Shown here in pieces: positions 1-64,000 of a stretch of 64,000 nucleotides of DNA. The notes beneath the pieces were generated by a model that was given only the letters and a program-made list of their open reading frames with translations, did not search any database and was not told the origin of the DNA. Every line of letters begins with the position of its first letter. Position 1 is the stretch's first letter. The position numbers were made by a program, and so were the translations under genes. Source of the stretch: Octopus vulgaris (taxonomy: Eukaryota). The DNA lies in assembly GCA_951406725.2 (NCBI GenBank), contig OX597819.1:97898001-97962000 (forward strand), read 5' to 3'.

Positions 1-129
1 TATCGTTCTGTGGGACAGGGACCAGAAGTCATGCACTGCTACCCAGCAGATGTGAGTGTACCATTAAACTATAAATTTATAAATTCATAAATTTATACAT
101 CTATATATATTTATATAAATTTATATGTC

Positions 130-810
130 CTAGCAGACAAAGTATGAAACTGTAATTTTAAATGTAAGTATACTAATGGCTTGCTAAAGATATAACTGGC
201 GCAAGTTTTGTGACAATTTCAATGGATGCTTCAAACCGAAAATCTGTTGAAATGAGACCTTCCCTTATTCAATAGTACATTCCTGTTCAATGAGGCAGCT
301 GAGATCTTGATTAGTGACTTAATTATTGGCGATCATGGGTTGATGGATTTTGTAGAAAAGGCAACAGCATAAGCTTTTGGTGATGCAAAATGAAAAATCT
401 AGAACAGCATTTGACCAATTAATGACCAAATCTGGAAAGTATCTTGTTGGCATTGGCTGGAGTGCATATGTTTCGAAGCAGTTGTTGAGGTATTGCCAAA
501 TCTTATAGTAAATTATTGTGAAAATTGTGAAATATTTTGAAATATTTTCACAATATTTGCATGCAACGCAGCTGAAAGAATATTACTTACATTTTTGCTG
601 GCTTGACATCCCACTTTTGTGCCCAAGAGCACTGCCCAGAAGTGAAAACATAATTGTTTGGAAAGGATTTTGGAGGAATGTATTTATGGCTTTTATTTTT
701 GGGCAGCTCCGTCTGTTCAACAAATCGATTGTGGACTTGAAGAAGGATAACGCCAAAACAGCCGTATTCAAAGTGAAAATGCAAAATTTATTTACAAATA
801 TAGATTAACG
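130..810 (+). pseudogene. Degraded hAT-superfamily DNA transposase fragment
   Basis: Frame-shifted translation gives LLKDITGASFVTISMDASNRKSV, KYLVGIGWSAYV, IIVKIVKYF...QLKEY and FIFGQLRLFNKSI. These resemble hAT-type DASN and GIGCxxH motifs. Several stops and frameshifts. Confidence 0.6.
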
Positions 811-1402
811 GTTTTGGCGAGAAAAGTTGATTGTGTGTGTGTGTGTGTGTGTGTAGGATCGGAACTGATGATTGACAGAGAAGTGATTTAAGAGACATTT
901 AGTAGTGCTTAACAATATTTACCAGAGTTTGTCTCAATAATTCGGGAACTAAGGTAAAATGTGTGCTCCGCCGAGAATGGCAAACAGTACCGAAACTGTC
1001 CGAAACTGTCTCCTGTACTTGCTGAAGTGATTAAAATAACATTAGCCATTGCGATAGTGTTGTCTTTTCTTCATCACATAAATAATTCTGCTTAGGTAAT
1101 GAATATAATGTAATTCATGCTTATTAGATTATACAGTAAATGTTAACACTAAGTTCTTGTAACGATAGTCTGAATAGGGTCAAATAATACACACAATGTA
1201 CATGAATGAATACGTATACACAAACACGCACTTAACACACACACACAAACTAATTATATATATATACGAAATATACGCATGGTTATATATAAGTACATGC
1301 ATATACACATTTTCACATGCGCAAATGTGTTTGTGTGTGTGTGTGTGTGTGTGCGTGTGCGTGCGTGTGTACATTTAACTATAGTGATGAGGATGATGAT
1401 GA

Positions 1403-1460
<58 letters not shown>

Positions 1461-1462
<2 letters not shown>

Positions 1463-1664
1463 CTTTATTGCCCACAGGGGGCTAAACATAGAGGAGACGA
1501 ACAAGGACTGACAAAGTGATTAAGTGGATTACATCGACCCCAGTGCGTAACTGGTACTTATTTAATCGACCCCGAAAGGCTGAGCGGCAAAGTCGACCTC
1601 GGTGGAATTTGAACTCAGACGAAATAGCGCTAAGCATTTCGCCCGGCGTGCTAACGATTCTGCC
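1461..1664 (-). mobile_element. tRNA-derived SINE, family B (ggcggcgagctggcagaatcgttagcacgccgggcgaaatg head)
   Basis: Head and body (gactttgcc...ctttcggggtcgat...aataagtaccag) match copies at 25551 and 57246. Tail ends gcccc-tgtgggcaataaag. Confidence 0.85.
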
Positions 1665-1863
1665 CTATGTATGTATGTATGTATGTATGTATGTATGTAT
1701 GTATGTATGTATGTATGTATGTATCTATGTATGTATAATGTAGGTGAGAAAAGCAACTCGATTAGCCACAAAAAGTACTTATCTTAATAAGTTGACGAAA
1801 GCGGGGTAGCGAGAACGCTACGTACCATAGTGGGATAAGCTCAGAAATGAAGAAGCAGATATA

Positions 1864-1919
1864 TCCATATCACGTGATTTCGAACTCTAATGCGGTGCAT
1901 CTCAGTTCTCGTCAGTGGA
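1864..1919 (-). ncRNA. Minimal type I hammerhead ribozyme motif (canonical core)
   Basis: Minus strand reads TCCA-CTGACGA-GAAC...GTTC-GAA-ATCACGTGAT-A-TGGA: stem I TCCA/TGGA, palindromic stem III, AUA triplet. Confidence 0.7.
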
Positions 1920-2198
1920 ATTTACTGCGGCTCGGGTTAAGCTTAACTCGCTTGGTCAACTCAAAGAAAGGATAAGTGCTTTTTGTGGCTAATTGAGTCG
2001 TTTTTTATTGTTGCTTCTAGCAATGTTGGTAGTGTTTTGTTCCCTTGTTAATAAATTTTCCTGTAGGTTTTAATTGCTAATGGGCCACCTATATTATTTA
2101 TTGAATACACTTCCACCATTTTGAAATAACGTACACATTCAACGGTTTTTTCTTTGACTTGACGATGCGAATTATATTTAACCCTAGGCGCAGTAAGA

Positions 2199-2254
2199 TC
2201 CACTGACGTGATCTGAGACGCATCGCATCAGAATTCGAAATTACGTGATATTGA
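2199..2254 (+). ncRNA. Degenerate hammerhead motif (paralog of 1864-1919)
   Basis: TCCA-CTGACGT-GATCTGA...TCAGAATTC-GAAATTACGTGATA-TTGA. A9 is mutated and stem I is mismatched. Confidence 0.45.
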
Positions 2255-2426
2255 TATATCCTACTTAACTTTTGAGTCTGTCTCACTAAGGTACGTAGCT
2301 TTTTCGCTCTCTCTCTCTCTCTCTCTCTTCGTCAACTTATTAAGATAAGTACTTTTTGTAATTGAGTCATCTTTGACTCTTGTTTCTAGCAATGCTGGTG
2401 TAATTTTGTACCCTTATTTATAAATT

Positions 2427-2503
<77 letters not shown>

Positions 2504-2788
2504 CGACAACATAATGATTAATTGTTAGAATAACGTTCAATGATATTAATTGAAGTATTAATCTGATGCTAAACAAACATTTTAAATTACCTATACAGTA
2601 ATTAGTATAAATTAATGACTAATTTGATCATTTCTAATACTGAAGTCAATATATGTTCACATACATACACACACTTCGGTTTGCACATTTGAAACAGCAT
2701 TAAATTAAAATCGCCATCTGTTTATCGTACACATTATGTAGATGCAAATATACATAAATACATACACACATACGTAAATGAATGTATT

Positions 2789-2845
<57 letters not shown>

Positions 2846-2966
2846 TTATATATATCATTCTTTTACCTGTTTCAGTAATTTAACAGTGGCCACGTGGGCG
2901 CACCACCTTTAAGGGTTTTAGTCGAGCAATCGGCTCCAGCACATAATTTTCAAACCCGGTACTGAT

Positions 2967-3438
2967 ACTCTTTACTTGTTTCAGTCATTTGACTGCAGCC
3001 ATGCTGGAGCACCGCCTTTAGTCGAGCAAATTGACCCCAGGACTTATTCTTTGTAAGCCTAGTACTTATTCTATCGGTCTCTTTTGCCGAACCGCTATGT
3101 TACGGGGACGTAAACGCGCCAGCATCGGTTGTCAAGCGATGTTGGGGGACAAAAGAGACACACAAACACAGACATACACACACACACAAACACACACACA
3201 CGCACACACATACACACAGACACGCAAACACACATACACACACACACACATACACATATATATGTACATATATACGACGGGCTTCTTTCAGTTTCCGTCT
3301 ACCAGATCCACTCACAAGGCTTTGGTCGGCTCGAGGCTATAGTAGAAGACATTTGCCCAAGATGCCACGCAATGGGACTGAACCCGGAACCAGATGGCTC
3401 GTAAGTAAGCTACTTACCACACAGCCACTCCTGCGCCT
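2967..3438 (-). mobile_element. tRNA-derived SINE, family A (internal microsatellite, CR1/L2-like tail)
   Basis: Minus-strand head aggcgcaggagtggctgtgtggtaagtagc...ggttcagtccca with Pol III A/B-box-like motifs, CORE-like cttgggcaa, tail ccagcatggc-gcagtcaaatgactgaaacaag. More than 15 copies in the window. Confidence 0.9.
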
Positions 3439-3570
3439 ATTAAAAATAGGGAACGCTTCACGAATTTGCGTGTCATTCTATCGGACTCTAGATTACAGCG
3501 ACGTGATGACATCAATACTGGTCATCAAGCGGTGATGGGGTTGACAAACACAAATACAACACACATACAC

Positions 3571-3658
<88 letters not shown>

Positions 3659-3772
3659 TAGGCTTCTTTCAATTTCCGCTTACCAAATCCACTGATAATG
3701 CCCGAGGCTATAGTAGAAAACACTTGCCACCCGGAACCATGTGATTCTTACCACACAGCAACTGCTGCGTAT

Positions 3773-3816
<44 letters not shown>

Positions 3817-3861
3817 GCATATACATATACATATACATATATGTGTTTGTGTGTGTATTTG

Positions 3862-3929
<68 letters not shown>

Positions 3930-3980
3930 GATACTTCAGGTTTAAAACAATTCGTAACGCACTGGCTGCCTTTTGGTTTA

Positions 3981-3988
3981 TATTATTA

Positions 3989-4029
<41 letters not shown>

Positions 4030-5060
4030 GAGTGAGAGAGCAGTGCATGCCATCAAAGTGACACTCGGGTAGTATATATGGAGCTCGGTATACCCTTCTG
4101 ATAGGGATACACTAGGCACATGCATCACAACTATATGTACACGACATGGTGATCTCATATCAAGATAAACGACAAATGACCTTGCAGGTGAGGCCCAGTT
4201 AGAATTTTCTTCAGGTTAAGTAGCCCATCTCGCTCGAAAGGTCCCTGATTAAGGGTTGCTTATGGATGTTCAACAAAACACCAAAATTTCGAGAGGTGAA
4301 TTATTCAAACCCCAAAGATTTCCTTTCAACACATACGGCTATGATGCTCCACCACTATAATGCTCGTGATCAGAGATGCACATATCGTCAGCCACCAAGG
4401 GACATGCTCAACTGGTTAAGGTCTGAACTTGTATAAATCTGAACTTGTAACCTGTATAAAGTAGCTGCAGATTTCTCAATAATTCAGCGTAGGTGTTATC
4501 TTTTTCACTGATCTTCACCTTTATGTTAACATCTACTTGGTAACTAATTTCCACAACTCTACACAGCTTCTCTCCTCCATCCCAAATCAGCTCTGTTGTG
4601 CTTACATTTTATTAAGATCTTCACTAAGACATTCCGCCAGTGTTCCTTTTTATTATGCGTGTCTATGGTTTCTACCATACTGTGGGTTCTTATTTCTTTG
4701 TCCTCTGGGTTATCCTCCCGACGGATTTCATTATGAGTGTCCTAGCTACAACATCATGTCTTATCAGCAGATAATACCGTGATGACATTTTCGGGCAACT
4801 GCTTATAATGTGGGTGATATTTTCGGTGTGAACTCCACAAAGTCTGCATCGGTTGTCACATTTTACGGCTTTTCCTACATCTCTATCCCTTTTGTGCATC
4901 AAGTACTTTGTTGATATTTCCCGTTCCTGGATTTCAAACGCATACCCTTCAAAGTGGGAGGTAGTAATCCGGCTATTGGTCCATGATAAACTGCTTTGAT
5001 GATCGATGTTACTATCATTTCGGAGCTTTCAACTAACGTATTCTTTCATAGACTTCTGTT
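3981..5060 (-). mobile_element. 3' end of an R4/Dong-like non-LTR retrotransposon with (AAT)n tail
   Basis: Translation gives EGYAFEIQEREISTKYL, CCHC knuckle CRLCGVHTENITHIISSC and RHDVVA, typical of restriction-like-endonuclease LINEs. The 3' UTR runs into (TAA)n. Confidence 0.75.
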
Positions 5061-5089
5061 GTATGTATGTGTGTGTGTCATTATTCTTT

Positions 5090-5468
5090 TATTCTTTTAT
5101 TTGTTTCAGTCAATTGACTGCAGCTATGCTGGAGCATCGCCTTTAGTCGAGCAAATCGAGCCCAGGACTTATTCTTTGTAAGCCTAGTACTTATTCTATC
5201 GGTCTCTCTAGCCGAACCGCTAAGTGACGGGGACGTAAACACTTCAGCATCGGTTGTCAAGCGATGTTGGGGGGACAAACACAGACACACAAACATATAC
5301 ATATATACGACGGGCTTCTTTCCGTTTCCGTCTACCAAATTCACTCACAAGGCTTTGGTCGGCCCGTGGCTATAGTGGAAGACACTTGCCCAAAGTGCCA
5401 CACAGTGGGACTGAACCCGGAACCATGTGGTTGGTAAGCAAGCTACTTACCACACAACCACTCCTACG
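5090..5468 (-). mobile_element. SINE family A copy
   Basis: High similarity to 2967-3438 and 30151-30570. Confidence 0.9.
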
Positions 5469-5745
5469 CTTGTTCAGTTTCATTTCAAAATTTCTTGCCA
5501 ATTGAGAAAGCGCCGGTTTCTAACCTAGATTCAAGGTCCCTTCATTGGGATTTCAACATCAATAACAAGGTATGTATGTATGTATGTATGTATGTATGTA
5601 TGTATGTATGTATGTATGTATGTATGTATGTATGTATGTATGTATGTATGTATGCCGTTGTTCAGTTTTATTTCAAGATTTCTTGCCAATAGAATAAGAA
5701 CCCGTTTGTAAACTATATCCATGGCGTCTTCATTGGAATTTCAAC

Positions 5746-5776
<31 letters not shown>

Positions 5777-6518
5777 TGTATGTATGCATGCGTATCTGTG
5801 TGTGTACTTGCGCTTGAAGCTCCGGTCACACTAGTTAAACATGTGAAACATGTTAAAACGGCCTGAGCACGGTGCTAGAAATGTTAGTAATCGGTAGAGT
5901 GGAACCGCCTGGAACGGTCTGGTTGTCGGCAGAATGGGAATGGTGAGAGACAGGATTCTTATAGAGACAGAGCAAGTATTGAAGAGAGGCAGAACTGTAA
6001 TATGTTGGAGGTTAGAATCTGTGTGGCAAGAAATCACACCCCCTCACACACACAAACACGCGCGCACACACATACACACATACACAAATACACACGTATA
6101 TCCTTTAAGAGAAATAATTCAGTGACCAGTGGCGTGAATTAAGGCAAAAAAAATGTCGAAGAGATTTATATTAAATCTTATCTTCACTTTAAGACAAGAT
6201 AAATTAACACCTGGCGGCGGCTATTGTGACCAATCGCGATTAAGATAATCTGAAAGCATCGTCAGGTTTTCGTAATTAACCAACCCCTCCCCCACCCTTC
6301 ACTGAAAGAAAGAAAAATAGGATAGTTAACGGAAACACAGCAAGAAATTCTCTTTCTTTCTTACTTGTTTCAGTCATTTGACCACGGCCATGCTGGAGTA
6401 GCACATTTAGTCGAGCAAATCGACCTTAGGACTTATTCTTTGGAAGCCTAGTACTTATTCCGTCAAGCGATGCTGGGGGACAAACATATACACACACATA
6501 CATACATACATACATACA

Positions 6519-6569
<51 letters not shown>

Positions 6570-6642
6570 GTAGGTCCCAGGTTGATTCGGGGTTAACCAC
6601 AGTAAGTAAGGTACTCAATACATAGCAGAGTAAAATTAATTT

Positions 6643-6730
6643 ATTATATAGAAGGAGCTTCTACAGGACTAGTACTGTTTCATTCATAGAAGCTAAGATT
6701 TCTCTTGAATAAACAGTATATCCTGTATCC

Positions 6731-6738
<8 letters not shown>
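6643..6738. repeat. Degenerate fold-back element next to (TA)n
   Basis: tatagaagga..tacagga..tactgttt..cattca mirrored by tgaataaacagta..tcctgta..tccttctata. Confidence 0.5.
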
Positions 6739-6810
<72 letters not shown>

Positions 6811-7234
6811 GAGATACGCATTGTTGAAGTTTTGTGGTACACATAATTCCAAGAACACATACTTAAATTTTAGGTATCTCCAATGAAAAGTGGATGTATT
6901 TGCACTCTCAAAAAGGCTGTCTCGTGTTATAAACCCTGTTATTGGGGTTAAATAATATTCTGAGATGGTGAAATTTTGGAAATCGTCCTTATTTAGTACT
7001 TAATAGTTATGTTGTTATTTTCATTGAAATGGGAGGTATGTGAAATTTCACAGGGTGTGTTTGCCTCACCCACTTTAAGCCCCCTAATCCAATGGAAAGT
7101 AAATTTCATGTAGCTCATGGTTTTTCTCGTAAAATTTTACATGAGAACACATACTATGTTTTCATGTATCTTCTATTTCCTTTCGTCCTATAGATGTGCA
7201 GACACACAGACGTTGAGCTTTATTACATAGATGT

Positions 7235-8605
7235 AAGTGACCTACTTGAGGGTTGTACTGTGAGAAAAGAATGGAGAGCAGTGGTTCAGTAGTATTGAAT
7301 AAATAGATCAGTGGATATTTAATTCTTGAGATAATAAGTCTTAATTGGCTCCAACTATTTCGCATGTGTAAGTTATTTCATGGCGGAGACATTGTTGTGT
7401 ATTTAGACAATGGAGGTATGTTGATAGTATTGGTTTCAAGTTTTTGGCACAAGGCCAGCAACATGTTGATAATATTAATGATAACATTAAGACGGCGAGC
7501 TGGAAGAATCGTTTGCAAAACCGGGCAAAATGCTGAAGGGTATTTCGCTGTCTTTACGTTCTGAGTTTAAATTCCGCCGAGGTCAACTTTGCCCTTTCAT
7601 TCTTCCGGGCTCGGTAAAATAATTACCAGTTGAACACTGGGTTCGATGTTGCTGTCCTTTTGCCAGCAAAGATTCAAAGGATTCAAGAGTTCAAATACCG
7701 CCGAGGTCAACTTTGCCGTTCACCCTTTCGGAGTCGACTTTGCCTTTCATCCTTTCGGGGTCGGTAAAATAATTACCAGTTGAGAACTGGTGTCGATGTA
7801 ATCGACTTATCCTCACCCCGATATTGCTGTCCTTGTCCCCAAAAATTTGAAATCAATATTAGCATTTAGATGAAGGCGGAGATCTGACAGAATCGTTAGC
7901 ACGTTGGGCAAAGTGCTTTGTGACATTTTTTTCCGTCATTACGTTCTGGGTTCAAATACCGCCGGGGTCGACATTGGCTTTCATCCTTTTGGGAGTCGAT
8001 AAAATAATCTCCAGTCGAGAACTGGTATCGAATGTAATCGACTTATCCCCCTCCGGAAATTGCTGGCCAAATTGTACCAAATTTGAAACCATTATTGTTG
8101 ATAAGCTGAAGGAGCTAAAAGGTCAGTGATGGAGAGATAACGGCTGGGTTTTGAGGTAAAGAGAAAAAGAGATAAATTCAGAAATCAGTTGGTCACGCAG
8201 ACATAGGTCTCAAGACTGATGCAGAATGACTGTCCAAGATGACAGACACACTGACCTCTGTACTCTCGACGTTGATGTGAGATGAGTGCAAGCGCCAAGA
8301 TTTGGCTGGATTTAATGATAACCGAGAGAGATGAGCTAAGATTTGATGGAGATGGGTAGAAAAGAGACATAAAACTGGCAACTGGTTTTGAGTGGAGTAA
8401 CTAGCAATCGTTAGGTACGACGGTATTGACATCCAGACAGAGAGTGGGGGGGAGGAGGGAATAATGAAAGGGGGATATAGAAATGAAAGGGAAAGGGAGA
8501 AGGAGGGAGAGAAGACTGAGGAAATGGGAGAGAAGGAAGAGGAGTGTGTATACAGAGGCAATTGTACTGCAATTAAGTGTCTATACAGACAACCGTACTG
8601 CTATA

Positions 8606-8643
<38 letters not shown>

Positions 8644-8831
8644 CTCTTTTACTTGTTTCAGTCATTTGACTGTGGTCATGCTGGAGCACCGCCTTTTAGT
8701 CAAGCAAATCGACCCCAGGACTTATTCTTTGTAAGCCTAGTACTTATTCTATCCGTTTCTTTCGCCAAACCGCTAAGTTACGGGGACGTAAACACGCCAG
8801 CATCGGTTGTCAAGCGATGGTGGAGGCACAT

Positions 8832-8877
<46 letters not shown>

Positions 8878-8998
8878 TTTAATAATAATATATATATTAA
8901 ATTAATTAATTAATAATTATTAATTTTACCAAGTTAAAAAACCTTTTATAGGTGAATTATACAAAATATTCTTTAATTGTATATATATATATATTGAA

Positions 8999-9037
<39 letters not shown>

Positions 9038-10466
9038 TCCGTTTAGTAGGTTTGGAGATGATGTACAGGTATTATATATTAGAATAAAGTGACCTACTTG
9101 AGGGTTGTACTGTGAGAAAAGAATGGAGAGCAGTGGTTCAGTAGTATTGAATAAATAGATCAGTGGATATTTAATTCTTGAGATAATAAGTCTTAAATTG
9201 GCTCCAACTATTTCGCTGATTTCATGTGTAAGTTATTTCATGGCGGAGACATTGTTGTGTATTTAGACAATGGAGGTATGTTGATAGTATTGGTTTCAAG
9301 TTTTTACAAGGCCAGCAACATGTTGATAATATTAATGATAACATTAAGACGGCGAGCTGGAAGAATCGTTTGCAAAACCGGGCAAAATGCTGAAGGGTAT
9401 TTCGCTGTCTTTACGTTCTATGTGTAAATTCCGCAGGTCAACTTTGCCCTTTCATTCTTCCGGGCTCGGTAAAATAATTACCAGTTGAACACTGGGTTCG
9501 ATGTTGCTGTCCTTTGCCATAAAGATACTCAAAGGATTCAAGAGTTCAAATAACAGCCGAGGTCAACTTTGCCGTTCACCCTTTCGATCGACTTGTATCC
9601 TTTCATCCTTTCGTATAGAAGTGTCGGCTAAAATAATTACCAGTTGAGAACTGGTGTCGATGTAATCGACTTATCCTCACCCGATATTGCTGTCCTTGTC
9701 CCCAAAAATTTGAAATCAATATTAGCATTTAGATGAAGGCGGAGATCTGACAGAATCGTTAGCACGTTGGGCAAAGTGCTTTGTGACATTTTTTCCGTCA
9801 TTACGTTCTGGGTTCAAATACCGCCGGGGTCGACATTGGCTTTCATCCTTTTGGGAGTCGATAAAATAATCTCCAGTCGAGAACTGGTATCGAATGTAAT
9901 CGACTTATCCCCCTCCGGAAATTGCTGGCCAAATTGTACCAAATTTGAAACCATTATTGTTGATAAGCTGAAGGAGCTAAAAGGTCAGTGATGGAGAGAT
10001 AACGGCTGGGTTTTGAGGTAAAGAGAAAAAGAGATAAATTCAGAAATCAGTTGGTCACGCAGACATAGGTCTCAAGACTGATGCAGAATGACTGTCCAAG
10101 ATGACAGACACACTGACCTCTGTACTCTCGACGTTGATGTGAGATGAGTGCAAGCGCCAAGATTTGGCTGGATTTAATGATAACCGAGAGAGATGAGCTA
10201 AGATTTGATGGAGATGGGTAGAAAAGAGACATAAAACTGGCAACTGGTTTTGAGTGGAGTAACTAGCAATCGTTAGGTACGACGGTATTGACATCCAGAC
10301 AGAGAGTGGGGGGAGGAGGGAATAATGAAAGGGGGATATAGAAATGAAAGGGAAAGGGAGAAGGAGGGAGAGAAGACTGAGGAAATGGGAGAGAAGGAAG
10401 AGGAGTGTGTATACAGAGGCAATTGTACTGCAATTAAGTGTCTATACAGACAACCGTACTGCTATA

Positions 10467-10514
<48 letters not shown>

Positions 10515-10702
10515 CTCTTTTACTTGTTTCAGTCATTTGACTGTGGTCATGCTGGAGCACCGCCTTTTAGTCAAGCAAATCGACCCCAGGACTTATTCTT
10601 TGTAAGCCTAGTACTTATTCTATCCGTTTCTTTCGCCAAACCGCTAAGTTACGGGGACGTAAACACGCCAGCATCGGTTGTCAAGCGATGGTGGAGGCAC
10701 AA

Positions 10703-10745
<43 letters not shown>

Positions 10746-10847
10746 ATTTTAATAATAATATGGGGTTAAATTAATTAATTAATAATTATTAATTTTACCA
10801 AGTTAAAAAACCTTTTTAGGTGAATTATACAAAATATTCTTTAATTG

Positions 10848-10906
<59 letters not shown>

Positions 10907-10949
10907 GTAGGTTTGGAGATGATGTACAGGTATTATATATTAGAATAAA
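7235..10949 (+). repeat. Tandem direct duplication, unit about 1.85 kb (7235-9088 and 9087-10949)
   Basis: Both units start aagtgacctacttgagggttg and end tattatatattagaataaa. Near-identical, with scattered small indels. Confidence 0.9.
7490..8097 (+). mobile_element. Tandem cluster of SINE family B copies (duplicated at about 9350-9960)
   Basis: Repeated ggcgagctgg..aatcgtt, gagttcaaat.ccgccgaggtcaactttgcc and ataattaccagttga modules. Confidence 0.8.
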
Positions 10950-11207
10950 TGAGGTACTCAGAAATCCGGATGGTTTTATATTTACAGATATTTATTAGTA
11001 TGTTACATGTTTTTATACATCATATATCATATATCATATACCAGCGCTTTCGTCCATTCTATTGGAGTCTTCAAGACTCCACTAGAATGGACGAAAGCGC
11101 TGATATATGATATATGATAAATGATGTATAAACACATGTAACATACTAATAAATATCTGTAAATATAAAACCATCCGGATTTTTGAGTACCTCATTTCTT
11201 CTAATAT
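10936..11207. repeat. Near-perfect 270-bp palindrome flanked by TA/TG microsatellites
   Basis: Arms mirror each other (gaggtactca..aaatccggatggttttatatttacagatatttattagtatgttacatg / reverse complement). Apex ggagtcttcaagactcc near 11070. Confidence 0.9.
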
Positions 11208-11218
11208 ATATATATATA

Positions 11219-12238
11219 CTAGCATTAAAGACCCGTCGTTGCCGGGTCATAGTGCTAGTGCATGTATATATGTGTATATATATGTGTACATATTACATGT
11301 ACATCTATATATATACATCTACACATAAAATACAAAATACAAAGTTATAACTTGATATCGCTAGTGATAACGATACTCAAAATATATAACAGACTGGAAT
11401 TGTTAGCCCGTCTCTTGTAATTTCGATCAATTGTATCTTGTCCTCCCTCTTGTATAGAAGTGTGGCTACAATCCAGCCTACCTCTACTTCAGGGGGGGGG
11501 GGGCATTAAAATTTTTTTTCTGGGACGTCCTACGTCCCATATATATAAAATTAAAAATAAAATATTTCCAATTTGCAAGTTCGAGTCGAGTACTCCCTTG
11601 CACGCTCCGTTGACTCGAACCTTGCTTCTATTGTGGCGAATTTACCGCCTCTGATTAGATACCTTTCATAGTCGCACTAAGACACTTTTCGAAGGTGCTT
11701 TCCTCCACGTGTTCAAATCTTCTTTTTCTCTACATTGTATACTTTATAGACAATAGTCTTTTCTTTAATTTAATTTTTTATTATCCATCTGGACTATTCC
11801 ATTTCTGCACGCTAATTTTATTTTTAATTTATTCCCATTCATGTGAAACCACTTATTCAAGTTCAAGTCATTGATGCAATTTTATACCAATTGCTATTTT
11901 TACTTTTGTTATGTTACGATTATATTATACTTTAGTTTGATTTTACTTATTACTTACTACATATAATTCAATTGTTATTATTATTTTTATTGTTAAAGTG
12001 AAAGTATCTGACATAAAATAGAGAAACGTTTTTGTTTCACTTTTAACACGTAATACTGAAATAGTGGAGAATATATGATATTGCTGTGGGCTCGCCCTAG
12101 GCAAAAAGTTGAACATTTTTTTTTGCCGATGACACTCCCCGGCATTTGTAAAATTTGAATGAAATTGGTTGTGTAGTTCTCAAGTTTTAGGGAAACACAC
12201 AGACAGACAGACACACATTCTCAGTTTTATATATATAA

Positions 12239-12241
<3 letters not shown>
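11219..12241 (-). mobile_element. Non-autonomous Helitron
   Basis: Minus strand starts TC(TTTATATATATAAAACTGAG). It ends with hairpin GACCCG-gcaacga-CGGGTC just before CTAG and sits between A and T inside (TA)n, the canonical Helitron termini. Confidence 0.8.
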
Positions 12242-12302
<61 letters not shown>

Positions 12303-12811
12303 TACTGCTATATGATACACCTACTATAAACACAGAGAACTGTAGTGATGTGCGATACAGTTCATTGACAGCGACAACGAATTAAATAAAATATTGCCTG
12401 TTCATGCTATATGCATTCGATATTGTAAGGAAAGAAAAAATAACGAACAACCGAACTGTCGGCTTTCGTATTTTGAATCGCCTACCTAAAGCTTATAACA
12501 TGATATAATGTAAGAAAAATATACTAAATGTACGTTCGCTTCTGATTTACACATTTACATACATTTGCTTCTAACAAATATGAATACACTCATGAATATA
12601 TTCATATACAATATGCTTTCATATATTCTTGTTTGTAATGTATACAGGTCGAAATATTGGGTAGAATTATTATCGTTGTTTGTGCTCATAAATAATTGTA
12701 TATCAATATATATCAATATATCAATATTTCAGGCGGCGAGCTGGCAAAAACGTTAGCACGCCGGGCGAAATGCGTAGCCGTATTTCGTCTGCCGTTACGT
12801 TCTGAGTTCAA

Positions 12812-13310
12812 AGTCGTGTTAGTTGTACAGAACTTTCTTGGAAATCATAGAGTTGAAAACTATGCTGATTTAATAAACAACACGCTAACAGCGTATGAAA
12901 GAACGGGACGCCGAATGTCCCTTAAAATGCACTTCTTGCATTCTCATCTTGATTTTTTTCTAATAAATCTTGGTAGCGTTAGTGATGAGCATGGAAAGAG
13001 AGGTTCCACCAGGACATATCTGAAATGGAAACGAGGTATCAAGGTCGGTTCAATCCACACATGGTTCCTACAACGGGAGACCAGCACGACGCATAAGCAC
13101 AAGAGCAAGTATCTCAAACATTTCTGAGCATATCAAAAATAAAGTAAGTATATACTATGTACCATTATATTATAATACATTTGCCTTGAACATAAATATA
13201 CTATATACAGTACTAATATACTATTATCATAATTATGCGCATAACTCAAAATCTTGATGTGCAATTCTGAGTTCAGATTCGTAATCAGCGTACTCGATTT
13301 AGTCTAGTAC
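12812..13310 (+). mobile_element. Chapaev3-like (CMC superfamily) transposase C-terminal fragment, preceded by a SINE B head at 12731-12811
   Basis: NFLGNHRVENY...MSLKMHFLHSHLDFF..NLGSVSDEHG, continuing after a frameshift as FHQDISEMETRYQGRFNP. Family assignment is from recalled motif similarity. Confidence 0.7.
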
Positions 13311-13344
13311 GGCACCATTTGTCTGGGTAGCAGGCAATTATTAT

Positions 13345-14200
13345 TATTATTTTTTTGATAGCCAGTGTTTTCTTTAATGCATTAGGAAATTCCACTGCTG
13401 CTTGCTCGTCAGCTGATGCACTTTCACCTTGCTTCTTAATGGAGTGATCACTTCGCTCCTTAAATCTCATGAAGCATCTTTGACTTGCCTTGAACTCCAG
13501 ATCTTTCTCGTATGGATATTTTTTCTTCAAGTCCTCAAACAAAGACAACGCTTTCTTTTGAATGATTTCTTGACTAATAGTAGAACGCTGGCGATTCAAC
13601 CTAACAATCCAAGGAGAAAGAACACTTTACATTTCTTCAAAGATTTTTCTTTTCTTCTTATTGATGACAATGTTCTTTATCTTTGGGGCTTCGGATTTGA
13701 TATGTGCTAAAATCTTGTTCTTATTATTTAAAGACCCCCTTCGGTCATGAATGACCATGGGATTGCACCTAGAAAGTTACCCTCCTAGACACAAGTCCGG
13801 GCAAGGTTGTTTATGGAAGACCAGCAGTCGCCCATGCATACCAGCCTCCCTCTCCACACCACCAGTTTTACCCAAGGGAAAGACAAAGGTCGATACAGCT
13901 TGGCACCAGTGACGTCGCAACTCATTTCTACAGCTGAGTGAACTGGAGCAACGTGAAATAAAGTGCCTTGCTCAAGAACACAACACGCAGCCCGGTCCGG
14001 GATTCGAGCTCACAACCTCACGATCGTAAGCTCGACGCTACAATCGTCAATACAGTTGTCCGACTCATCTCAAATGATCGTGCAATTGCTACCACTTTTT
14101 CACCTTTTTCATGGCGTTTTATCATAGCCAGATTATCTTCCTGCGTTATAGCATGACGCTTAGCAGATTCACTATGAATTTTCTTAGGAGCCGCGGGGGC
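13345..14200 (-). mobile_element. Tigger/pogo-type (CENP-B-like HTH) transposase N-terminal fragment, interrupted by a SINE
   Basis: KRHAITQEDNLAMIKRHEKGEKVVAIARSFEMSRTTVLTIV, then after the SINE IIQKKALSLFEDLK...FKASQRCFMRFKER...GESASADEQAAVEF. Confidence 0.85.
13731..14039 (-). mobile_element. tRNA-derived SINE, family C, inserted in the Tigger ORF
   Basis: Body tgtgttgtgttcttgagcaaggcactttatttcacgttgctccagttcactcagctg. Same element at 48045-48372 (+). Confidence 0.85.
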
Positions 14201-14689
14201 AAAAAATAAAGTCACAAATTAATGAGAATAAGAAAGTAACCGATAAACAGACGTAAACAAATCTGAATTCAAAACAATCGCGGGAATCACGCGTGACAAC
14301 GACGCCTAACGGTAGATATTGGAACTACAGTGTAATATGAGGTTCGAAAGACCGATAAATAAGACAACACAGCTGGTTTCACGATTTTGTTCAAAGCTAC
14401 ACTACTTTATGGTGTGTATCTTGACATTTACTGTACGTAATTTAATATGATTTTGTATGCCTTTCTTCTTATTTATTGTAAAGTAATATGATTTCAAGTG
14501 CTGTTAACGGTTTTCTAGTAATTTTACGATTCCAATATTTGTGGCAGACACACGTAAAATCGAGTAAAATGACTTAACTTGATTTTTATTTTTCCATATA
14601 TATTTTTGAAAACCGACGTATAATCGCAAACGATACACACGTACGCGCGCACACACACACACACATACACACATACATACATACATACA

Positions 14690-14726
<37 letters not shown>

Positions 14727-14887
14727 ATTAGATAAAAACACCTTTTATCAATTCAAAATGAAAAATTAAATTACACCATCTAGAAAATTACATATAATAG
14801 AAATATTAAATATAAAATATATATATTATATTTTTAGTATTTCTAAATTGAATTTTTCCCTGTAAGTTAGGAATAATACTCCCTCAA

Positions 14888-14946
<59 letters not shown>

Positions 14947-15010
14947 TATTATTATTATTATGTATGTATGTATGTATGTATGTATGTATGTATGTATGTA
15001 TGTATGTATG

Positions 15011-15041
<31 letters not shown>

Positions 15042-15652
15042 GCTTCTATCCGTATACACGCAAATGCATACATAATGTTATAAATATATTCTAAACTGAA
15101 ATGTTACTATATTCAACGAAATGCATCTGTGTTGCTGATATTGTTAAATAAAAGAAAATGAGCAACTAATTTTGTTTGTATCTATTCATGCGCGCTTGTT
15201 ATTTCAAATATGATCGAATACACATCCACATATGTTGCTACAAAAATTTTGTTTCGTGAACCGATCATTTGAAGCTGTTTCCAAAACCATTTTGTACTAA
15301 AATGCTTCATATACACCTTGAGATAAACATAACCATTATACATTTATAAACAGTGCGCAATAATCTATATGTAATACATATATGGCACCTGAAAACGGTA
15401 GGAGAAGACCCTACTTGGAAAATGGTGCTGATATAAATATTAAACATAATAGATAATATTGATTGACTACATATATGTGAAATCATGTGCGCGCGCGCGC
15501 ACACACACACACACACGCACATGCACGCACGCTTACACGCATATATATATGTGTGTATATATATATGCATGTATACATATATGTGTGTGTGTGTGTGTGC
15601 GTGTGTGTATACATACATACATAATACATAAATGCATACATACATACATACA

Positions 15653-19339
<3,687 letters not shown>

Positions 19340-19390
19340 GCACACACTTTGCTTAGTTTTAATATAATTTTTCATATATCTTGCATTGTT

Positions 19391-19423
19391 TGTCGACCGG
19401 TTTCGCTTTCGCTATTCATAACA
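19391..19423 (-). ncRNA. Minimal hammerhead motif with A3-U8 core variant
   Basis: TGTT-ATGAATA-GC-GAAA-GC-GAA-ACCGGT-C-GACA. Confidence 0.6.
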
Positions 19424-22400
19424 TTGATATTTAAATACGTATTTTCTTAAGAAGAATTTTTTGTCCATGTTGTACATGAAATTTATGAATGAATGATAGA
19501 ACAAGCAAAAGAATTTAAGGGGAGGGGATTGGTTATCGTTATTATTGTACGCAGGAGAGATAATTGTTCAGCTTTCGGTAATGGGGGTGGGGAATATATA
19601 TACACACAGAAATTTAAAAACGAGAGTAGTGAGGAGAAATATATAGTGATGGGTATGTAATCGTGAATTAAAATATGTAAAGAGATAAAAGTTAGTTATG
19701 CGTGCTTATTTAGACGTGTACTGTATTTTTCGATGAAAAAAGTTTCTTTATTTAAACATTCTTGTAAAGAAATTATATCTTTGCACTATTAGAAGGGAGA
19801 AAACTGTGAATTTTGGTTTGATGTTACTTGCACATTTCTCTGTGTTCACTTAAAGGAATTTATCTGTATTGCGGGAACCAGATCTGCTCTTTATGTAGAG
19901 TGGTTCTCCGTCCCAATGTCATACTCACCTCTCCTGTATAGTGATGTCCACAACCCGAGCATATTATTACTTAGATTAGGTTCTCAGGGGCACAAGTGAA
20001 GTTGGTTTTAATTGTGAACCTCTCTCGTTGTTTGAAAAGGAAATCTGAGCCTTCAAGTAGGTTGGGGCATGTTCCAAATTTTGGGCGTCCATATTTTTTA
20101 ACCGTTTGTTTCGTGGTTGTTGTGTAAAACTTCGCATTTGTGAGAAGTCTCTTTAGCGATTTGTGTTGCTTTTTGTATTTGACGCGTTTATGCGCTTTCA
20201 GGATGTTGTCCATTTTGGGATCTCTAAAGGGAAATTTTGCACAATAGTGTTGTATGCCTCATCGTTTCTAGGGTTGAAGATTGATATATACAGTAATGTT
20301 TTGAGATGAAGTTTGGTGTTAGGTTTTGTTGCCCTTATTGTTTTTATGTCTAATTTCTTGGCACGCTTAATTCCATCGTCTATAAGTGAGGGTGGATATA
20401 GTCTTTCAGTTAGTGTTGTTTTGAGGTCTTGAAGACGAAGGTCCGGGGTAGTTCTATCGGACACTATTGTGCAAATCTTTTTTACCAAATTAAAGGGCAT
20501 ATGTATTTTGATGTGTTTCGGGTGGCATGAGCTAAAGAGGTGATATTGTTTCGAGTCCGTTGGTTTATGACCTCAAAACAACACTAACTGAAAGACAATA
20601 TCCACCCTCACTTATAGACGATGGAATTAAGCGTGCCAAGAAATTAGACATAAAAACAATAAGGGCAACAAAACCTAACACCAAACTTCATCTCAAAACA
20701 TTACTGTATATATCAATCTTCAACCCTAGAAACGATGAGGCATACAACACTATTGTGCAAAATTTCCCTTTAGAGATCCCAAAATGGACAACATCCTGAA
20801 AGCGCATAAACGCGTCAAATGCAAAAAGCAACACAAATCGCTAAAGAGACTTCTCACAAATGCGAAGTCAGTTATAATTTGGTTGTTGACTTTGAGGCAT
20901 TATTGGTTTCCTTCGATGTTATCAATCTTTACACCAACATCCCACATGACTATGGAATAAAAGCAATCAAATTCTGGTTGGAAAAGTACCCCGAAGTACT
21001 CCCGGATCGCATAAATCGGATCTTTAAAATTTATACTTCAGAACAATTATTTCCTATTTGTTGATACCTGTTACCGTCAAGAATCTGATAATGGGTTATT
21101 TTCAATTCACTATATATGCAGTGTCACTTCAAAAATATGGTTATCCTTTTCACCATTACATAAGAGAAAGCAAGAAAAGATACCTGGATGACTGTTTTAT
21201 CATTTGGAAGGAGACCATTGATAAACTTTCGGACTTTAAATCAACTCTAAATGATATAAATAGTAACATTCAATTCACAATGGAATATAACAAAGAACAG
21301 CTTCCATTTTTGAATATTGTTGACGATGGAATTAAGCGTGCCAAGAAATTAGACATAAAAACATATATTAATTCACGATTACATACCCATCACTACATAT
21401 TTTTCCTCACTATTCTAGTTTTTGAATTTCTGTGCATTTTTTTGTCGTCTTCAAAATGTTTCACGTTCTTGTCCCAGTTTGTGTTTTTTTTAACGTTTAC
21501 ATATATACACGGCGGCTACGTATCCTACCTTTTGACCCTATACTGTAAGTATATTACTCTCTAACATTGGTACGACTCGACTACACTGTCTCTCTTTTCC
21601 CCCCTCTCCTACTTTTCTCTGCCTTCACCCTTTGCACTCCCCTTGTTCTATCTCTTTCCCTCTTTTTCTTCTCCTCCCTTGTTCCCCTTTCTTTCTCTCT
21701 TCCTCCGTCCCTCCTCTCCCACATTTCTCTGCCTCTCAGACCTTATACCCCACTTGACCTGTCCCTTTCCCTCTCTTGCTTCTCTCTTCATCTGTCCCTT
21801 TCTCCCTTTTGTGCTCACGTGACCAGCTAGCTACTACTGCCTTTTCGCATCAAGTAGTTGGTGTGACCACCCGTATTTGTTTGTGCTCCGTTTGCCTTCA
21901 GGCACTTGTTCCACAGCCAGCCTATACTCAACTCGTCCTGTCGAAAGACGCTTGTCGTGACGTCCTGGTTTTGTTATTATTGTTTTTACGTTATTTTGTA
22001 TTCTTATCCGTTTTACGTATTTTTGAATTTTTTTCGAGTAACATCGTCCGTTTTTCCGTCACTGTGTTGTATACTTTCGAGGTTTTCTTCCAAGGAATCT
22101 AATGCGACTGGCTTAGATTTCCCTTGGCGGGCTGCCCAGATTGGAGCAATCTCAAGATTAATCAGCCGAAATTGCGAAGATGATCTGGTTCTTGACTGAT
22201 GACTGAGAGCTTCGAAAGTCCCGTCTGTGTTGTTTTTTTGTCGTCTTCAAAATGTTTCACGTTCTTGTCCCAGTTTGTGTTTTTTTTAACGTTTACATAT
22301 ATATATATATATATTCCCCACTCCCATTACCGAAGGATGAACAATTATCTCCTCTGCGCACAATAATAACGATAACCAATCACCTCCCCTTAAATTCTTC

Positions 22401-22488
22401 TACTTGTTGAATCATTCATTCGTAAACTTCACGCACAACGTGGTGAAAAACATCTCTTTAAGAAAATACACATTTAAATAAATTTTAA

Positions 22489-22521
22489 TGTCATGAATAG
22501 CGAAAGCGAAACCGGTCGACA
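22489..22521 (+). ncRNA. Minimal hammerhead motif with A3-U8 core variant
   Basis: TGTC-ATGAATA-GC-GAAA-GC-GAA-ACCGGT-C-GACA. Stem I TGTC/GACA, GNRA-capped stem II, palindromic stem III, GUC triplet. Confidence 0.65.
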
Positions 22522-22651
22522 AACACAATACAAGATATATTAAAAATTATATTAAAACTAAGTAAAGTGTATGCATTTTCCTTCTTTAATTTCTGATATA
22601 TATTATAACTCACCACGGAGAGATAATCGAAATTCCTCCTTTTCTGTTACT

Positions 22652-22799
<148 letters not shown>

Positions 22800-23164
22800 A
22801 TAAGGTAGTCAGAATGTTGGATGATTTCCGTTGTCGGATTTATCAAAAAACGGTTCAAATTTAGATTTCTTGAGCTTTTCATAAAGAATTTTCTGGGGTT
22901 TGCCAAGCAAGGGGCAAGAAAGAAGAAAAGAATGTTTTGAGAAGGAGGGGGAGATAAAGAGGCGTGGCCTTTGTATGATCAGACTTGTTTGTTTTGTACT
23001 TAGTGGCCTTTTAAGGTGGGGGAAGAAAAAGAAGAGAAAGGAATAATTCTTTTGTATTTGAATTGATCAAGATTTTAATTGAAAAACCAGATGTTGTTTT
23101 TTATTATTTTCAGTTAAAATTATAATTGCATTTTCAGTGCTTGCTCTTTTGTGTTTCTGACTAC

Positions 23165-25330
23165 GTTAAAGTCCGAGACGTTCCCAGGGAAACCTCCAGA
23201 CGCTTGAAGTAATTGGACCGCCCTGCACCTGTCGGAGCATAGGTAGCCACCAGTCTGAAAGCAACGCCTTCACATCTAGGACCACCGACTTACCTTCTGG
23301 ATCCAGGAAGACTGCCTTTATTTTCAAATCCAGACCTTTCCAGAAAAGCACCACCGTACCACCGCCGCCCCCACCCGGCCGACACGGAAATGAAAAATCT
23401 CGTATCCACCCAAAAAGGGTGATGAGGTCCCGTGGGTCGGATAGTCGGATAGTCGGATAGTCTGGATTCACTAATGGCTGCTACGTCTACACTAAGGGAC
23501 CTCAGACCATTTAAAGGGTGACCTTGTTTCCAAGGCGACCCTGATATTATGCAACCTATTCTGAACATCACCAAGCTAAAAATAAATATTTAGGACGTAG
23601 AAGAGATCTACTTACCATTGTTGTCTGGCAGGATGGCCCCCTTTGTCTTTGGCGTGGGGGTTTCTACGAGGTTTTTAAAAAGCCTTTTTGAGAAGGTCAT
23701 TTGGAAAGTTTCTTTTCAATGTGGTATATATTGTTTGGGTGAGTTTTGCAATTTGTATGTGTGACGGTGGTGCATTGTGAGTTAAGAAGACAAAGTCTCC
23801 TAGTGTGGTAGTTGTATTGTCACGTAGATATGTTATTAGGTGTATGCCGTCTGTGTTGATGGCTGTAAGGTTGATGGTGTTTTGGAGTCTGTTTGTGTTG
23901 TACATTGTGTTTGTGTTTGAGGTGGTAGTGCTGGTAGAGGTGGTGTTGTTGTGTGTGCGTTCCGCTTCTTTGCATCTCTTATTTTTTTCTTCTATTGTTT
24001 CTTTGGACTTTTTCTTTCATTTTTTTTGCGCCACTCTCCCTTCTCGACCTCAGTATTCGAACAGTCTGAGTTGTATGGGTCGGGAAGGGGAATTTTCTCA
24101 GGGTCTTGGTTTTGTTGGGGTTCATTTGTTGCTGTTGCTACTGCTGCAGTAGCTGTTGGTGTTGGTGTTACTGCTACTGGTAGTGGTGGCACTCCGGCTG
24201 TTGGTGGTGGTATTCTGGCTGGTGTCTTTGTTGTTGGTGGTGTCTTGGCGACGGTGGAGGCGGCGTCGCTGTTTCTGTTGCTGCTGCTGATGATGATGGT
24301 GTTGGTGTTTGAGTGACCACTGGTATCTGCTGCTGTTGTTGTTGTTGCAGCTGTTGTTGCTGCTGCTGCACTGGGGGGTCCATCGATTGTGGTGTCGCCA
24401 GAAGGGCCGGTCGCCTTTCCTTCTTAGGGCAGAGGACCCTGAAGTAGCCTTGGTCACCACAAAAGTAGCGTCTTGGCCTTCTGTCCTCCACAGCAACGTG
24501 CAGTTCGTGGATCGGGGATGGAATTTATGCTCTCTTGTTCAATTTGAACAAGGAACTCCATACCCTGACCCGACCAATTTTGTTGGTGCACCCCCAGTAT
24601 TGTGACGGTGTCCTCTATATCAAAGAGGACAGCCACCACCAGCCAAGATATATTTATTTCAGGGGGCACCTCCCCAATTAAAATTTTTTTGACGTCGGTA
24701 CGAGCAGTAATCCCTCCATTTTTAGGGGCACAGTGGAATGCTGCCTTACGTCCTGCTCCGTTGAAAAACGCACTTCCGCAATACCGAAACGCTTTCTAAT
24801 TGTCGCATACGTTTTGTTGGTCCAAACTGCTTTCAGGGCCATTTCCAACTGTTATTGGGTGGCTCGTTCTACCCTTTCCTTCATTATATTTAAAATTCTG
24901 TATTTATATTTAAAATTCCTTAACAACGTCTTTTTTATTTCAACGAAATTTTTTATTTCATTAATTGTTAAATTTATTATTTCTTTAGTTTGCTGCGCGG
25001 TCGAGGCGAAACCATTGCTTCTAGATTTGTTGCTGGTCGTGTTTGTGGTGGTGGTGATTGTGGCAGTGGTGTCAGTGTCATTCTTTCTTTCTTCTTTCCT
25101 CTCTCCCTCTTTCTCCTTCAGGAACAATAGTGGTGAGGTTGGGGAAGTCCTCGTTGAACTCGCTGTTCAACCTCTCGATCTCACTCCCTTGTCCAGTCGC
25201 TATTGTTACTTTTATTTTTATTTTCCGAAAATTTTCAGGGAAAGTTTTCGGAAAAATGGGTATTTAGCCCCCAGAAGAGAGCCATTTTCCACAAAAACTA
25301 GCTCCTTAGGCGACCAGCTAGCTTGCAACA
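23165..25330 (-). mobile_element. 5' part of a Tx1/L1-group LINE (ORF1 and start of APE), degraded
   Basis: ORF1-like VEDRRPRRYFCGDQGYFRVLCP (degenerate zinc knuckle) followed by a Q/T-rich linker. APE start LRSLSVDVAAISESRL...GGGGGTVVLFWKGL...DPEGKSVVLDV...LVATYAP. Confidence 0.65.
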
Positions 25331-25550
25331 ATTAAACAATAAAAACAGAAGTTCAACAACTTGTGACAACAAAATTTCAAACAATTTCAGGAGCACTAAA
25401 ATGTGTGACAACAACAACAACAGCAACATTCGAATCAGATCGACAGCTGTATTAATCGATAACGCTGTTCAAATATAATTTAATACTATTAGTTAAGCTG
25501 ACAACACGCCTGATCAATATTCATATCATTAATATAAAATCTAACGTAAA

Positions 25551-26145
25551 AGCGGCGAACTGGCAGATTCGTTAGCACGCCGGGCGAACTGCTTTGCGGT
25601 ATTTCGTCTGCCGCTACGTTCTGAGTTCAAAATCCGCCGAGGTCGACTTTGCCTTTCATCCTTTCGGGGTCGATTAAATAAGTACCAGTTATGCAATGGG
25701 CTCGATATAATCGACTTAATCCGTTTGTCTGTCTGTGTTTAGCCCCTTGTGGGTAGTAAAGAAATAGGTATTTTGTCTGCCGCTACGTTCTGAGTTCAAA
25801 TTCCACTGAGGTCGACTTTGTCTTTCATCCTTTCGGGGTCGATTAAATAAGTACCAGTTACGCCCTGGGTCGATGTAATCGACTTAATCCGTTTGTCTGT
25901 CCTTGTTTGTCTCCTCTATGTTTAGCCCCTTGTGGGCAATAAAGAAATAAGAAACGTTAGCACGCCGAAAAAGCTTAGCGGTATTTCGTCTGTCTTTGTG
26001 TTCTGAGTTCAAATTCCGCCGAAGTCGGCTATGCCATTCATCCTTTCGGTGGTCGATAAAATAAGTACCAGTTGCGTGCTAGGGTCGGTCTAATCGATTG
26101 CCCCCCCCACCCCAAATTTCGGGCCTTGTGCCTAGAGTAGGGAAA
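25551..26145 (+). mobile_element. Three SINE family B units in head-to-tail tandem
   Basis: Module ggtatttcgtctgccgctacgttctgagttcaaa...cctttcatcctttcggggtcgat...aagtaccagtt occurs three times. Confidence 0.85.
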
Positions 26146-26439
26146 AATACGACATCCAATATGGTAGACTGATATGGTATGTTTTTCTGCCTAACAATTC
26201 ATTAAACTTAATTCATAAAATATCAGCCATATTGTTAACCTATGGATGGATACTTCTCTTGATGTAAAGTGAGACATTGAATCTATTTATCACAGTAGTT
26301 CGGTTAATGCACAACATTAATGTATATAAACACCTACACATACATACACACGAACATATACACTATATAATTATTTAACGTTAGTGTACACTAGCATACA
26401 TAAGCATTAGAACATATATATTATATATATAAATATGAA

Positions 26440-27942
26440 GACCTTCTATCCCAGTCTGTTGTCCCAGTTTTCAAAAAAGGAAACAAATCGCTTGCCGTGA
26501 ATTACCGTCCAATCTCACTCACCTCTCATATCATTAAGGTATTTGAGAGAGTGCTGAGATCGTGTATGACTCACTTCCTTGAGAGTCATAATATGCTGAA
26601 CTCCAACCAGCATGGATTCCGTAATGGGAGAGATTGCCTGACGCAGCTACTGCATCATTTTTATGACATTTTGAGAGCCTTGGGAGAGGGTTCCAACACT
26701 GATGTCATCTACCTTGATTTCAGCAAGGCCTTTGACAGGGTTGATCATAAGATCCTTCAGAGAAAGCTGTCCAATATTGGTGTCACTGGAAAGCTGCTGC
26801 AGTGGATCAAGTGCTTCCTGTCTAACAGAACCCAACATGTTGTAGTCGAAGGAGTCAAATCCAGCCCAGCCAAAGTCAGCAGTGGTGTCCCACAAGGCAC
26901 TGTGTTGGGCCCACTTCTCTTCATCATCTACATAAATGATATTACTGACACCATCAAACAGTAACATCAGAACCTTCGCTGATGATTCCAAGCTCCAGAA
27001 GGTCATCAATGGCGTGGATGACCGAATAAGCCTTCAGTCAGACCTACTGGCTGTTGTCCAATGGGCGGAAAAGAATAACATGTTGCTAAATGAAGACAAA
27101 TTCGAACTGATCCACTTTGGAAGGGAGGACGCTCTGAAACTCCCATACTCTCTTCCTTCTGGAGAAATTCTCATGGCATCCAACAACATCAGAGACTTGG
27201 GAGTAACAGTGGACAACAACATAAGCTGGGCTACACATATAAGCAGCAAAGTTAACATGGCCCGCAGAATGTGTTCCTGGATTCTCAGAACCTTCCAGTC
27301 GAGAGATTCCCACACTATTATCCTTCTCTTCTACACTTTTGTCCGACCCCACCTTGAATACTGCTGTCCACTGTGGTCTCCCTACACAAAACAAAATATT
27401 ATGAGAATTGAAGCTCCCAAAAAGTCAATCACAAAAAAGATAGATGGCATGTCAGACCTTGACTACTGGGGTAGACTAGAAAAGCTGAAACTGTATTCAC
27501 TCCAACGACGCCGTGAACGCTACATTATCTGTATGATGTGGAAAATATTCCATCAGCACTGTCCGAATGATGTTGGCATCACCTTCAAAATACATCCAAG
27601 GCTTGGACCACGTGCTATCCGTCCACAACGAAAATTCAAATCGCATCACATAACGACAATACGGCACAACTATTTCACCTCAATTGGACCCGCTCTCTTC
27701 AACATTACACCAGGACACGTCAAAAAAGAAACTGACCACACAAAATTCAAGAAGTCTTTGGACAAATTCCTTCAAACAGTCTCGGACAAACCACCCACAC
27801 CCGGATATGTCTCCGCAAACAATAACTCTCTGCTCGAATGTGCCTTGGTGCCCAAATCCTGAATTGAAAGACTTCGCCAGGTGGTGCTATTAAGTTAGAC
27901 ATGGCCTGGGCCAATACTGGCCAAAACCTTTCTAAGTTATTC

Positions 27943-27945
<3 letters not shown>
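26440..27945 (+). mobile_element. 5'-truncated CR1/L2-group LINE (second family), RT domain and 3' UTR
   Basis: NYRPISLT, QHGFRNGRDC, YLDFSKAFDRVDH, SGVPQGTVLGPLLF, FADDSK, RPHLEYC, SLQRRRERY. One frameshift near 26960; flanked by (TA)n. Confidence 0.92.
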
Positions 27946-28018
<73 letters not shown>

Positions 28019-28021
<3 letters not shown>

Positions 28022-28337
28022 TTCCGGGTTCAGTTCTACTGTGTAACAATTAGGGCAAGTGTCTTCTGTTGTAGCCTCGGGCCGACCAAAGCCTTGTGAG
28101 TGGATTTAGTAGACGGAAACTGAAAGAAGCCCGTAGTATATATTTATATGTGTGTTTGTGTTTCTGTATTTATCCTCTCACAATCGCTTGACAATCGGTG
28201 TTCGGCAAACTTGGCGGTTCGGCAAAATAAGCCGATAGAATAAGTACTACGCTTAAAAAGAATAAGTCCTGGGGTCGATTTGTTCGACTAAAGGCGTTGC
28301 TTCAGCATGGCCGTAGTTTGAAACAAGTAAAAGAGTA
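28019..28337 (+). mobile_element. SINE family A, 5'-truncated
   Basis: Matches the family A body and tail. Confidence 0.8.
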
Positions 28338-28650
28338 TACACAAATAGACAATATATACTGTATATAAATATTTAACATTAATGTGTACATGCACACACA
28401 TACATAGAAACATTTTCATCAAATGTACACCATTATATACTTACTGTCACAGACACGACGATGTATTTAAAAAGCTCGCTTTGTAACTACGTGCTTCCTG
28501 GTTCGATCGCACTGTGCGGCATCTTGTGAATGTATTTTCTGACTCGGATCGATCAAACACATCGTGTGGAAAAATTTAATAAGGGAACTGTCTGGAAACA
28601 GTTAACTGAATAGAGAGGAGAGAGGGAGAGAGAGAGAGGGAGAGGGAGAA

Positions 28651-28706
<56 letters not shown>

Positions 28707-28910
28707 TATTGGGCTGTCAGATAAATTTATTCGTTGTGGTGAATGCGTGGATCGTTGAATTCTTCGAATCAAGAACCGGTATTTTTAACGCCAAGGCATT
28801 GACAAGCTATCAGAACGTTAACAAGAAGTCATCAACAATGAAAAATATGTTATTTACTGATTTGTTAAAATTGTTGAAAACTAAGGATTACAATAAGTGT
28901 ATATATATAT

Positions 28911-29747
28911 GCGCCGGTTCGCGCACGCATGCGCCCGCATGCACCTCGCCCTTGGACCCGACGAGACCTCCCGCCCGTTCCTGGGATGTCGCTTGTCGTT
29001 GGGTTTTCCCACGCCCGTCTCCGCGGGACCACTCTTCCATCTTCCCCTCCGCTGGAGTCCTTTTCCTAACCCCCCCCCCTTTTTTTTTTCGTTACACACA
29101 CGCGCACACATATACACACATTGCTTAAACATATACATCACTCTTACACACATTCAATCTACTCGCCACTAATACTACCACGACACTGGACACACACACA
29201 CACTACTACTCAACACACGCTGGCACGCTACATACGCCCCCACCCCTTCCCCTCCCTCCCTTCCTCCTTCCTCCCTTTTCTCACTACTGACCTTTGTCTG
29301 CTATGCTGCTGCTATGCTGACCACCGTCTCGCCCTACCTCACACGCCTACACACAGACGCACACACTAACACATACATATATTTTTTGTTTTTTTACCTC
29401 GCCTCACACACACACATACACACACGCACACGCACACACTCACACATACACACACATCTGTTGCGTTACCAACCTTGTCTCCACTCTTTTGCCTTTAAAA
29501 ACCCACTTTGCTCTTGTTATCGTAAACATCCGCCTTTCACCATGTGCTACTGCTAACACCAGCCGTTTTTTCTCTATCTCCGTTGCCCGCTCCGGGATCT
29601 TTCTTTCCTCTCTCTTCCTTCTTTATGTTTCCGACGAAGAGCTCCGCTCGAAACGTCATACCTCCCTGCTTCCATTTCCTGAGCGCCTATTAATAATAAT
29701 ACTGTAATTGTTCCCTTGTTGTTGTTTTTTTGTTTCCCGTTTGGATT

Positions 29748-29755
<8 letters not shown>
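28911..29755 (+). mobile_element. Non-coding PLE-like element ending in an HHR-bearing module at (TA)n
   Basis: 3' module gtttccgacgaagagctccgctcgaaacgtc...ttcctgagcg..taata recurs at 52365-52570 and in degenerate form at 38530-38710 and 50165-50360. Confidence 0.55.
29627..29661 (+). ncRNA. Hammerhead-like motif, U4C core variant
   Basis: GTTT-CCGACGA-A-GAGC-TCC-GCTC-GAA-ACGT-C-ATAC. Second copy at 52435-52469. Confidence 0.5.
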
Positions 29756-29801
<46 letters not shown>

Positions 29802-29897
29802 CGGGAAGCTTTATGAAAATAAACAAAAGCCGAAGGCAGGTGGAATACAAACAAACAATTGTATTAGTATGGCGCTCAGGAATATAAATAAAACAAG

Positions 29898-29935
29898 TCT
29901 TTTACGTTTCGAGCCTACGCTCTTCGACAGAAAGA
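29898..29935 (-). ncRNA. Hammerhead-like motif, A6U core variant
   Basis: TCTTT-CTGTCGA-A-GAGC-GTAG-GCTC-GAA-ACGT-A-AAAGA. Identical copy at 32872-32909 (+), degenerate copy at 41554-41589 (-). Confidence 0.55.
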
Positions 29936-29999
29936 TACACAGAAAAGAAACACAGAAAGAAACAAGGAGAGAAAAAAATGCGTGCAGAGGCTAGCGAAT

Positions 30000-30071
<72 letters not shown>

Positions 30072-30150
30072 AATAAAATGTTTTGAATGATGCAACAATG
30101 CACTATAATACAAACAATGGACTGTAATAACTGTTGTAATTTAATCATCC

Positions 30151-57460: not shown

Positions 57461-57879
57461 TATAGATACGTATGTGATATATCACTTGTGGTTTTCAGTG
57501 TATTGTGGTACTTATTTACATGATTATGCTTGCGAAAATAAGAACATACATGAAAGTTAGTGTCCTCATATTTGGTGACTTAAAAATAACGCGCATATTT
57601 AATCTCCACATTCAAGATGTGGGTTCGATTTTGGTATAGTTAATATTATTATTTTTCCCTAAGGCAGCGAGCTGACAGAATCGTTACTACACCGGAAAAA
57701 AATGGTTACCGGCATTTCTTCGACTGAGTTCAAATACAGCGAAGGTCAATTTTACCTTTCATCCTTTCGAGGTCTATGAAATAAGTACCAGTCAAGCACT
57801 GGGGTCAATTAAATCGACTTACACTCTCCCCCGAAATTACGTATGTACGTATGCATATAGTTATATTTATATAAATATG

Positions 57880-57947
<68 letters not shown>

Positions 57948-57974
57948 CGTATGTGTGTATACATACATATACAC

Positions 57975-58007
<33 letters not shown>

Positions 58008-58035
58008 TCTATCTATCTATATATCTATATATCTA

Positions 58036-58087
<52 letters not shown>

Positions 58088-58300
58088 TAAAAAGAATTCC
58101 AACCTTGTTTGATTTTCACGTTTTATTTACAATCTTATAATGATATATTATAAGATAATATATTATAATTGAATAAAATAAAATGAAATAGTAGAATGTT
58201 AAATATTCATTCTGATTGAACTAGTACTTTCATGCATTGAATTCTGCAATCTTCGGGTTCATGTAGTAGTGTTGACAGTCATGCTTCACAATTTTTGACA

Positions 58301-58478
<178 letters not shown>

Positions 58479-58480
58479 GT

Positions 58481-58717
58481 GGAGGCGCATGGCTTAGTGG
58501 TTAGGGTGTCAGCATCATGGTCGTAAGATTGTGGTTTCGATTCCTGGACCGGGCGACGCGTTGTGTTCTTGAGCAAACACTTCATTTCACGTTGCTACAG
58601 TCCACTCAGCTGGTAAGAAATGAGTACGGCTGCGATGGACTGGCGTCCCATCCAGCTGGGGAACACATACGCCACGGAAACCGGGAAACAGGGCCCATGA
58701 GCCTGGCTACGCTTTGA
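58481..58717 (+). mobile_element. SINE with family C head and V-domain-like tail (related copy at 59069-59267 on -)
   Basis: tggcttagtgg, ggtttcgattcc, tgttcttgagcaa..cacttcatttcacgttgct, tgcgatggactggcgtcccatccag. Confidence 0.85.
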
Positions 58718-59719
58718 AAGGGCGCATTTATTTTATATATATACACACATACATGTATCCATATATAAACAGACAAATGAAAGAAAATGGAATTAATGAC
58801 ATTCTTCATTTGAAAAATCACTACAATTATTTTGACGCATTCTCACACCTGTTGTACATAGGTGAGATGTGCAATTATTATCTAAAATTCAAGATGTGGA
58901 ATATGTGCCTCTTCAGCTGATTGTTTAAATAAGATCCTCTCGCTATTTCACTCAGTTTGACACTGTATTCCCAGATTGATGTGCCATTTCTCGTAGTTCA
59001 CAGACAAAACCCTGTAGGACAACGATTGGGTAAAAAGGTAAAGTTACTTTCTCAAATCATTCCGACTCATAAAGACCGGTTTCTCGGTTTCACGGCGCGA
59101 CGCAGGTCCGTCGGAGGGTTACTCATTTTTGCTAGTTGAATGGACTGGAGCATCGTGAAATGAAATGTCTTGCTAAAGAACACAACGCGTCGCCCGCTCC
59201 TGGAATCAAAACCACAAACTTACGATCACGAGCTTAACACCGTAACCACTAAGCCACGCGCCTCCACTAAGACAAATATTGCGCAGGATCACACTTATGT
59301 ACTACAGGTGGGAGAATGCGTCGAAACAGCTGTAGTGATTTTGATATAGAATATATACATACATTTTTTTCTCATTTTTCCATTTATATAAATTCTACAG
59401 ATAATATGGAACTACTGATGTATATCCCGTAGCAGGTGCATTTCAATTGCATGATGACATCAGGTAGCTAACAGCTGTGGACGAGGTGTTTACTCTGCAA
59501 GGTGTTTACTCGAACCTCAGAACCTACATGCATATGTATGTATATGTACACAGACACACACACACACACATACACACACACATATGCACATGCACATATA
59601 CGCACACACACATACAGACACATGTGTGCACACGCCTTGACATGCTATCTATATAGTTATCTATCTATCTATTTATAAAATGTATTCGCACACATACACA
59701 CACACATATATGTATATGC

Positions 59720-59777
<58 letters not shown>

Positions 59778-59982
59778 AGGTAGAAATATAGATAGATAGA
59801 TAGATACATACATACATACATACATACATACATAAAATTTATCTTTTACTTCCTTGAGTCATTACACTACGGCCATGGTGGGGCACCACCTTCAAGGATT
59901 TGGGTATAAGTATTTGTTTTTTATATGACGAGCTTCTTTCAGTTCTCGTCTACCAAATAAACCCAAGGCTTTGATCGGCCTG

Positions 59983-60018
<36 letters not shown>

Positions 60019-60154
60019 TATGTATACATGTTTATATATATACATATACAGGTAGACATATATATATACATAAAGTTATTTGCAAATGGATGTGTGGCGT
60101 TCAATTAAATAGTAATATAAATAATATATGTATATCTGTTTGTATATATATCTA

Positions 60155-60240
<86 letters not shown>

Positions 60241-60453
60241 CTTATCTATATATATATATATACACACATATATAACATATATACATATACATATATTATT
60301 TATATTATTATATATATATACGCATACATATACACATATATACCCTCATGCGCACACGCACTGACTTACACATGTATATATATCTATATTTATCTATCTA
60401 TCTATATGAATTTATATATATATATATATACGTACATACATATATATATATAT

Positions 60454-60625
60454 AGGCGTAGGAGTGGCTGTGTGGTAAGTAGCTTGTTTACCAACCACAT
60501 GGTTCCGGGTTCAGTTCCACTGCGTGGCACCTTGGGCAAGTGTCTTCTACTATAGCCTCGGGCCGACCAAAGCCTTGTGAGTGGATTTGGTAGACGGAAA
60601 CTGAAAGAAGCCCGTCGTATATATG

Positions 60626-60681
<56 letters not shown>

Positions 60682-61553
60682 GTATATGTTCGTGTGTTTG
60701 CGTTTGTCCCCCCCAATATCGCTTGACGACCGATGTTGGTGTGTTTACTTCCCCGTAACTTAGCGGTTCGGCAAAAGAGACCTGGAGTCCTGGGGTCGAT
60801 TTGCTCGCGTAAAGGAGGTGCTCCAGCATGGCCACAGTCACATGACTGAAACAAGTAAAAAAAAAAATGTAATGTATATATATATGTATGGCTGTATATT
60901 CTTTTATTCTTTTACATGTTTCAGTCATTTGACTCCGGCCTTACTGGAGCACTGCGTTAAAGAGTGCTTTTTAGTGGAAGAAATCGACCCCAGGATTTGT
61001 CCTTTGTAATCTTACTATTTATTCGATCGCTCTTTCTTTGAAATCGCTAAGTTACGGGCACGTAAACACACTAACATTAGTTGTCAAGCGTCAGTGGTGG
61101 TGGGTGACAGGCACCAAAAAATCGCACACGCTCATACACATACACACGCGCACACACTCTCTCTCACACACACACACACATATATATATATATTTATATT
61201 CTTTTATTCCTTCATTCTTTTACTTGTTTCAGTAATTTTGACTGTGTCCATGCTGGAACACCGTCTTTAGTCAAAGAAATCGTTCCCTGGACTTATTATT
61301 TGTAAGCCTGGTCCTTATTCTTTTGCCATAAACACACCAGCATCGGTTGTCAAGGGATGGTGGAGGGACAAACACAGACACAAACATATACACGACAAGC
61401 TTCTTTCAGTTTCCTTTTATCAAATCTAATCGCAAAGCTTTGGTCGGCTCAAAGCTATAGTAGAAGACACTTCCCCAAGGTGCCACGCAGCGGGACTGAA
61501 CCCGGAACCATGTGGCTGGGACGCAAGCTACTTACCACACATCCACACCTGCG

Positions 61554-61601
<48 letters not shown>

Positions 61602-62012
61602 TGTATGTATTATACGACAGGCTTCTTTCAGTTTCCGTCTGCTAAATCCACTCACAAGGCTTTGGTCGGCTCGAGGCTGTAATAGGAAACACCTACTCGA
61701 GGTACCATGCAGTGGGACTGAATCCGGAAATATGTGGTTGGGAAGCAATCCTCTTATTATACCGCCTGCCCTGCGTGGGGTGGTGCCAAGAAACTTGCTT
61801 CCCAGCCACATGGTCCCGGGCTCAGTCCCACTGCGTGTCACCTTCTATGGGCCCAGGCTCACCAAAGCCTTCAGTTGATTTCGCAAAGGGAAACTGAAAG
61901 GAGCTCGTCGTATAAAAAATAAGTTCTCGGGTCGATACCTCCGACTAAAATTTCTTCACGGTGGAGCTTCAACATGACCGTAGTCTAATGACTCAAACAA
62001 AAGATAAAAGAT

Positions 62013-62053
<41 letters not shown>

Positions 62054-62054
62054 A

Positions 62055-62092
<38 letters not shown>

Positions 62093-62336
62093 TATACACA
62101 CCTATATATTTTTTTATATATTTATACATACATATAAACATATATACATATATACATACATACATACATACATATATATAACTTCGATATGTTTCGATCA
62201 AAGATTGGTGCAGGCCATGTCTAACTTAGTAAGACCACCTGGTAGGATTAGCTAAATCCTTTTTAAGTCAAGTTTGTGGTAGCATGGTCCATTTGAGTAG
62301 GGAGTTCTTGTTGAGTGAGCACATTACACATACATG

Positions 62337-62368
<32 letters not shown>

Positions 62369-62402
62369 TGTATGTATGTATGTATGTATGTATGTATGTA
62401 TG

Positions 62403-62464
<62 letters not shown>

Positions 62465-62531
62465 ATATGTATATACGTATTTGTGTGTATGCGTGTGTAT
62501 GTATATGTATATGTTTGTGTGTGTATGTGTG

Positions 62532-62564
<33 letters not shown>

Positions 62565-62790
62565 CTATGTCGGTGTCTGTGTCTGTGTATATTTTGCCCC
62601 CAACATTGCTTGAAAACCGATGCTGGTGTGTTTACGTCCGTAACTTAGCGGTTCGGCATAAGTATCCGATCGAATAAGTACCAGGCTCACAAAGAAGAAG
62701 TCCTGGGGTCGATTTGTTTGAGTAAAGGCGGTGTTCAAGCATGGCCACAGTCAAATGACTGAAACAATTATGAGAATAAAAGTATAAAAG
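60454..62790. mobile_element. Cluster of SINE family A copies in both orientations
   Basis: Copies at 60454-60860(+), 60900-61555(-), 61615-61775(-), 61780-62010(+), 62580-62790(+). Confidence 0.8.
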
Positions 62791-63306
62791 AATATATGTA
62801 TGTGTGTATGAAGGTAGGTAGGTATGGATTAAGGGGAAAATAAGTGCGCGTAATAAAGAACTCAACGCTTTAGGGGCGGAGTTTCTTTGTAAACACACAA
62901 CCACACACACACACACACACAATACACAAACGAACATAGGCACACTCATACACACAGATGTACGCACACACAACACATACCTATACGCACATACACACAC
63001 ACACACACATGCACGTATGTATGCTCGTATATATGTCATTATTCAATTTTATTTCAAACTTTCTTACCAATTGAGAAAGACCTGTTTCTTAACCTACATC
63101 CAAAGCTCCTCCATGGGAACCTTCACATGAACATGGTATTTTTGCATGTATGTGTATACATGTGCCGTACCTATAGTCATACATATATATGCATGTATGT
63201 ATGCATCTATTAAACTCTCTCTCTTTCTTTCTCTCTCTCTCTCTCTATTTCATATATATATATATGTATATATATGAATGTATATATATACATATATATA
63301 TGTATA

Positions 63307-63409
<103 letters not shown>

Positions 63410-63433
63410 TATATATATATATACATACATACA

Positions 63434-63465
<32 letters not shown>

Positions 63466-64000
63466 CTGCATATACATATACATATATATATATATATATA
63501 TGAGAATTCATATAGAATCAGGTACCTGAAAAGATATGCATCAGGTAGGGTTGGATAAACCTGTAAATCCGGACTATGGTTGGTAAGTATCAAATAGTAT
63601 ATACCACTTCTGTACTCAGAGAAAACCAATCCAATCAGTATTTGGCACCTCGGTATTACAGTGTGTCGTGAGATTATATATACACATTCTGATCGTGGAA
63701 TATATTATTCTATAAGAATTCATTTTAATGACAAATATTGCATGTTGGACTTTTCATTACTTTGTTTCCACGATGAAATACGGCATATAAGGCACGTAAA
63801 CAGCAATGACTGTTGTATGTATGCATGCATGTATGTATGTATGTATGTATGTATGTATGTATGTATGTATGTATGTATGTATGTATGTATGTATGCATGT
63901 ATATATGTATGTATAAGCATGCATGTAGGAGTGGCTGTGTGGTAAGTAACACCAGTTGTCAAGTTGTGGTGCGGCACAGACACAAAGACACACACAGATA

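Follow-up and report, generated by a model that had tools for sequence, protein, structure and literature searches.

A minimal hammerhead motif with A3-U8 in place of C3-G8 in Penelope-like elements of octopus

Results

Fragments of a Penelope-like element enclose two copies of a hammerhead motif

The window, by which we mean the whole 64-kb stretch of Octopus vulgaris contig OX597819.1 analysed here, contains a cluster of Penelope-like element (PLE) fragments enclosed by an inverted repeat of 272 bp and 86.8% identity (19337-19602 versus 22306-22577). The right arm (22306-22577, forward strand) is a pseudo-LTR (pLTR; 3' UTR), and the left arm, its inverted match (19337-19602, reverse strand), ends in a (TA)n run. 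Six-frame translation and tblastn placed the decayed 3' end of an ORF at 19780-20433 on the reverse strand, upstream of the left hammerhead. It comprises the reverse transcriptase (RT) thumb, a Cys linker and a GIY-YIG endonuclease, is broken by stops and frameshifts, and matches at 73% (tblastn) the endonuclease of a family copy (L082) that is itself a weak PF01541 match. An inverted duplicate of 20129-20433, 99% identical, lies at 20564-20868 on the forward strand and marks the point at which the inverted arrangement turns round. Beyond it, the same two methods identified decayed RT fragments with DVINLYTNIP and YLDDCF motifs (20870-21330, forward strand), matching at 74-75% (tblastn) the RT of copy L105, a weak PF00078 match. 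Pfam searches of four window ORFs found no domain, and in better-kept family copies the PF00078 and PF01541 matches are weak and below the curated cut-offs.

The arrangement found is that of an endonuclease-bearing (EN+) PLE, with RT followed by a C-terminal GIY-YIG domain in one ORF flanked by pLTRs; it survives as fragments in the window and as an open frame in a sister-family copy described below (L203). A short tail stands at one end only (22578-22650, forward strand) and runs into (CA)n(TA)n(GA)n; the same tail lies behind many family copies, and (TA)n runs adjoin both ends of the cluster. One-sided tails, inverted 5'-truncated copies and microsatellite targets are all described for PLEs in the available text of PMC8557442. 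Both window copies are decayed fossils, lie on opposite strands and probably have no function.

The cluster also contains near-identical internal duplications (20129-20433/20564-20868, 99%; 21437-21507/22233-22303, 100%; 20612-20658/21317-21363, 96%), and its terminal repeats are 13% apart. This may reflect either recent local rearrangement or an insertion built from templates that had already diverged.

Each arm of the inverted repeat carries a 33-nt motif, at 22489-22521 on the forward strand and at 19391-19423 on the reverse strand, with predicted cuts after C22517 and after 19395, respectively. Its 25-mer core occurs exactly twice in the window (22493-22517, forward; 19395-19419, reverse), with none expected from 100 shuffles of the window. 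In the right copy, stem I is TGTC/GACA (22489-22492/22518-22521) and encloses A3 (22493), U4, G5, A6, A7, U8 (22498) and A9, a 2-bp GC/GC stem II with a GAAA loop, G12 A13 A14, and a palindromic stem III, ACCGGT. The left copy differs at 1 of 33 sites, TGTT replacing TGTC such that the stem I junction pair changes from C-G to U-G. These observations bear out the first-pass annotation of this DNA, which had reported ATGAATA in both terminal repeats within an otherwise intact fold, and a C-to-U wobble in stem I as the only difference between the motifs.

The hammerhead core residues U4 G5 A6, A9, G12 A13 A14, A15.1-U16.1 and H17 are all present. The CUGANGA box is absent, the motif of the window family reading AUGA(A/U)UA, and G10.1 directly follows A9 with no extra nucleotide between them. 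Two alternative core registers, one taking C22492 as C3 with an inserted A and the other a U as position 3, were rejected by eye because neither gives G8 nor retains U4G5A6. The Rfam hammerhead model had no match on 22440-22580 up to E=10, and across the whole window only microsatellite-driven miRNA matches appeared among the matches listed (150 of 283). Together, the core residues and their setting support the assignment of both sites to the minimal type I hammerhead motifs of PLEs.

A3-U8 is the normal state of the family

Using the right pLTR as a query against the genome (2.8 Gb, 227 contigs) gave 753 first-look candidates. The motif lies on the sense strand in the 3' pLTR, about 300 nt behind the GIY-YIG domain; endonuclease matches stop about 250-450 nt upstream of it in many family copies, and a colinear protein match was present at 86 of the 204 motif sites in fetched loci. 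If these copies were merely decayed, the family consensus should be CUGANGA. We looked for such a consensus with stem II held fixed and found 282 genomic matches for A3-U8 against none for C3-G8, and 1,179 A3-U8 matches against 26 for a control when stem II was left free. Leaving positions 7 and 8 free gave 177 matches, with U8 in 94 of the 100 listed (counted by eye) and A3-U8 in 27 of 30 fetched loci. The expectation that CUGANGA-based searches would miss the variant was likewise correct: they return no match with this stem II, and Rfam behaves in the same way.

Samples picked independently of the motif gave the same picture. A3-U8 was present in 22 of 28 copies of an old subfamily chosen by their 5' flank (the others being two gapped copies and four with single changes), in 18 of 19 copies of young subfamilies and in 27 of 30 copies picked by their 3' tail; the young sample is what remained of 24 rows once the query, one duplicate and three rows lacking the motif region had been removed. 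C3-G8 occurred in none of these 28, 19 and 30 copies. Contigs of four other organisms showed no variant of at least 5% at 22493 or 22498. At N7 (22497) of these organisms, A>T made up between about a half and three quarters of the depth; changes were also frequent at the stem I site 22490 and at CpGs and, in two of the four, in loop II (22504). Since reads had to be 80% alike, this result speaks for the A3-U8 family only. The family normally carries A3-U8, which is not a product of decay.

Canonical motifs do occur in the same genome. A tandem repeat of ~359 bp (L062-L080), often in head-to-head or tail-to-tail arrays, carries a canonical CUGACGA type I hammerhead with the same ACCGGU palindrome and looks like a non-LTR retrozyme. 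Scattered, older CUGANGA motifs resembling minimal hammerheads (min-HHRs) were also seen (L206-L222), with clear stems I in L206, L218, L219 and L220. As candidate C3-G8 relatives of the family these were rejected, belonging as they do to the unrelated tandem repeat and to scattered old copies: 20 CUGANGA loci had no blastn match to the window pLTR, and 17 CUGANGA sites had no RT or endonuclease match to the family probes. A close C3-G8 relative was therefore not found. With this stem III, the genome holds about 1,180 A3-U8 sites and about 1,260 that are mostly U3-A8, versus 140 CUGANGA, a rough comparison in that the search patterns differ.

Searching the scaffold with other stem III palindromes mostly recovered decayed copies of the same families. 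A metagenome pattern scan gave 12 matches, which we took as chance, there being no clear stem I by eye and no PLE protein match.

Related families carry other pairs at positions 3 and 8

Among the A3-U8 subfamilies stem I covaries (TGTC/GACA, TATC/GATA, TGTATC/GATACA, TAGTC/GACTA), loop II takes the forms GAAA, GAUA, GAUU, AUAA or 5 nt, and N7 also varies. With both A3 and U8 excluded from the pattern, a search returned 1,263 sites (control 0), the first 100 of which comprised 94 U3-A8, four U3.G8 and two with unpaired G3/A8. Sister families share U4G5A6, A9, the GC/GC stem II, GAAA and ACCGGU with the A3-U8 family.

One sister PLE family, young and abundant (L121-L130, L173-L205), is U3-A8 with a U3.G8 minority. 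Its stem I, AAGAAAT/ATTTCTT, is different yet complementary, and its endonuclease is 52-58% identical to that of the A3-U8 family. Several copies have open frames of 811-851 aa; in L203 (369-4380) direct pLTRs, spaced about 4.0 kb, enclose an 850-aa frame. Homologues of a sister-family ORF carry PF00078, PF26215 and PF01541, and the named ones come from bivalves or bivalve-symbiont assemblies at 45-50% identity. The other sister family (L253-L282; 42 matches) is old and U3.G8; its loop II has 3 nt, proximal pairing in stem I is weak, and a distal helix of 9 bp is possible. Position 3 in 30 of its loci was T in 26, C in two and A in two, and 15 of the 30 matched protein probes, two of them through a non-element part only.

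A FastTree phylogeny was built from the 43 of 54 rows with at least 225 residues, with U3-A8 limited to five and an oyster homologue as root. The A3-U8, U3-A8 and U3.G8 families form one clade (support 1.00), within which U3.G8 and U3-A8 group together (0.99). This U3 group is sister to all A3-U8 copies with a support of 0.81, rising to 1.00 without the deepest copy; the window's right copy sits on a long, unreliable branch.

By sequence covariation, the 3-8 pair can form in all of 11 hand-picked representatives (six A-U, three U-G, two U-A), and 83.5% of cells are paired, versus 69.5% in shuffles and 23-41% in slid alignments. G12, A13, A14, A15.1-U16.1, U4, G5, A6 and A9 are invariant, as is stem III, and position 17 is C or U. 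Compensatory changes were seen in all six stem I columns (69.7% of cells paired). The outer pairs form weakly, as does stem I of the U3 families; the junction pair is unpaired in four of the 11, all from U3 families. Stem II (GC/GC, G10.1-C11.1) draws no covariation support because its 2 bp never vary, all 11 representatives being identical there, and its loop changes in both sequence and length (3-5 nt). The representatives are related to one another, were chosen via motif-like patterns and offer about three independent 3-8 states, so we regard the covariation as supportive and not as proof.

Could A3-U8 nevertheless be a single ancestral accident, amplified by transposition, with the copies agreeing by descent and no constraint on pairing? 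Its single origin on the tree, the small number of independent 3-8 states and the near-neutral decay of inserted copies are what such a history would leave. However, it requires two transversions that by chance re-create a pair, and A3-U8 has survived in subfamilies despite an identity of only 49-64% between their decayed RT/EN copies. Moreover, stem I changes in compensating steps and the sister states, U3-A8 and U3.G8, pair too. We consider an accident of this kind very unlikely. Because U-A or U-G occupies these two positions in related families, 3-8 pairing has likely been kept by selection in active elements, and as sequence evidence for this the between-family comparison is stronger than the two window copies.

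The two window copies as insertions

The first-pass annotation had seen in the window copies themselves a variant under selection. Covariation of the 3-8 pair across related families is supported; the case for selection made from the two copies is not. Aligned with each other, they show differences at 25 of 164 sites on the 5' side of the motif, at one of 33 inside it and at four of 52 on its 3' side, a contrast between inside and outside that is not significant alone (Fisher p=0.15). Among 28 copies selected by the 5' flank alone, the 25-mer was intact in one. The motif's CpG sites, G12 and C11.1 included, had decayed at 17.9% in these copies, and its non-CpG sites differed at 5.3%, the flank at 6.4% (p=0.37). 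An alignment of genomic copies inside versus outside the motif, which had been proposed as a check, accordingly gave no clear motif conservation. With N7 left out, the non-CpG figure fell to 3.9% (p=0.03; 18 observed versus 27 expected by composition); this slight excess is consistent with flank differences between subfamilies.

That both window copies are intact, compared with one in 28 other old copies, might suggest that the host has exapted this locus and keeps the two motifs by selection. We find this most improbable. Quite apart from the Fisher test, the window copies retain six of seven and seven of seven family CpGs, and low local CpG decay may explain their intactness. In addition, the pair was noticed through that very intactness, other intact pairs within 5 kb occur among the genomic matches, and the surrounding ORFs are broken. 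Selection operated in the source lineage; it did not preserve these insertions.

Predicted folding and a candidate activity

In hammerhead chemistry G12 serves as general base, and the general acid is the 2'-OH of nucleotide 8, positioned by the 3-8 pair. Because this pair holds nucleotide 8 in place, an A-U at 3-8 could preserve the active geometry. Przybilski and Hammann reportedly found in 2007 that any Watson-Crick pair at 3-8 is tolerated, depending on context.

Folded on its own, the motif does not exceed its shuffles in stability (z 0.05 and 1.13), and in the optimal monomer structure stem I is extended so as to capture A3/U4. For the right copy, the dimer optimum from RNAcofold (-16.5 kcal/mol, against -4.2 per monomer) is a hammerhead junction whose stem III pairs the two molecules. 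The junction also forms in the cofold optimum of examples from the GAUA subfamily and the U3-A8 family, and does not in that of the left copy or of the GAUU example. Two RNA copies are thus predicted to pair through the self-complementary ACCGGU to make stem III, in keeping with the dimer model proposed for PLE min-HHRs (PMC4209133; PMC6765202, as available). The two window copies cannot be such partners in one transcript, since they lie on opposite strands. Slow cleavage after GUC in the dimer would then process the element's tandem transcripts and might trim or circularise its RNA.

Published work counts against activity of an A3-U8 core. The first-pass annotation took it as established that compensatory swaps partly rescue activity. 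This depends on context: in the available account of a type III hammerhead subjected to full pairwise mutagenesis, the G3-C8 swap alone rescued activity (PMC9901934). As described in the text available for each, C3-G8 min-HHRs of PLEs also cleave poorly (PMC4209133), and viral hammerheads with a short helix II are called minimally active (PMC13725137).

We therefore weighed a second reading, in which the fold is retained but no longer catalytic, serving as a structural signal (for example, for RT binding or for pairing two RNAs) while 3-8 drifts among U-turn-compatible pairs. The low activity of A3-U8 and U3-A8 in the mutagenesis just cited (PMC9901934, as available), a stem II of only 2 bp, the weak proximal stem I of the U3.G8 family and the success of Naiad PLEs, which thrive without canonical hammerheads according to the part of PMC8557442 at hand, would all suit it. 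So would genomic copies that run through the predicted cut site. None of 30 tail-picked copies begins at that cut and one is truncated inside stem III; as a test for a footprint of cleavage this has low power, and under a circular-template model it does not decide the matter. Against a non-catalytic fold, G12, A13, A14, A15.1-U16.1, G5, A6 and A9 are invariant and H17 is kept in the 11 representatives, and N7, loop II and stem I turn over around this fixed core, which is the pattern that catalysis needs. The 3-8 pair is, furthermore, described as a feature of the active hammerhead conformation in the portion of PMC3884650 available. On this evidence we judge loss of catalysis unlikely, albeit the most serious of the alternatives.

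The reading we favour, with moderate confidence, is that the motif of the A3-U8 family is a minimal type I PLE hammerhead that would cleave itself weakly after GUC as a predicted dimer and process tandem transcripts. Weak, dimer-dependent cleavage taken by itself would be expected with much the same confidence.

Discussion

The closest known system is the PLE min-HHR of Cervera and De la Pena (2014; PMC4209133, as far as its text and figures are available). It has the same pLTR location behind an RT-GIY-YIG ORF, the same type I topology with a short stem I and, by prediction, the same G10.1-C11.1 pair, the same palindromic stem III implying a dimer, and occurs likewise mostly as single truncated copies and inverted pairs. 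The 56 representatives in Fig. S3 of that paper comprise C3-G8, U3-A8 (two S. mansoni rows) and U3.G8 (one Saccoglossus row); they include no A3-U8 and no cephalopod, whereas the octopus family is A3-U8. Stem II is 2 bp in the octopus family and long in PMC4209133. The extra base between A9 and G10.1 of PLE min-HHRs is absent from the octopus family, and also from the Marsupenaeus row of the figure.

Covariation at the 3-8 pair in nature is not itself new. Perreault et al. (2011; PMC3088659) described natural U3-A8 variants, and also 2-bp stems II and weak stems III; the section available names U3-A8 only, whereas the octopus family has a purine at 3 and a pyrimidine at 8. Hence natural U3-A8 is known (from the available parts of PMC3088659 and PMC4209133), and a natural A3-U8 fixed in a family is new as far as we found. 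Dimer-cleaving PLE hammerheads with a short stem III (Lunse, Weinberg and Breaker 2017, as summarised in the review PMC6765202) likewise combine a small palindromic stem III, a link to PLEs and cleavage as a dimer.

With the EN-bearing Neptune and Nematis PLEs the octopus elements share a C-terminal GIY-YIG domain preceded by a Cys-x4-Cys-x2-Cys linker, (TA)n targets, an inverted 5'-truncated copy and a one-sided tail. The Zn-finger-like Cys linker is present; the likeness to Neptune is one of features, our tree holding no named reference elements. The 2017 survey by Lunse reportedly comprised roughly 150,000 hits. It lay outside the reach of our literature searches, which found no paper on a natural A3-U8, and it may already contain one. 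A literature search for hammerhead and octopus gave none on topic among the matches listed, and a search by term found no natural A3-U8 in the available text of the retrozyme preprint 10.64898/2026.07.22.740005 or of PMC11014351.

We tentatively suggest that this PLE clade may represent a natural mutagenesis series on a 33-nt hammerhead whose stem II has 2 bp, in which position 3-8 has been fixed as A-U, U-A or U.G, with an A3-U8 form that would be active, high in copy number, undescribed in print and missed by CUGANGA descriptors and Rfam. If so, a purine-3/pyrimidine-8 pair would join the natural hammerhead core, and searches that rely on descriptors would undercount ribozymes. According to the methods of PMC8557442, searches for the string 'cuganga' underlie claims that hammerheads are missing from some Penelope clades, and these clades could merit a recheck. 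With three sister families on one scaffold, it could readily be tested whether cleavage or shape is what PLE hammerheads are retained for. The A3-U8 variant alters no mechanism and reveals no host function.

Further features of the window

Directly to the left of the Penelope cluster lies a 3' RT fragment (18596-19226) that is LINE-like by eye and has no Pfam match. Further left, a second inverted repeat (15624-16147/17290-17813; 524 nt, 95%) surrounds ORFs of 230-299 aa (15720-17048) and is probably another retroelement insertion with an inverted copy. To the right of the cluster, a 103-nt repeat occurs three times at 25598-26082, together with further short repeats.
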